DNA of 63,731 nt, filler included, from Rhabdomonas costata (taxonomy: Eukaryota), in assembly GCA_019059605.1 (NCBI GenBank). It is 27 parts of 27 records of this genome, joined end to end, with 100 filler letters (N's around TTAATTAATTAA, not from the genome) between each part and the next. Parts side by side here need not be neighbours in the genome. Positions count along the whole stretch, not along the records: positions 11,826 to 14,098 come from JAHMHO010004416.1; 26 more parts are not named here. One strand, written 5' to 3'. Below are positions 1-63,731 of this stretch, piece after piece (the first letter of the stretch is position 1; every line of letters starts with the position of its first letter). A program made the translations under genes and the position numbers. Under the pieces are notes generated by a model that was not told the origin of the DNA, searched no databases, and saw nothing but the letters and a program-made list of their open reading frames with translations.

Positions 1-1819
1 GGGGTTGTGTGCGTGCGGAGGGGGGGGGTGATATCATGCCCGGGAATCGCTCGCTGCACTCCGCTCCTCCCACCCACATGCCTCCCCTTGGCAGTCCCAA
101 ATGCTGAGCGTCTTCTTCAAGGAGCTTTTTGCCTCTCCTCAGGAGGTTCATTGCCGATTGAAGTGGGGTGGGGCAATGTTCTTCTGGCGGATTAAGACCT
201 AATCGTAATCGGAGGCATTCGGGCATAATTTGATATGGCCGTTAGTTAGCCTTGCCTGAATCCCCAAAAAAGGAAAAGTTGGTAGACAGGGTTGGGTACA
301 CCTTGCCATACGTTGCGTGCTCCCTGGGATTCCGGTGCAAGAAGCACTTGTGGTTAGAGGGCGATACAGACACGAGGCCGAAAGGGCTGACCCATTATTA
401 CCATTATTGATTGCAAAGGCGCCGCCGTCATATCTTTTCGCCCAAGAAGGAGAAGCCGGGGAGGGGAGGGGGTAAAACGCCAGTCTTTTTGACAAAATTA
501 ATCCGAAAATGAATCTCCCCACACTGTGAGGCAGTGTGTAATCCCCCCCAAATAAGGAATGGCAGAAGTTGTGTTCATTCATTCAGCAGTGTCATGCACA
601 CAAAGGAGGCCATTCCTTTCCTCAGCGCCTTCTCCTTTTGTGATGTTTACACTGGGAAACCCTAACACTGTCCTCAACTCCTTCAGCGATCAACAGGCAC
701 AATTCATGGGGACCACCAAAAGGCAGTTTTCGCCCCAAGGCAGCGGACGCCTGGAAGTCAGGCCCTGACATATACCGAGTGCTATGCCGAGCATGCCACT
801 GCGCACACCTCCCAAAGCGAAGCCAAAGGCACCAATGCGGTGCCAGGCTCACAGACTACACAAAAGCTGAGGAAGGCCCTCCGCTGTGAACGCGGTGGAA
901 AAGAGAGAGAGGGTTGGGGGGAAGGCGTAGGGGGAGAGCTTCAGAGCAAATTACGATCAGAGCATAGCAAACTCGAAGAATGAAAACCACATGAAAACTA
1001 CATCCACCAGCGAATCATATCGCCATGGACACGTTTATTTGACCCACCCAGGAAAGGGTCAATAATTATCGGCTTGCCAAGGTTTCCAACAGCCGTGGCT
1101 TCACTGGGAAGGAATTCCAAGACATAAAACCCAGTTGAAATGCCTCAGTTTACCTTTTGCTGCGCTTCAACCCTGGTATTTCGAGCATTCATACTGTCTG
1201 CACATGGTCGTTGCGGTCAACGAAGCATTTCTAAAAGTTTCTTGCGATCCTTACTTTGTATACGTAATTCTTCACTTGGGTGATTAGATCCGGGAGGACT
1301 ACTTTCTCCCCAAAACCTGTCTAAAGTTAGAAATCGTTCGCGTTTTGTCACAAAATCCTTGCATTACAAAATTGGGTGAAATCCCGGTGTCCACAGCGAT
1401 AGGAGGTACATCCCATGAAGAGAGGGGATTTGAATGCAGCCGGGAAGAGAAGAGAATGGCGGGGGCGAGAGCTTCACATTTTTCTTTGGCAAAGTCCAGA
1501 ACAGAAGAAGGCAGCAAATAAATGTACAGGACGAAGGAAAACACGTGAAACCCATGAATTTACAGCAGCGCCAGAAAAACACAAAGCGAATGAAGCGTGC
1601 CTGTGGGGTGACTTCCGGGGGTGGGGAGCGCTACAACTTTGGCTCTCAATGCGCCCTCCCTGCGCTTTCCGTGAAGTGGTACTTCCACGGGGGACCTGGC
1701 CGTGCACCGCGCAGCCAAGTGGTGGAGGCCATTCGTACTGCGGTGCGCTGTGGTCGAGCTTTTACGGTTGTGTGGTTTTGGTAGTGGTGGGGCTGCTTGT
1801 GGGGGGGGGCAGCGCAAAC

Positions 1820-2122
1820 CTTCAGGGACACGTCCGCACCGGCTTTCACAAGGGCTTCCGTGGTCTGCGGCATCTTGTACAATGCCGTAAGGTGGATGAG
1901 GGTGGAGCCTGTCAGCGGGTCTGCAATGGAGTTCACCTCCATTGCCTTCGAGGTCATAGTGGGCACGACCAGCACCGAGGCCGAACCGTCGTCCTGGCTC
2001 TCCAGCACGGCCACCTCGAGGGGCACCCGCCCGGCTAAGTCCTGAAGAAGCCCAGGGAAAAATAGAGAGAGTGTGTGGCGTTGGCCTTCAGCGACAGGCG
2101 CACGGCCACCGGTGTGCGCATG
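1820..2122 (-). CDS. Ankyrin-repeat protein, partial (exons ~2122-2086 and 2041-1820)
   Basis: Spliced reading ...RLSLK|DLAGRVPLEVAV...DPLTGSTLIHLTALYKMPQTTEALVKAGADVSLK matches the ankyrin consensus (G-x-T-P/L-L/I-H, L-x-x-G-A-D-V). A 44-nt GC-AG intron lies at 2085-2042 and a GT donor at 1819. Confidence 0.75.
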
Positions 2123-2264
2123 CTTACAGCATAGGGAAGGGTCGTCCCCCAACCCCCCATCCCTACCCTCTCCCTGTGGGGCTGCATGGAAGGCAATGCA
2201 GAAGAACCCCCATTCCCTCAGCTTCAGTGGCCCTTCGTGAAACACACACACCCCAAACACACAA

Positions 2265-2364
2265 NNNNNNNNNNNNNNNNNNNNNNNNNNNNNNNNNNNN
2301 NNNNNNNNTTAATTAATTAANNNNNNNNNNNNNNNNNNNNNNNNNNNNNNNNNNNNNNNNNNNN
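2265..2364. other. Artificial contig spacer (first of 26)
   Basis: 44 N + TTAATTAATTAA (stops in all six frames) + 44 N. Repeated at 4631, 6996, 9361, 11726, 14099, 16464, 18829, 21194, 23559, 25924, 28287, 30652, 33017, 35376, 37739, 40085, 42448, 44812, 47175, 49538, 51901, 54278, 56642, 59005 and 61367. Neighbouring contigs are not physically linked. Confidence 0.99.
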
Positions 2365-2998
2365 GTGTTTTGCGTTTCGGAGGGTTTGGTGTTTTTGGAT
2401 GCGTGGGGAGGTTGGGTGTCGTGGTTCGTGGTGATGTTGGTGTCAAGGGCTCTACTGTGCTGTGTGTGTCAGAGTGTGTGAGTTGGGGTGACGTTGGAGG
2501 GTGTGAGTTTCGAGGTTTCGTGTTTCAGGGTCTCAAGGTTTCATGGTTGGTGTGATGTGCGTAGGATTGACGGCTGTAGCATGGTGTGGGGTGTTGGCAT
2601 TCTGTGTGAGGGTTCTTGGGTTCACGTGTCAGGATTTCGCGTCTCAGGGTTTCGTGTTCTTGGCTTCAGGGTGTCATGGTTTGTGTCTCGAAGCGTAGTC
2701 TGGTGTTTTGTGCGTTGTCAAGCTGAGTCATGCCTTGTTTGTGTGTGGAGAGTGTGTGGGATTTACGTCTTGGGTTCATGGTTTTACGTCTCACGGTTTT
2801 ACGGTCTCAGGGTTTACGTCTCTGTCTTCGTGTCAATGTCCTACGCTTCTACAGTGCTTGTGTGTGTTACGGTGTCTTGGGGTTGAGTGCTTCTTGCGTT
2901 TCTGAGGGTCATGGTGGTTGGGGTGTCGGGATTCTGAGGCTAGGGGTGTCTTTGAGGCTAAGGTGAGGATGTAGGGGTATTCTATCGCAGATGAGCCC
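2365..2998. repeat. G/T-rich degenerate repeat tract (shared family, copy 1)
   Basis: Recurring gggtttcg / tcagggtt / gtttacgtct motifs. 2803-2940 aligns by eye with 54412-54553 (e.g. ctcagggtttacgtctc...gtgtcttggggtt...gcttcttg). Confidence 0.8.
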
Positions 2999-4078
2999 AT
3001 TTTTTTAGAACAATGGAGTTTGATGCATTCTGGGAGCGGGCTTCTTTGGTTTTCTGGCATTTCTGTTCACTTCTAGATTGCTCGAGCTAAGTCCTCTGCA
3101 CTGTTCTTCGCTCTGGCGGTGCTGATTGCAATCGGATTTTTGGTGACGCCAAGGTCGAGGACAAAGCGGGCTTGAGCAATTGGGAAACAGCTGGGAGAGG
3201 CTTTTGCGATGCAGACCTCTGCGTGCAGGAACCGAATTGGGAACAAGGTCGACGTGCAGCTCAGCTACTGAGCTGATTGAAGAGCGTGATTCGTTGGAAG
3301 GAAAGCCTTACTTGCGCTTATGGGCACATGTTCCCTTGTCCGGTTGTGCTGATGCACTGGCCATGAACAAGGGAGGTGTGATTCTCGAACTCAGCTGTTC
3401 GTACGCGTTTCCTGAGACGTGGCAGCACTGGAACTTTTTGTGAGCGAAGCGTTTCTTTCGCTTTGTTTTCATGTGCGACTGGGGGGGATAGGGCAGCGCA
3501 ACACTTTTTAGGGGTGCCATTTTTGGAGCTCTGTTCTCCGCGTGTGTTTTTTTGCTGTCCTTCATATGGGTCAGGATTCCCCCCCTCCAAAAAAAACCCA
3601 AAGCAGGTTGGGCGTCCATCTCATTTTTCAAAGCCGAAGCTCAGCGAACGACTGCTCTCTCATATTACAACATGAAAAGTCTCTTTGGCAGTCCCTTCTT
3701 CAACTTTCTTTCAGTGTTTGCGTCCTTTTTCAGTGTTTGCGTCCTTTTTTGTGGTCCATTTGACGCCTTGCGCCGAATGAGCTCTGAGGGAAGCGAAGGT
3801 GTGCCTCAGATGATGGGCGGCTGAAGTCTTTATCAGCAGTTGCATTCCCCCCCCCCCCATGTCTTTCTCTTCTAAACCCTATGTTTCTTTGGGAATTAAT
3901 GTTCCTCCCTTCGGAGTGTGGAGTGTGGTGAAGCGAACGACAAAAAACCCAAATGTCACTGGGGAAAGCAGGGCATCAGCAAGAAGGTAACCCAGGTGCA
4001 CCTCTTTCGGAGTCAGATAGCTTTTCGGCCCCCCCCCCCCCGGTTGTTCATTTGCTTGTTGGTGTTTGTTTTTGCAGC

Positions 4079-4380
4079 CGGGGAGGAAGTGGAGGAAGTA
4101 ATGGCAGAGCCGCCTGACAGTGAAGAGGCCAGTGAGGGGGGAGGCGCCCAAGGGGAACCCCCAACTGAAGACGACGAGCAAGACGCTCAGGGCGAGGATG
4201 AGTTTCTCAGACTCAGCCAGAAGGGTGAACCTTCGACTGGTACCCTGAATGAGGAGCTGGAGCATGCTGTGGAGGCTGAGCAACAGGGACTGTGCGAGCA
4301 GAGAGAGGTGCCCCAGGACGAGGGCTCTTCCCAAACTGTGAAGCCCACTGCGGCAAGAGCGGAAGGTTTGATCACTGTGC
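4079..4380 (+). CDS. Acidic low-complexity exon, unknown protein
   Basis: tttgcag acceptor followed by a GC-rich, E/D-rich open frame (EEVEEVMAEPPDSEEASEGG...). The 3' boundary is uncertain. Confidence 0.45.
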
Positions 4381-7095
4381 ACCGTGCATGGCGTCTGATT
4401 GCTCTGACGCCCTCCCGCTTCTTCGCGTGTCTTTTCTGCGCATGCGAATCATATTTTTCTTCTTGCTGAAGGTCTCTCTCTTCGTGCTCTTCGTTCTCTC
4501 CGTGCTATAACCCCCACTTAACCCACAGCCCCAGTGCATTCATCATCCCGAATCTCGCACATCCAGAACCCGACCCATCCTCCGATTTCAGAGGCGAAGC
4601 ATTCCACGAAAAGCCGACCCCCACACCACCNNNNNNNNNNNNNNNNNNNNNNNNNNNNNNNNNNNNNNNNNNNNTTAATTAATTAANNNNNNNNNNNNNN
4701 NNNNNNNNNNNNNNNNNNNNNNNNNNNNNNTTTTGGTTGGGGGAAGGGTCCTGGCCTGTCGTTTGGTGAGCCGTCACCCAACAACAACAACAACTGTGCA
4801 ATGGGACCCTTCGCGCACGCGTCTCAGGTTAGGAGCAGCTGTTCTTTCCATCATCGCTCTCCTTTCGTGTGTGTGTTTGTCTTTTGATCGCACAAGTGCA
4901 CAAATGTGAACAAACAAAATACAACTGTCCTTAGTCAAATTAGGAACGAATGCAGAAACGAGAACGCTTCCTCGGCAGGGCGTGAAACGCTTTAGGGGGT
5001 CGTGGTGGAGGGCGGCGGGTGCCAAGCTGCGGACCTTCCATGCCTTCTTTTTTTTCTTCTCGCGTCGCTGAAACGTGAGCGTATCAGAAGCTCATATGGC
5101 CGCACGCTTTCAGCAATCGTTCGCTGAAACCGCTTTTTGTGGAAACCGTGTCGTGGAACTGAACGTTTCACCCGTGGCCTTTCTTTGGGGGGGGGGGCCT
5201 TGAGCTTGGTAGCCTGCGTTTGCCAGAAAACTGCAAGCAAGGCAGGGAAACAATTCCCGGATTGAAAATGTGGATGAAAAGTGGGCCTACTGGAAGGAGG
5301 AAAGACGGAAGGGCATTTCTGGATGATCTGTGTGGAAAAAGCAAAGAAAACAAACAAAAACCCCCAATGGAAACGCCTTGCCTCTTAGGAGGGCTGGGCC
5401 AAAGCAAAGCGGATGTGGGCTGCCTCTGCGAGGTGGCTGGAGCAGTGCCGCGGTTCCACGCACTTCCACGAGCCTTCCACTGCCAATGCGGAGGGGGGCA
5501 GACCTCCCGCAGGCCTGGTCTTCCCAACCGAGACAGAGGGAGAAGCCGACGAGGCTGCGGGCCCTCGGCCGCCTGCGCGCTGGGCGACTGACGCCCAAAG
5601 GTCTCTGCAGGGTTTCCGACTTCACAACAAAAATGAAAATACCGTCACATCTCCCCCTCCCCCCTCCCGCGTGCTTCAAGACGGTGGGCACGAATGGCGG
5701 AACACTTTTGTGTTTTGTGCAGCTCAGGAATGTTGGTTTGCAGTGATTTTGTATGCTGTTGAATGGCATGCAATTGGATAGCACTGTTTTCTTGGGAGAA
5801 AAGAAAAAATGATCGCCACGTTTAATATAAGATTTATATACTGACGTTTGACGTGGGTGCGTGGGAGGAGTATGGGGAGGGAACGGGTGGGAGTTTGTTT
5901 CACGAGCGTGGGCCGCCACAACAGTTTTGTGTAATGGATGTACGTCATGTTGTCCGTGATGTTTTTTCTGGGTTCCTTCAGAGGTCCGTGAGTTTCGGCG
6001 GGTGAGCGGTGGGTTTTTCTTTCTCACACTCCGTGTGTTGTGCGCTGCAGTGTGAACCGTTTTGAAAGCCAACGTTCAGAGACAGTGGAGCAGGAGGTGG
6101 TGCCGCGGCCCGAGAAGCGCTCCAAGGAGGTCACTTCCCCTTTGCCCCATCCCTCCCTCCCCCAGAGATTTATAAGGGGTATATATCTGCGGATCCTTAT
6201 AGATGAGGGACTGATGCGTGTGTGTGTGTGTGTTTTTGGGGGGGCGTTTCCAGATGGACTTACACCAAAATTTCTCACCTAATTGGTCTTTTTGCAAATT
6301 TGCTCCTCCGCTTCTCGTTCATGGTCGACCCTTGCGCCTTTTGTCAATTCTCTTCCTCCTGCAATTGTCTGTGATTTCAGCGGTGTCCTGTTCTCTTCCG
6401 GGCCTTGGTGCTTTGTCGGTGACGCGCTTGTTTGCGCTGTTGTGCCGCTGACACCCCGTCTGTGCTGTCTGTGCGGGCATGCCTTCCGTGAAAGTTTTAG
6501 ATGTTTTGCGGTGAATCCATTTCTCACCTTTCCGAGTTTTACAACTAACAATTTGGTGGCGGGGGCGGGGACGTTGACAACTTCTCACCACAATTTCTTT
6601 CCGTTAGCTTCGCCTCGTTCAGAGCGGTGTGTGTGGTGGTGGTGGTGGTGATGGCGGGTTTTTGAAGCAGCGCTGTTATTTGCTCGGTATAGTGCCTGGT
6701 GTCCCGAAGTGCTCTTACGGTTAGCCTCTTTGGGTATTGTTGTGGGTATGTTAGGAACCGTTTTCGGAGATAGGCCAGTATGGGAATTTTGCCTTCCAGC
6801 CCCCGCTTGGAAGTGGAGAACAAGTTTGCGTTTCACGCATTTCGGACCTTTCACACTTCCTCTTCCTGTCACGAGTGGCGCGGTGCTGCGACGGCTCACT
6901 TGCCTTGTTTCTCAGGATGGGTCTGAGCAGCTGGGCTCGCTGGGGCCCACCTCCAAGCCGCAGTCCACCCCTGTGGCCGTGCCAGTGGCGCCAGANNNNN
7001 NNNNNNNNNNNNNNNNNNNNNNNNNNNNNNNNNNNNNNNTTAATTAATTAANNNNNNNNNNNNNNNNNNNNNNNNNNNNNNNNNNNNNNNNNNNN

Positions 7096-9358
7096 TGGGG
7101 TCCGTGGAGTTCACCGGGGTGTACCGCTGGAAGTCGGCGATGGGCGGGGGGTTCAGCAGAGGGTTGTTGTTGCTGTAGTCCACGTCGCTGTGGCTGAAGT
7201 ACTTCCCGTGGGAGGCACCAATAAGGGTCCCCGCAGGAGTACGGAAGAACACGAAGAGCCTCTGTTTCGGTCCCTCCAGCATGCCCTTCAAGAAGCTGCT
7301 GACAGTGTACACCGAGGTGTACACGTTGATGCGGTGTGCAGCGAGCAGGTCGGCCGTGGGGACTCCGTAGACCAAGAACAGCTCAGCCAGCCCCGTATTG
7401 GAGTTGAAGTACTAGGTTTGGGATAGAACTAGGGAGGGCCAGCAAAAGGAGCAAAAGGTGGGGCTGCAGGCTGCGGCAGACCCTCACACTTGGCGAACTA
7501 AAGATATCCTCATCTGTGCATTTTATTCCAAATTCCAAAAAGTGAACGCAAAGCAAACGCCTGAGCTCGCTATTACATCACTCTATGCACACAGTATATT
7601 GAAAGGGTGACATTAAGTTGTCGGATTTATTCAGCAAATCCAGGGGACGGGTAAAAGGAAACGAGAAAAGGGGACAACCTTAAACCTCCATACATACAAG
7701 CAACTTCAAAACCAATTCCCTTCACACCAGATCATTCTCCCATTCGAAGTGCTCCGGGCGGGAGATGTCGAGCGGACTGGTGGACAGGGGGAGGTGCTGC
7801 TCGTCCACCAGAAAGAGCCTTTGTCCCGTTTCCTGGTCCACTGCGTGGATCTTCATTACACTGCCGCTGAAGTTCTGGTAGGGCAAGCACTCCACAAGAA
7901 CAATTGTGTTCAAGAGGCGGCTGTGGACGGTAAACTGAAGCACGTCCGTCTGAACAGCCTGAGGGTAGCTGAGAGAGATATTGGCAATGACACCAATGGT
8001 AACCGTTATCCCGACCCCCCACTACCGTTGCGCCGCAAACCCCGCAACATTGCCGGATTCTTCGATGAAAACACGCGAGTTCTTATTCCAAAAAGAAAGA
8101 GCCAGAAAAATGCAGAATTATTTCATTGCATTGGTGATCTTGCAATTTCAAGAAGGGAAGATGTACTACCCTATTCGCACAAACGCAGAAAAAAAACACT
8201 GGCATAAACGGCCATCCATTTCTATCTTCCTTCATTCCGTCATTCGACCTCACACCTGAGTGAGGGTCGGAACAGCAAGCCATAGCCCAGGATTGACACG
8301 TACGGGCTGCCACGGATCACGTAGTGCATTCCTAGGGTGTGCAGGATGTTGCTGTAGTTAATCGGCACGTCTATCGGATTTAGCAGACCGCTGCCCCTCA
8401 CGCGGTAGGCCTCGATCAGGGCCAAATCCTCGGAGGGCTGGATCAGCTGCATAAACGCGCTCGCAGTGCCGCGCATGGTGGCAGTCCGAAACTCGTTGGT
8501 CACCCGCTGTTGGGTTCACAGGAGCAGCCGACAGCGCATTCGAGCATCGGTGCACCGTCCCCAGGAGCAAGCAAACAAGTAGAGATGAGGCCCATGAAAA
8601 TGCGACTGACGGCCACAGTGACTCTGTCCAAACAAGGGTTTTTACGGTTCGGCTTTTGCGTTCAGTTTCAAGTCAGCCACAGAAGCCACAAAAGCCAATG
8701 AGGTTCATCGGACCGCCTCGTTCAGCAAAGCCAGCCCGTGTCACTTCCCAAAAGTTGTTCTGTTGGAATGGGTAATGGGTCTTCTGCCGATCCCGTTCCT
8801 GCTTTTCTTTTTGCAATTACTGGTTGAAAACATGCCCTTTTTCGGTATGCATCTCAAAAGTTAGAGGCAGGTGGACGCCGAGAACAGGCAGAAAAGTAGC
8901 AAAACCATCTCCACGTAAAAACGTGGTTTAGAGTGCACTTATTTTTTTCGGGATTTTTAGGTAAAGCGGACATTATTAGGAGGTGCGTCGTTACCTGCAC
9001 GGAGTTCAGGCCCAGGGTCTTCAAACTGTTAATGCCCGCGTTGCACGCCTGCAAGGGGGAAAACAGGACAGAAATCCCAGCAATTCATTCAGCAGAAGGA
9101 GGGTAGGTAGTTGGCAGTCGAAGCCAACTCTCACCACCAGCACACAACCTTGTGTCATCATTACCATCAAGAAATCTGCCGCATCGTTTCCGATTTCTCG
9201 ATTTCTCTGATCTCGCATTCATCACCAACTCTACTCCTTGGCATGTGTGTCCTTCCTTCCTCTGTCTCCGCAACCGCATCTGTGCATCTGCATATTGCTG
9301 CACGGCAACCTGCCAGGAAACCATCCATAGGGACAGCGCGGGACCCACCGTGAACAAA
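7096..9358 (-). CDS. Membrane sensor with N-terminal TM helix and Cache-like extracellular domain, partial multi-exon
   Basis: Exons ~9358-9310 (FTVGPALSLWMVSWQ), 9048-8995, 8506-~8256, 7949-7728 and 7411-7096 have GT/AG borders; at least one exon between them is unresolved. WENDL|YFNS and LFVFFRTPAGTLIGASHG resemble dCache motifs. A C-terminal cyclase or kinase is inferred, not seen. Confidence 0.6.
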
Positions 9359-9922
9359 CCNNNNNNNNNNNNNNNNNNNNNNNNNNNNNNNNNNNNNNNN
9401 NNNNTTAATTAATTAANNNNNNNNNNNNNNNNNNNNNNNNNNNNNNNNNNNNNNNNNNNNGTGTTTTTGTAGAGTAGTGCGTGCATGTGCGTGATAACCA
9501 GTACCAGCAGTTCCCTCCAACCAGCGGTGCCCATCTTAAGCCAAAAAAATGTAAGCAGCCCAGGGTACACCATCCCTAGGACACTGAATAATCATTTACT
9601 TCGGTCACCTCTGCTTGAATCACAGGGGCGAGCATTTTCCACGTTTATTTCTTGTTTCTCACAGAATTGCCACCGTTGTAATGTCGATGTTGGGCATCAT
9701 CGTTTTCTTGTCCACAAAAAATGGCCAACCAAAAAAATAAATCACCGAAAAGATACAAGGAGTTCACAAAACCCACAGCACTTTCGCAGTAGTCGCTCTC
9801 AAGGTGCGACCTCGGCCAAGGAAACCATGAAAACAAGGAAAAAGTGTCAGGCAAACGTGTCTCCAACTGTAGCGCCCCCACTTATTTTGATCATGCAGGT
9901 GCGCGTGCACCCGTGTGCACCC

Positions 9923-11114
9923 CTAAAAGTCGAAGCAAATCCCATTCTTCTCCCAGTCCCCAAAACGGGTGGGCTCCGGTAGGGAGGCGTACCCCCCCAC
10001 CTCATTCGTTTTGGTGTTGTGAAACTTCTGCTGAGCCTCCGAAAGAGGGGCAAGGCCATTCTTCATGATATAATTCCACGCTCCCTCGGCGTCCACGTTC
10101 TGAAACGAAAAAGGTACGTCCCCACTCGACTCTATGTGTGTCAACGGATTTCCCATCAAACCACCCAATAAAAAAGTTGCACCTGCTTTGGCTTCGACTT
10201 CAGAGCGCCCTGCACAAATAAAAAAACCGGGGTGCAATACACTGTGGCAGAAGAAAGGCGGCCCCAGTATGGCCGCCGGTCGAAATGGCCGTGACTAATT
10301 ACAACTCTGGAAGACTTCCCATTCAACAATTTGGGTCCTTCACGACGCGGTCAACCCAATGACAAGGGAAACAAGAAACAGCGGCGGCAGGCACACCGTC
10401 TGTTGGTCAATAAAGTGCTTCGAGGGGTGAATCCTTGGCGGAGGAACCACTTCTGCAGACGTGCGTACATGAAGCCCCCACTTCAAAACCCCGCTCCAAA
10501 AGCATACCCCGCCATACAGAACGCAGCAGCCCCCATCCACCACCAAAACTCACTTGCTCTACGGGTCCAGTGATGCCTCATTCCCCTTAAAGGACTACAA
10601 GTACTTCAAAGCCACCGCTCATTCCAACGGCGAAGGAGCATGAAGAGGGCAAGGAAAATGGAATGCACAACCAACGATGGTCATACTTTTCATTTCTTCG
10701 TACGAATTTGCTGCCTTGGAGACAAATATGACGTTGCCCTCGGCCCCAACGCAAAGCCTGTGCCCACATCACCCATGACAAACACATTTTGAAGCAGTTT
10801 GTTGGACGCATTTCACAAGATGCGCAAGTGTGGGTACATCCCTATCGTAATTTCATGGGCAGAAGCTCCTCTTGAATGCATAATCCACTTACTGAGGAAT
10901 GCCAGAACAATAATTCCACCTCGAGAACTTTACCTTATCTCCCACCCTTGCCAGTTCGATTGGTTATCGAAACTAACAGGAGATCAGAAATGGCATGGCT
11001 TTCGATCTGAAAAATAAGATTCCTATTCAATTTTACTAGCGCAAAAATGAACAATCCAACATTCCAGACACACCTGAGGCTGCGGCGCATCAGGAAGACG
11101 GCGCAGCGATTCAT
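9923..11114 (-). CDS. SDHAF4: Succinate dehydrogenase assembly factor 4 (DUF1674), multi-exon
   Basis: The last exon (~10099-9923) ends EVGGYASLPEPTRFGDWEKNGICFDF*, the SDHAF4/Sdh8 signature (PEPTR[YF]GDWE..G.C.DF). Probable exon 1 at 11114-11074 encodes an Arg-rich presequence-like MNRCAVFLMRRSLR. Middle exons are uncertain. Confidence 0.85.
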
Positions 11115-11488
11115 TTTCACAGAAAGACGCCCAGAAAAGGAATTCAATTGAAATATAAGAGCCGCTCTACAAAAGGATACGGCGGCGCTACAGAACTCCC
11201 GAACGTCTCGAACGCAGAGTGGAAGAGTGTATCGCACCGCTGAGCAAACTTTAATTGAGCCCACCTCAAAATCACATGGGGTGGATAAATATACCTCCCA
11301 GTTTTCCAGTTGGGACTTGGCTGGCGATTCATGGTGTGAAGCTGTTTAAAAAAGAAAAGCCATCCTTCACCCTTAATTCTTTTTCTCCTTTGTGTAAAAA
11401 CGGTGCAGAAAAAATCAATCATAACAAGATATTCGAAAACGAACACAACAACGTACAAGTGTATATGGGGTGAACAAGATCTGTGTTC

Positions 11489-11725
11489 CTAAATCTCTCG
11501 CTCGGTGAGCTGCTGCCGCCATAGACTGAAGTAAAGCCCCCTCTTTGCGAGCAGTTCCGTATGTGTGCCCTGCTCAGCCAACGTGCCACTGGGGTTGAGA
11601 ACGAAGATGACGTCAGCGTCGCGCACAGTCGTCAACCGGTGGGCAACCATGACAATCGTTCTGGGCTTCGCTGTTCCTGCTGGCCCCGCGCCGTGGTTCT
11701 GAAGGGCCTTAAGAGCGATTTTCTC
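11489..11725 (-). CDS. ABCB-type ABC transporter, C-terminal end of NBD
   Basis: Translates to ...PRTIVMVAHRLTTVRDADVIFVLNPSGTLAEQGTHTELLAKRGLYFSLWRQQLTEREI*, with the H-loop AHRL and the E.GTH.EL...G.Y motif. Confidence 0.9.
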   Translation of the reverse strand, partial: EKIALKALQNHGAGPAGTAKPRTIVMVAHRLTTVRDADVIFVLNPSGTLAEQGTHTELLAKRGLYFSLWRQQLTEREI

Positions 11726-11825
11726 NNNNNNNNNNNNNNNNNNNNNNNNNNNNNNNNNNNNNNNNNNNNTTAATTAATTAANNNNNNNNNNNNNNNNNNN
11801 NNNNNNNNNNNNNNNNNNNNNNNNN

Positions 11826-13740
11826 TTCGGGTTTTTGAGTTCGGTGTTCGGTCTTTAGGTCTTCGGGTTCTGGGTTCGGGTTTGCCTCCTCGGAGGTTGG
11901 GTTCTTTCTTCAAGCGCATATAAACTACTACAATAATGGACGGGTTAAAATCGGTACCAGCAATTGCGGCTATACCAGACGTCCTGCCTTCTGTTCTACA
12001 CCAGCGTCTTCTTCAGGTATCGCTTATCCATGTAGCCAATTTGTGTGGGTTTCGAGGGTCTCAGGGTCAGGGTTCGTGAGGTATCGGTCTTTCGGCATCA
12101 GGGGTTGGGGTTCGTGAGGGTATGGGTTGGGGGTGTATGCGTATTCGTGGGTGTGTTGCTGGTGGTGTATGCGTGTGTGTCTGCGAGTCGAGGATGGTTG
12201 TGCGTCGGAGTTATGCCTTGGGTTTGGGTTCGTAGTTGTGCCTTTGTGATGTGCTGTGCGGAAACGCTTCTTAGTCAACCATGCCGATTGCACTTTCCCA
12301 TTTCACCGGTATCCATTGTTGTTGGCCTTCCCAGGGATTCAGTGTTCTTACATTTGGTACTGTGTCCTTCGACGAGCGTGCTGGAAGTGATTGGATAGGA
12401 GACCTAAGGGGGACTGTGTGACCAAGCATAAGGCACTACCCGCTTCATAGCTACGACCTAGGTAAACGACACCAACATGCGTACACACGACAAGCTGAGA
12501 TCCCACGTAGGAAACGAGGAAATGGAATGTGGAGTACTACGTGGAAGGCCGCTGGGAAATGGCGATGCGAAGGCTGTACGCAAACGGCACAGGTTGCTCA
12601 AGCGTACGTGCTGACGTTGAACCAAGTGGTAGAGGGTGAGCCGTTGACGTAAACCACAGGTTGGCACACGTCACATGGCCCTTTACAACCAGCGACACAC
12701 ACCGATAGCCACAATGTACGTGTGGGTATAACCAACCTATGGTATGCTGCCATGGTAGTAGTTGTATCGCATGTATGTTATGCCTAGAGGTAAAGCGTAA
12801 GGGTAGTGACAGTGCTACGCTGATCCCTACACCCCAAGCTATACCCTATGCTTCAGTGGCTCCACACAACCCACATGATAGGCTCATGGTTGAGGTCAGT
12901 GGTTAACGGTAGCGTATCAGCAGCAATGCCTACTCTACTCACACCACAGTACCCGAATCATGCCATAGATGTTGGTGGTTGAGGCGTCAGAGTTACCGGT
13001 AGTGGTAGTGCATGCTGCCATTGCTCACACTCCGACACCCGAACCCTAACACGATGGTTGCCTTGGTGGTTGCGTTGATGGTGGTTGTGTATGCCTAGTG
13101 CCTTGACGCTACGCATTACCCTCCACTACCCTACGCACCAACCCATGGAAGAGGTGAAGGGTTAGAGTGAAGTGAAGGGACGCAGTGGTGATGCTGACGT
13201 TGATGCCTAGGGTGTAAATGCCTGATGGTAGAAGTGACGCTAACCCTACCGCTAATGCCTCAACCCAACCCTAAGCGTAACCTTCACTGAGGGTATTCGC
13301 TACGGCTACGCCAAGGACGGAACGAGCGTACCGATGTGAGTCGGGGAGCGAGGGAAGTGACACGTAGGGCAGTTGAAGGGTGGAGGGACTGAGCGTACCA
13401 TCCGTAAGTGGTGGGGAGCTCAGGACCGACAGGGAGATGCCTTGATGCCCGCAAGGGGTAGAGGGCTGCGACCCAGCGGGGAGCCTCTATGGGTAAAGAA
13501 GAAAGGGTTAATGCTGGTCGTGATGCCTCAGGCCGATGCCTTCGTCATCACTCCCTAGATGTGGTGGTTCAGGCTACTCCCCACCCTAAGGTGGTACGTA
13601 GCCTTCACCTTCCCTCCATGATGGTCCCTTCGCTGCGCTCATGGCCCATCATGTAGGGGTATTCGCTGTGGCTACGCCAGGTCGGAACGAGTGGAGGCAT
13701 TCCCTCCACTCGTGAGGGACCCGCGGTCACCAAAGCCTAA
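11826..13740. repeat. G/T-rich tract plus tandem hairpin array (shared family, copy 2), likely retroelement-derived
   Basis: G/T tracts at 11826-11900 and 12045-12250; imperfect hairpins at 12721-13720. 13552-13596 matches 55207-55249. An internal direct repeat gggtattcgct..ggctacgcca.g.cggaacgag sits at ~13291 and ~13657. Confidence 0.75.
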
Positions 13741-13905
13741 CAACGATAAATCCCAAACTGACTCAAAATCAAAGCGTGTAGCACTGCAAAAATTTACCGC
13801 CCTCCCCCCTTGATTTTTATATGCGTCTCCGTGATCTGTCTAAGAGTTTTTTTTGGCAATGCCTGGGAAGCTCCGGATGTGGTGGTGGTGTCAGGCTGAT
13901 GTCCA

Positions 13906-14012
13906 GCCTCGAGGTGCTTCGGAGCCGTCACGAGAGGACGGTGTTTCGGTTAACCCTGGTCAAGGAGTGGAACATGGAAAGCGTCGAGGGCTACGCCCGC
14001 CTCATTGCAGAG
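13906..14012 (+). CDS. Isolated exon, unknown protein
   Basis: ccag acceptor and gtcacg donor flank LEVLRSRHERTVFRLTLVKEWNMESVEGYARLIAE. Confidence 0.45.
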
Positions 14013-14510
14013 GTCACGTTTCTTTTCGGAGGGCATCTTTGGCCTTCATTTCAGTTTATGTGTTCCTCAATGTTTTCAGTGTACAGTCCCCACCCCCCNN
14101 NNNNNNNNNNNNNNNNNNNNNNNNNNNNNNNNNNNNNNNNNNTTAATTAATTAANNNNNNNNNNNNNNNNNNNNNNNNNNNNNNNNNNNNNNNNNNNNTT
14201 GTGTTTTGTTTGTTTGCTTGTTTGCTTGTTTGCTTGTAGCTTTTCCGTGGTTGGTTTCAGACCGTTTCGGGGCTGCCACAGTAAGAGAGCCATCTGCAAT
14301 CGATTTCTTCCAAAGGCTGGGTCGGCGTCGGCGTGGTGCCATTGGTCTGCCTCTCGTGCCCTCATACTCCCACATTCGTTCGGAAACGTACCGAAGCAAG
14401 TTTTGGCGTAAGTTTCCTTCTCATCTCACTAACAAAAAATGAATAACTTCTAACTGCTGGTATGACTCACTGTTTCGTTCGCACCCGCGATTGCTTTTGT
14501 ATGGAAAAAG

Positions 14511-16463
14511 GTGCTGTTCTTTGGGAACTCGGCGGAGAAGAGCGCCAAGCTGGTGAGCATCCTGAGACAGCTGCAGAAGTATGCGCGGTGTACAAACAAG
14601 CACCACTCGTGCCAGTGCCAGGGTGGTCATTCGGGGTTGGCATCCACTTGTCGACCATAAAGCACGAAGACACCCAAGATGCATGCGTCCAACTCGTGTG
14701 CGGACTCTTGCGTTGCATCAAGATGAGCACCCCCCATCAATCGTTTTCATCCCCGTTGGCGCGGGGACGCCTGTTGTGTTAACATCCACATCTTCGGACG
14801 GGCACAGTCTGTGGGCCTGAAATTCCAAAAAAAAAATTTCACTTCGCCTTGAGCCGTGAGCGTGATAAAACCTTTCCAAGCAAGCCCATTGGCGGAATAC
14901 TCGGGGTGATGGGCATCACCAAGTCAGCAATCGGTTAGAGAAGTCAAATTTTTCACGGTTTTCTCGCATTCTGGTGGGCTCAATTTTTCACAATTTTGCG
15001 GTGGGTATCGGGGTGGGTGGGGACATACATTGGGGTTCCCTCACTAGTGGCAGTCCGTGCACAGTTCGGACATTTCGCAGCTGTCCGTCCAAGACATTGG
15101 AAATAGAGATGCAGCCTTGCCTTTTCTTCTCTCCGACTTGGAGCTTTTTAACTACGAACATGCCTCTTTCCCAGGGATCACCCCGATGACAGCCGAACCC
15201 TGATTTTTGTCAACTCTAAGGTGCCATCCGACCCCCCACTCTTCTCTTCTTCCTTCCTTCCCAGCATATGAAGCTCGAAAACATATCACGCAAAACCAAT
15301 GCCCCTGAACACCACTATCATGCTTTGCAAATTCTGGTGAACTTTGGGATTCGCTGGTCGGTGATAGTGGGGAGCAATTTTTGAGCTCCGGACTGGTTGA
15401 CTACAATGCATCCTCCTCCCCCCTTCCTATCGGTCCTCCACTTCCAAGAAGAATATACGCACAATGGCACAGGAGTTTGGGGATACTCTGCTGGAAGAGC
15501 TCTCGCACTGGTTCCCGGGGCGCGTCCTGGGCCTCCACGGGGAGTTCCCACAGGGTATGGACGCGGGTTTTATCGGGGTTGTGTTGAACTGGCGTACTTT
15601 TTTTTCTGTGCGAGTGAGCTGTGCGTGTTTATTCTCTTCTGGGGTCTGATCCTTGGCTCGAAATGTGGAAATGGAGGCCAGGATAAGTGCGAGTGCACTT
15701 TCTGTGATTGCCATTCTTTGGAATGATTGTTCGGGGATGCGCGAACGATTTTGCTTCCAAATCGTTTCCCCTTTGCTTTTTATGCCTTTCTTGTTGCCCT
15801 TTCAGATCATCGAGAACGTGTACTGGCTCAGTTTCGCCAGGTTTGAATTTCCATCTGACTTCCTTCCGTTTTGCTCTCTTGCCACTGTACACAAGTTAGG
15901 CTTTTCGCTTTGCTACGTTCTCCGCGTGGACACCTGTTCTGCCAACAGGATGGTTGGATGCTTTGTGCTACCTCTTCATGGCGCTGCCCTGTTCATTTGC
16001 TTCCTATTTAGACAGAGATGCGAAAGAAAAAGTTGGCTGGAAGTGTTGAGTTTAGCAGAGCTGTATAACGCACTCGTGATATTCCTCGCGAGGTCCTCCT
16101 TTTTGCATGCCGACGGGTTCAGGACACCGCATCCATCCTGGTGTCCACGGACGTGCTTTCCCGGGGGATGGACATCGGTGGGCTTCCCTGTGTGGTGAAC
16201 TTCGACATGCCGCACGACATCGAGCCCTACATCCACCGCATCGGCCGCACGGGCCGCGCGGGAAGGCCCGGGATTGCGTTCAGCCTTTTTGGGGAGCACG
16301 ACGCCGTGGTGGCTGCAGACCTTGTTCATGTCCTGCAGGCCGCTGGGGCGGAGGTCCCTCCGCTGCTGCTCTCCTACGCCGCCTCCTGGCGCCGTCTGCG
16401 CGCTGAGAGGCGGCGGGCAAGGCGGGCTCGTCGACAAACTGAACAAAACGCCCGCTCTGCCCG
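14511..16463 (+). CDS. DEAD-box RNA helicase, C-terminal domain (exons 14511-14578, 15175-15220, 15473-15554, 15806-15840, 16123-~16463)
   Basis: The exons splice in frame via GT-AG introns to give LIFVNSK (motif IV), [18 protein letters not shown] (QxxR), [10 protein letters not shown] (V) and [12 protein letters not shown] (VI). Confidence 0.95.
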
Positions 16464-16563
16464 NNNNNNNNNNNNNNNNNNNNNNNNNNNNNNNNNNNNN
16501 NNNNNNNTTAATTAATTAANNNNNNNNNNNNNNNNNNNNNNNNNNNNNNNNNNNNNNNNNNNN

Positions 16564-17028
16564 TATTGGGTAGGGCAGCAGCTTTGTCCGAGTTCGCGCG
16601 GATAACGTCATGCTTCCGAGGGTCGACCCCAAGCTCGTTCAGAAAAAGGTAAGTGAGCCGCAGCTCAGATGGGATCTCATTTCTGTGGTCAAAAGTGCGG
16701 TCTCCGCACTTTGCCTGGTACTGCTGGCAAGCAGGAAATGGGACATTGAAAACGTCGTGGATGCTTTTGTTTGCAGGATCGTCACTGACCTCGGTGTCAC
16801 TCCACAGCAGGTAGTCCTTCTTGGCGACTACTTGATTGCAAACTTGGTTAGGCAGACCCGGGACCATTTCCGCGGGGTGCACGGGAGGCCTGGGAGGCTG
16901 CTTGGCCTCCCAGGTACTGTATTCCAGAGGAAATTCCATCCGCAATTGTTGCATGAAACTATCGAGGTATGCCTCGGTATTCGGACGAATGTGGCGTAGT
17001 GCGGAGGTCATGCGGTCCACCAGTAAGG
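16564..17028 (-). CDS. Long exon of an unknown protein
   Basis: About 155 open codons follow a pyrimidine-rich cag acceptor (LLVDRMTSALRHIRPNTEAYLDSFMQQLRMEF...). No family recognised. Confidence 0.55.
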
Positions 17029-20000
17029 CTGAGGGGAGAGAAAACACTCGGGAGCACAAATAATACCAGACATTCGCCACGCCCTCAACAGCACAAATCC
17101 AGGAGGAGCGAGCAAAGACCCCCACCTTCTATGTTTGGTTTCGTCCCGCGCAAAAATTCACCCTATGATATGGCGTCGAACGACTGAAAGGGGAAGTTTT
17201 TTTCGCACGGTTCTTCCCTGAACAGGTGCATTGCATCCCGAGACCCTAACCCTGCCCAACAGCTCAAAGAAGACGCGCTTAGCCTCTCCATGCCAGCAGC
17301 GCGCCAAAAATTCCAAATTACATCTCCATGGGGACAATACCGGGACTCTTTAAAAAGAAGTCAACAGTTACAAGCTATGAGTTATGAGTTTACCACCAAA
17401 AGTTGACCAGCAGCATTATTCACATCCTCACTAATTTGTTATTCGAATTCTTCTGAAGCAATCATGTATTGAGATGGCGAGGGCGAAAAATCAATTAATG
17501 CGTAATACCAATACAAACGTTTCAGCTCAGGTCAGTTCCCCACACCGCATCCCGCGCGGGGACAGATTCAAATATCTGTCTCAGCATCCCGTCACTCACA
17601 AATCGCACAATACATACTAAGGGTCTCCTCGGAAAGTGGCTCCTCGCCCGTCAGGGTTGCCGGTGCTTCTGAAGCTATAGACATTGAATCGTTCCAAATT
17701 GCAAAGGAAATAACCGGGTTCGCTGTGAAGAGAACACGAATGGGAAAAATTTGAGCGGCCACCTGGGTAGGTACATGGGTGATCGGGGCAGATCGAGGGA
17801 AGACCCCAGTACATATCTGCCCTGGTTATGTGGAACATACACAAACTCAGCCTTTCTCTGTACCGACCTAAATTCGCATTACCCACTCGTCAGGCCTTGC
17901 TTCTTCAACTCATGGCACGCACCTCAACGTTCAGAATGTACTAGCAAGCCCTTTAGAGGATTGCCATGCAAGCAGTTGTGTCAACCGTGATCATTATCGA
18001 TGTCAGGGAGAAAAAAGACGGCAGCCAAACACCGCCGCGAACCGGCCGCCGACAAGGGTGAAGTCAGCGTTGTGAACAGGGGGGGGGGGGCAAAAGAACG
18101 TGCCGCAGTAAGCTGCAGGAGTCACCGTGCGCGAAGACATGGCTGGAGCACAGCCCACAAGTCATGCCTACGATGAGCTCTGGGCTGACACCCGCCGATG
18201 GGAAGCACGGCGGCCGTTTGGCAGACGCTTGGGGCCCTATTGGTGAGCGTCCAACGGTTACCCTCCCAGAAGGGACGAATGCCTTTGCATCTCAGCTGCT
18301 AAAAAAGGAAAGGAAAAAAGGACCGGAAAGGAAATAGGAACCACACCACGACCATCCCAGGTTGAACTCTTTTTGTGCAATTTGTCAATTTGTCATGAAG
18401 AATATTTGAAGAGAAAATAAGGAGATTCATTCCGCCGTCAAACCATCCCCATCATCATATTAAAGCCCCAAAACACCCCAAAATGGCCCTTAAAAAGCCT
18501 CCAGTGTGGCTCTAAACCAAAGCATTCCGGCCCACTCCGGTGGGTGCCAGCGAAAAGTACTCCTGGGTTTTACCCTCAAATAGGCTAAGCAGGCCCCGTC
18601 GAAAGCTTAGGCTCAGTATGCAGGCCTGCAAAGGTCTGAAAAGTGGAGCCCGGGCCTTGAAGATTTTCTAAGTCAAAAAAGAAGGACCGAAATGGGAAGG
18701 AAAATTGAAGAGGCCATATCTCGGCATAGAGGAGTCCGAGGCCGGGAAGAGGCCAACCAACTCATCTCAGGAGTACCTCCATACCACCAAATATGAGCCC
18801 CAACGTCGTCACTCTAGCACCCCACCACNNNNNNNNNNNNNNNNNNNNNNNNNNNNNNNNNNNNNNNNNNNNTTAATTAATTAANNNNNNNNNNNNNNNN
18901 NNNNNNNNNNNNNNNNNNNNNNNNNNNNTTGGGTGACGCTTTTTGACATCATTTAGAGATAGAGTTGGAGTTCCAGCCGTAGAGTCAGAAAAAAGAGCCG
19001 AAATGTTGGGTCCCTTTTTTGGGGGGCTATTTTGTATGTAGTGCGTTGTACGGAGCATCGGAAGAGGTGGATCGGCATAAGCTTCTATTGATTGGTCGTG
19101 CTCTGGATTAGTGGGATAGAGAGTACCATGCGATAGCGCTTGAGCTTTCGGTGTTTTAAATGCAAAAGGAATGTAGCTGTTCATTGGATTTGACACCCGC
19201 TGGGCTGATAAATATCCGCCAAACTTTTTTCGGTATTTTTTTTGAGATGTTTATAAACTGACTGCTCCGAAGCAAGCTCACAACAAATACGACTTCGCGC
19301 CCTATTTCAGTACATTATTTCTGTGTCGTCTGTTCCGTCAACTGTGTTTTTTTCCTTTATGTTTCCCCAGCATTGCTTTCTCTTTCTTTTTTATACATTT
19401 TTTTTGCGAGCATCAATGGCGACAGAGTACTTGCAGCGGTTATGCGCAATTAGAGCCTCCGGCCACTTCCTCACCGTAGGTACTCCATTGTGTTAGCGCG
19501 CGGTGCGATCTGCAAATGCCTTGGTTTGGCCACTGTTTGTATCGATTAGAATATTTTTCTTAGAGTTAAGTGATGGGCTGTTTCCCTCCCCTTTTTTTTT
19601 GGGGGGGGGGTTGTACTTCATGCAGGGAAATCGTTAACTCGAGAAATGCAAAAAACTGCAGGGGAAAACGAAATATACCACATTACCTTTCTGAAAACCA
19701 AAAACAAACGGAAAAATTTGAAAGAAATACGGCAAAAACTAAATACAAATAAATACGAAGAGATTTTTATTGAAAATGTGCTGAAATATAAAGATCAAGT
19801 TGTTTTTGCTGTGTTGCGCAGGTGATCGTGACCTGAACCTTTCGGCTGAGTTGTGCTGCAAGCTTGATTTGGGAGATCGTCTCGTTGCCTCCACTCCGGA
19901 GAAGGAGGAGGCCTGTTCGAGGTGTAGTTAGGGTTCACCTCAGTTCTGATTTGTTGAGCGCAAATTTGGGCTGAATTTGTCAGGGGTGATTTTGGCTTAT

Positions 20001-21352
20001 AAACACAGCCGTTTCCTGAGATGGTCCACCACCCTGCAGTGATTTTAAGTTTCTAACCTTTCCTCGGAAAGGACTCTTTATCACGCTGAACATCATTTCT
20101 CATTACCTGATCCTTCTGCACCTTTTCCCTTTGCATCGACCTCTTCGTCAAACAGCTGCGTCTTTGACGGCTCCAACCCTGCTGAGGTGCTGAGCAAGAG
20201 GGCCTCGAAGGTTTTCTTCGAGGCCCGTGTGGAGGCCATGACCAGCTTCTCTGCCTTGGCGGGGCGGAGCTTCATCGGCATTGTCTGGGTTGTTCACTTG
20301 GAGGGTGTGCAGATCCTCCCCCACTTTCGCGTCTTTGCAAAGAAACTCTTTGCCACGAAATTTCTTAGACCAATGGCATCCATCTGACTCCTCGAGGTGG
20401 CCTTGCTCTACTTCCGCGTGTGCCCTCCCCTCGGTCCTCACTTCTTTTTTATGCTGTGCTCAGAAGTCCAGCGGCGCAGTGTGGGTGAAGGGCAGGAGTG
20501 GGCCTTCACATCCCTTCGTAACCTCACGTCTCTACTGGAAAACGATGGAGCCTTGCTGGTTCTGCTGTTTGCTTTGATTTTTTGTTGCCCCTTGCTCGTC
20601 CCAGAATCTGTTTGGGAAAGATATGGGAGACCTTTTTGCTGACATTTTCCGGCTGCCGTCTCATTGATGTTATTGCTTTTCTTGCCTGAATCATAAGCTG
20701 CCCCCCTCTCAGAAACTGCTGGACGTTGTGTTACCCGCGGTTTCGGCGAGGACAACCCTTTCTCTGAAAAAGGAGCATGAGCATTTTTTGTCAGAATCCC
20801 TCTTCGTGGTTTGGCATCCGAGGGAGAATCTGCGCAACACGACGAACAGAGGAAATAGTGCGGCGTGCATGTTCCCAACAAACCTGCTGGGCGGCGGACA
20901 TTTATAAACAAAAAAAAAGTGGTGGGTCAAGAGTCACCCGGACCAGGAAAGTGCCCGCTGCTGGTTTGCACTCTGCTCTGTAAAGATGAGGAGGATGTCA
21001 TATAGGGAGGGCTATACCGAAGCAGGCCTGGGGTCTTTTGTCTTGTGAAGTGCAATAGATCTTCCGAAACGCTGTGTGGCCGGTCCTAATTGGCCAGAGC
21101 TTCCTGGCCTTTCACCCTCGGCTGGTGGTGGTGCCCCATGGCAGCTCTTCGTATCCTCCTTCCCTTATACTCACCGGGTCGGCTGGGAGTGTANNNNNNN
21201 NNNNNNNNNNNNNNNNNNNNNNNNNNNNNNNNNNNNNTTAATTAATTAANNNNNNNNNNNNNNNNNNNNNNNNNNNNNNNNNNNNNNNNNNNNGGTTGGT
21301 TGGGCTGCTGCTGGTGTTCTTTGTGATGCTTTTCTTCCGCCGCCGCTCTGCT

Positions 21353-23182
21353 CGGCGGCGGAAGAAAAGCATCACAAAGAACACCAGCAGCAGCCCGGCC
21401 AGCCCGGCGGGCACCCCAACAGCCAGGACGATCCACCACATGCTGGTGGGTGGGGCCACGCAGCGGCCCGTGGCCCCATCGGTGGTCTCGTACACCAGGT
21501 TGCTGGCACAGGGCCCGCAGGTGCCCTGCAATGAGTGGCAGAGTCTAAATCCTTTCTTCCCCGGGCAAGCAATTACAGACGGCGTTGTAAGGGTTTGCCC
21601 GACAATTGCTTTCTACCGAAAAGGTGAGGAGGTAAGATTCATGCGCCGGTAGGAAAGCTGGGGCTTAGGGCTCCATCACCAATCCACAAACAGAGGCTGC
21701 GATGAGGTCATGAATGAATTTTTTTTGCGTGAGCGTGTGAAAAATACATAGTCGGCAAACAAAAGAACCACTGGAAAGAAGATAAGCTAACCGTCAGTGG
21801 TGAAGGAACGACGACCAGAAGTAGACAACACCACTTGTAACCGACTGTCACACACTCCCAACCCATACCGACCCTGCCCACAGGCCAAGCGACTGCACGT
21901 AACCAAAGTAAAGGATTTTCCTTCATTAGCGTAAACCGCGAAGTCGACACAAACCTGCAGAATATCGAAAACATAGGGCGCCACGCAGTGCGTGCAGCTC
22001 ATTCCCTTCAGGCTGAACGTTCGAGGGCTGTCATACAGCTCCCCGTCGAACAGCGCCACCACAAAACTGTCCGCGAAGCCCGGCCCACAGCTGAGGTACG
22101 CCGTGGCCTCGGCCATGCTGGGGCGATACCACACCCCCGCCCCAACACCCCACGAGGCATTCAGCCTCAGAGCTGTGGTGCCCAAGGCCGGCGAGAGGCT
22201 CAGCGCGCCCGCGCTGGGCAGCCCCATCAGCACCCAGCTCAGGTTTGTGGGTGTGGCAGGCATGTCCACGTCCGTGCCATTGAGGAGCAGAGTGGTGGTG
22301 GAGATCTGGCTGACGCTTGTCGCAACAAAGGGCACCCAGTGCGGGGCATGGTTGACGTGGATGATGGTGAAGTTGTAATGGATGTCCGAGGTTACCCTGA
22401 GATGATGACGTCGCGGGGGGTTTACGCTGCGCTGCTACGCTTTTTTCGGGGTAGCGGCTCAAATATAGCAAGCGTGAATGCGGCACAATTTGGGCTTTGC
22501 TCGTTTGATCAATAACCCATTCTAATTTCTTCCTTTTCTCAATCTCACCCCCTGCCCACAAAACGCATTGTACCGGTGATCCAGTCCTCAGTTATCAGGT
22601 AGATACCAGAAGTCGTTTTTATGTTTTCAACCCCGGCACTATCCCGGAAACGGATTCGAAAAGAGTCCCCGCTTTCGGGAAAAAATGCATGCACCCACAC
22701 GAACTTAGCCAAAAGCTGCAACCATATTAAAAAAGTAAACATAAACAAACAAACACAACTGTCCCTAAGTCAAGGAATAAAACATAAAAATAACCAAAGC
22801 AAGTGACCGACAACCAACCCTAAAACTACTTTTCCTGTTGCAAAGCACTGTGGGAACACTTCCCGAGCGAACTTGGAAGAACTGTCCACTTGACAGAAAT
22901 GAAGACAGGCACGTACACCAAACGAGCCAACACTCCCACAAAGTAACACAAGTAATCCAAAAAACCCACTTTCCCATCCCACATCTCAATTCCACAGCAC
23001 CTGGTGAAATCTCCAGGGCAATCCGTGAAAACAAACCGGAACTCGTCCAGGCCCCACCCCAGATGGAAGGGGCGGTACTCCAGATTGTACGGCGGACCGA
23101 CCTTGTCCATGGGCGCGTCGTAGGTCCCAATGAGCATCGCTCCTCCGAGCTCGAAGTAGGTCTGGTACACGCTACAGTCGAA
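21353..23182 (-). CDS. Type I membrane protein with Ig-like (Big_9/cadherin-like) repeats, a Cys-rich segment and a TM helix, partial
   Basis: HVNHAP...LNGTDVD...LSWVLMGLPSAGAL...VWYRP...ADSFVVALFDGEL fits the Big_9 pattern, and YRPFHLGWGLDEFRF looks like the end of another repeat. These are followed by CGPC...GRC, the TM segment WWIVLAVGVPAGLAGLLLVFFVMLFF and an RRR stop-transfer. Confidence 0.7.
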
Positions 23183-26100
23183 CTGAAGGAACAGGCGTGG
23201 GGCCGTCACGTGCAGTCACGGTGAGAAGCTGTACCTTAGGCGGTAGAAAGGCGAAGCCGAAGCAGTCTAGGGGACCTGGGGCTCCAAAAGCACTTTGGGA
23301 CCGGTCCTTTCACCCACGACCGATTTCTGTGTCCCTCGGTCGCTCTACTTAATTACATCGACCGCACTATGATTATATACACGAATGTGTGAAGCATGGA
23401 TTGCAGAGCAAGCGTCGTGGCTCACGGCACGCTAAAGCTCCAATGGATGTTGAACTAAAAAAATGAAGCACGTTTAAAGCAGAGGGTGGATAAACCCAGA
23501 CTGTGAAACAACGGCGGTCAGCGGGCAGCAGTACTGCGTAATGGACGCACACCCCCACNNNNNNNNNNNNNNNNNNNNNNNNNNNNNNNNNNNNNNNNNN
23601 NNTTAATTAATTAANNNNNNNNNNNNNNNNNNNNNNNNNNNNNNNNNNNNNNNNNNNNTGTTGGTGGGTTGCTCTGGGTAGGTTGGTGGAGCCAGAAGGG
23701 CAGGCAGGAGGCACCTGGAGGCGGAGTGCACTGAACCTGCGCCTGTAGCTGGGTCATCTGTGCGAAGAGCTGATGCGCCCACGCGGGGGGAGACTCCGAG
23801 TTGGAGCCGTCCACGGCTCGCGCCTTCGAGGGTCAGTCATTTTTGACGGGAGATGAGACAAAAATGGGAGGTTTGGTGGGAGAGATGTGAGGTGCACCAC
23901 AAAATTCTAATGAGGGCTGAAAAGGCATATGAAGCTCCTTCTTAGACCTTGATTTTCCCTTGGTCGCAGAAGGCCCCGAAAAGATTTTGACCTCAAAGGA
24001 CCATTTGCTCAGAATTAGCTAACAAGTAGAAACAATACAAACAAAAACAGCACAAACACCCCTTTTCACAGCACAAGGCATCATCTCTTGTGCACCGGGT
24101 GTCCAGCAGGGCGACCCACTTGGGCCCGTCCTCTCTGTCGAAACACTCTCGGCAGTGTAGCTGGCATGACATTTCGTGAGGTGGGGCGTTCGGTTTCTGG
24201 ACGACGGTGAATTGCTTGGCACCACAGCGGTTGTCCCAGGCGCTCGAGGTGCTCCTTCCCACACTGAAACAATCAGGTCTCTCCCTTAATTGGGGAATTT
24301 CGCGCCACTGCGGATTCTGGTCTGTTCCCTTCTGATTCTCTCCTTTAATCTTACGTACGATCTGCTTCATGGGGCTCTCCGTGCTCGGTTCCTATGTTGG
24401 ACGTCGCTCTCATTTTGATAGCGTACACCTCTAACGCACTGAGATGTTTGAGGTCTTTCTTGATCGTCTGTGTGCTCTTCAATACCCAGACAGCTCTGAC
24501 CGCGCTCCGTCCTGCCCAGGTGCATGCAAACGCTCACACGCCGCTCGCACTATTCCCTTTTCCTTGCTCCCTCCCACTCTCCGAGCGCATTCTGCATGTG
24601 TGTCATGCGTTGTGGTCAACGTCTGGATTCCCCTGTCTCTGACCTGCAATGGTCCCTTGCCTGCATTTCTACTGCTTTAGGCTTTAGGCGGGCTCGGCCT
24701 TGTGGAACCCCTTGAGATGGGCCCTCATGCGTTTTCCTTTGCGTTTGAAGCGGACGTCGTCATACACAGCTCCAACTTGGGGACTCCTCTGTTTTTGTGG
24801 TGTTCTTCTCCAATCAGGAGTTGTTCCCCCTCTTTCGTGCCACGAGCGCTCCTCTGGTGCAGCAGCGGTTCTGGAGCCAGCTGGCCGCGAACGCTCTCAA
24901 AGGTGGGACGGCGGCCCCACCTCGGGACAGTTTTCGTCGTCATTGTCAGCAAAGACACGCTGGCGCGTGGCTGATAGTCCCCCTGTGCTAGTCTGCTCTT
25001 CGAGCCCTGCTTCATACCAACTATTGTACAGCCTTGGCCGGAAGTACCCGTGTTTCCGTCCGTCGAGGCTGCGTTTTGCTCAGGGGATCACGTAAAAAAC
25101 AAAAGCAGGGTGTCTCCAGACCACTCCATTTCGTCCTTGGGAGCAGGGAAATAATGGATAATCAAAAAATGGTTCAATTTCCATGCTGATCCACTTGATC
25201 CATAATTTGTACTGATCGTTTTAACGTTTCACGGTAGGGGGACCTCTTGCTGTGCGCCCGGCATGCTCGCCTCACCGCGGTCCGGGAAGCGGAAGCGACG
25301 GGTTTCGACGTGGTGCGAGAGCAAAGGGTTTACTCCTCATTGTCTCATTGTGGGGCAGGGTTTCGGCGGGCTTGGGAGTCGGGGGTTGTGCTCGACGTCC
25401 TAGACGTTTTGGTCCGCGGGTTGTGGGTTGTGAATAACGCGCACTGATTTTGTACAGAGTCCTGTCGACTTTTTGGCCCTATTGTCCAGCACTGTGCTCC
25501 TTTCCTCTTTCTTCGTCTATATTCAGGGGGCTTTACCATAAACCCCATGCAGCATTCAGCACAGACCCGTCTCCCCCCTTCCATCACTTGCTACTCTATA
25601 TCCACATTACTCCCCCTGTCTTCTCGGGCACATTTTCCCTCTCCTTAATAGCATTATTGCTTTGCTTTTGCCCGGTTCTCGATCACTGATTGCGCTGCTG
25701 CCGTAAAAAAAAAAAAAGGCCAGATTTTCATCCCTCTGTCCCCCCCCCCAAAAAAAATGAAATAATGTCGAGATAGGCCTACGGGTACATGCGCAGTTTT
25801 TGTCCGACATTGACCCACGAGGGGAAGAGGACGAAGATGCACAAGGATTCGAATAATCGAATAAACACAGAAGAGGAGGTGCGGGGGAACGGGGTAGCCC
25901 AAAACGCCAGCAGAACAAAACACNNNNNNNNNNNNNNNNNNNNNNNNNNNNNNNNNNNNNNNNNNNNTTAATTAATTAANNNNNNNNNNNNNNNNNNNNN
26001 NNNNNNNNNNNNNNNNNNNNNNNGGAAACCGCAGATGAGCCGAAAATAACAGTCACGCGGAGAACGGAGAAAACCGAGGTGCGGGCGAAAGCGGAAGATC

Positions 26101-29100
26101 CTCCTTTGGGTTGGGGACAACGGGAGGCGGGAGTCCCCCCTAGAAGACACAACAACCGCGAGCACCCAAAAAATGATTGCACTCAGTAATGAGGTACCAA
26201 AAGGAAGGTTATCGGCCGAAAATGACAGGAACGAGAGCTATCCACCACCATTGTTTCTTTCGTTCAGCACGGGCGGAAATCGCGAAATTTTCTTTCTCGA
26301 CTTTTTTTGCCTTACGTTTTTTTTTGCAGTCCGGAAGAGTCTTCTGCAAGGCGACCGGTGGGTCGCTTCAGGCACGTGGTGCATGTTCCTCGACGGAGAA
26401 AGGTGGACCCCAGGTTTGTTGCTTCAGTCCTTGTTGTAAGGAGCTGACCCTTGGAGGAAGTTCTTTTTTTATACCAGTGATGACATATCCATCGAATTTT
26501 TTTTTGTGCTTTTCTGCAATCTCTTTCCTTTATGGAATCGGTGCAGGTTTTCGGAGCTGCATGGGCACCTGGACCTTGGTACATTTAAGACAGACTACGA
26601 ATTCATGTTCGAGCAAAAGAAAAGTGAGATGAATGAGCGTGAGCAAGAACTGAAAAAGCTTGAGGTATTTTAAGAGCACTAATTTGCATGAACGTTGCTG
26701 CACCTTTCTTCGTGGCACCCAGTCTCTCATATAAACCAACATTGAGCCAGCCAAGCGGAGTGGGGTTCCAGCAAGAGAATTAGAGAGCAAGAGAATTATT
26801 GTTATTATTGTTCGAAGAAAGTGCATTTTCCAATGGAGTTTCGTCATGTGAGCGAAAAATCTAAGGATTTGCTCATTTTGGTTTGGGTGACTGGGACAGT
26901 GCATATGTTTGTACCTGTTTGAATACTTTTGTGCGCAAAACGGAAGGGAAAAAACGAGAAAGAAAAGGGAGAAAGGGTGTCCTAGTCTATGGTTTTGCTC
27001 GTCATACGCTTGACGCGTTTCATGAGATTTTTTATTTTGTATTAGCCCTGTTAAAGTCATTCGAACGATTTCGACTATTTGGTCTATTTAGTCTTGGTCT
27101 GGGCTGAAATTCGGATGGTTTTGGAAACATCATGGTTTCGTTTCGTCTCGTCTCGTCTCGTCTCGTCTCGTCTCATCCCTCTGCATCTCGATTAATGTAC
27201 CCTTCTTCATCCAGTAAACGAAATACTCTGAACATTGTCATTTAAATGCCCGGATTCCGGCTCAGCGCTGTCGTTGTTATGTTTTCTTTTCAGGCCAAAC
27301 GCTCTTTATCAAGAGACCAATTCAAAGCAAAAGAAGAACTTCGGAGCGGACTCATCAAGTGGGATTTTTGGTTTTCGCCTCGCTTCGAAGAATCTCGCTT
27401 CGATGTGAAATTGACATCCACCTTTGAGTTCTTGAAGGTTTGGAATGTCGGTGTTTTCCGTTTGTTAGTCAGTTCGTTTTCATCTTTTCCCTCAATTATC
27501 AGGATGCGCGCCGAAATTAAGAAGTTCGAATCCGCTTGCCGCCGCTCAGAAGAGGAGAAGCAGAATAAGCAACAGAACCGTCGTCAGCACTTCGTCAAGA
27601 AAGGTAATGCTTGTTTCTTCCACAATTGTTCCTCAATGCTGGCATTTCGCGGCATTTGATAGCAAGGGAGCACTTTTTTTGCATGGAATAACAGGCCACA
27701 CAAGCGAAAAAACTGACAGAGTGGTGTCGGTGATCAAGCACAAGCAAACGAAACCAACAACGTGCTAGGAAAGCGGCATAGAGCAGTTTTGTTGTATTTC
27801 TAAAAAGTTGCAGCGTCAAGTAAGAAAGGAGAGAAATGAAAGGGGGAAGACCCCTGATTGCTGGATTAGCAGCCAGAAAGCGAATTTGATGTTAGTCTTA
27901 ACCCAAGAGCGTGACTCTAAGCGTCGTTGAATTTTTGTTTCTGGGACGGTTGTGCCTGTTTGTTGGTATTCGTGCATGTTTGTGGTTTTCAAAGGATGAA
28001 AAGGAACAAACAGAGGCGATTGTATTATAGGAAAAATTGAAACGCTGCCCCTGGCTGTCCCTGTTTTTCACACTGCAGCTGAAACGGAGGAGTCCATGCT
28101 TTTCCGGAAGTACTCCGAGCTGCAGGAGGCAAACAAGCTGGAGGACTGGTTGTCCAAGAAGCGCCAGGCTCACGCCGCCAGGGACCGAGCCAGCGCCTTG
28201 AAGAAGAAGAGGCGCAGGGTGCAGCCCGAACAGTAGGGACTGCATTCTTCGAACAGCTTGCTTCAGGCTCACCCTTGGTGCCTGAANNNNNNNNNNNNNN
28301 NNNNNNNNNNNNNNNNNNNNNNNNNNNNNNTTAATTAATTAANNNNNNNNNNNNNNNNNNNNNNNNNNNNNNNNNNNNNNNNNNNNGTCAGTGAGGCAAC
28401 CCGGAGGTACAGGAGGTTCGGCGAAAGAGGGCAGGAATAGCCCGCAAATCAGCTATAGAGTGATCTGCTGGCACGGCACCGCCTGTAGATACCGGTGCCG
28501 CGTGACGCCCGTTCACCCATCCGAAAGAAAAGCTCCAAGGGTCTTTCCCGCGAGAACCCAGCCCTCCAAGGAAGGAGTGTGGAGTCGCAGAGACTTGAGC
28601 AGCAATGGAGCAATGCAGGTAGCCGCTGGAAAAAAGCAGCTGCGCGACAATGGCCCGGGACCCGTGGGGCAGCAGGGAGGTTACCGGATGTGGAACGGTC
28701 GGCGGTGAGCCGGTTCTGGTTCCCCACGGCACCGTTCGCTCCAACGGTACCTCTGCGAGCACCCGTGACCAACAGCGCGTGCGCCAGTCAGTCCCCAGTG
28801 GTCACCATCAACCAAGCAACCAGTCAACCAGGCAACAGCCAGCGCGGCTTCTTCCTTCGCCCTTTGAGATTCGCTTTCAGCATGTTATCATGGCTACAGA
28901 TAACGAGAAAGAAAAGCAGGAATCTGTAAAAGGAACCTGTAAAATGATGAGCAATATCAGGCGTGCTTTTTTCCAAAGATGTCGAAGCACAGTTCGTTTC
29001 AAACTCAGATACGTTTGATGAGCGCTTGCTATGTGGAAGCTCCTTCGGTGGGGAAATAACGAAGAGTTGTTGTTCCATACCTCAGTTCGTACATGACGCG

Positions 29101-29616
29101 CGCTTGCGATGAACCACTAGGTCATATGGAGAATGGGGGCTCATAATTGCAGCTTGTTCAGTGGGTTCATGAACTCGCTAAACCAACTTGTATGCGTTTT
29201 GGGTTGAATCTAGGAAGCCCACCCAAAAAAATAACCGTAACCTAAGTCTGAGGGATTGTATGCATGGGATGCAAGGGACATCCTCCTTGGCTGCAGCGGC
29301 AACTGTTCTCGCTCTCCCTCCTCCTCCTCCTCCTTTCCGCCCTTCTCCGTCCGTCCCTCCTTCATTTTTGTTTTTGGCTGCGGGATCGGACCTTGCGCTT
29401 TTTTCTGCAGTGCCGCGTCTACTCCCTTGCCGCCGCTTCGGTGGCAAACACATTCCGTTCAGGGCGAGACTGATCGCTACGATGTCGTCTCCAGCTGCAC
29501 CACGACAGCACAGGGGCGTCTCATTGCGAAATGACAGCCTCGGAATTTTGCTCATGCTACTTCTCCCGCTGGTTTAATTATCCAGCACTCCCCCAACTGT
29601 AAGGGTTTTCGTAAAT

Positions 29617-29618
<2 letters not shown>

Positions 29619-29656
<38 letters not shown>
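29619..29656. repeat. (TG)n microsatellite
   Basis: Perfect dinucleotide run. Confidence 0.95.
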
Positions 29657-29659
<3 letters not shown>

Positions 29660-29974
29660 CGGGAGCGGGGACGCGGGAGCGAAGAAAAAAGCACACCTCA
29701 TCACTGCGCTGCCGGCGGCGGATGGTTCCCCACAGCCAGGAGGCTTTCCCAAGGACCCACCGGACGGCTCGGGGCAGTGCACTCGAGCTCTCCTCCGCGA
29801 CTTTCGTCCGATCCTTTTTTTTTTGAAAAGGGCAATGCTAAGAGACTCTAAAAAACGTTAGCCAAGATATGTTTAGTGATTTAGCACTGGAGTAATTATG
29901 TGTGCTTGCATGACGGCTGTTTGCATTTGATTTTTTTTGCCTTCCGCGATACCTTCACAAAATTTTCTGTGGTA

Positions 29975-30154
29975 CTTGGCCGCACGCCCGTGCAAATGCC
30001 CAGCAGCTGCACCAGCTCCTGGGCCTCGTCCAGAGTGATGAAGTCTGGGTTGTACGGGCGGTCCGGGCTGCGCTCTCGGACGACGCTGAGGGCCTCCTCC
30101 AGCTCCAGCGCTGTGAAGACCTCCTCCTCCTCCTCTTCAGAGGCGACCGTCCTC
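29975..30154 (-). CDS. Isolated exon, unknown protein
   Basis: GC3-rich frame RTVASEEEEEEVFTALELEEALSVVRERSPDRPYNPDFITLDEAQELVQLLG after a tgcag acceptor. Confidence 0.5.
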
Positions 30155-30751
30155 CTGCACAACGAGGAGAGACAGTAACTCATTACTTGTAGTACAGAAA
30201 CTTGGGTTGGAAGTATGGGAGAAGGACCCAGGCACCCATGGTGAGTGGAATGCTGGTGGGTGCATCTCGCTTTCAGGACACAATATGCACAAAAAAAGAA
30301 CTGGGCTACAGGCGCTGTCAGCATAAAGTTTCTTCCCTTCACTCTAGGCAGCTCTGCCATCGAGGACTGCTTTTGTGCAGGGGAGAATAATAAAACACAG
30401 CACCGTCATGTCGTCCACCACGAGCAGTTTAGAACCCATGCCACCTCCCATTGCCCAAAAACTGAGCTTGAGTATCGTGCAGATTGATATGAATTCCTGG
30501 TTTTTTCTTTAAGATTTTCAAGTAGCGCGTCAGCCAGTGGTTCCAAGAGGCACCATCCCCAGCTGCCAAACCACTTTCCCTTGCCGGAGCCCTCGAAAGC
30601 ATGCCCTCTTCACGTTTACTTTCTCGGGTCCTCGGGTGTTGACACACCCACNNNNNNNNNNNNNNNNNNNNNNNNNNNNNNNNNNNNNNNNNNNNTTAAT
30701 TAATTAANNNNNNNNNNNNNNNNNNNNNNNNNNNNNNNNNNNNNNNNNNNN

Positions 30752-33016
30752 AATCATCAAGAGAGCTCTGCTCGACAGAACCAAAGCTCCACTTTCGACA
30801 GAATATGGTTTTGTGGGTTGCAATCTTTGAAAACTGATAGATGAATCGGTGGTAAAAACCACAAAATCCGAGGAACATTCAGACGCTCTTGACGTTTCGT
30901 GGGGTTTCACATTAAGAGATTGACAGCAGTTTCTCAGTGACTGGTAGGATGCCACCACCAAGGAAGATGTAGCCAACGAAGTCGATTTCCTGTTGAGCGA
31001 AGTAACACTTTTCAATTTTACGAATAGTAGCTCATTCCGGAGTAAGCTCGTGACTCGATAGAGGTGTCACAGTTGTTTTTTGAGTGTCTCCGAGAAAACG
31101 AAAGTGTTACCGAAGTAAATGGGTGAAGTCTGTTATTTCGAAAAACGCAAAATTCATCGTTCTCTGAAAGTTGGAGGTGCATTTGTAAGACCGAATGGCA
31201 TCACTGTCCAGTCGAAGAAGTTTTTTGGAAAGCCGTTTGCGATTGTCTCCAGTTCTGATTCGAGTTTGATGAAACTCGCTCGATAGGTGCATCTTCGAAT
31301 AGTAACATGCCTTCTTCATTATCTCGAAATTTTTGTTTCGTCAATTTGTGTCAACTGTTACTTGTTCTTGACCGCGATACTGTAGTCAATCACCGTGCGT
31401 TGTAAATTGTCCTCCTTGTCCCGCAAGAGAACAGGTGCTCCATACGGGCTAATAAATAGTCGCGTTTTTCCTGATTCAAACAACTCACAAAACTGTTTAC
31501 AAACTTCCGCTTTGTCGATGTGTGACATCCGGTAGAGTGGGTGTGCCGGAGGCTTAGAGCCGTGTTCTGTGTTAATTAGATGGACGGTGGACAGGTATGT
31601 GGAAGTCCACTGGTAAGTTTCTCCGGGAATACAAGATGGAACTCCCCGATCAATCTAGTGAAGATTACCGGAACCGTTGTTCACTGGCCACCTGTGGTCT
31701 ACGCCAATTGTGATAATCCTTAGGTGTTGTTGATTGATACCACTCGGAACCGGTGGTACGCTCGTTACCACGCATATGTCTATTTTCCGTGATGGTCCTT
31801 TTGTACATCAGGGCGCATCACGTTCACTGATGCTACGCCAGGACTACTGAATATGAGGGCTGCAAGACCAAAATGTGATGGAGTGACACGTATAGAAGAT
31901 AAAGATGGGAAAATTAGAAACATATTGAACGTGACCTGTTTGACACATGCGTATATACACGTATATATTGTATCTACATCTGAAGCTGAATTAACAGTTG
32001 TGATACAATGAGCTATTTTTGATGCTCAATTAGTCACTGCCAAACTAAATTTTAGGTCTTTCAGTGTCGTGGAACCGGTGGCATACTGACGATCCGATTC
32101 ATCCAAATTGATTGCCATTTATGTGTTTGGATTTACACTCGTTCCACTAATCATCTAGTCTTGTGATGATCTGCCTTGTAGTGTTGGCAAACGTTGCAGG
32201 AGTCGATGTGTTGACGAACAAGTACTCTCATTTTCAGGAAGTAGAATCTACTCTGGATAATGCTGACTGGTTTAATTAACTTAATGGATCCATTAATCGC
32301 CTGACACCATGGTGTCGTGGTAAGAGGAGATGATTCTGTTCACTCAACTATTTGGTACCAATATCCTGTCATTTGCCTACAACATACCATACTTTTAATG
32401 CTTTCACTTGTCGTTGTGGATCTCGTTAGTACTTGTATCAAGAAAGTAATCTTCAAGCAGTATCATTGCCTGTCCAACAAGGCATCGGATCATTAACCAT
32501 TACTTGGCCGCACAACATCCAGTTTCCTGCTGCTCGTGAAGTACAGAAAAACTTAATGGACGGAAGTGGTTGTCATGTTGAATTCCTGAAGTCTGTGCAA
32601 TCATCAAATCTGACGAGGGATCGGATTTTCCATCGTTTGCACGAAGCGAAGACAAGTTTTGTCTGTGAATACATCATGGAGGTAATGTCTCCACTTGTTG
32701 ACTGCATCGACTAGAGCCAAAAGTTTTTAATGTATTGTGTAGTTCGCTTTGTGCACGTAGAGCGTTCGAATAGTTTAGAAAATAAGTCTGGCATTGCTCC
32801 AATGCCAGAGTCAAAGCATCACTGTACAAGATGAACGACTTTCTGTGATTCTAAAATGCAGGAACGACGTATATAGTAATATGTGTTCAAATCATCAAGA
32901 GAGCTCTGCTCGACAGAACCAAAGCTCCACTTTCGACAGAATATGGTTATGTGGGTTGCAATCTTTGAAAACTGATAGATGAATCGGTGGTAAAAACCAC
33001 AAAATCCGAGGAACAT
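30752..33016 (-). mobile_element. Decayed Ty3/gypsy pol (RT, RNase H, integrase), circularly permuted contig
   Basis: RT: PPAHPLYRMS...SPYGAPVLL and FLGFCGFYHRFIYQFSKIA. RNase H: FILYSDA and LLALVDAVNKWRHYL. Integrase: IISSYHD...VRQHIDSCNVCQHYK. Many stops and frameshifts. Confidence 0.92.
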
Positions 33017-35493
33017 NNNNNNNNNNNNNNNNNNNNNNNNNNNNNNNNNNNNNNNNNNNNTTAATTAATTAANNNNNNNNNNNNNNNNNNNNNNNNNNNN
33101 NNNNNNNNNNNNNNNNTGTTGGGGTGTGTTTGGTTGGGGTTGGGAAAAATTGCAATTACTGAATGTAATCACTTCAGGTTGTCGACCTGTTGCTTTTTGT
33201 TTTCGTTTTCGTGAGTTGGCAATCCGTCATGCCTTCTCGCTGCAACCCCGAAGCAAGGATGAAAATCACGTCCACGTGCAAACGTCAGGCAGCAAACAAC
33301 AAACCAACAAAAATTGCGGAATAGGCTTATTCGGTTAGCCCCTCCCTATTACACAGTGCCCCAATTTAATAGCGGCGTTATTACAAATGGATTCAAAATA
33401 GAAGGGGCGCTATTGCTGTTTGTTTGGTCTAGGACCACTCCGCTGTGCTGAGCTTTTCCCGATAACCTGTTCAAAACTCCACGGTCCCTTGTGGTCACTG
33501 TTATCACGGGTATCCCACTGTTCACGGTCACGCCTTGCTCTTCCTTTCAGCTTGGTCCCTACCTTCTAAAATATCATTTTTCATGCGCAGGACTACATTT
33601 TTATGGTACACGCTAGACACACGCCACTGAACGCGACTTTTTTTTTCTAAATTCGAAAGCATTTCTGAACACGTCCGTCGAAGCTTTGTCTGAATTTTCG
33701 ATCCCTTATTTGTATTGAACAATCATTAATCTCTTTTTTATTTCTGGCAGCAAATTAGCAAATTAGAGGCATCCTCCACTAAATGTTGAAATTATCGGCG
33801 CATCTTGAACAACAATCTCTCAATGCATAGCTCCTATCTCTGTTGGGTTTGATGGGGTTTGGACTTCAAGGCGTAGTTGACCAGCTTTTTTTTTTCACGC
33901 GTTTAACCCAACAAAGCAGGGTGCAATGCAGATGCAAGGAATATTCAGACCACAAACCTAATATAAAACAAAAAGTACCCATCTCTCTTAAAAAGTAAGC
34001 ACTCAAAACTACAAAAGGAACTTTAGTGACCCAAGAAGGAACCGAATTGTCCGAGAGAAAACTTTTACTCATGAAATGGAATAAACATGATTTTCAAATT
34101 AATATTCCTATCTATTTTCAACATCTCACCTGCATTCCAAAGCAAGGGCAACAAGCAAAACAAAGAAAAGCGCCATTTGGGAAATCCGAACTCAACTTCA
34201 TTTTCGAATTTTCAGGCAGCTCGACAAAATATTTCAGAAAAAAATTAGCAACGTTTTCAGAAGTTTTGGGTCTTCTGTTGAGTCGAACCCACACGAACCC
34301 CATACATAGGACCCCCTGTCCCTCGGTGTTCTCGATCAACCACGGCGGGTTGTGATGGACCAGGGCAGGTGAACAAATCGATGATACAAACGTGCAGGGG
34401 AAAGAAGTTAGTCTGAAAAAAGGGAACTGGGGAAAGGGAAAGATGCTCACCAGGGTTTCTGGAACCTTGTTTGTGCTTAAAAAAAACCGCAAAGATTTGC
34501 ACTGAGCAGTTTGAAGTCAAAAACCACAAACTACAACATGAAACATATAAATATCTTTCTTCGTGACGGTGTCCCCAGCGTTGCTTCCTACCCAGAGAAG
34601 GTGCCTGATCCCCTGAAGAAAAAGCCCAGAGGGCTCTTGAGTCAACCGACCGTTTTCAGCAAAAGGCTGCAGAGCGTGCGCAGGCCTTGACGGTGGTGGT
34701 GAATTGTCCTGCATGCCGCGCCCAACTTCACGCGATTCGGTAGCAATTCTATTCGTAATTCGCAATCGGTCAATTCAGTCCGTATTGCGTCTTCCACGTT
34801 TACCAACATTTTTTTAGGAAGGTTGTTCTGAAGCTTCAGTATTTTGGTAAGTTGTAAAAATAAACAGCCGTGAAGCTCTTGAACCAGGTGTGCAATTTGC
34901 CCGAGTGTTCAGAAAGTTGGTGTGCGCGTGTCTTGGGTGCAGGGCGGTGCAGGGCCCGCCGGCCACGTGTGCATCTAACACCGCGTAGGAGTAAACAAAC
35001 GTTTATAGGGGGGCGGTGATTATTCCCAGGGATGAGCGGGTTCGACAGGTTCTATTTAAAGCGGTTATAATCAGGGACGACAACTGCGAAATTTGCAAAA
35101 TCAGTAGGATCTGCACACTGGTTTGCAGTTAGCGTGCAAAAGAATTTTAGTGTGGAATTGTTTGCGGGTTTTTTGTAATGTGGTGTGACAATGTAACTGA
35201 CGTTTCCCCGATTTCCCTTCCTTCTCATCACGTTCCTAGACATTCTCTTTTCTTTTGCCGGCCCCCCTCTTTCTTTCATCCTCCCTTCCCTGTCACTGAA
35301 CCGATGAGCTCCAACTCTTTGGACGCTGGCCTCCATCGAAGGCCGCCCGAGTCGACGGGAACCTTTCCACGGATANNNNNNNNNNNNNNNNNNNNNNNNN
35401 NNNNNNNNNNNNNNNNNNNTTAATTAATTAANNNNNNNNNNNNNNNNNNNNNNNNNNNNNNNNNNNNNNNNNNNNGTTGTTGTGGACTCTCAC

Positions 35494-37556
35494 CTTTCCG
35501 GAGGCGCTGGGGCCCGCGATAAGAACGACCCGGACCTCGCCCTTCTTGAGAGCAATCTTCTCGGCGATCTCCACCACTCGACTCATGTGGTGCTGCTCTG
35601 CGACCAGAACCAGGTCCTTGCTGCTGCCCTCCATGATGGCGCGGTTGAGGTCACCAACGCAGTTCACCCCCAGGATGGCCCCCCATTCACGGCATGTGCG
35701 GTACACCTGAGCCAAAAGAGCAGGTCACGGGCAGATCTATCTTCAAACAGTGTATTGGAGCGATAATATTTGCTTGTTTGTGCGATGAGGACGTGCTGCA
35801 GCTGCAGCGGTCAAGCCGCTGGCCGTCATTTGCCTACATCACCCAGGGAAGGTGGTACACCAGCTGATGGCGACCAAGGGCCGAGGGGTCCCACACAGAA
35901 CCGAAAGCAAGTTTTATTTCGGTGCGCAGGGGAACACCATCACGCACAAACGGAGTGCCGGCAGTACCAAACGACATTGCATTCAAAGACACACGTTACA
36001 GACAACGGGATCAACGGGCAGTGGTTGGAGGTGAGGCGAAAGGCAGCTGCATAGCAACCTCAAAAAGAACAGGGTGCCACACACAGGAAGTTAAGTTGCG
36101 GGCCAAAGGAAACGGACAGTGGGCCCCTCGTGTACCTCGCGAATGGATGGGAGGTCAGTGAATGGCGCCACCGCGTTGGGGCTAGCAACGGTGGGGAAGC
36201 TCAGCAGCAGGCCCTGCCCCGCCACAGCCAGCTTGAACACCCCCAGCTTGGCTGTGGTGGGGACGATGGGGCGGTACCGCGGCGCTAGGAAGTCCATGCA
36301 CTGCGAGCACTCGTGGGCGCCCACGGAGCGGGTCTCCACGTACGCCGCGGTGTACGGCATACCAGCCGTGCGGAAGTAGTCCCTGTCCTGCACCGGGTCC
36401 AGCTGCACCAGCTGAGTGGCACAGGCCCGATATGGCTCGAAACGAGCAGACCCCATCGTATGGCCATTAACTTGCCTTGTGCATGAATAACATTGGGCGA
36501 ACTAACTTGCACAGCTCCACAGCTCTCTGACCTCCAGCCGCATTTTAGAGCTGAGACTCCCGGTCCTCGCCATTGACGTCGAGCGGTCTCTGTGCGTTCG
36601 CTCAGTCAGGGGTACGGATTTTGGGGTTGGCGGCTCTGACCTTAGAAGCAGCCTTCCCCCGCTTTTTCCCCCTTAGCCTTTCCCCGCATACATACGCATA
36701 CACAGTGCCTGGATCGGAAGGGCGTCCTTGACGGCCTTCTCCATCGCAGCAGTGATCTTCTCTACCTCCGCCTCCGAGGTTGGGGTATCTGGGAACTCCA
36801 GGTAGTACCCCGAGCCCATCCGGGTGCCCTCCAGCCCGTACGCGTGCTCCAGCCGAAGCACACGGCCCGGGAAGAGCTTCTTGCACACCATCTACGTAGC
36901 AGGGTGCCCACCTCCCGTGATGGTGCCCGTGCCCACATTCAAGTGTGTGAAGATGCATGACTCACTCTGGAAACGAGAGGTGGCGCGGGAGGTCGTGTTT
37001 CGCTAGAGCCGACGATACGCTCTCAGTAAAGGCGGAGAGAAGGTTCCCTGTACGGCACGTAGCGGCGGCTGTGGTGGGCATCACCGGCTGCACCCTCTGA
37101 TGGTCCCCTGGGGAGCTGGGGTAAGCGCGCAACAACTAGGCCCACTCGTTGTTTGATCAACCGAAAGCCTCCAGGTCCTCCTCTGCAACAATCTCGGGAA
37201 CCAGGGTACGCGCTCTTCGCCGGCACATAAGATATCTTCTACCTTCTCACCGCCACAAAACAATCCCAACTTACAAGTGGTTCTGGGGGTGGGGGAGAGG
37301 ATTTGGCTACACAGCCACACACCGCCAGCAGGAAGACCAGAGAGTAGCGGTACACTACCAGCCCGTCCTCGCTGTCAAGGTACACGGGCTCTACGGTGTC
37401 CGAGCGACCCCCGAGAACAGGGGTGGCCAAAGAGACGACTTTCCCGTTGACCTAAATCCCCACCCGCAGATTCTGCAAGACCTTCCCACCCAACGGCGGT
37501 GGCGACTTCAGCTCCGCTTCCGTTGTTTCCTCGAAGGAGCCAGCTTTGGGGGAGCT
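35494..37556 (-). CDS. Uridine-kinase/phosphoribulokinase-family protein with ThrRS-like N-terminal (TGS/SAD) region, partial (exons ~37556-37482, 37451-37323, 36891-36709, 36411-36136, 35706-35494)
   Basis: All exons splice in phase 0: KVNGKVVSL...EDGLVVYRYSLVFLLA|MVCKKLFPGRVLRLEH...GYY...WGAILGVNCVGDLNRAI...AEQHH...VLIAGPSASGK (P-loop). This matches the long bacterial-type nucleoside kinase architecture. Confidence 0.9.
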
Positions 37557-39145
37557 CTAAAAACACTGGACATGCAGTGGGTAATCTTTGCAATATTCCG
37601 AACATTCCCGAACCATTCTTTTCTTCATACATATCTTCGCTGCTTTTTTCTCGATGATTGCCTTGTCTTCTTCACCCCAACCCCAAAACGGGCCTCACTT
37701 GAGTCCTTCCCAGGTTCCTAATTCGCGCACCACCCCCCNNNNNNNNNNNNNNNNNNNNNNNNNNNNNNNNNNNNNNNNNNNNTTAATTAATTAANNNNNN
37801 NNNNNNNNNNNNNNNNNNNNNNNNNNNNNNNNNNNNNNGGGGGTGTGGGTGTGGGTGTGAAACCGGCAGCAGAGAGGTGATCCGTAATCCGAGAAGCCCC
37901 AGGAAACGGAAGAGTATTCGAAAACCGCTGGAGGCGGAAAAGGTCTCAACCAAGAGCATGCCTTCTGGACGTAGTGTGTATGTGTGTGCATGAAGCAGAC
38001 GAATGCAAAACCCGGAAATGGCTACATCCTATGAGGTTCGGGGACCGCACCACGCACCACACTCACCGCTCCTCAGAAGATGGTTAAAGAGGATCAGACA
38101 GAAAGCGGAGCAAAAAGAGGTAGCACGAAGCCACGGGAAATAATCGAAGTGCCTGTGGAAATTGAAAAAAGCCCTCAGGAAGAGAGCAGAAAACCATCTG
38201 CAACGAGATGATAAAGGAGCCCTGCAAAAAGGCCATTCTCGAGAAGCGCTGGGCGAGGGCAGAAGGTTAGGCACCATCAGCCCGCGTTACCAAATGCACC
38301 ATTGAGCTTTTCCATGGACTTATGCCCAGCAGGAGAGAAAGTGGTAGTATTGCCCCAAAACCAGCGCCCACGGAGGAGAGGTAATGGAGTCAATCAGAAG
38401 CTCCCGACTGGAGAAGAACTCCAGACACTTTGTGCTGCAAATAGCTGTGGGGTCCTGAGATGTTGAGATGTGGTTGTGCACGTTCTGCAAGAAAAAGCGC
38501 GCCAGGGCGGGTTGTCGGGACTGTGTCTTAAGGTCCATCGTTCTTATTGAGTTTCTCCGACAGAAACACCCCACCCCAGTCTGTCATGAGCTGAAGGAGA
38601 GGTGTATGGGCCTGAAGTCCTTTTGAATAAAAGAACCCCTTTGGGGGCACTCTTGTCTTTCTTTGAATGGCCTTTTTTGCGCCTCCTCCAGAAGATACCT
38701 GTTTGGGCTGAGGGTCCCAAAATCACAGCTTTGGCCTGGGGTGTTCCAAAATGTCCCCCGCTGCCCTTGTCATTGCCCTTGGATTCTTTCTGCACATAGG
38801 TATGCTTTCTGGTTCCTGGTAGTATGGCGGTGCGGGGTGTGGTCGCCTCGATGACCTCCGAAGACTTAGTTTCTGGACTGAGCGTGTGCCTGCACACTCT
38901 AATCGTGTGTGTGACAATCACCATGGGGCTGTTCGTTGCGAAGGCCGTGGTGCCGAGCTCGCGGCGGCACCACTCGGCCAACCAAGCGCTTCCCTTGTAA
39001 GAGCGGGTGTCGGGGGTGGCCTTGTAGCCCTTGCCCACCCCTCAGGTGGATTTCCCTTTTCTCTTTTCGGAGGTTGATTGGCCTCCGCTGTATAGTAAGT
39101 TGTCTTGCATCTGCATTGTCTGCCTTGTCTGCCTTGTCTGCCTGC

Positions 39146-39147
<2 letters not shown>

Positions 39148-39208
<61 letters not shown>
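39148..39208. repeat. (GCTGTT)n hexanucleotide microsatellite
   Basis: About 10 perfect units, preceded by short tgtctgcct repeats. Confidence 0.95.
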
Positions 39209-40228
39209 TCTCTGCACTTGTAGCAGAGATTGTATACGTTTTTACACGTTTGCGTGGACATATTCCTTGCTGTTCCTGGCATCATTGCGCTAGTGCCGCT
39301 TGTATACGATATGAACGCCCTTTGCTGCGCTTCCGTGGCGAAGCCCGCCGGAGGAAAAGAGGAAGTGGTTCCGCTCTGCAACATAGTACCCATCCCAGTG
39401 GTGGTTTCAGTTTTAACTCAGTCTCTTCTGTTCAGGTTCTCGGGCTTTGATCAGGCTTTTAGTATTGCGCCTTCGAAGGGGGCGGGAAAATGTTGTTGCT
39501 GGGAATTTTAATGTTTTTTTGCACTCACACCAATGCGGCCATGTGTGCTGAATTTTTACGTTCCCGGATCTGGAGAGTGAGGAATTATATCTTGTTGCTG
39601 TTGCTGTATTTTAGTGTCAAGGGGGAGAAAGGAAGAGGTGGAAAAATGAAGTTCTGCAAGCACGGTTGCAATGCTTCGAATGACCGGTGGTACTCCGAGG
39701 GGAGCTGAAGAACTGCAGAGAGAGAGAGAGAGGGAAGTGGAGTGGGGTGGTCGACCGGTGCATGAATCAGCCTGCTTTCGGAGGATGAGTCAGAATACTT
39801 CCATTTTTCAAACAAAATTCTAAAATCCTGCCTTCCCGTGACGCTGTTCTCCTCTGTCCCTCAGTGAATTCGCTGCTGTTCTCTCGCTGTGTGTGTGCCT
39901 GTACTTGTCTTTGCTTTGAGAAAGCGGTGGAACCTGTTCCTTGGAAACGCAGGAAAGGTTTCACCTTTTTCAACCTCTCCTCTCCCCTCCTTCCCTCCTC
40001 CTCCCCCGTGTCCGCATGGCCGTCTGCGAAAGCATGACGAGCTGGAAGGACCAAGTGGTACGTGTGCGCCTGCGTATACAGTGCNNNNNNNNNNNNNNNN
40101 NNNNNNNNNNNNNNNNNNNNNNNNNNNNTTAATTAATTAANNNNNNNNNNNNNNNNNNNNNNNNNNNNNNNNNNNNNNNNNNNNTGTGGTGGGTGTGTGT
40201 GGTGGTGGTTGGGAGGGGACAGACCAGG

Positions 40229-40883
40229 GCCTTGTCCACCGTTTCTCGCGCCGCGGAGGCTTCTGCCTCTGCCGCGCTGCGGTGAAGTCTTTCCTCGGCA
40301 AGGGCTTGCTCCGCAGCCTCCCTTCGCGCGGCCTCCCGGCAGCAGCTGTCCTGCAACTGTGCTGCCTGCTTCTCGAGGTCCTGAAAAAGAACGCAGGGGT
40401 GGGGCTCGGGTCAATTTCTCCGCTTCCTTTTTTGCTTTTTTTTTTTTTTTTTTTTTTGCAAAAGCCGACCGTCGTACGAAGCAGCGTAGCAGCTGATACA
40501 ACAATTACTGGTCCAGTGACATACCCAGCTCCAGGGCAGCACAGCAGCGGCAATACATCGCTATCGACACGTTTATTTTCCTGTCAGTGAGGATCAAGAT
40601 GCATATTGCTACCGAGTTTCGGGGGGTATGCGTAAAAACATTTACAGAAAGACTGCAGAGCTCTTTAAATTCAATTATTAAAAAAACCTACCTGCATTGC
40701 ATCCCATGGGTATGATGATGTGTGACGAAGCCTCGGCCTTTGTGCAGAAAAAAGACGCGCTTGAGACTGCGAGGGGGTTTGAAAACCTGCGTCTGCTGGA
40801 GTTGCTGCCTCGCCGCAGCGAGCTCCTCTTCCGCTGCACGCCGAGCAGTCGATTCCACCTGGAGGGCTTCGGCCGAGTCACGC
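40229..40883 (-). CDS. Coiled-coil exons, unknown protein
   Basis: RDSAEALQVESTARRAAEEELAAARQQLQQTQ and DLEKQAAQLQD...EAARREAAEQALAEERLHR, each with AG/GT borders. Confidence 0.55.
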
Positions 40884-41317
40884 TGTCAGAAAAAAAAGGA
40901 AAGCAGTCATCTGGCACGGGAACATATGACCCCAAAGTAGCTGACGGATGACGCGCAAAAATATCGTTTTTCTTGACAGCCTGCCTGTGTTCCGATCCCC
41001 ATTGTTGCTGCGAGTCAGAGAAACGAGTCGAAAAAGAGAAGTTGCAGTATTCTACGTATGCGACGTTTTCAGAAGCTCCCCCCTCTTTGAACATCCTAAA
41101 GAATGTTTTTTCTTGGTGGGTTGCTGAGTTACCCGAAGCATCTTGCAGGCTCTCCACCCGATTTGGCGCATTGGGAGTGCACATGGTTGCAGGGAACGCG
41201 TCGCTCATCTGTGGTTTGATTAAAATCTGTGGTTTGATAAAAATGATTTAAATAAAATGTCCTTAGGCAGTTCTCGTATGCCATAGGCGATTATAAGGGC
41301 TAACTTTCCCCCCTGAC

Positions 41318-41756
41318 CTCATCTGCCCAGCACCCCGCCCCACCTCCAGCCAGCACTGCGCGCCGCTTGAACTCCGCAATGGCCTCGCCCAGTGCCCGCC
41401 CGCGCAGCCCGCTCTCCAGAAACCACCGCGCCTGAAACTTCCCCGAGCGCTCCTTCCGAGTGTTGTGCTGCTGCCGCAGTCTCTCAACCACCTCAGTCTT
41501 TCCAAAGTGCTGCAGGGCTTCCCTCTGCAGGCTGCTCAGGATCTCCCCACGGTGCCCCAAGGCGGGCTCGATGGCCTCCACCGCAATGCCCAGGAAGCCC
41601 AGAAACTGGCGGTAGAAGGGCCGGAGCTCCGCTCGGCGGCGGTGCTCGTAGTTTAGGAAAAGGAAGATCCGCCGGTCAAAGAGGGGCGTGGCACGGATCC
41701 ACTGGAAGATTTCCTCCACAGAGCAGAGTACCCACACCGACGCACTCACCCCCTCC
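41318..41756 (-). CDS. C-terminal half of an uncharacterised putative nucleotidyltransferase family seen in giant viruses, phages and fungi
   Basis: SVEEIFQWIRATPLFDRRIF..LNYEHRRRAELRPFYRQFLGFL...EALQHFGK...KF....ESGLRGRALGEAIAEFK resembles that family's pattern as I recall it (EEIFEW...F....F...N...R.R...RP.Y..FL..L). The catalytic N-terminus is not in the contig. Confidence 0.55.
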
Positions 41757-43584
41757 CTGGCAGCGTGGGTACCAGCAGTTCAGCATTCATGACGCACCAC
41801 ATCGACTGGCAGCAGGAGCCAAGAATCTGTTTCTTAAAGAAGAAATTTGCGGGCGAAAGATAAGCCTACAAAGATGAGCATATACGAACGGTGGTTGGCG
41901 ACCTACCCCGCAATGTTCTGGCCGTGGCCGAAGAGAAAAAAAGCCCGGCACCCAAAAAAACGCCAGCTTTCTTTGTGATGCGACTTCCTGAACGCCACCT
42001 TTTCCACCTTTTTGGATTTGACAGCAAAAAAAAGAAGAGAAACTATATGGTATTTGAGATTTTGGACAAGTTCGCCGTCATTGCTTTCTTCCTTGGAAGT
42101 GCTTTTTTTGGGCGTAAAGTCTCTCAGTTCAAAGAGAAGCGCAGAAGCGCATGATCTATTTTACCGACCAGACCATTTTTCGGAAGGCAAAAATGGTCAT
42201 TGGATCGCATGTATATGTAACATTGTCATAGGCCGAAACAGCGCCTTCCAGCTCTCCTCCACCCCTCTACTTCAGAATCGGCCTATTTTGGTCCATCACT
42301 ACAACCAATTATCTATTTGTCTCCAGTCGAAAGAGGGGAGAAAGCGCTATTTTTGTGCACTTGCCGTTTTATTTCGAAGTACGATGGTACGCAGCTGGGT
42401 TTTCAGTGAAACCCACCTGCGTACCATCGTACTTCGAAACAAAACAANNNNNNNNNNNNNNNNNNNNNNNNNNNNNNNNNNNNNNNNNNNNTTAATTAAT
42501 TAANNNNNNNNNNNNNNNNNNNNNNNNNNNNNNNNNNNNNNNNNNNNTTTGTGGGTGTGTGTGTGTGTGTGTGTGTTTATGAAAGTTCACTGCGCTGGGC
42601 TACACCGCCAGGGTGCTATTTTGTCCTTTTTAATGGCGTTTTTCGCTCGTCGTTGGCGATTCTGCCTTTATATGACCCTAAAACCGTCACCTGAGCTTGT
42701 ACTATGCAGCTTTCCTTCTTTTCGTGCTCTCCTCCTTCTTGCCACTCAGTGCTTTCAGTTCAAGTCCAGTTCCAGTGATGATGTGCGGGGTGCGCATCCT
42801 CCGCTTCTTTTGAACACAGTCGGTTTGACCTTGCCATGAACTCCTTGTCGGACGGGATGGTGGCCCAACTTGGGCTAATGCAGGAGCTCAACCGCCAGCC
42901 CTTTGCGTTGAAGGAGCTTGTCCTCTCTGCGTTTGCCTCAATGGGAAATCCTGTCCCGAAACAGCCCCTCATCAACTTGAGGCGCGCACATATTTGTGCA
43001 CTCTCGCTTTTGCTCTTCTTATGGGTTCAGGCTGGGCGGAGGATCCTAAAAGTTATGCCACCAAATTCAGGCGTCGCAAAAGTGACTTTTTGCATTCCTT
43101 TTTGCATTCCCGAATGCCGGAAGCACCCTGCTTTCGCAAGTCAGGCCAGGTCGGGTTACAAAAAGGCTGCGGGAATATGACATTTTGACCTTACCGGAAT
43201 TTCCTCACCTAAAGTCGCCCAGCAATAGAATCAAGTGAACAACATGGGACCACAAACAAAGAACCGGGCCCAATCCGATGGTTGGTATTCCGGTGGTTGC
43301 GGTTCCGGTGGTTGCGGTTCCAGCCTATCACTTTCCCTTCAGCAAAGGCCAAAGGCCTCAAAGGTCTCACTTCCGTTTAGAAAAGACTTGCGCGTCTAGT
43401 CTTCGGCGAGACCTTGGTGAGGCCGCGGCGAGGATGGGTAAGGTTCGTTGTTGCTGCTTCTGCTGCTGCTGCGAGGAGGTCACCTCTTCCCTCTTTCTTC
43501 CTTTTGGCCAGTGTTGTGTGTGCTCCCCCGTTACCCCGCTCCCTTCAAAAACATAGGTGGAGTTGTGTTGCTTCGTCCGATCAG

Positions 43585-44622
43585 CGCATCTTCAACGACA
43601 CCTCCTGTGAGATTCTCCGGGATCTTCTTCTGGCGAGGCCGGGAATGGCCGCGGTGTGGGGCGGAGTCCGGCCCTGTGTTCCTCGGCTTACCAGCCTGGA
43701 CCTCTCGGACAACCGCATCACCGACTCCGGGGCGGATGTCCTGCTGGAGATCTGTTCAAGGTGGGCCCGTCGTCCCCCTCTTCTTGCTCTCAATGCAATC
43801 ACTTGTGAGCGGTCTCTCGGACTCGTCCAGGACCAACCGCACACAAATACACTCAGGAGGATATTTTGGGGCATCTTCCGGTCCTCCCCCCCCCTCCGTG
43901 ACAGAGAGGACATCTCCAAACACCTGAACCTGAGGCCAGCGGCTCGCAGGAAGCGGCCCCAGACATCCTGGGGATTTCATGGGGACAATCGCATCGGAAC
44001 TGAACTCCTGTGAATTCTTTTGTTGGAATCCCGAGTAGCAGGTGTTGAAAAAGGGGTTGAGCCACCTCGGAGTGTTCGGGGAGGGGGGGGCGCAACTGTA
44101 AAAGTGCCGGGAAAAGGTGTGGAGAGGTTGAGTTTGCATTCAGTTTTGCAAATTACGGATCAGTGGTCTTTCACCGAAGGTGGACCTCTTTGGGAGAGTG
44201 CGCTGACATCATCTTCTCGTACATTTCAAGCGGTGCATCCTGCGTCTTGGGAACCTATTCCTGCTGGGACTTGCCTGAGCAACATCCTTGTAATCGTTTC
44301 CTGCTGCTCCTTGCCTTCCCTCGCCCTTTCTCACTCTCAGCTTCACTACCTTGCACACCCTGAACCTGCGGGGGAACCAGCTTCGCGCGAGCATGCCGTG
44401 GTACGAATTCGCCCGCACCAACCCCACCCTAACCTCCGTGGACCTCTCCGGCAACCCCAAGCTGGACACCTTCACCGTGGAGCGGGTCTCCCAGCTGTTC
44501 GAGCTGAACCGCCATCCGCCGCAGCTGAAGGACGCCGTGCTGGTGCTGCTGGAGGGCGGCTTTGCGGAGGAGGTCGTGGTGAATTGCCTGACCATCCCAG
44601 AGCTGCGCAAGGCCCTGCCCCG
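43585..44622 (+). CDS. Leucine-rich repeat protein (RI-like), partial (exons 43585-43760, 44341-44622)
   Basis: LTSLDLSDNRITDSGADVLL, LHTLNLRGNQL and LTSVDLSGN. The exons join in frame through a phase-2 GT-AG intron. Confidence 0.9.
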
Positions 44623-44682
44623 GTACGTTGAGCAGTGCAGTGAGCTATCTTCAACGCCAGGGTTTAACTGGTGGTTTATGGA

Positions 44683-44810
44683 GTGGAATAGTTTGGCCCG
44701 TGTCAGTTCAGTTTAAAAGTAGGATTCAAAGCGAGGCAAAAACACCTTTAGGTTTTCAATGCCCCCTTTTAAATTTTAAGTCTGAACTGACACGGGCCAA
44801 ACTATTCCAC
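44683..44810. repeat. 29-bp inverted repeat flanking 70 nt (MITE-like or fold-back)
   Basis: gtggaatagtttggcccgtgtcagttcag (44683-44711) is the exact reverse complement of 44782-44810. Confidence 0.85.
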
Positions 44811-44931
44811 CNNNNNNNNNNNNNNNNNNNNNNNNNNNNNNNNNNNNNNNNNNNNTTAATTAATTAANNNNNNNNNNNNNNNNNNNNNNNNNNNNNNNNN
44901 NNNNNNNNNNNGGTGGGTGGGGTAGATGAAC

Positions 44932-45088
44932 GTCTGAGAAGATCGCCGCGGCGTTCATCCAGTAGTCCTCTCCGGATAAGGAGTGCACCATGTCAAGCTC
45001 GGGGATGCTCTCCCACGAGCCATAGGTCTCTAGGAGCCACGCTCCGGCCGCCAGAATCGTCGAGTCCGTGGAGTTCAAGGGAGTATAA
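44932..45088 (-). CDS. Exon of a Cache-like sensor, paralogous to 7096-9358
   Basis: YTPLNSTDSTILAAGAWLLETYGSWESIP...GEDYWM. The start matches YTPVNSTDP at the end of the 7096 fragment. Confidence 0.6.
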
Positions 45089-47307
45089 CTGATATTTACA
45101 GAAACAAATAGTCTGTGCTTGGGTTTTCCACAGGTCATGACAGCAGAACGGCAGATGTACGGGCAAAGACGTCATACGTGTAAGGTTGTAACATGCCAAT
45201 GGATGTTTTTGCGGAGTTCTCCTGTCTGGTGGGCTCAGAATTTTCGTAGCAAGTGAGAGCGTTCGAAAAGTGACTCCAGGGTATCTTGGCTTCATTGTGT
45301 TTAGCAGCCCAAAAGTCATAGGAGCTTAGACCCTAAAAAAAGCGACCACTGTATACCGAGTATGCGTAACGCTGAAAAAGGTGATTGAACCCTCCCCCCG
45401 AAAAGATTGCAAGTGACGCAGCAACGTACTTTGCCGAAAGCAAGCCCCCAGGAGGCAAGGACTCAGACCGCTAGAAGAAACACACATGCTTTGGGTTGCT
45501 GCGTTAATTCACGCTTACTGTCTTTGATGGGTTCCACACCGCGGGTTTACAGCCTTTCCTTTTTGATATCCCAATGGAGTGTGCTGAGGTCACACACACG
45601 CACGCTGAACAGGGGCGGAAAAATAGTAATTTCCGTGGTTGCATACTCAAGCGTTTGCAATTGCATAGGCGTTCTTGAATTATTCTGATAAGATAAAATT
45701 GAGGACACAAATTCTCCCTTCGCACCCCCCCCCCACACACCAGAAAGTCTTCCATTTTAAGGAAACTGCTCGACAGCTGTTGAGCATTTAGAACAGCTCA
45801 CAACCGGCTGGACGTGCAAACCCGCTGGTGAGCCGTACTGAACGTTCGACAAGCTTTTATTTCAGTCGCAGTGAGGAGCGAACGTAGTAAGTTGGGGGTT
45901 TAGTATACAAGAAGAACAGGCAGGTTTTGCAACTGTAGGGGCTCGGCAGAAAACAAAAACTTAACAAGAGAATGGCACAGAGGCAGACAGAGCTTCAGTC
46001 GCAGTAAGCAAAATCAACAAAAATGGACAAATGCTCAGTGACTCAAAGAAAGTTTACATAAGGACGAAATCATTTTGATCGTATAGTATCCATTCGTCGA
46101 TCCAGACCATACTCACGGACACCAGGTTGGACCTCCACATACCGTGAATGGTCAAATCCTCGCCTGTTCTCGACGAAATTGTTTTTGGATGCAAATCAAT
46201 ACCCAGCCAGGTAGAAAGCTCGGTCCGTAACCGTGGTTGCACCCATCCAAGCGGAAAGGGCGTAAACCTTTCGTCAGGCAAGGGCATAAAAGCAAAAGGA
46301 ATTACCTTTTGAACTGAGCCACCAGAGCAGCATTGGCAAAGGGGTTGTTTCTTCCCATATCCACGTCACTGTGGTTGAGAAATCAAAGTAAAATGAAAAA
46401 AGCTCTTTCTCGGATGATTCCTTTTTATCTATCGGAGCAGATGGAGAGATGGAGTAACCTTCATACATGCGACTGCAGCCAAAATTGAACGGCATGAATA
46501 GTGGCGGGAATGGTGAGAGCCAAAGAGGCAACTACCAGTTGTCCCAAACTTAATATATATAATAGCTGAATATAATTTTGCCCGAAAAGACGTAGTAAAC
46601 ACCAACCGAGTCACGGTATCAGCTGCTGCCTGGAAGTTTTTTACCCGCTGGAAAGTGCCTATCTCTCCTTGCAGGTATTTGAGCTTAGCTTCATTTATCA
46701 TCCCCCACAAACAAAACCGATGCCGTGGAATTCTCACGAGCGTTCCGCTGTGGTGAGGCTGCCGTGAGGGCATCGTTTCGGTGGGAGCAATTGCCTAGGA
46801 CAGCGCCCGAACCCCTGCTATTGTGGGTGAGGGCTTTTGAGGAGCGTGGAAACGCCGCCAATGCTTCTCACCGTCGGCCCGGACCCCGGTTCCCTCGGCT
46901 GAACAGATCGGTTCAAATGGCCATTACCACAAAACCCAAAGCTGAGCATCCACCAGGACGCTGCGCAATGCCTTGATAGCACAACATTTTCGGCTGCGGC
47001 GTTGCTTTCGCTTGCGAGGGGGCTAACTCGAAACTATGCTGAGCTCTCAGCCCCAATAGAGAGGAGTGCATTCCATCTTTTCTCGGAGAGATTCAGTTCG
47101 TGCAGTTCGCTTCCATTACGCAGGCGGCGAAGCCTTAACAAAACACATCAGCTGCACCAAACTCCTGCACCACCNNNNNNNNNNNNNNNNNNNNNNNNNN
47201 NNNNNNNNNNNNNNNNNNTTAATTAATTAANNNNNNNNNNNNNNNNNNNNNNNNNNNNNNNNNNNNNNNNNNNNGTGGTTGGTGTCGTTCCTTTGATCTT
47301 TCCTCAG

Positions 47308-49269
47308 GCAGGGGTGATGATGCGGTTTCTCGCAATGAGCCGCGCCACGGTGCTCGCCCAGGCTCAGGCTGTGCTGAGGTGCCAGCCACCCCAAGACCAC
47401 CTGGAGGAGCAGGAGCCGGCGCTGGAGCAAGACGGCCCGGCGCTGTCCCCGCAAGCTCAGGCAGAACTGGAGCTGTGCATGGAGCTGCTCTTTGAAGAGG
47501 GGGCCGTTGCCGCAGGGGCAGGCAGCTCGAGCTCGAGCTCTGTCCCCATCGCGACAACTGCAGGGCAGGAGGCGTCGTGGGATGGGCAGGTTCTGACCCT
47601 GGGCAACTCCGCGCAAGAAGTTCTTGCGAACTGGTGTGGGTTTTTTCGGGGGCTCTCAGTCGGTGTTGTGGATGTGGGTGGGTAGTGGTTCAGGGATTGG
47701 CAACCTTCTCCATTTGTAAAGGCACCATTGAAAAAGGACGCTAGCCTTACTGGCATTGTTGCATGTGGTTTTGGTGTTACTTGCCCTGGATTGTTTGGGT
47801 GGTGTGCCCTCTAGGGCAGAGCACGGATGCATACGTCCGTGCTTACGTAGGAGTAGGATATAGCACGAATGTATTTTGCTGAAGCAGGTTTGCGTGCATC
47901 CCAGTATCCTAATATTTGGTCTTTCAGGGGGGTTGGGTGGCGATGCACGTCCCGAGGTTATTACAGCTTCTTTGTGGATGCAATTTACATCCGTGCATGA
48001 CGATGCAAGGATGTAACTTTCATCCCTGCATTAGTCTTCATGCTCAATTGCTTTCATCTATGTTCTGCGGCACACCAACTCGGTTTTGTTTAATGGGCAG
48101 TTCCAGTGCGTCTGTGAAGAAGTCGTAGCGTTGTAGCGTTGTCCGTCATCACAGGCACCTCGCCCTGTCGGACGCAGCCGTGGGCCTGCTCCCGCTTCTC
48201 AAGAAGTCACACCGCGGGCCGTTTTACTCCGCCCTTCTGGACCTCCACGCTCAGGGCTGGCTGCAGCGGCAGCAGCCGGGCCGCTCTGTAGCCCAAGGTG
48301 TTCCTTACCTATCGGCACCCTCCTCCTCACTTTCCCCTGAATCAAAACAACGCGAAACATTTTGCGTAGGGACGGACTGGGAATGGGCACAGCGCCTGAG
48401 GGCTTAACGTTGTACCTGCCGTACAGAGATAGCGAGCTTGGATCAGCCCCTGGTACTGACTCCTCACTCCTTGAGTGGCGCCCAGTGGTCAGTTGACCGA
48501 ACGAAAGAACCAAGCAACCAAGTAACAATGGGAGGCCAATGCCGGACCTACTGCGACCTACCTGAAGTCGGTTTCCGAGAAACCTGCGCGTCAAAATGGA
48601 GCCGTTGATTTTCTTTTTCTTTGATTATTAACCTCAGATGACCACGTGAGTGTCACAAGTTCCCTCTCTCTCTATCTGTGCCGCGTTTGTTTATTTTCGA
48701 ACCCGAAACCTAGTGCATAACTGTTCTTGTGTGCAGGCGTGTGTGCGTTTCTTGATGGCAGGACTCTGCTCCCTGGGTTCGCTGTCGCAACGGCTGGCTG
48801 TTCTGCTTCTGGAGGGCGGGGAGAAGGTGCGGAAGCCCTTCCTGAGCGTTGTTCTGCTGCGGCTGCAGGGCCTACGGGGAGCGCTCCGCGAGTCCAGTGG
48901 AAGCTCTGCGGCCACACGTTCGTAGTTCCCACCTCACGCGACGCCCATTTCCCTGCTACATTTTCTGCTTTTTTGACCGCCCAGTTGCTCTCCTTCTTCA
49001 TTTTACCACCCTTATACTTTTTTACAATCTTAACACACTTTGCAAAAAAAAATCTGGTGTTTCGGGGTTTTTGACGATGGGCTTTTCACAACAGGATTGT
49101 GTCCATGGGTTTCCGGCATAGATTATAGTTATTTGGTCGGTTGCACGCGCCCTACCGGTCGATGGTGGGGGATGGGGGGTTGCAGGACTGGCGCTGAAAG
49201 AGAAGGCTCAACCCATCCTGGCACTCGTGAGCGAGTGCCCGGAGATGTACATCTGTTCCAGCGCGACTG
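47308..49269 (+). CDS. Multi-exon unknown alpha-helical protein, partial
   Basis: GC-rich candidate exons at ~47308-47589, 48154-48297, 48762-48826 and 49186-49269 with AG/GT borders. No family recognised. Confidence 0.45.
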
Positions 49270-50183
49270 GTGTGCTCTTTTTGGTGATCCCTCCGAGGGC
49301 GGTGGTCTAATATGCATTTGCATATGGTGTTGAATTGGATTAAGTAGGGTCTGTGAGGAAAGGGAAGGAAATCACTGACATTTTGGAGATGGGATTTGGG
49401 GTCTTGGGAAGTACTTTGAATATGTTGGGTTTGGAACCTTTTCGAAGGAGTTTTCTGGTTCCGGTTGGCGATTGGGTTGGCGTTGTACTCTGATGCACCC
49501 CCACTCCACTCCACTTCTGCAGAGTGGGGTCTGGGTCNNNNNNNNNNNNNNNNNNNNNNNNNNNNNNNNNNNNNNNNNNNNTTAATTAATTAANNNNNNN
49601 NNNNNNNNNNNNNNNNNNNNNNNNNNNNNNNNNNNNNGGGGGGGGTGGTTCATTTCGAAGGGTTCCAAGTATTGTAAGGGGGAGAACGCCAAATTTTGCG
49701 CCCTCCTCCCTCCCATTTCGAAATGAACCACCCCCATCCCTACAATTGCATCGCCCTTTAACCTCCACGGGGTTTGCTTGTTTTGAATTAAACGTGAGCG
49801 TGGGAGAAGTGGTACCAAAAAGCCACCATTGTGGACTTCCTGAGAAGTGAGTTGATGGATTGAAACCCACTGCTTGTTGTGGATATTCGAAGCTGCTTCG
49901 GTCAGCTCATCTCTTTATGGGATACATCGATGTTTTCCAAGTGTGTAGGTGAGCTTAGGTTTTGGTTTTTTCTTCTGACGCTTTGGCATGGCGGGAGCCA
50001 CATTTATGGGAGTCATATATTATGGTGGAGTTCCAGAAACCACCAACTCACCGAGTGGGGGCAAATCGTGGCAGTGCCCATTGCTGAGAGCACTGGTAAC
50101 AAAGACTTTTTTGCAGCTGGCCACTGCGAGAAAACCCACTGACAAGCTCTGCCTGTTAAAACTCTGTCCCGTCAACACGGACC

Positions 50184-51890
50184 TGAACCTCTGCCGCCGC
50201 AGGGCCAGCGCCTTGCGAGCCATCGCTACCTACCACCACCGCTGTAGCACCACGGCGGCCTCCACGCGTCTCCGCCGATACTGCGCCTCCCGACGGGCCG
50301 CCTCCTGCCGCGCCCAGCACTGCGGAGGAAGAGTCGTGCACAGTCCATGTGCAGAAGAAGGAGAGGCAGACACACACCCTCCAACTTGCTGATGAGGCGT
50401 TGATCGGAGGGTGGGGTGGTTCGTACTGAGATGGAGTGAGTCACCCAATGGCAAATATCGTTGGAATACCGATGTCGGCACTCTCGGGTGATAGTGAGGA
50501 GGGTAAAGTTGGTGGGAGTCCAATCCTGGAGAATGCTGGTACTGCTGGTATTGGAACCCTTGTGTACAACGATAAAGGGTGTGATATGATGGTGGTGTGG
50601 GTGCGATTCTGCACAATACCGCATGGTACTCCGCATGTTCACCACTATGCCACCCCATCTGATCATCTTGTAGTAAAAAGTTAGCTCCTCCCTTCACTTT
50701 TTAAGACATAGTTGAGACGCAGGGCCAATAGAAAAAGCGCAGAGAGAGAAAGGGCATGCACACTTGCAGGCGGATCACCGAGGCTGTCCTCTTTCTGTTA
50801 AAACCCCATCCCACAACCCTGGGGCTGCCACCCTCACATGGACATGCCACAACGGCACGATGTATCGCGGAGAAGTCAACATGACTCGACTAGAAGAGAG
50901 GGAGTGCTTGAACCGCTGCCCTCCGAAACGAATACACGCAATTGTGAAAATTAAGGCCCGGCTGATAGTTCAAATAACCCAAACAGCTTCACAAGTCAAG
51001 TCCTTCGGTGCTTCTATTCTCCCCCTGGTCCACCGTTCATTTTTTCAATCAAATGAATGCACCCATCTTGGGCTGAAGCATTCTAAATAGAAAGGCAAGA
51101 GGGACGAAAAATTAAATAAAGACCGGGGCGGGGAGGCGTTTCTAACGGGGCCACGGATACCTTAGGAGAAAGGCCCTGCAGTGGGCCTGTATGACACAGG
51201 CTAAGCGCTGGCGGTTGCGATGTCCAAGCACCTGCCTCTGGGCCAGCACGCAGCGGCAGGCCTGCTGCACCACACAGCAGCAGTGCGCCCTCCGCCGGAT
51301 GGCCTGCGGTATAAAAATGATGGCAGGTGGCACCGTCACAAATCATCCCCGCGACACAGGATATGATGTCTGATCGTGCAGTCGTGCAGCTGTCGAGAAC
51401 ACAGACGAACGCTGCACGACGAGGAGCTCATTCTTCAACGACCATTTACACGAAGACTAACTCACATGACGAGGAGCGCATAAACGCCCTCATTCCGTAG
51501 GGCACACAATGCTTCAGTCCCGTGGAGAAAACTGCAGACAGGACAGACATCGTCAGGTGCGGTACGGGTGTGAGATAACAGGCTCGGTTTCTGCGCATCC
51601 AGAAAACGGCAAGTGCTATTGTACGAGAAAACGCACACAAAAAGACAACAGCAGAAGACTCTCCAGCCCCGCTGGGCATCCACTATCACCCACTCCAACC
51701 ATACCCTTTCTTCCAGCTCTCTGCATCCCACCACCCACGGAAACCCACGCATTTACAATATCCAGTCCCACAGCAATCATACAAAAGTACAGGCAGACGC
51801 ACCTCCATGAGACAGTTCGACAGGGCGTAGCGCACGGCACTCTGCACCCGTACCGCTGCGCGGTACTGCATCAGAAGTTCCCGGCAGTGC
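50184..51890 (-). CDS. Multi-IQ-motif (calmodulin-binding) protein, partial
   Basis: Exons encode AAVRVQSAVRYALS, CCVVQQACRCVLAQR and AAVVLQRWW*VAMAR, all resembling IQxxxRxxxxR. There is an in-frame TAG at 50230-50232. Confidence 0.6.
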
Positions 51891-52025
51891 CACCCCCACA
51901 NNNNNNNNNNNNNNNNNNNNNNNNNNNNNNNNNNNNNNNNNNNNTTAATTAATTAANNNNNNNNNNNNNNNNNNNNNNNNNNNNNNNNNNNNNNNNNNNN
52001 GTTGTGGGGTGGGGGAGAAACAAAC

Positions 52026-52865
52026 CACAGGAAGCCCAGGCACCACCACGGCGCTTTCGCCCGAAGCTCGTCCGGCGGGTAGTAGAATACCTGCATCACT
52101 TCGGAGTAGATGATCGCATAGGCGGGATACCCCGTGCCTGCCACAGCCGCGCCCGTGCACCCGAACAGGATGGCGAGCCAGTGCTCGCGGCTCATCCGAG
52201 CTACCCGAAGGAAGGCCGCCTGTGTGTCCAAGGGGAGGGGGGGGGGGGTGCATGAAGGCTGCTAATGGTAAAGAAGAAACGTTCGGTTGGGAACTAGAGG
52301 GACGGAGCGCGCCTGTGTGGCTCACCGAGCCCCTATGTAACGCCTCTGATTGGCCGTGGACTTCCAACTGTTGTGTGGGCGTTGGATTGGATTCGCCCCT
52401 GGGTTCCTGATTTCCTGAAATGTTTGTCGCGTTTATCGACCGAGGTCCGGACAGCTGAGGATGCGGTCCCTATGGACATCCCCTTGGAGATCGGAAGCAC
52501 AACTGATGGCAGCCTCAGCCCTTCGGGACGCGGTGGTCCACATCGGCCTCTGAACTGACTCCGTGCTCTGGGGCAAAGGCTCTCTGCTGTATTGAGTTCC
52601 CTTCGTTGTGAACAGTACCCAGACTCTCTGTGCTTTTGTGTGGAGGTAACCCCTCCCTTTCCCCAATCTTCTTTCGCCTTTAGATCTCACCTCACCGCCG
52701 ACTGCAGCGTCGTTGCAGCTCCCAGGCACTAATTTGGTTTGCAACCATATGAGACCATGTGCTCTTCTGTTTCGCTTCCTTTGAGTCTCCGTTTCCTACC
52801 AGCTGTGGCGCAGCTGCTCCCATTGAAAACGAAAGATGCCGAATTTTTTGATTCAAATACACACA

Positions 52866-52917
<52 letters not shown>

Positions 52918-54273
52918 CGAGAGGGGAGTAAAAGTTTCGCGTAGAACCCCTTCGGAGACGGACGGGGTCGCCTCCTTGGCCTTCGCATCTGCCTCGGCCG
53001 TCTTCTCTTTGGGAATGGCAATCGACACCTCCCCGATAGAGCTCAAAGGTGCCGTGCTGGAGACGAAGGTGAGTGTCTTCTTCTTGTTCTTCATCAGAGA
53101 GGGGGTTTTCGCTGGGGTGCGACCATCGTCGTCGTCGCCGTCGTCGCCCGCCATCCGCATCGGAGTTGTGCTCTCTTCGTTGGCTCGAAGTTGCACCTTT
53201 GGAAGGAGGGAAGCGGGCAAAGGTATTCCCGAACAATAGGACCCCCCAAAACAGTCACCGAATTTTCAACATGCCACCTGCCTCCTTTCCCGTTGAGGGT
53301 TGGGAAACTTTGTTCGTTATTCGCAACGTTGGGGTGTAGGAAGAAATGAAGCCAGGACCTCGGCCATTCGCTGGTAGTCTCCTCGGAGGGCCACCAACTC
53401 CTCATGGGTGCCAATCTCTGCCACGCACGACCCCTCGGTCACATTGTCTGCGAGATGCGCAAGGGGTGTTGAGATGGAGAGGATAGGGAGGTGTAGCGCA
53501 CATCTACATCTTACAAGGGAAACGCAGCGCTACGTGCGCGCTGCGTACAAAGCAGGGAAGTGCCATACCCAGGTCCGTGTCCGCGCGACGGGGCGGCTTA
53601 CTGAACGCGATGCAATCCGCGTCAAGCACAGTGGCCAACCGGTGAGCTATCACCTGAAATAGGCATGGGGAAAGGGACACTGGAATCGGACAACCTACTC
53701 TGAACCCGATTTCAAAGCAATAAAAAAAGGAGCAGGGATAAATGGGACCCAGAGCTTATTTTGCCTGTGTCGTTTTGAGGTGAAGCCTCCCTATTGAGGC
53801 ATGGACGTGTGCCCGTACGGGTCTGCAGTGTGGGGCCATGCGCAGACTCCCCCGAAAATCGAGCGAAAAAAGCCAATGTGTCAACTGCGACCCGAGGGGT
53901 CAGAAATGGAGTTTGTAAATCTAACAAATAAGCCCAGTAAAACAGCCTGAGAAAAACTTGTCAGGGTGGCATGTCAGGGCGGCTGGAATCCGCATGAATT
54001 TCATGTTTGTGAATGGGGAGGGGTACGCAAACCACAACAGTTCGGCCCTTCATCAAAGTGCTCAACGCCTTCTGAACGATAGCCTCGCTCTCTCGGTCCT
54101 GTGAGAAGAGAGCCAGCCAAACCCGAAAAAATGTAACTCCCTCCCCCTCCCACCGAAAAATCCAGATTGTCCACATCTGCCAGATTTTACTCACGCACAC
54201 ACACTCACTCACTCACTCACTCACTTACTCACTCATTTACACACCAGCGCACTCGTGGCCTCGTCCAACAAAC
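52026..54273 (-). CDS. Full-length-type ABCB (MDR/P-glycoprotein-like) transporter: NBD1 end, linker, TMD2 start
   Basis: LLDEATSAL|DRESEAIVQKALSTLMKGRTVV|VIAHRLATVLDAD...VAEIGTHEELVALRGDY, then a charged linker, then EHWLAILFGCTGAAVAGTGYPAYAIIYSEVMQVF. Confidence 0.93.
52860..52911. repeat. (CA)n microsatellite in an ABCB intron
   Basis: Near-perfect dinucleotide run. Confidence 0.95.
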
Positions 54274-54377
54274 ACCCNNNNNNNNNNNNNNNNNNNNNNN
54301 NNNNNNNNNNNNNNNNNNNNNTTAATTAATTAANNNNNNNNNNNNNNNNNNNNNNNNNNNNNNNNNNNNNNNNNNNN

Positions 54378-55260
54378 TGTCGGTCTTGGGGTTTACGTCT
54401 TCGTGTTTTCGGGGCTCAGGGTTTACGTCTCAAGGTCTCATGGTTTGTGTGTTATCAGTGCTTCTACTACGCTTGTGTTTCAGAGTGTGTCTTGGGGTTC
54501 AGGGCTTCTTGGGTTCTTGTTTGTGGAGGGTTGGGGTGTGAGGGGTTCATGAGTATCAGCATGACTATGAGTGAAGAATGCAGTAACTCAGCATGACTGT
54601 GAGAGAATAAACCCAGAGATGCCAGAACCCTCATGCCTCAACCCTTCTTTGTTGCTTCCTAGAACCCCTAGATGCCTTCTATCGCTGATGCCCTCTACTA
54701 CGGATGGCTCCACTGCGTGACCCATCCTTCGTGACCTTAAGCCTTAACCTCTACCGGTATTCTCTTCGTGTGGCTTCGCCCGGTCGGAGCATCCTGTAAG
54801 CGTCTTATGACGGTGGAAGGATGCGAAGAGACACGTATAGAAGAAGAGGGGAAGCATTCGAGGGACCGAGAATGCTGACAGTGGAGTATTCTGCTGGTCG
54901 CATCTCCCTTCGGTCGATGCTCCCGAGATGCAGAAGAGGGATTCCTGATACCCCATGCCTTACTCGCTGATGCTCGTAAGTCATGGGGCCCCTAAGAGTA
55001 TTTGCTGGTCGTCACTCCCTTCCGGTCGTTCCTCCCTAGATGTGTTGAAAGGGTATGCCTTCTGTCGTCGCTCCACCCCCATAAGGGGCTTACGCTCCTC
55101 CTACCCTCCCCACGCCTACTCGCTGGTGGCTCGTAGGGTGGGGAGTGAAGGGCCGTTAAGACATCAAGGGAGTACATTGCTGTCGGTCGTCACTTCGTTC
55201 CTCCCTCCTAGATGCGTGGTTCACTCACTCCACCGCCCTAAGGATGGTAATTCGGACTCC
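54378..55260. repeat. G/T-rich tract plus hairpin array (shared family, copy 3), 3' of the gypsy integrase
   Basis: Similar to 2803-2998 and 13290-13720. An internal unit gagta..(t)gct(g)gtcg-hairpin-cc.agatg occurs at ~54885, ~54997 and ~55170. Confidence 0.8.
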
Positions 55261-55429
55261 GTAATGGAGTCTGTCCTCCACTCGGCTCGGATCTTGACCT
55301 GAACTTCCCTCTCGATCGACACTCGTACCTGTGGATGGGGATGTATCATCACTTCCTCCATCATCATCTGGAACGCTTTCCCTTGGATCTTTATTGCAGT
55401 ACGCCCCATCCTCCTGTAACATTCCCACG

Positions 55430-56641
55430 TGGTCGAGCACTCTCGTCTCGTACGGGATGAGATCGCTCGAGTGAAATACTTGATGCGCTCTCCCCCGCAC
55501 CTCCGGTTGTCAATCACAAAGTTTGTCTCCGTAATCTTTTTAATGATGGTAAACGGTCCCACCGCCTTCGGCATCAACTTCCCAGTGTGGTCTCCAAACC
55601 TCCCCCGGTAACGATTCCGCTTACTGATCAACACATCCTGACCCACACAGAATTTGTAACCAGCTCTTTTGAGATGGGCATACGTCGCAACCTTTTGCTT
55701 CTACTTCTCTAATGCGTTCTTCCAAGTTGTTTTCATTTTCTGAAATCTGGAATCTTACCTTCACCTTGTGGGGGCTCTGTAGACTCTGGAAGGTCCCACC
55801 AGAACACCGTATGGTACCAGTAATTCAGGAATAAAGGGCTGTACTCTGTATTGGCAATAGGCGAACTGTTTATTGCAATCAATCTCCACCAGGACCAAAA
55901 GATCCATACAAGTAGTGCCTTTATGCGAATACATCAGCGTAGTCATCACCTGCTTCATGGTCTGGTTGGTCCTTTTGGCTTGCCCATTTATCTTTGGATG
56001 GTATGGAAAGGATCTTCTGCTCTGGATGTCCGGGAAGGCCATAAGAACTATCCAGAACACTGACATGAAGATCGGACTTTGATCGCTCACAATAATCCTC
56101 GGCAAACTGTGGTGTCCCACAAGAACAACTATTCAATATTGTGGGCCTTCATTTCGTTATGGCACGGTGTCAATACAACCATCTTCGTAGCCCGATCTGT
56201 AACGGTCAACACCTCATTCTCCACCTGCCATTTGCCTGAAAACTTCCAAGGGCCTGGCGGCGCGGAAACGAAATCCATTGAAATGGATTCCAATTTTCTC
56301 ACGGGTACCTCCAACACCTGTGTATAACCTCTTGGCTCCGCTTTGCATCTCTGACACACACCACAGGTACGCACATAAGCTCGCACCTTTCTCTTGATGT
56401 TATTGAAAGTGTAAGTGCGCTTGATCAGGGCGGCCGTCCTGGCCACTCACCAATGTCCTGCTGCGGGAGAATTGTGGTACCGCAAAATCACCTCTAACTC
56501 CCTCTGAAAATGTACCACAATCTTCCCCAGATCCCAAAGTCTACCATAGTACCACTTTGTAGAGTCCACCAAATCTGAAGTGGTCAAGTTGAAATACCTC
56601 TTACGCACTACCGGGTCAATCCAGTAGTCGTCCCACCAACC
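55430..56641 (-). mobile_element. Decayed Ty3/gypsy integrase
   Basis: H2C2 finger YHNSPAAGHW...VRAYVRTCGVCQRCK, ISMDFV, LPRIIVSDQSPIF, YHPKINGQAKRTNQ and the GPY/F module KLMPKAVGPFTI...VFHSSDLIPY. Stops and frameshifts present. Confidence 0.95.
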
Positions 56642-56921
56642 NNNNNNNNNNNNNNNNNNNNNNNNNNNNNNNNNNNNNNNNNNNNTTAATTAATTAANNN
56701 NNNNNNNNNNNNNNNNNNNNNNNNNNNNNNNNNNNNNNNNNTCCGTCGTTGGAAGGGCACAAGGGCTTCGAAAGGGCCTCGAACGGCATAGCAGTCATAA
56801 GCGCAGTGTTGTCTGACCACTGCTTCCTGGAAAACGCGTGCGTGGGGAACACTTTGGCTGGGTTTCGGCGTACCCCTTCCCCGGTGTACCCGGTCCACTT
56901 CCTTCCCCTCCGCATATTTAG

Positions 56922-58061
56922 GGAGCACGAACTGCAGCGGATGGTTTGCCCTGGGCTACCAGTGCGGTGCGGGGTATGCCCGGAACGTCACGGCCGACCT
57001 GTGCGGCACCCCGCCGTGCAGTGCACAGGACTGCTGCGTAGGTGTGCACGGGCGCTTATGCTTCCACTCTTCGCCGGTTTCCTGCCTGTGTGGTCGGGGG
57101 ATGATGGTGTGATGGGGTGCTGTATTGCTTTTCTCAGTGGACTGTGGTGCTCCGGGCAGCCCAGCGGACTCCGCGGGGCTGAGCTGTGGGCTGGGCACGA
57201 CCCTTGGGCAGCAGTGCAGCTTCGGCTGCCGCGGGGGGTTCACAGGCGGGGGCACCCTGACCTGCACCGCGTCCCGGACGTGGGCTCGCAGCGGGAGCTG
57301 CACCGGTGTGCTTGATATGTTTTGCTTTGGGGCAGGTGACTGTGTGGTAGGCATTTCCCTGCGCACTTCCTTGGAAGCGCTTGCTTGAGTCGGTCACTGT
57401 AGGTTCTGTTTTCTCACCTTGTGGTGTGGTATTAAGCTTTTTAGAGTGTAAACCTCCTGTGACGAGGCGCTGAGGGTACTTTTCTGCTGTCGGATTGTAG
57501 TTTCCATGCGACCTTTTCGGATTCGTCTTTGTCCTCGCGTTCATTTCCACTGCCTGTTTCCATGTCCATGTTGTTGTGCTGCTGTGCGTTGTCTGCCCTA
57601 TTGACTCGGGCGTGACACGTTTCTTTCGGGCCGAGATTGTGATAACGCCCCCGCCCCCTCTGTTGGCTCGCATGAGATGCGTTTTTAGCCGCGATCGTGA
57701 TGCGATCGAAGTGAGACGTCCCGCCAACCCCACCACACCACCACTACCCCTCCAAGGAACCATGAATCCTCGCTGACACCAACGGCGCCATTCCGGGAGG
57801 CGCGCCAAGCTGCGCCGTAATGGTGGGCATGGCTCTGCAAGCCCTGCTGGCAACACTCTTGGGTTTTCCGTTCCGCCTTGTTTTTCGCTGCAGTGGTGGA
57901 CTGTGGCCCAGCCGTGCTTCCCTCAAAAGCGACTTCTCTGACGTGCTCCGGCACGACCTTCGGCCAGAGCTGCTCGTTTGGGTGCCTGGACAGCTACACC
58001 GGTGGGGGGCATCTCTACTGCACCTCCACTGGAACATGGAGTGTGAGCGGCAGCTGTGAAG
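56922..58061 (+). CDS. Extracellular Cys-rich protein with Sushi/CCP domains, partial (exons 56922-57041, 57138-57305, 57894-58061)
   Basis: VDCGAP...C..GTTLGQQCSFGCRGGFTGGGTLTCTASRTW...SC and a paralogous second module follow the CCP pattern C..P...C.F.C..G[FY]...C...G.W...C. Confidence 0.85.
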
Positions 58062-59344
58062 GTTAGATTCGGCGGAACGTCCCCCCCCTGCCCCTGTGTT
58101 CTCGCCTCTGTTTGTGTTCCTAACTTCACATCACTTTGCGGCGCCAACTGTCTTGGACTATCCTTTGCAAGATGGAACGTTTTGGTGTAGGCTTCTCGTA
58201 TTGTACCTTGCATTTCTCGGTATGAAGACAAACAGTTCGTCCACGCTGACCCGGATTCGACACCACGCCATCGCACAGTTGGCACGCTATCTTTCAGTGC
58301 GATTGATGGCTGGAATTTCCGAGCAGATCTCTATCTCGGGACGAGACTACTGCTGTATGTATGGTCATAAAAGGGAAGTGTTGAATTTCGTGGACAGAAG
58401 ATGTCCCCGCCATTTGAGATGCAAGTATCTCGGCCTCCGTGAGATGCCTGTTTTTTCCTTGCAAAGTATATGGCACGACCATACGACGACAAGTGAGCTG
58501 GCGGGGCGAGTGCTTCCAGCAAACTGCAGCTGTCGTCGTACACACACGCTGTGCGCTGCGCTGCGCTGAACAAAGCTGCACAAGAATGAAAAAACGGGAA
58601 GTGCCGCAGAGGAGCGCGTGGTGAAAGCATCAAGCAGAGTTTCGGGAGGCGCATTGAATACGGAAAAACCGTGGGCCTGCTTTGGTTTTGCTATCGTCGC
58701 TTTGTGCATGATGATTGTCGATCGCGGCTCCAAATTTGGCCTCTCTGTGGTCTCCGTCGTTGGAAGGGCACAAGGGCTTCGAAAGGGCCTCGAACGGCAT
58801 AGCAGTCATAAGCGCAGTGTTGTCTGACCACTGCTTCCTGGAAAACGCGTGCGTTGGGAACACTTTGGCTGGGTTTCGGTTCTTTGGTTTCGGTGGGGTG
58901 GGTTGAAACCACCCGCCATCACCCTATGTCTGTGTATCGATTTAGAGTCGAAAGGGTAGATTCAAGGCGACGAGAAAACTAAGAAGGTCACAATACCCAA
59001 AAACNNNNNNNNNNNNNNNNNNNNNNNNNNNNNNNNNNNNNNNNNNNNTTAATTAATTAANNNNNNNNNNNNNNNNNNNNNNNNNNNNNNNNNNNNNNNN
59101 NNNNGGGGGGTTGGCGAACCAAATGTTTTTTCCTGGAACTACTTTGGCTTCTTTATTGCCTGTTCTTTAGTGTGTGTACCCTTACCTCTTTCTTTGGGGA
59201 TGGTGCACACCTTTCCATTATACAATGAGTCTTTTTTCGGAAGGCGCTTCTTCTCTGTGTATCTCTGTGACCGAAGGCTGACTCTATGCGTGAGGTGCCT
59301 GAGGTGCCGGAGGCCTCTCTCTCTCTCTCTCTCTTTGTGTATAG

Positions 59345-60781
59345 GCGTGGCTTGTGGTGGTGGCTACTTTGGTGGGCTTTCCCAACGGCTCCGCTGCACC
59401 GGTGTTCTACGAGTTTGCAGCACAGCTTACCTTCCCTGCCAGCGAAGGGAATGTGCTCGCCTTCGATTTGCCAACCCCCCCCCGCTGCACGGAGAAAATT
59501 GAGCCATACGTATTCTCAATCTTAGACTTCTGAAAGATCGCCGTCTCAAGCCTTGATCATCACTGTTCTGGGAAATGCCTCACCGGCGGAGTAATCTTTT
59601 AAAGAATGAGAGGTGGTGGTGGTGGTTGCGTCGACTTATCTTGCTCTGTGAGGATTAAATACAAATGCACACTTGTTCCCATGGGCGCCACAGGAGCTCC
59701 GCCAGCGCGCTGTCGCTATTTGAGAATATCGGGTCCCTGGTGCTGTACCAGGGCGTGGCCAAGTTCTGCGGCCCGCTTACAGTGAATCTGGTGTACACGC
59801 TGGGGATGGCCCTCTGTGTCGTCATGCTGCTGAAGGTCACGTGACTGCGCAATGCATGAATTCGATTACGTATTTAGCAAACTTATCCATGTGTGGTGGG
59901 GAGCACCACCTACCTTGCACCAATCGTCAGGCGGTGGGGTGGACCTCCTTTCTTCAACTTCAGTTTGTTCGGCTTGCCTGGGACGGAAGCAGGATGGAAT
60001 GCAAGAGTTGACGTATGCGTTTTTGTGTTCGTGTTAGTGCATGAATGTGCGTGGGTTGCGTTCGGGGTACGCCCACCGTTGTTGCAGACTAACCCGCGAA
60101 AACAACACTGACATTGCCTGCTTTATGCCTGTCCTCTGCAGTCTTTCAAATACCGCCTGTGGGGCAACACAGTGAAGCGAGATCCAGTGGAGCTCCCAGC
60201 ACAAGTGGTCTTTGCACTATTCCGCTGCAGCTTTTTTCTCGTTCATGTCATATCCTTGCAGGTAAAGGAACAGTACCGCCGAGATGAAATGGACATGGAG
60301 GTTTGTACTCAACTCTCCATCTTTTAAACCCAGTGTTCATTGGATAGAACTCGCTTTGTAGGCACCGTAGCATGGGAAAAGAGATCTCCTTTAATTTGGT
60401 TCAAGCAAGGCGTTTGGGAGTCTGGGTTTGAATTTTTTTGCTCAATTCATTGGCACCTGCATCCCGTTAATTGTTTGTACTGTATAGGGAGTGCAAAGGA
60501 GGACATTTTGCTCAGCGCTTTATTTCCAGGAACGTACACGTCGAGCTACTCCAGTTCTTTTCCAATTTCCAGTACCAAAGGCGAACCACGACGATTTCCC
60601 TGCCTTTCTTTTTTTCTTGCAGATCGCTAAATCCGAATCCATGGCCTCAGACGCGCCGATCTACTCCCCGCTGAAGCTCTTTCAGTCAGACGAGGCCCTG
60701 GACTTTGAGAGCTACTCCTACCATCCCCCACAGCGCTCCCTGCTTCCGTCGGAGCGAACCCCGCTGCTCTCAGCACCATAG
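59345..60781 (+). CDS. MFS transporter, SLC49 (FLVCR/DIRC2)-like, C-terminal part (exons 59345-59448, 59694-59835, 60142-60204, 60262-60300, 60623-60781)
   Basis: LVGFPNGSAAPVFYEFAAQLTFPASEG|SSASALSLFENIGSLV matches the FE.A.E.TYP..EG.S.G motif of SLC49. The last TM is followed by ..YR, and the protein ends with ERTPLL. Confidence 0.75.
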
Positions 60782-62527
60782 CAGGAAATGTGGTGAGGGT
60801 CTGTCTTGTGCACCTGCCCCACGAGTAACGCCCACGCCTGCCGGAGCAGCCGCGCGTGCACCAGATTTCCCATCCACACCCTCCCCGATGCTGTCGAATC
60901 AGCTCATGTGTATTGTTTTTTTTCGCACCGGTTCGAAATCAATACGTGTGGTCTCGAGCACCATTAGTTGCTACGTTTGGGTAAAGGTCCTTCGTAGGAA
61001 AAGGAAAGTCATCCCGGGGGCGTTGCTCCACTCACCCGCCAAAACATGTGCGCTGAAAGTTCGTGCATTTGTTCCCCACTGGAGCCACCTGTCATGGCCT
61101 GCATCATGGAATAGACCACTGGGCTGCTTTGGCTTTGCCCTGAATTTGTGGATGCACTTTCGCTTTGCCCCTACTCGTGAAAAGACGATGTTCAGATTGT
61201 GAGTGCAGTTTCTCTTCGTTGGAAAGCCAGAATTGCTCATGAGGCCTCCTTAGGCAGAGGCATGTGGGTTGGTGTCCTTCCCACCGCAAAGCTGCGTTGC
61301 CAAGGCTGCATTTTTGCTGGCACCCTCTGGAACACAGTGTCTATTTTTCAACCCACCCCCCCCACANNNNNNNNNNNNNNNNNNNNNNNNNNNNNNNNNN
61401 NNNNNNNNNNTTAATTAATTAANNNNNNNNNNNNNNNNNNNNNNNNNNNNNNNNNNNNNNNNNNNNTGGGTAGAGGCAAGACCTCCAGTAACACACCTCC
61501 CAGCGGAACCCTCGAAAGCAAATGCCTTTGAAAAGAGCAGCCATCAGAAGCTACAGCAAGAGAAGTCCAGCTAAACCACCCGCTTTGCCCAAGACCCCGT
61601 CCCCGCCTCAGCTAAAGAGCCCCAGCCCCCAGCTAGAGCAAGCAATCGCGGAGTCGGAGTGCCAGACGCAACACGCACACAAGCCAAAAGCTAAAGATAT
61701 AGCCCACGCGGCTGCGACAGACTGCAGCGCACAAGGAGAGGAAGCCAGACCGGGATCGGGGTAAACTCAGCCTCATACTGGGTGTTTCCATAAACCGCGG
61801 CATCGCCCACTTAGTGAAAGCTAAGTCGTGATACATGCTGTCAGAAGAGGAGCCCAGAGCCACGACCACCAGCAAGAGGTAGGAGGCACGTAAGAGTCTC
61901 GGCAGATAGACGGCGTGTGACAATGTGCGTGGATGGGCACGGCGCACACTCTCACCCCAATGCCCGCCGTATTTTCCAGCACTAACAGCAGCACCAACAT
62001 GTGTGCAGAACAAGCAGCACAAGACCACGCCACAGCACACCGCGCCAAGGCGCCATGTGTGTGACGGCGGCCCACGTCGTTCGCCTCCATGTGCACACGG
62101 GGAAACCCACCAAACCCGGCCAGCTGAGGTCGTTCTCACCGTAGATTAGATAAAAAAAGATGCGGAAAACTTTGGCGTTCGCCCTCTTCAATTCGGGATA
62201 CGTGAAGAGACTGCTAACAGTTGGTCGTTAACCGTTGGTTCTTGTTTTCCTTTTGTTCCGCTGGTGCCATACCGCCAAAGGTGGACACCCGTGTTTCGTA
62301 TGCCTCCGGATGATCAAAACGGAGGGTGGAAGAGGGAGGGAGGGGGAGAGAGAGAGAGAGAGTCCGAAAAGAGGGGAGAGGGTCAGTGTGGACGCGAGGC
62401 TTTCGATGAAAGGTAAATGTGCGAGCGGACAAGGGAGAGGGGGAGAAATTTCCATATGTTGTTGGTCTAAGGGGAATAGGCCAGAGAGGAGGAGGGAGGG
62501 AGAGGGGGAGAGAGTGTGTGTGTGACA

Positions 62528-62561
<34 letters not shown>

Positions 62562-63731
62562 CGCCGCCGCCCGAGGAGGGGAGTGTGCCACGGCTCCGGC
62601 CACGTAGGAAAGCCTTCGAGTGGATGAAAAGATAAAGAACACGTTGTTGTTCGCAGTCGTATGAAATTTTTATTCGTTTTCGATAGCGTGAAGGGAGTGG
62701 TCGATATACCAGATTCAAGCGGAATGGTTTACAGGCAAAAGAAGGAACAAGAGCGTTGTTGCGGCAAGCGCCAAAACATATTCTGCTGCTGGTATGAGAC
62801 TTCAGAAAAGGTCAAGAATTGATGGAGTAGCGGTTCATTTGGACAAAGCCAATGGAGAATGTAACGGGAGATATATGAGAGCAGTTGAATGGAGAGAAAG
62901 TTGAGGTCAAAGGCGAAGCAAGACCAAGAATATCTGACCGAGGCAAGTCGGGAAAAACCACAACCCCAGTATATGACACCCTGCCCGGCAGAAGAGCGAA
63001 GCAAGAGAGGGAAAGGAGAGAGAGAGAGAGAGAGAGAAGGGCAAGACCCCCGAGCGAGACAGTGAAAGAAAGGAACGGGAAGGAAAGTGGAAAAGACGGG
63101 AAAACAGGATGGCACTGCAAGCGAAAGGCACAGGAGAAAGGAGAGCAGACAGGAGAAGAGATAACGCGCACCACAGATATAAGAAGAGAGGCGCTCAAAT
63201 AGACGGGAAAGGCTTGAGGCAAGACGATGGCTAAACAGAAGGCCAAGCTAAAAGAGGATTATAGAAGAGATGGTGGTGATAAATACTTGCGAGGATAAAA
63301 GCAATCCTCGATGCGCATGTGCACGCGTTTGTTTAGTTTTTGCCCAGCGAGGATCGACCATATGAAGAGGCGATGAATTTCACAACGAGGAGATGGAGAA
63401 TTAAAAGAGGAACAAGTCAATGTTCTTCAACGCCGATTTCAAGATATTAGTAAAAAGGTCTGAAAACCAACGTCTGACGTCGGATGTTTTTTGTTGAGTT
63501 TGATTCGGTTATACTTTGGTTTTCGTGGTGTTTTTGGTTGTGACTAGAAAGCTGTTTACCTATTTTACAAGTTACAGCTAAAAGCTCAGCGGAGCAAGGC
63601 TAAAGCGATGTAGAGGCGACCCAGGGATAAACGTTGAGAGCTGAACCTTTTCACTTTCCCCTGTGCTGTGCTTTGGTGCTGCTCCCTTCTTGATTGCCTT
63701 GTTTTTGTGTGGGAAAGGCGTAAGCTGACGG

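Follow-up and report, generated by a model that had tools for sequence, protein, structure and literature searches.

Does the stretch of about 1 kb at positions 12721-13720, which reads as a run of back-to-back imperfect hairpins, carry a set of structured RNAs, or is it non-coding DNA of another kind? The window analysed here (63,731 nt, filler included) joins 27 contigs, unrelated to one another and each about 2.26 kb long, with N linkers between them, from the heterotrophic euglenid Rhabdomonas costata, and the array sits in one of these, contig S6 (11826-14098). To our knowledge, few accounts exist of mobile elements in euglenids. The initial annotation saw no credible ORF in the region, and this is borne out: the longest stop-to-stop frames touching it are of 102 aa (12540-12845) and 86 aa (13287-13544), both on the minus strand, and the 33 frames in S6 of 45 aa or more all lack Pfam matches below E 0.1. 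A comparison with Rfam, proposed there as a check on an RNA reading, gave no family. Up to E 1, S6 matches only mir-885, with 20.4 bits (E 0.53) where the gathering score is 66, and no match in the whole window reaches its gathering score.

The array itself comprises about six imperfect fold-backs at 12721-13290, placed back to back and each G/T-rich in its 5' half and C/A-rich in its 3' half (12721-12771, 12782-12851, 12886-12962, 12963-13059, 13054-13149, and 13154-13287). The alternation of the two kinds of half, already pointed out from the bare sequence, is real at 12721-13325, with a period of ~90-100 nt. Keto/amino (K/M) skew over 12526-13325 has a period of ~85-100 nt, and its spectral power at 12726-13325 is the strongest in the window, ranking 1 of 917 600-nt windows (17.3, where the mean over the whole window is 4.3 with an sd of 2.2), while the periodicity is absent from 13288-13612. 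The units beginning at 12886, 12963, and 13054 have (G)ATGG/GATGTTGG at the start and a CCAT-like sequence at the end, and ATGCCT or a near variant lies close to the apex in several units. This motif occurs 11 times on the plus strand of S6 and once on the minus strand, with 0.7 expected, and is found 4 times on the plus strand and 0 times on the minus strand of another contig, S24. The array arms contain 15-30% other bases and are ~79% complementary (131 of 166 aligned pairs). In unit-to-unit nhmmer comparisons, only 12876-12962 and 12963-13051 are alike (E 0.06-0.13), all other pairs having E > 0.4.

Seven hairpins had been named, their boundaries chosen by eye: 12721-12771, 12782-12851, 12886-12962, 12970-13051, 13054-13147, 13154-13287, and 13613-13658. 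In that order, the plus-strand z scores against dinucleotide shuffles are -0.97, -3.09, -3.03, -4.64, -1.99, -0.94, and -2.47, those on the minus strand are 0.07, -2.12, -0.80, -3.27, -2.44, -1.56, and -2.71, and quarter-composition-preserving shuffles of the plus strand give -2.67, -3.62, -2.46, -4.12, -1.36, +0.19, and -3.32. Four to five of the units thus beat shuffles, whereas 13054-13147 and 13154-13287 are at chance level. The 1-kb windows of the region rank 2nd to 13th of 702 in summed hairpin energy, and a fixed-grid scan covering 14 of the 27 contigs finds z < -2 in 9 of the region's 42 windows versus 7.3% of all 1372 windows. The fold-back excess is real yet modest (top 2% of 1-kb windows), because each contig yields 6-15 comparable single hairpins (-18 kcal/mol or lower) per strand and 2.26 kb; with the same best-of selection applied to all 54 contig-strands, the plus strand of S6 has the highest count, 17. 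As a practical warning, 50% GC sequence of any kind can be divided by eye into "consecutive hairpins." When arms are paired across units, alternatives as good as own-arm pairing number 4 of 720 if judged by energy and 19 of 720 if judged by alignment. The K-arms pair nearly as well with M-arms of other units (ddG down to -26 kcal/mol across units), a sign of motif content common to the units. The advantage of own arms over cross-unit pairing is not predicted by a pure shared-motif model.

Is one strand preferred? The initial annotation held that the structure is maintained in a single-stranded plus-strand molecule, several stems depending on G.U pairs that exist only there. Its example stem, 12998-13009/13014-13025, can be read off the sequence as described, with 12 pairs, 5 of them G.U. 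A general dependence of this kind is not found: transition mismatches in strand-neutral arm alignments are balanced, at 8 G.T-type versus 10 A.C-type, or 13 versus 10 when the example stem is included manually. Summed hairpin energy differs between plus and minus by an ordinary amount (-37.5 kcal/mol), matched or exceeded in 44% of 351 control windows. The summed MFE of the seven units is -191.6 on the plus strand and -176.1 on the minus strand, and the conserved hairpins described below fold equally on both. With no excess of G.U over A.C and the usual energy difference between strands, the idea of a maintained plus-strand molecule is not supported. The fold-back potential is probably a DNA-level inverted-repeat property, equal on both strands.

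A further candidate, already ranked low at the outset, was a cluster of single-hairpin AGA-box (H/ACA-like) pseudouridine guide RNAs. The accessible part of PMC2613932 reports that single-hairpin guide RNAs occur clustered in Euglenozoa, and the AGA-box snoRNAs of trypanosomatids and Euglena described there resemble the array in being euglenozoan single hairpins, tens of nucleotides long, that lie in clusters. In those RNAs, AGA follows the basal stem at a distance of 1-3 nt and stands 3 nt before the 3' end, a large internal loop (the pseudouridylation pocket, 5-11 nt on its 5' side) separates two stems, and bipartite rRNA complementarity lies 13-16 nt upstream of the box (PMC2613932, as far as accessible). 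Rfam detects no rRNA within the window. The array departs from this pattern in that AGA falls 1-3 nt past the basal stem in 0 of the 7 units, although it does follow two of them within 7 nt, at offsets 6 and 7. A pseudouridylation pocket is also missing, the largest internal unpaired run being at most 5 nt in six of the seven MFE structures, which are predictions only. Moreover, unit sizes vary from 46 to 134 nt, and the common K-to-M polarity and cross-pairing arms misfit independent guide sequences. On the AGA distance and the loop, and lacking an Rfam match, such a snoRNA cluster was rejected as scarcely credible.

A link to a retroelement had also been proposed, with the plus strand of the array antisense to the integrase of a related copy, and both parts are supported here. 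Contigs S24 (54378-56641) and S14 carry minus-strand integrase remnants, and their non-coding DNA has blocks like those of S6. The S24 integrase (55221-56641, minus) is of Ty3/gypsy type, with zinc-binding H2C2, catalytic core, and SH3 parts, and is broken by one in-frame stop and one frameshift. Profile matches on this strand include Integrase_H2C2 (E 1.4e-7) and SH3_Tf2-1, a Tf2-type SH3 (E 1.3e-5), and the core piece matches the PFV integrase in the PDB (E 9e-7). In S14, an Integrase_H2C2 remnant (32154-32339, minus; E 1.2e-6) lies upstream, in minus-strand sense, of a module at 31783-31911 (plus) that consists of a hairpin, the conserved block TGCTACGCCAGG, and a GACACGTATAGAAGA block also present in S24. 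An RVT_1 match in S14 at 31157-31315 (minus) is weak (E 0.02, below the Pfam cut-off). The ORF at 31358-31654 (minus), taken by eye for a reverse transcriptase, was confirmed by neither Pfam nor the PDB; a neighbouring frame weakly resembles RVT_1.

The related non-coding copy in S24 (54378-55320, plus) holds a G/T-rich block, an ATGCC-motif region, a hairpin (54701-54727), a conserved block (54759-54786), and two CCCTAGATG...CCCTAAGG blocks, and the non-coding blocks of S6 and S24 are collinear. When S6 13280-13760 was used as the query, S24 scored best of 206 control windows (24; mean 11.8, sd 2.0) and S14 second (19). The alignment z is 6.9 for S14-S6 and 5.6 for S14-S24, in a comparison of related copies limited to three contigs of a fragmented, whole-genome-amplified assembly.

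At the center of the shared DNA is a conserved block of ~25 nt, GGTATTC...GGCTACGCCAGG, with four copies in S6 (two), S24, and S14. The S6 copies lie at 13292-13316 (GGTATTCGCTACGGCTACGCCAAGG on the plus strand, ...TGGCGTAGCC... on the minus strand) and 13658-13682 (GGTATTCGCTGTGGCTACGCCAGG), both assigned to the minus strand. In all three contigs the block is adjoined by a GATGG/CCATC hairpin (S6 13613-13658, S14 31788-31822, and S24 54701-54727), which shows paired double changes at six register positions and a retained mismatch at two. A covariance model of hairpin plus block, R1, recovers S6 copy 1 (E 6e-6), and a search with it gave no copies past S6, S14, and a weak S24 match. The block, which ends ...GCCAGG on the plus strand, is a candidate primer-binding site (PBS) of the element's sense (minus) strand; ARAGORN finds no tRNA gene within the window. 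Next to it, the non-coding stretch 13317-13598 (minus) is a candidate LTR, homologous to S24 54787-55307 (z 7.0 versus shuffles), which lies between integrase and conserved block. The CA of the LTR end and the TG of the LTR start are not clean in every copy. A pair of LTRs inside S6 is unsupported: 13683-13925 and 13317-13598 are alike over ~50-70 nt with z 1.0, in contigs shorter than the whole element. Within the candidate LTR, 13540-13596 is the single S6 copy of the CCCTAGATG...CCCTAAGG block, a short conserved stem on either strand. A pyrimidine tract on the plus strand at 13597-13612, GGAGGGAAGGTGAAGG on the minus strand, is a candidate polypurine tract (PPT); the minus strand reads GGAGGGAAGG and the S24 counterpart beside the integrase GAGGGAAG, a weak likeness with an exact match of 8 nt only. 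Finally, a 100-nt hairpin (13656-13755) spans the second conserved block, with ~-44 kcal/mol and z ~-4 on both strands.

We therefore consider it probable that the array consists of degenerate fold-back subrepeats belonging to a decayed LTR retroelement of Ty3/gypsy type, in its leader/LTR-proximal non-coding region. The sense strand of this element would be the minus strand of the window, as would any element transcript. On that strand, the order common to the copies runs from integrase remnants (S24, S14) through 300-500 nt of shared non-coding DNA, the candidate LTR, to the conserved block ...CCTGGCGTAGCC..., the candidate PBS, and then the GATGG/CCATC hairpin. S6 holds this module twice, with the single hairpin (13613-13658) beside one copy and the array beside the other, where the fold-back appears multiplied, as about six diverged units in tandem (12721-13290). 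These appear to be built from recurring family motifs (ATGCCT, GGTGGTTG, and CCCTAA-like), first forward and then inverted, and the array would most likely stem from slippage, unequal exchange, or template switching in reverse transcription. We infer both this mode of origin and the LTR, PBS, and PPT labels. The units at 12721-13150 match nothing significantly in S24, S14, or the other contigs of the window (z 2.4), so that it is their position and the short motifs in common that assign them to the element. An integrase-LTR-PBS order would arise only from elements in tandem, from circle junctions, or where the assembly path runs through a repeat.

In LTR elements the leader is located just past the PBS, and in retroviruses and LTR retrotransposons leader stem-loops lie downstream of it. 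The hairpins could be functional structured RNA of the retroelement, either minus-strand packaging/dimerisation leader stem-loops or small-RNA precursors. Consistent with this, four to five units beat composition-preserving shuffles, own-arm pairing is superior to nearly all alternatives, and the block-adjacent hairpin is retained in three diverged copies with its paired double changes. That hairpin also follows the PBS-like block directly in minus-strand sense, the leader position, and in this it resembles known leader stem-loops. The array differs from them in its roughly sixfold multiplication, seen in one copy only. A strand signal is wholly absent, however, and the consensus fold of the units at 12876-13153 is weak (-3.8 and -3.7 kcal/mol), with 1 of 13 pairs covarying on the plus strand and no convincing covariation among three aligned units. 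Fold-backs that arise by inverted duplication also yield "covariation" among paralogous hairpins without selection. We regard functional RNA as unlikely. A bolder form of the idea, to which we give little credence, is that non-autonomous gypsy-derived euglenid elements multiplied the post-PBS leader hairpin into a tandem array of diverged stem-loops maintained in foldable form, which would act as a multivalent packaging/dimerisation signal hijacking the proteins of an autonomous element or as a hairpin source of small RNA silencing the family.

The array could instead be an independent satellite- or telomere-repeat-like (e.g., subtelomeric) inverted-repeat region with retroelements inserted nearby, the shared blocks not belonging to the element. 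TTAGGG/CCCTAA-type hexamers are enriched in S6, with 26 versus 0-10 in the remaining 26 contigs, and across 12721-13300 all 13 C-type matches fall in C/A-rich halves and the 4 G-type matches in G/T-rich halves. The left end of S6 (11826-12250, plus) is a G/T-rich degenerate repeat block with GGGTTC/GGGTCA-like units, and related blocks open contigs S24 (54378-54550) and S2 (2365-2985). The retroelement genes are broken, and the LTR, PBS, and PPT labels are unproven. Yet the telomere-like matches are single units, none in tandem, and Tandem Repeats Finder found no telomere-like tandem repeats. The order of integrase, shared blocks, conserved block, and hairpin in S24 and S14 is likewise unpredicted by chance insertion, and we find a satellite or telomeric origin distinctly unlikely.

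Could the array be an artefact of whole-genome amplification or assembly, in which G/T and C/A sequence from primers, or chimeras formed by snap-back, became part of the contig? According to the accessible text of PMC8219788, the Sigma WGA4 kit and SPAdes were used for the R. costata draft, and that of PMC3615066 states that WGA4 uses degenerate adapters. Runs of at least 8 nt of G/T only start 17 of the 27 contigs, and such runs of A/C only end 15, while the opposite polarity (A/C-only start, G/T-only end) occurs in 0 of 27. Terminal palindromes are present in contigs other than S6, and the units at 12721-13150 lack a second copy in the window. Against an artefact, an 18-nt universal kit primer is not found in S6 even with 3 mismatches allowed, and the composition and incomplete complementarity of the arms are unlike primer concatemers or fresh snap-backs. 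ATGCCT and further motifs are common to the array and S24, and the flanking modules are backed by diverged copies in two other contigs. We judge an artefact very improbable. The kit primer has a single match in the window, at the start of contig S18 with 2 mismatches. The R. costata spliced leader, as given in the accessible part of PMC8219788, has no match at up to 3 mismatches, and its 10-nt core has one, equal to chance expectation. As a second practical warning, contigs of this assembly are short and retain amplification-primer remnants.

Plant Ogre/Tat lineages of Ty3/gypsy elements carry tandem subrepeats in untranslated regions. Their short, diverged tandem arrays, copy-variable and in the non-coding part of gypsy-type elements, are like that of S6, which differs in its fold-back units, its keto/amino polarity, and an apparent location beside a PBS-like block rather than in the 3' UTR. 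TRIM/LARD elements, including Cassandra with its tandem LTR-internal-LTR form, share with S6 a short non-coding internal region with only PBS-like and PPT-like signals, flanked by LTR-like stretches, and conserved RNA secondary structure has been reported for elements of this type (PMC7215508, accessible part). S6 recalls the tandem arrangement of Cassandra in that an LTR-like stretch is followed by the PBS-like block again. Unlike Cassandra as described in that part of PMC7215508, an element of plants, S6 comes from a euglenid and lacks both a clean LTR pair and a 5S or other pol III module. A fold-back subrepeat array is not among the TRIM features described there.

The array is most likely non-coding DNA of a decayed retroelement, not a cluster of dedicated RNA genes, and would open a new question of RNA biology only if expression data show discrete products. 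What emerges is an initial outline of how the non-coding part of a gypsy-type family is organised in a heterotrophic euglenid: a PBS-like conserved block, a neighbouring hairpin, and variable fold-back subrepeats. In the literature searched for Rhabdomonas retrotransposons, one preprint turned up, in which the species figures solely for virus-like methyltransferases. A metagenome scan with the conserved-block pattern returned 0 loci, and one with the integrase core returned one locus, L001, at 29% identity.

The hairpin array on contig S6 (11826-14098) probably belongs among the already known kinds of retroelement non-coding repeats, and the initial annotation of the region is partly confirmed. 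Its view that no credible ORF is present is borne out: the longest stop-to-stop frames touching 12721-13720 measure 102 and 86 aa, the 33 S6 frames of 45 aa or longer yield no Pfam match below E 0.1, and an Rfam search returned nothing usable. The alternation of G/T-rich and C/A-rich halves is also real, with a period of ~85-100 nt that fades past ~13300; periodic power at 12726-13325 is 17.3 (mean, 4.3; standard deviation, 2.2), the strongest in the window (rank 1 of 917). Tandem subrepeats occur in the untranslated regions of gypsy-type elements and are close to the S6 array. Closest are non-autonomous derivatives of LTR retroelements whose internal region is of a minimal PBS-PPT type, such as the Cassandra TRIMs, which form tandem LTR-internal-LTR arrays (PMC7215508). 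In the literature searched, retrotransposons of the euglenid Rhabdomonas costata are not described; the one paper that mentions both the species and retrotransposons deals with other genes.

The link to a retroelement proposed in the annotation proved right, as integrase remnants lie on the minus strand of contigs S24 and S14, both of which have blocks in common with S6. In S24 (54378-56641), the related copy to which the annotation refers, a broken minus-strand integrase matches Integrase_H2C2 (E 1.4e-7) and a Tf2-type SH3 (E 1.3e-5), and the integrase core piece matches PFV integrase (E 9e-7) and the Ty3 polyprotein (E 0.12). To the left of this integrase, 54378-55320 is non-coding and has collinear blocks in common with S6, namely, a G/T-rich start, the 12-mer ATGCCTCAACCC, GGTATTC...GGCTTCGCCCGG, GACACGTA, and CCCTAGATG...CCCTAAGG. 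When S6 13280-13760 was compared with 206 control windows, S24 was best (score, 24; mean, 11.8; standard deviation, 2.0) and S14 next; S6 13317-13598 against S24 54787-55307 gives a z of 7.0. S14 has the hairpin plus block TGCTACGCCAGG at 31786-31842 (z 6.9 to S6), an Integrase_H2C2 remnant at 32154-32339 (minus strand, E 1.2e-6), and a weak RVT_1 match at 31157-31315 (minus strand), and it has GACACGTATAGAAGA in common with S24 (z 5.6). Long G/T-rich degenerate tandem repeats with GGGTTTACGTCTCA-like units occupy 2365-2985 of contig S2 and 54378-54550 of S24; they are 68% alike across ~185 nt and in style akin to the start of S6. The S2 block ends in GTAGGGGTATTC, the first part of the conserved block, and what comes after it is unrelated.

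On the minus strand, S24 and S14 have the same order: integrase, 300-500 nt of common non-coding sequence, the ~25-nt conserved block, which here reads ...CCTGGCGTAGCC..., and a GATGG/CCATC hairpin. This order would correspond to pol, LTR, primer-binding site (PBS), and leader; a tandem or circle junction would give it, as would an assembly path running through an LTR. We infer the labels LTR, PBS, and PPT, all of them candidates. The candidate polypurine match is 8 nt long, an LTR pair inside S6 is unsupported, and the window holds no tRNA to compare with the candidate PBS. Putative Ty3/gypsy membership is supported by the integrase linkage in the two related copies, with the LTR pair, PBS, and PPT as candidates.

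S6 holds the conserved block twice, at 13292-13316, where R1, a covariance model of hairpin and block, scores E 6e-6, and at 13658-13682. The array adjoins the first copy and a single hairpin the second. With the GATGG/CCATC cores in register, the stem of this hairpin is kept in S6 (13613-13658), S14, and S24, both sides changing at six positions and a mismatch also being kept at two. All of these changes are Watson-Crick to Watson-Crick and are therefore silent on strand. As the S24 hairpin lies ~30 nt farther from the block than those of S6 and S14, the three units may be paralogues and not orthologues in the strict sense. The block-adjacent hairpin, in its three copies, is the sole place where different sequences keep the same fold.

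That claim, made in the annotation for the array units at large, does not stand there. The units are alike only weakly (best pair, 12876-12962 with 12963-13051; E 0.06-0.13), and folding units 12876-13153 to a consensus gives a poor structure (plus strand, -3.8 kcal/mol; minus strand, -3.7), with compensatory change in 1 of 13 plus-strand pairs. A G/T-rich arm does almost as well when paired with the C/A-rich arm of another unit, and several of these cross pairs reach -20 to -26 kcal/mol, which shows that short motifs common to the units make up the arms. Arms still pair somewhat better with their own partners: of 720 pairings, only 4 are as good by energy and 19 by alignment score. The pattern fits an origin in which the fold-backs would have arisen as inverted duplications and then decayed, a route that would not require selection on RNA. 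Less probably, the array is a functional leader structure or a small-RNA source.

Among the motifs, ATGCCT occurs 11 times on the plus strand of S6 and once on the minus strand (0.7 expected), and GCTACG, AGCGTA, and ACCCTA also recur. Hexamers of the TTAGGG/CCCTAA type are enriched, with 26 in S6 versus 0-10 in other pieces; within 12721-13300, all 13 C-type hexamers fall at C/A-rich-half sites and the 4 G-type ones at G/T-rich-half sites. It is possible that the array is a telomere-like satellite merely neighbouring retroelements, but this leaves unexplained the gene-to-block order repeated in two contigs. The units at 12886, 12963, and 13054 start with (G)ATGG/GATGTTGG and end CCAT-like, as does the 13613-13658 hairpin, and the array may represent local multiplication of the fold-back module seen there singly. 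No other part of the window has a significant counterpart of units 12721-13150.

Folding on the plus strand against dinucleotide shuffles gave z of -3 or below for three of the seven units named in the annotation and near -1 for two. When the shuffles keep the composition quarter by quarter, z is still below -2.6 for four units, while 13054-13147 and 13154-13287 are no better than chance, so that the hairpins hold up only in part. By the same best-of selection, hairpins of -18 kcal/mol or lower number 17 on the S6 plus strand and 6-15 per other contig strand. Out of 702 one-kilobase windows, those in the region take ranks 2 to 13, and on a fixed grid over 14 of the 27 contigs, z is below -2 in 9 of 42 region windows versus 7.3% overall. 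As hairpins are easily found in this DNA, these ranks make the array an upper-tail, not an extreme, feature.

The annotation ascribed the structure to a single-stranded plus-strand molecule, several of whose stems depend on G.U pairs. Its example stem does have 12 pairs, 5 of them G.U, but the generalization fails: when arms were aligned with G.T and A.C scored alike (131 Watson-Crick pairs and 17 transversion mismatches), the units had 8 G.T-type versus 10 A.C-type mismatches, or 13 versus 10 with the example stem added by hand. Summed MFE is -191.6 for the plus strand and -176.1 for the minus strand, and the plus-minus gap in summed hairpin energy is matched or surpassed in 44% of 351 control windows. 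Of the conserved hairpins, the most stable (13563-13610, 13613-13658, and 13656-13755) fold as well on one strand as on the other. A lack of strand preference had been named in the annotation as grounds for refutation; no such preference is found, which counts against this reading, and the plus-strand RNA inference is unsupported. The annotation had also suggested, as less likely, a cluster of AGA-box guide RNAs. By the criteria published for that class (PMC2613932), the suggestion fails: AGA lies 1-3 nt past the stem in none of the seven units, six of the seven are missing the large internal loop, and the units range in size from 46 to 134 nt.

That the array is an amplification artefact is a reading that deserves respect. 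Adapters of the WGA4 amplification kit are, as far as is known, composed solely of G and T. A G/T-only run of at least 8 bases opens 17 of the 27 pieces and an A/C-only run of at least 8 bases closes 15, the reverse pattern occurring in 0 of 27 in each case. In most pieces these runs occupy 8-31 bases at the start or the end (e.g., 33117-33144, 40185-40213, and 42548-42578); internal runs of at least 8 nt are also common (337 G/T-only and 257 A/C-only in 61 kb). The terminal runs were most likely left by degenerate whole-genome-amplification primers and do not belong to the genome. For the R. costata draft, cells were sorted, their DNA was amplified with the Sigma WGA4 kit, and SPAdes was used for assembly (PMC8219788); the kit uses degenerate adapters (PMC3615066). 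Against an artefact, an 18-nt universal primer is absent from S6 even at 3 mismatches, the arms are not G/T-only, their complementarity is imperfect, motifs are common to the array and S24, and diverged copies bear out the array flanks.

The 63,731 bases are not a single locus. The 27 pieces, of 2,246-2,277 bases each (~2.26 kb), are apparently length-sorted and mostly without relation to one another, and are joined by N44-TTAATTAATTAA-N44 linkers at 2265-2364, 4631-4730, and on, spaced about every 2365 bases. As neighbouring pieces are not genomic neighbours, synteny is not to be read across the linkers. Two pieces have 127-base direct repeats of the sort that a de Bruijn assembler typically leaves. 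In S14 (30752-33016), the 127 bases at both ends are 99% identical, giving a period of 2138 nt; the assembly graph therefore has this contig as a circle or a tandem repeat. It may represent tandem copies of a retroelement with a deletion, or a circle junction. In contig S25 (56742-59004), 56742-56868 and 58753-58879 are 99% identical with a spacing of 2011 nt, a further sign of a repeat or a circular path in the assembly; the contig also has several long ORFs that overlap. Terminal palindromes in contigs S10 (21294-21404; 111 nt, 90% self-complementarity), S18 (42366-42445; 81 nt, 91%), and S19 (44683-44810; 134 nt, 75%) look like snap-back amplification chimeras or real inverted repeats breaking the assembly, that of S10 having the most extreme fold z-score of the scan (about -12 to -13). 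At 33152-33176 in contig S15, CAATTACTGAATGTAATCAC is similar to the published R. costata spliced leader over the first 20 bases of the latter but lacks its T-run; a full 27-nt search allowing 3 mismatches gave no spliced-leader match there, and it may be a chance match or a degenerate spliced-leader-related sequence. By eye, 11489-11725 (minus strand) resembles the C-terminal part of an ABC transporter ATPase and 16069-16463 (plus strand) that of a DEAD-box helicase, both being truncated at a contig end.
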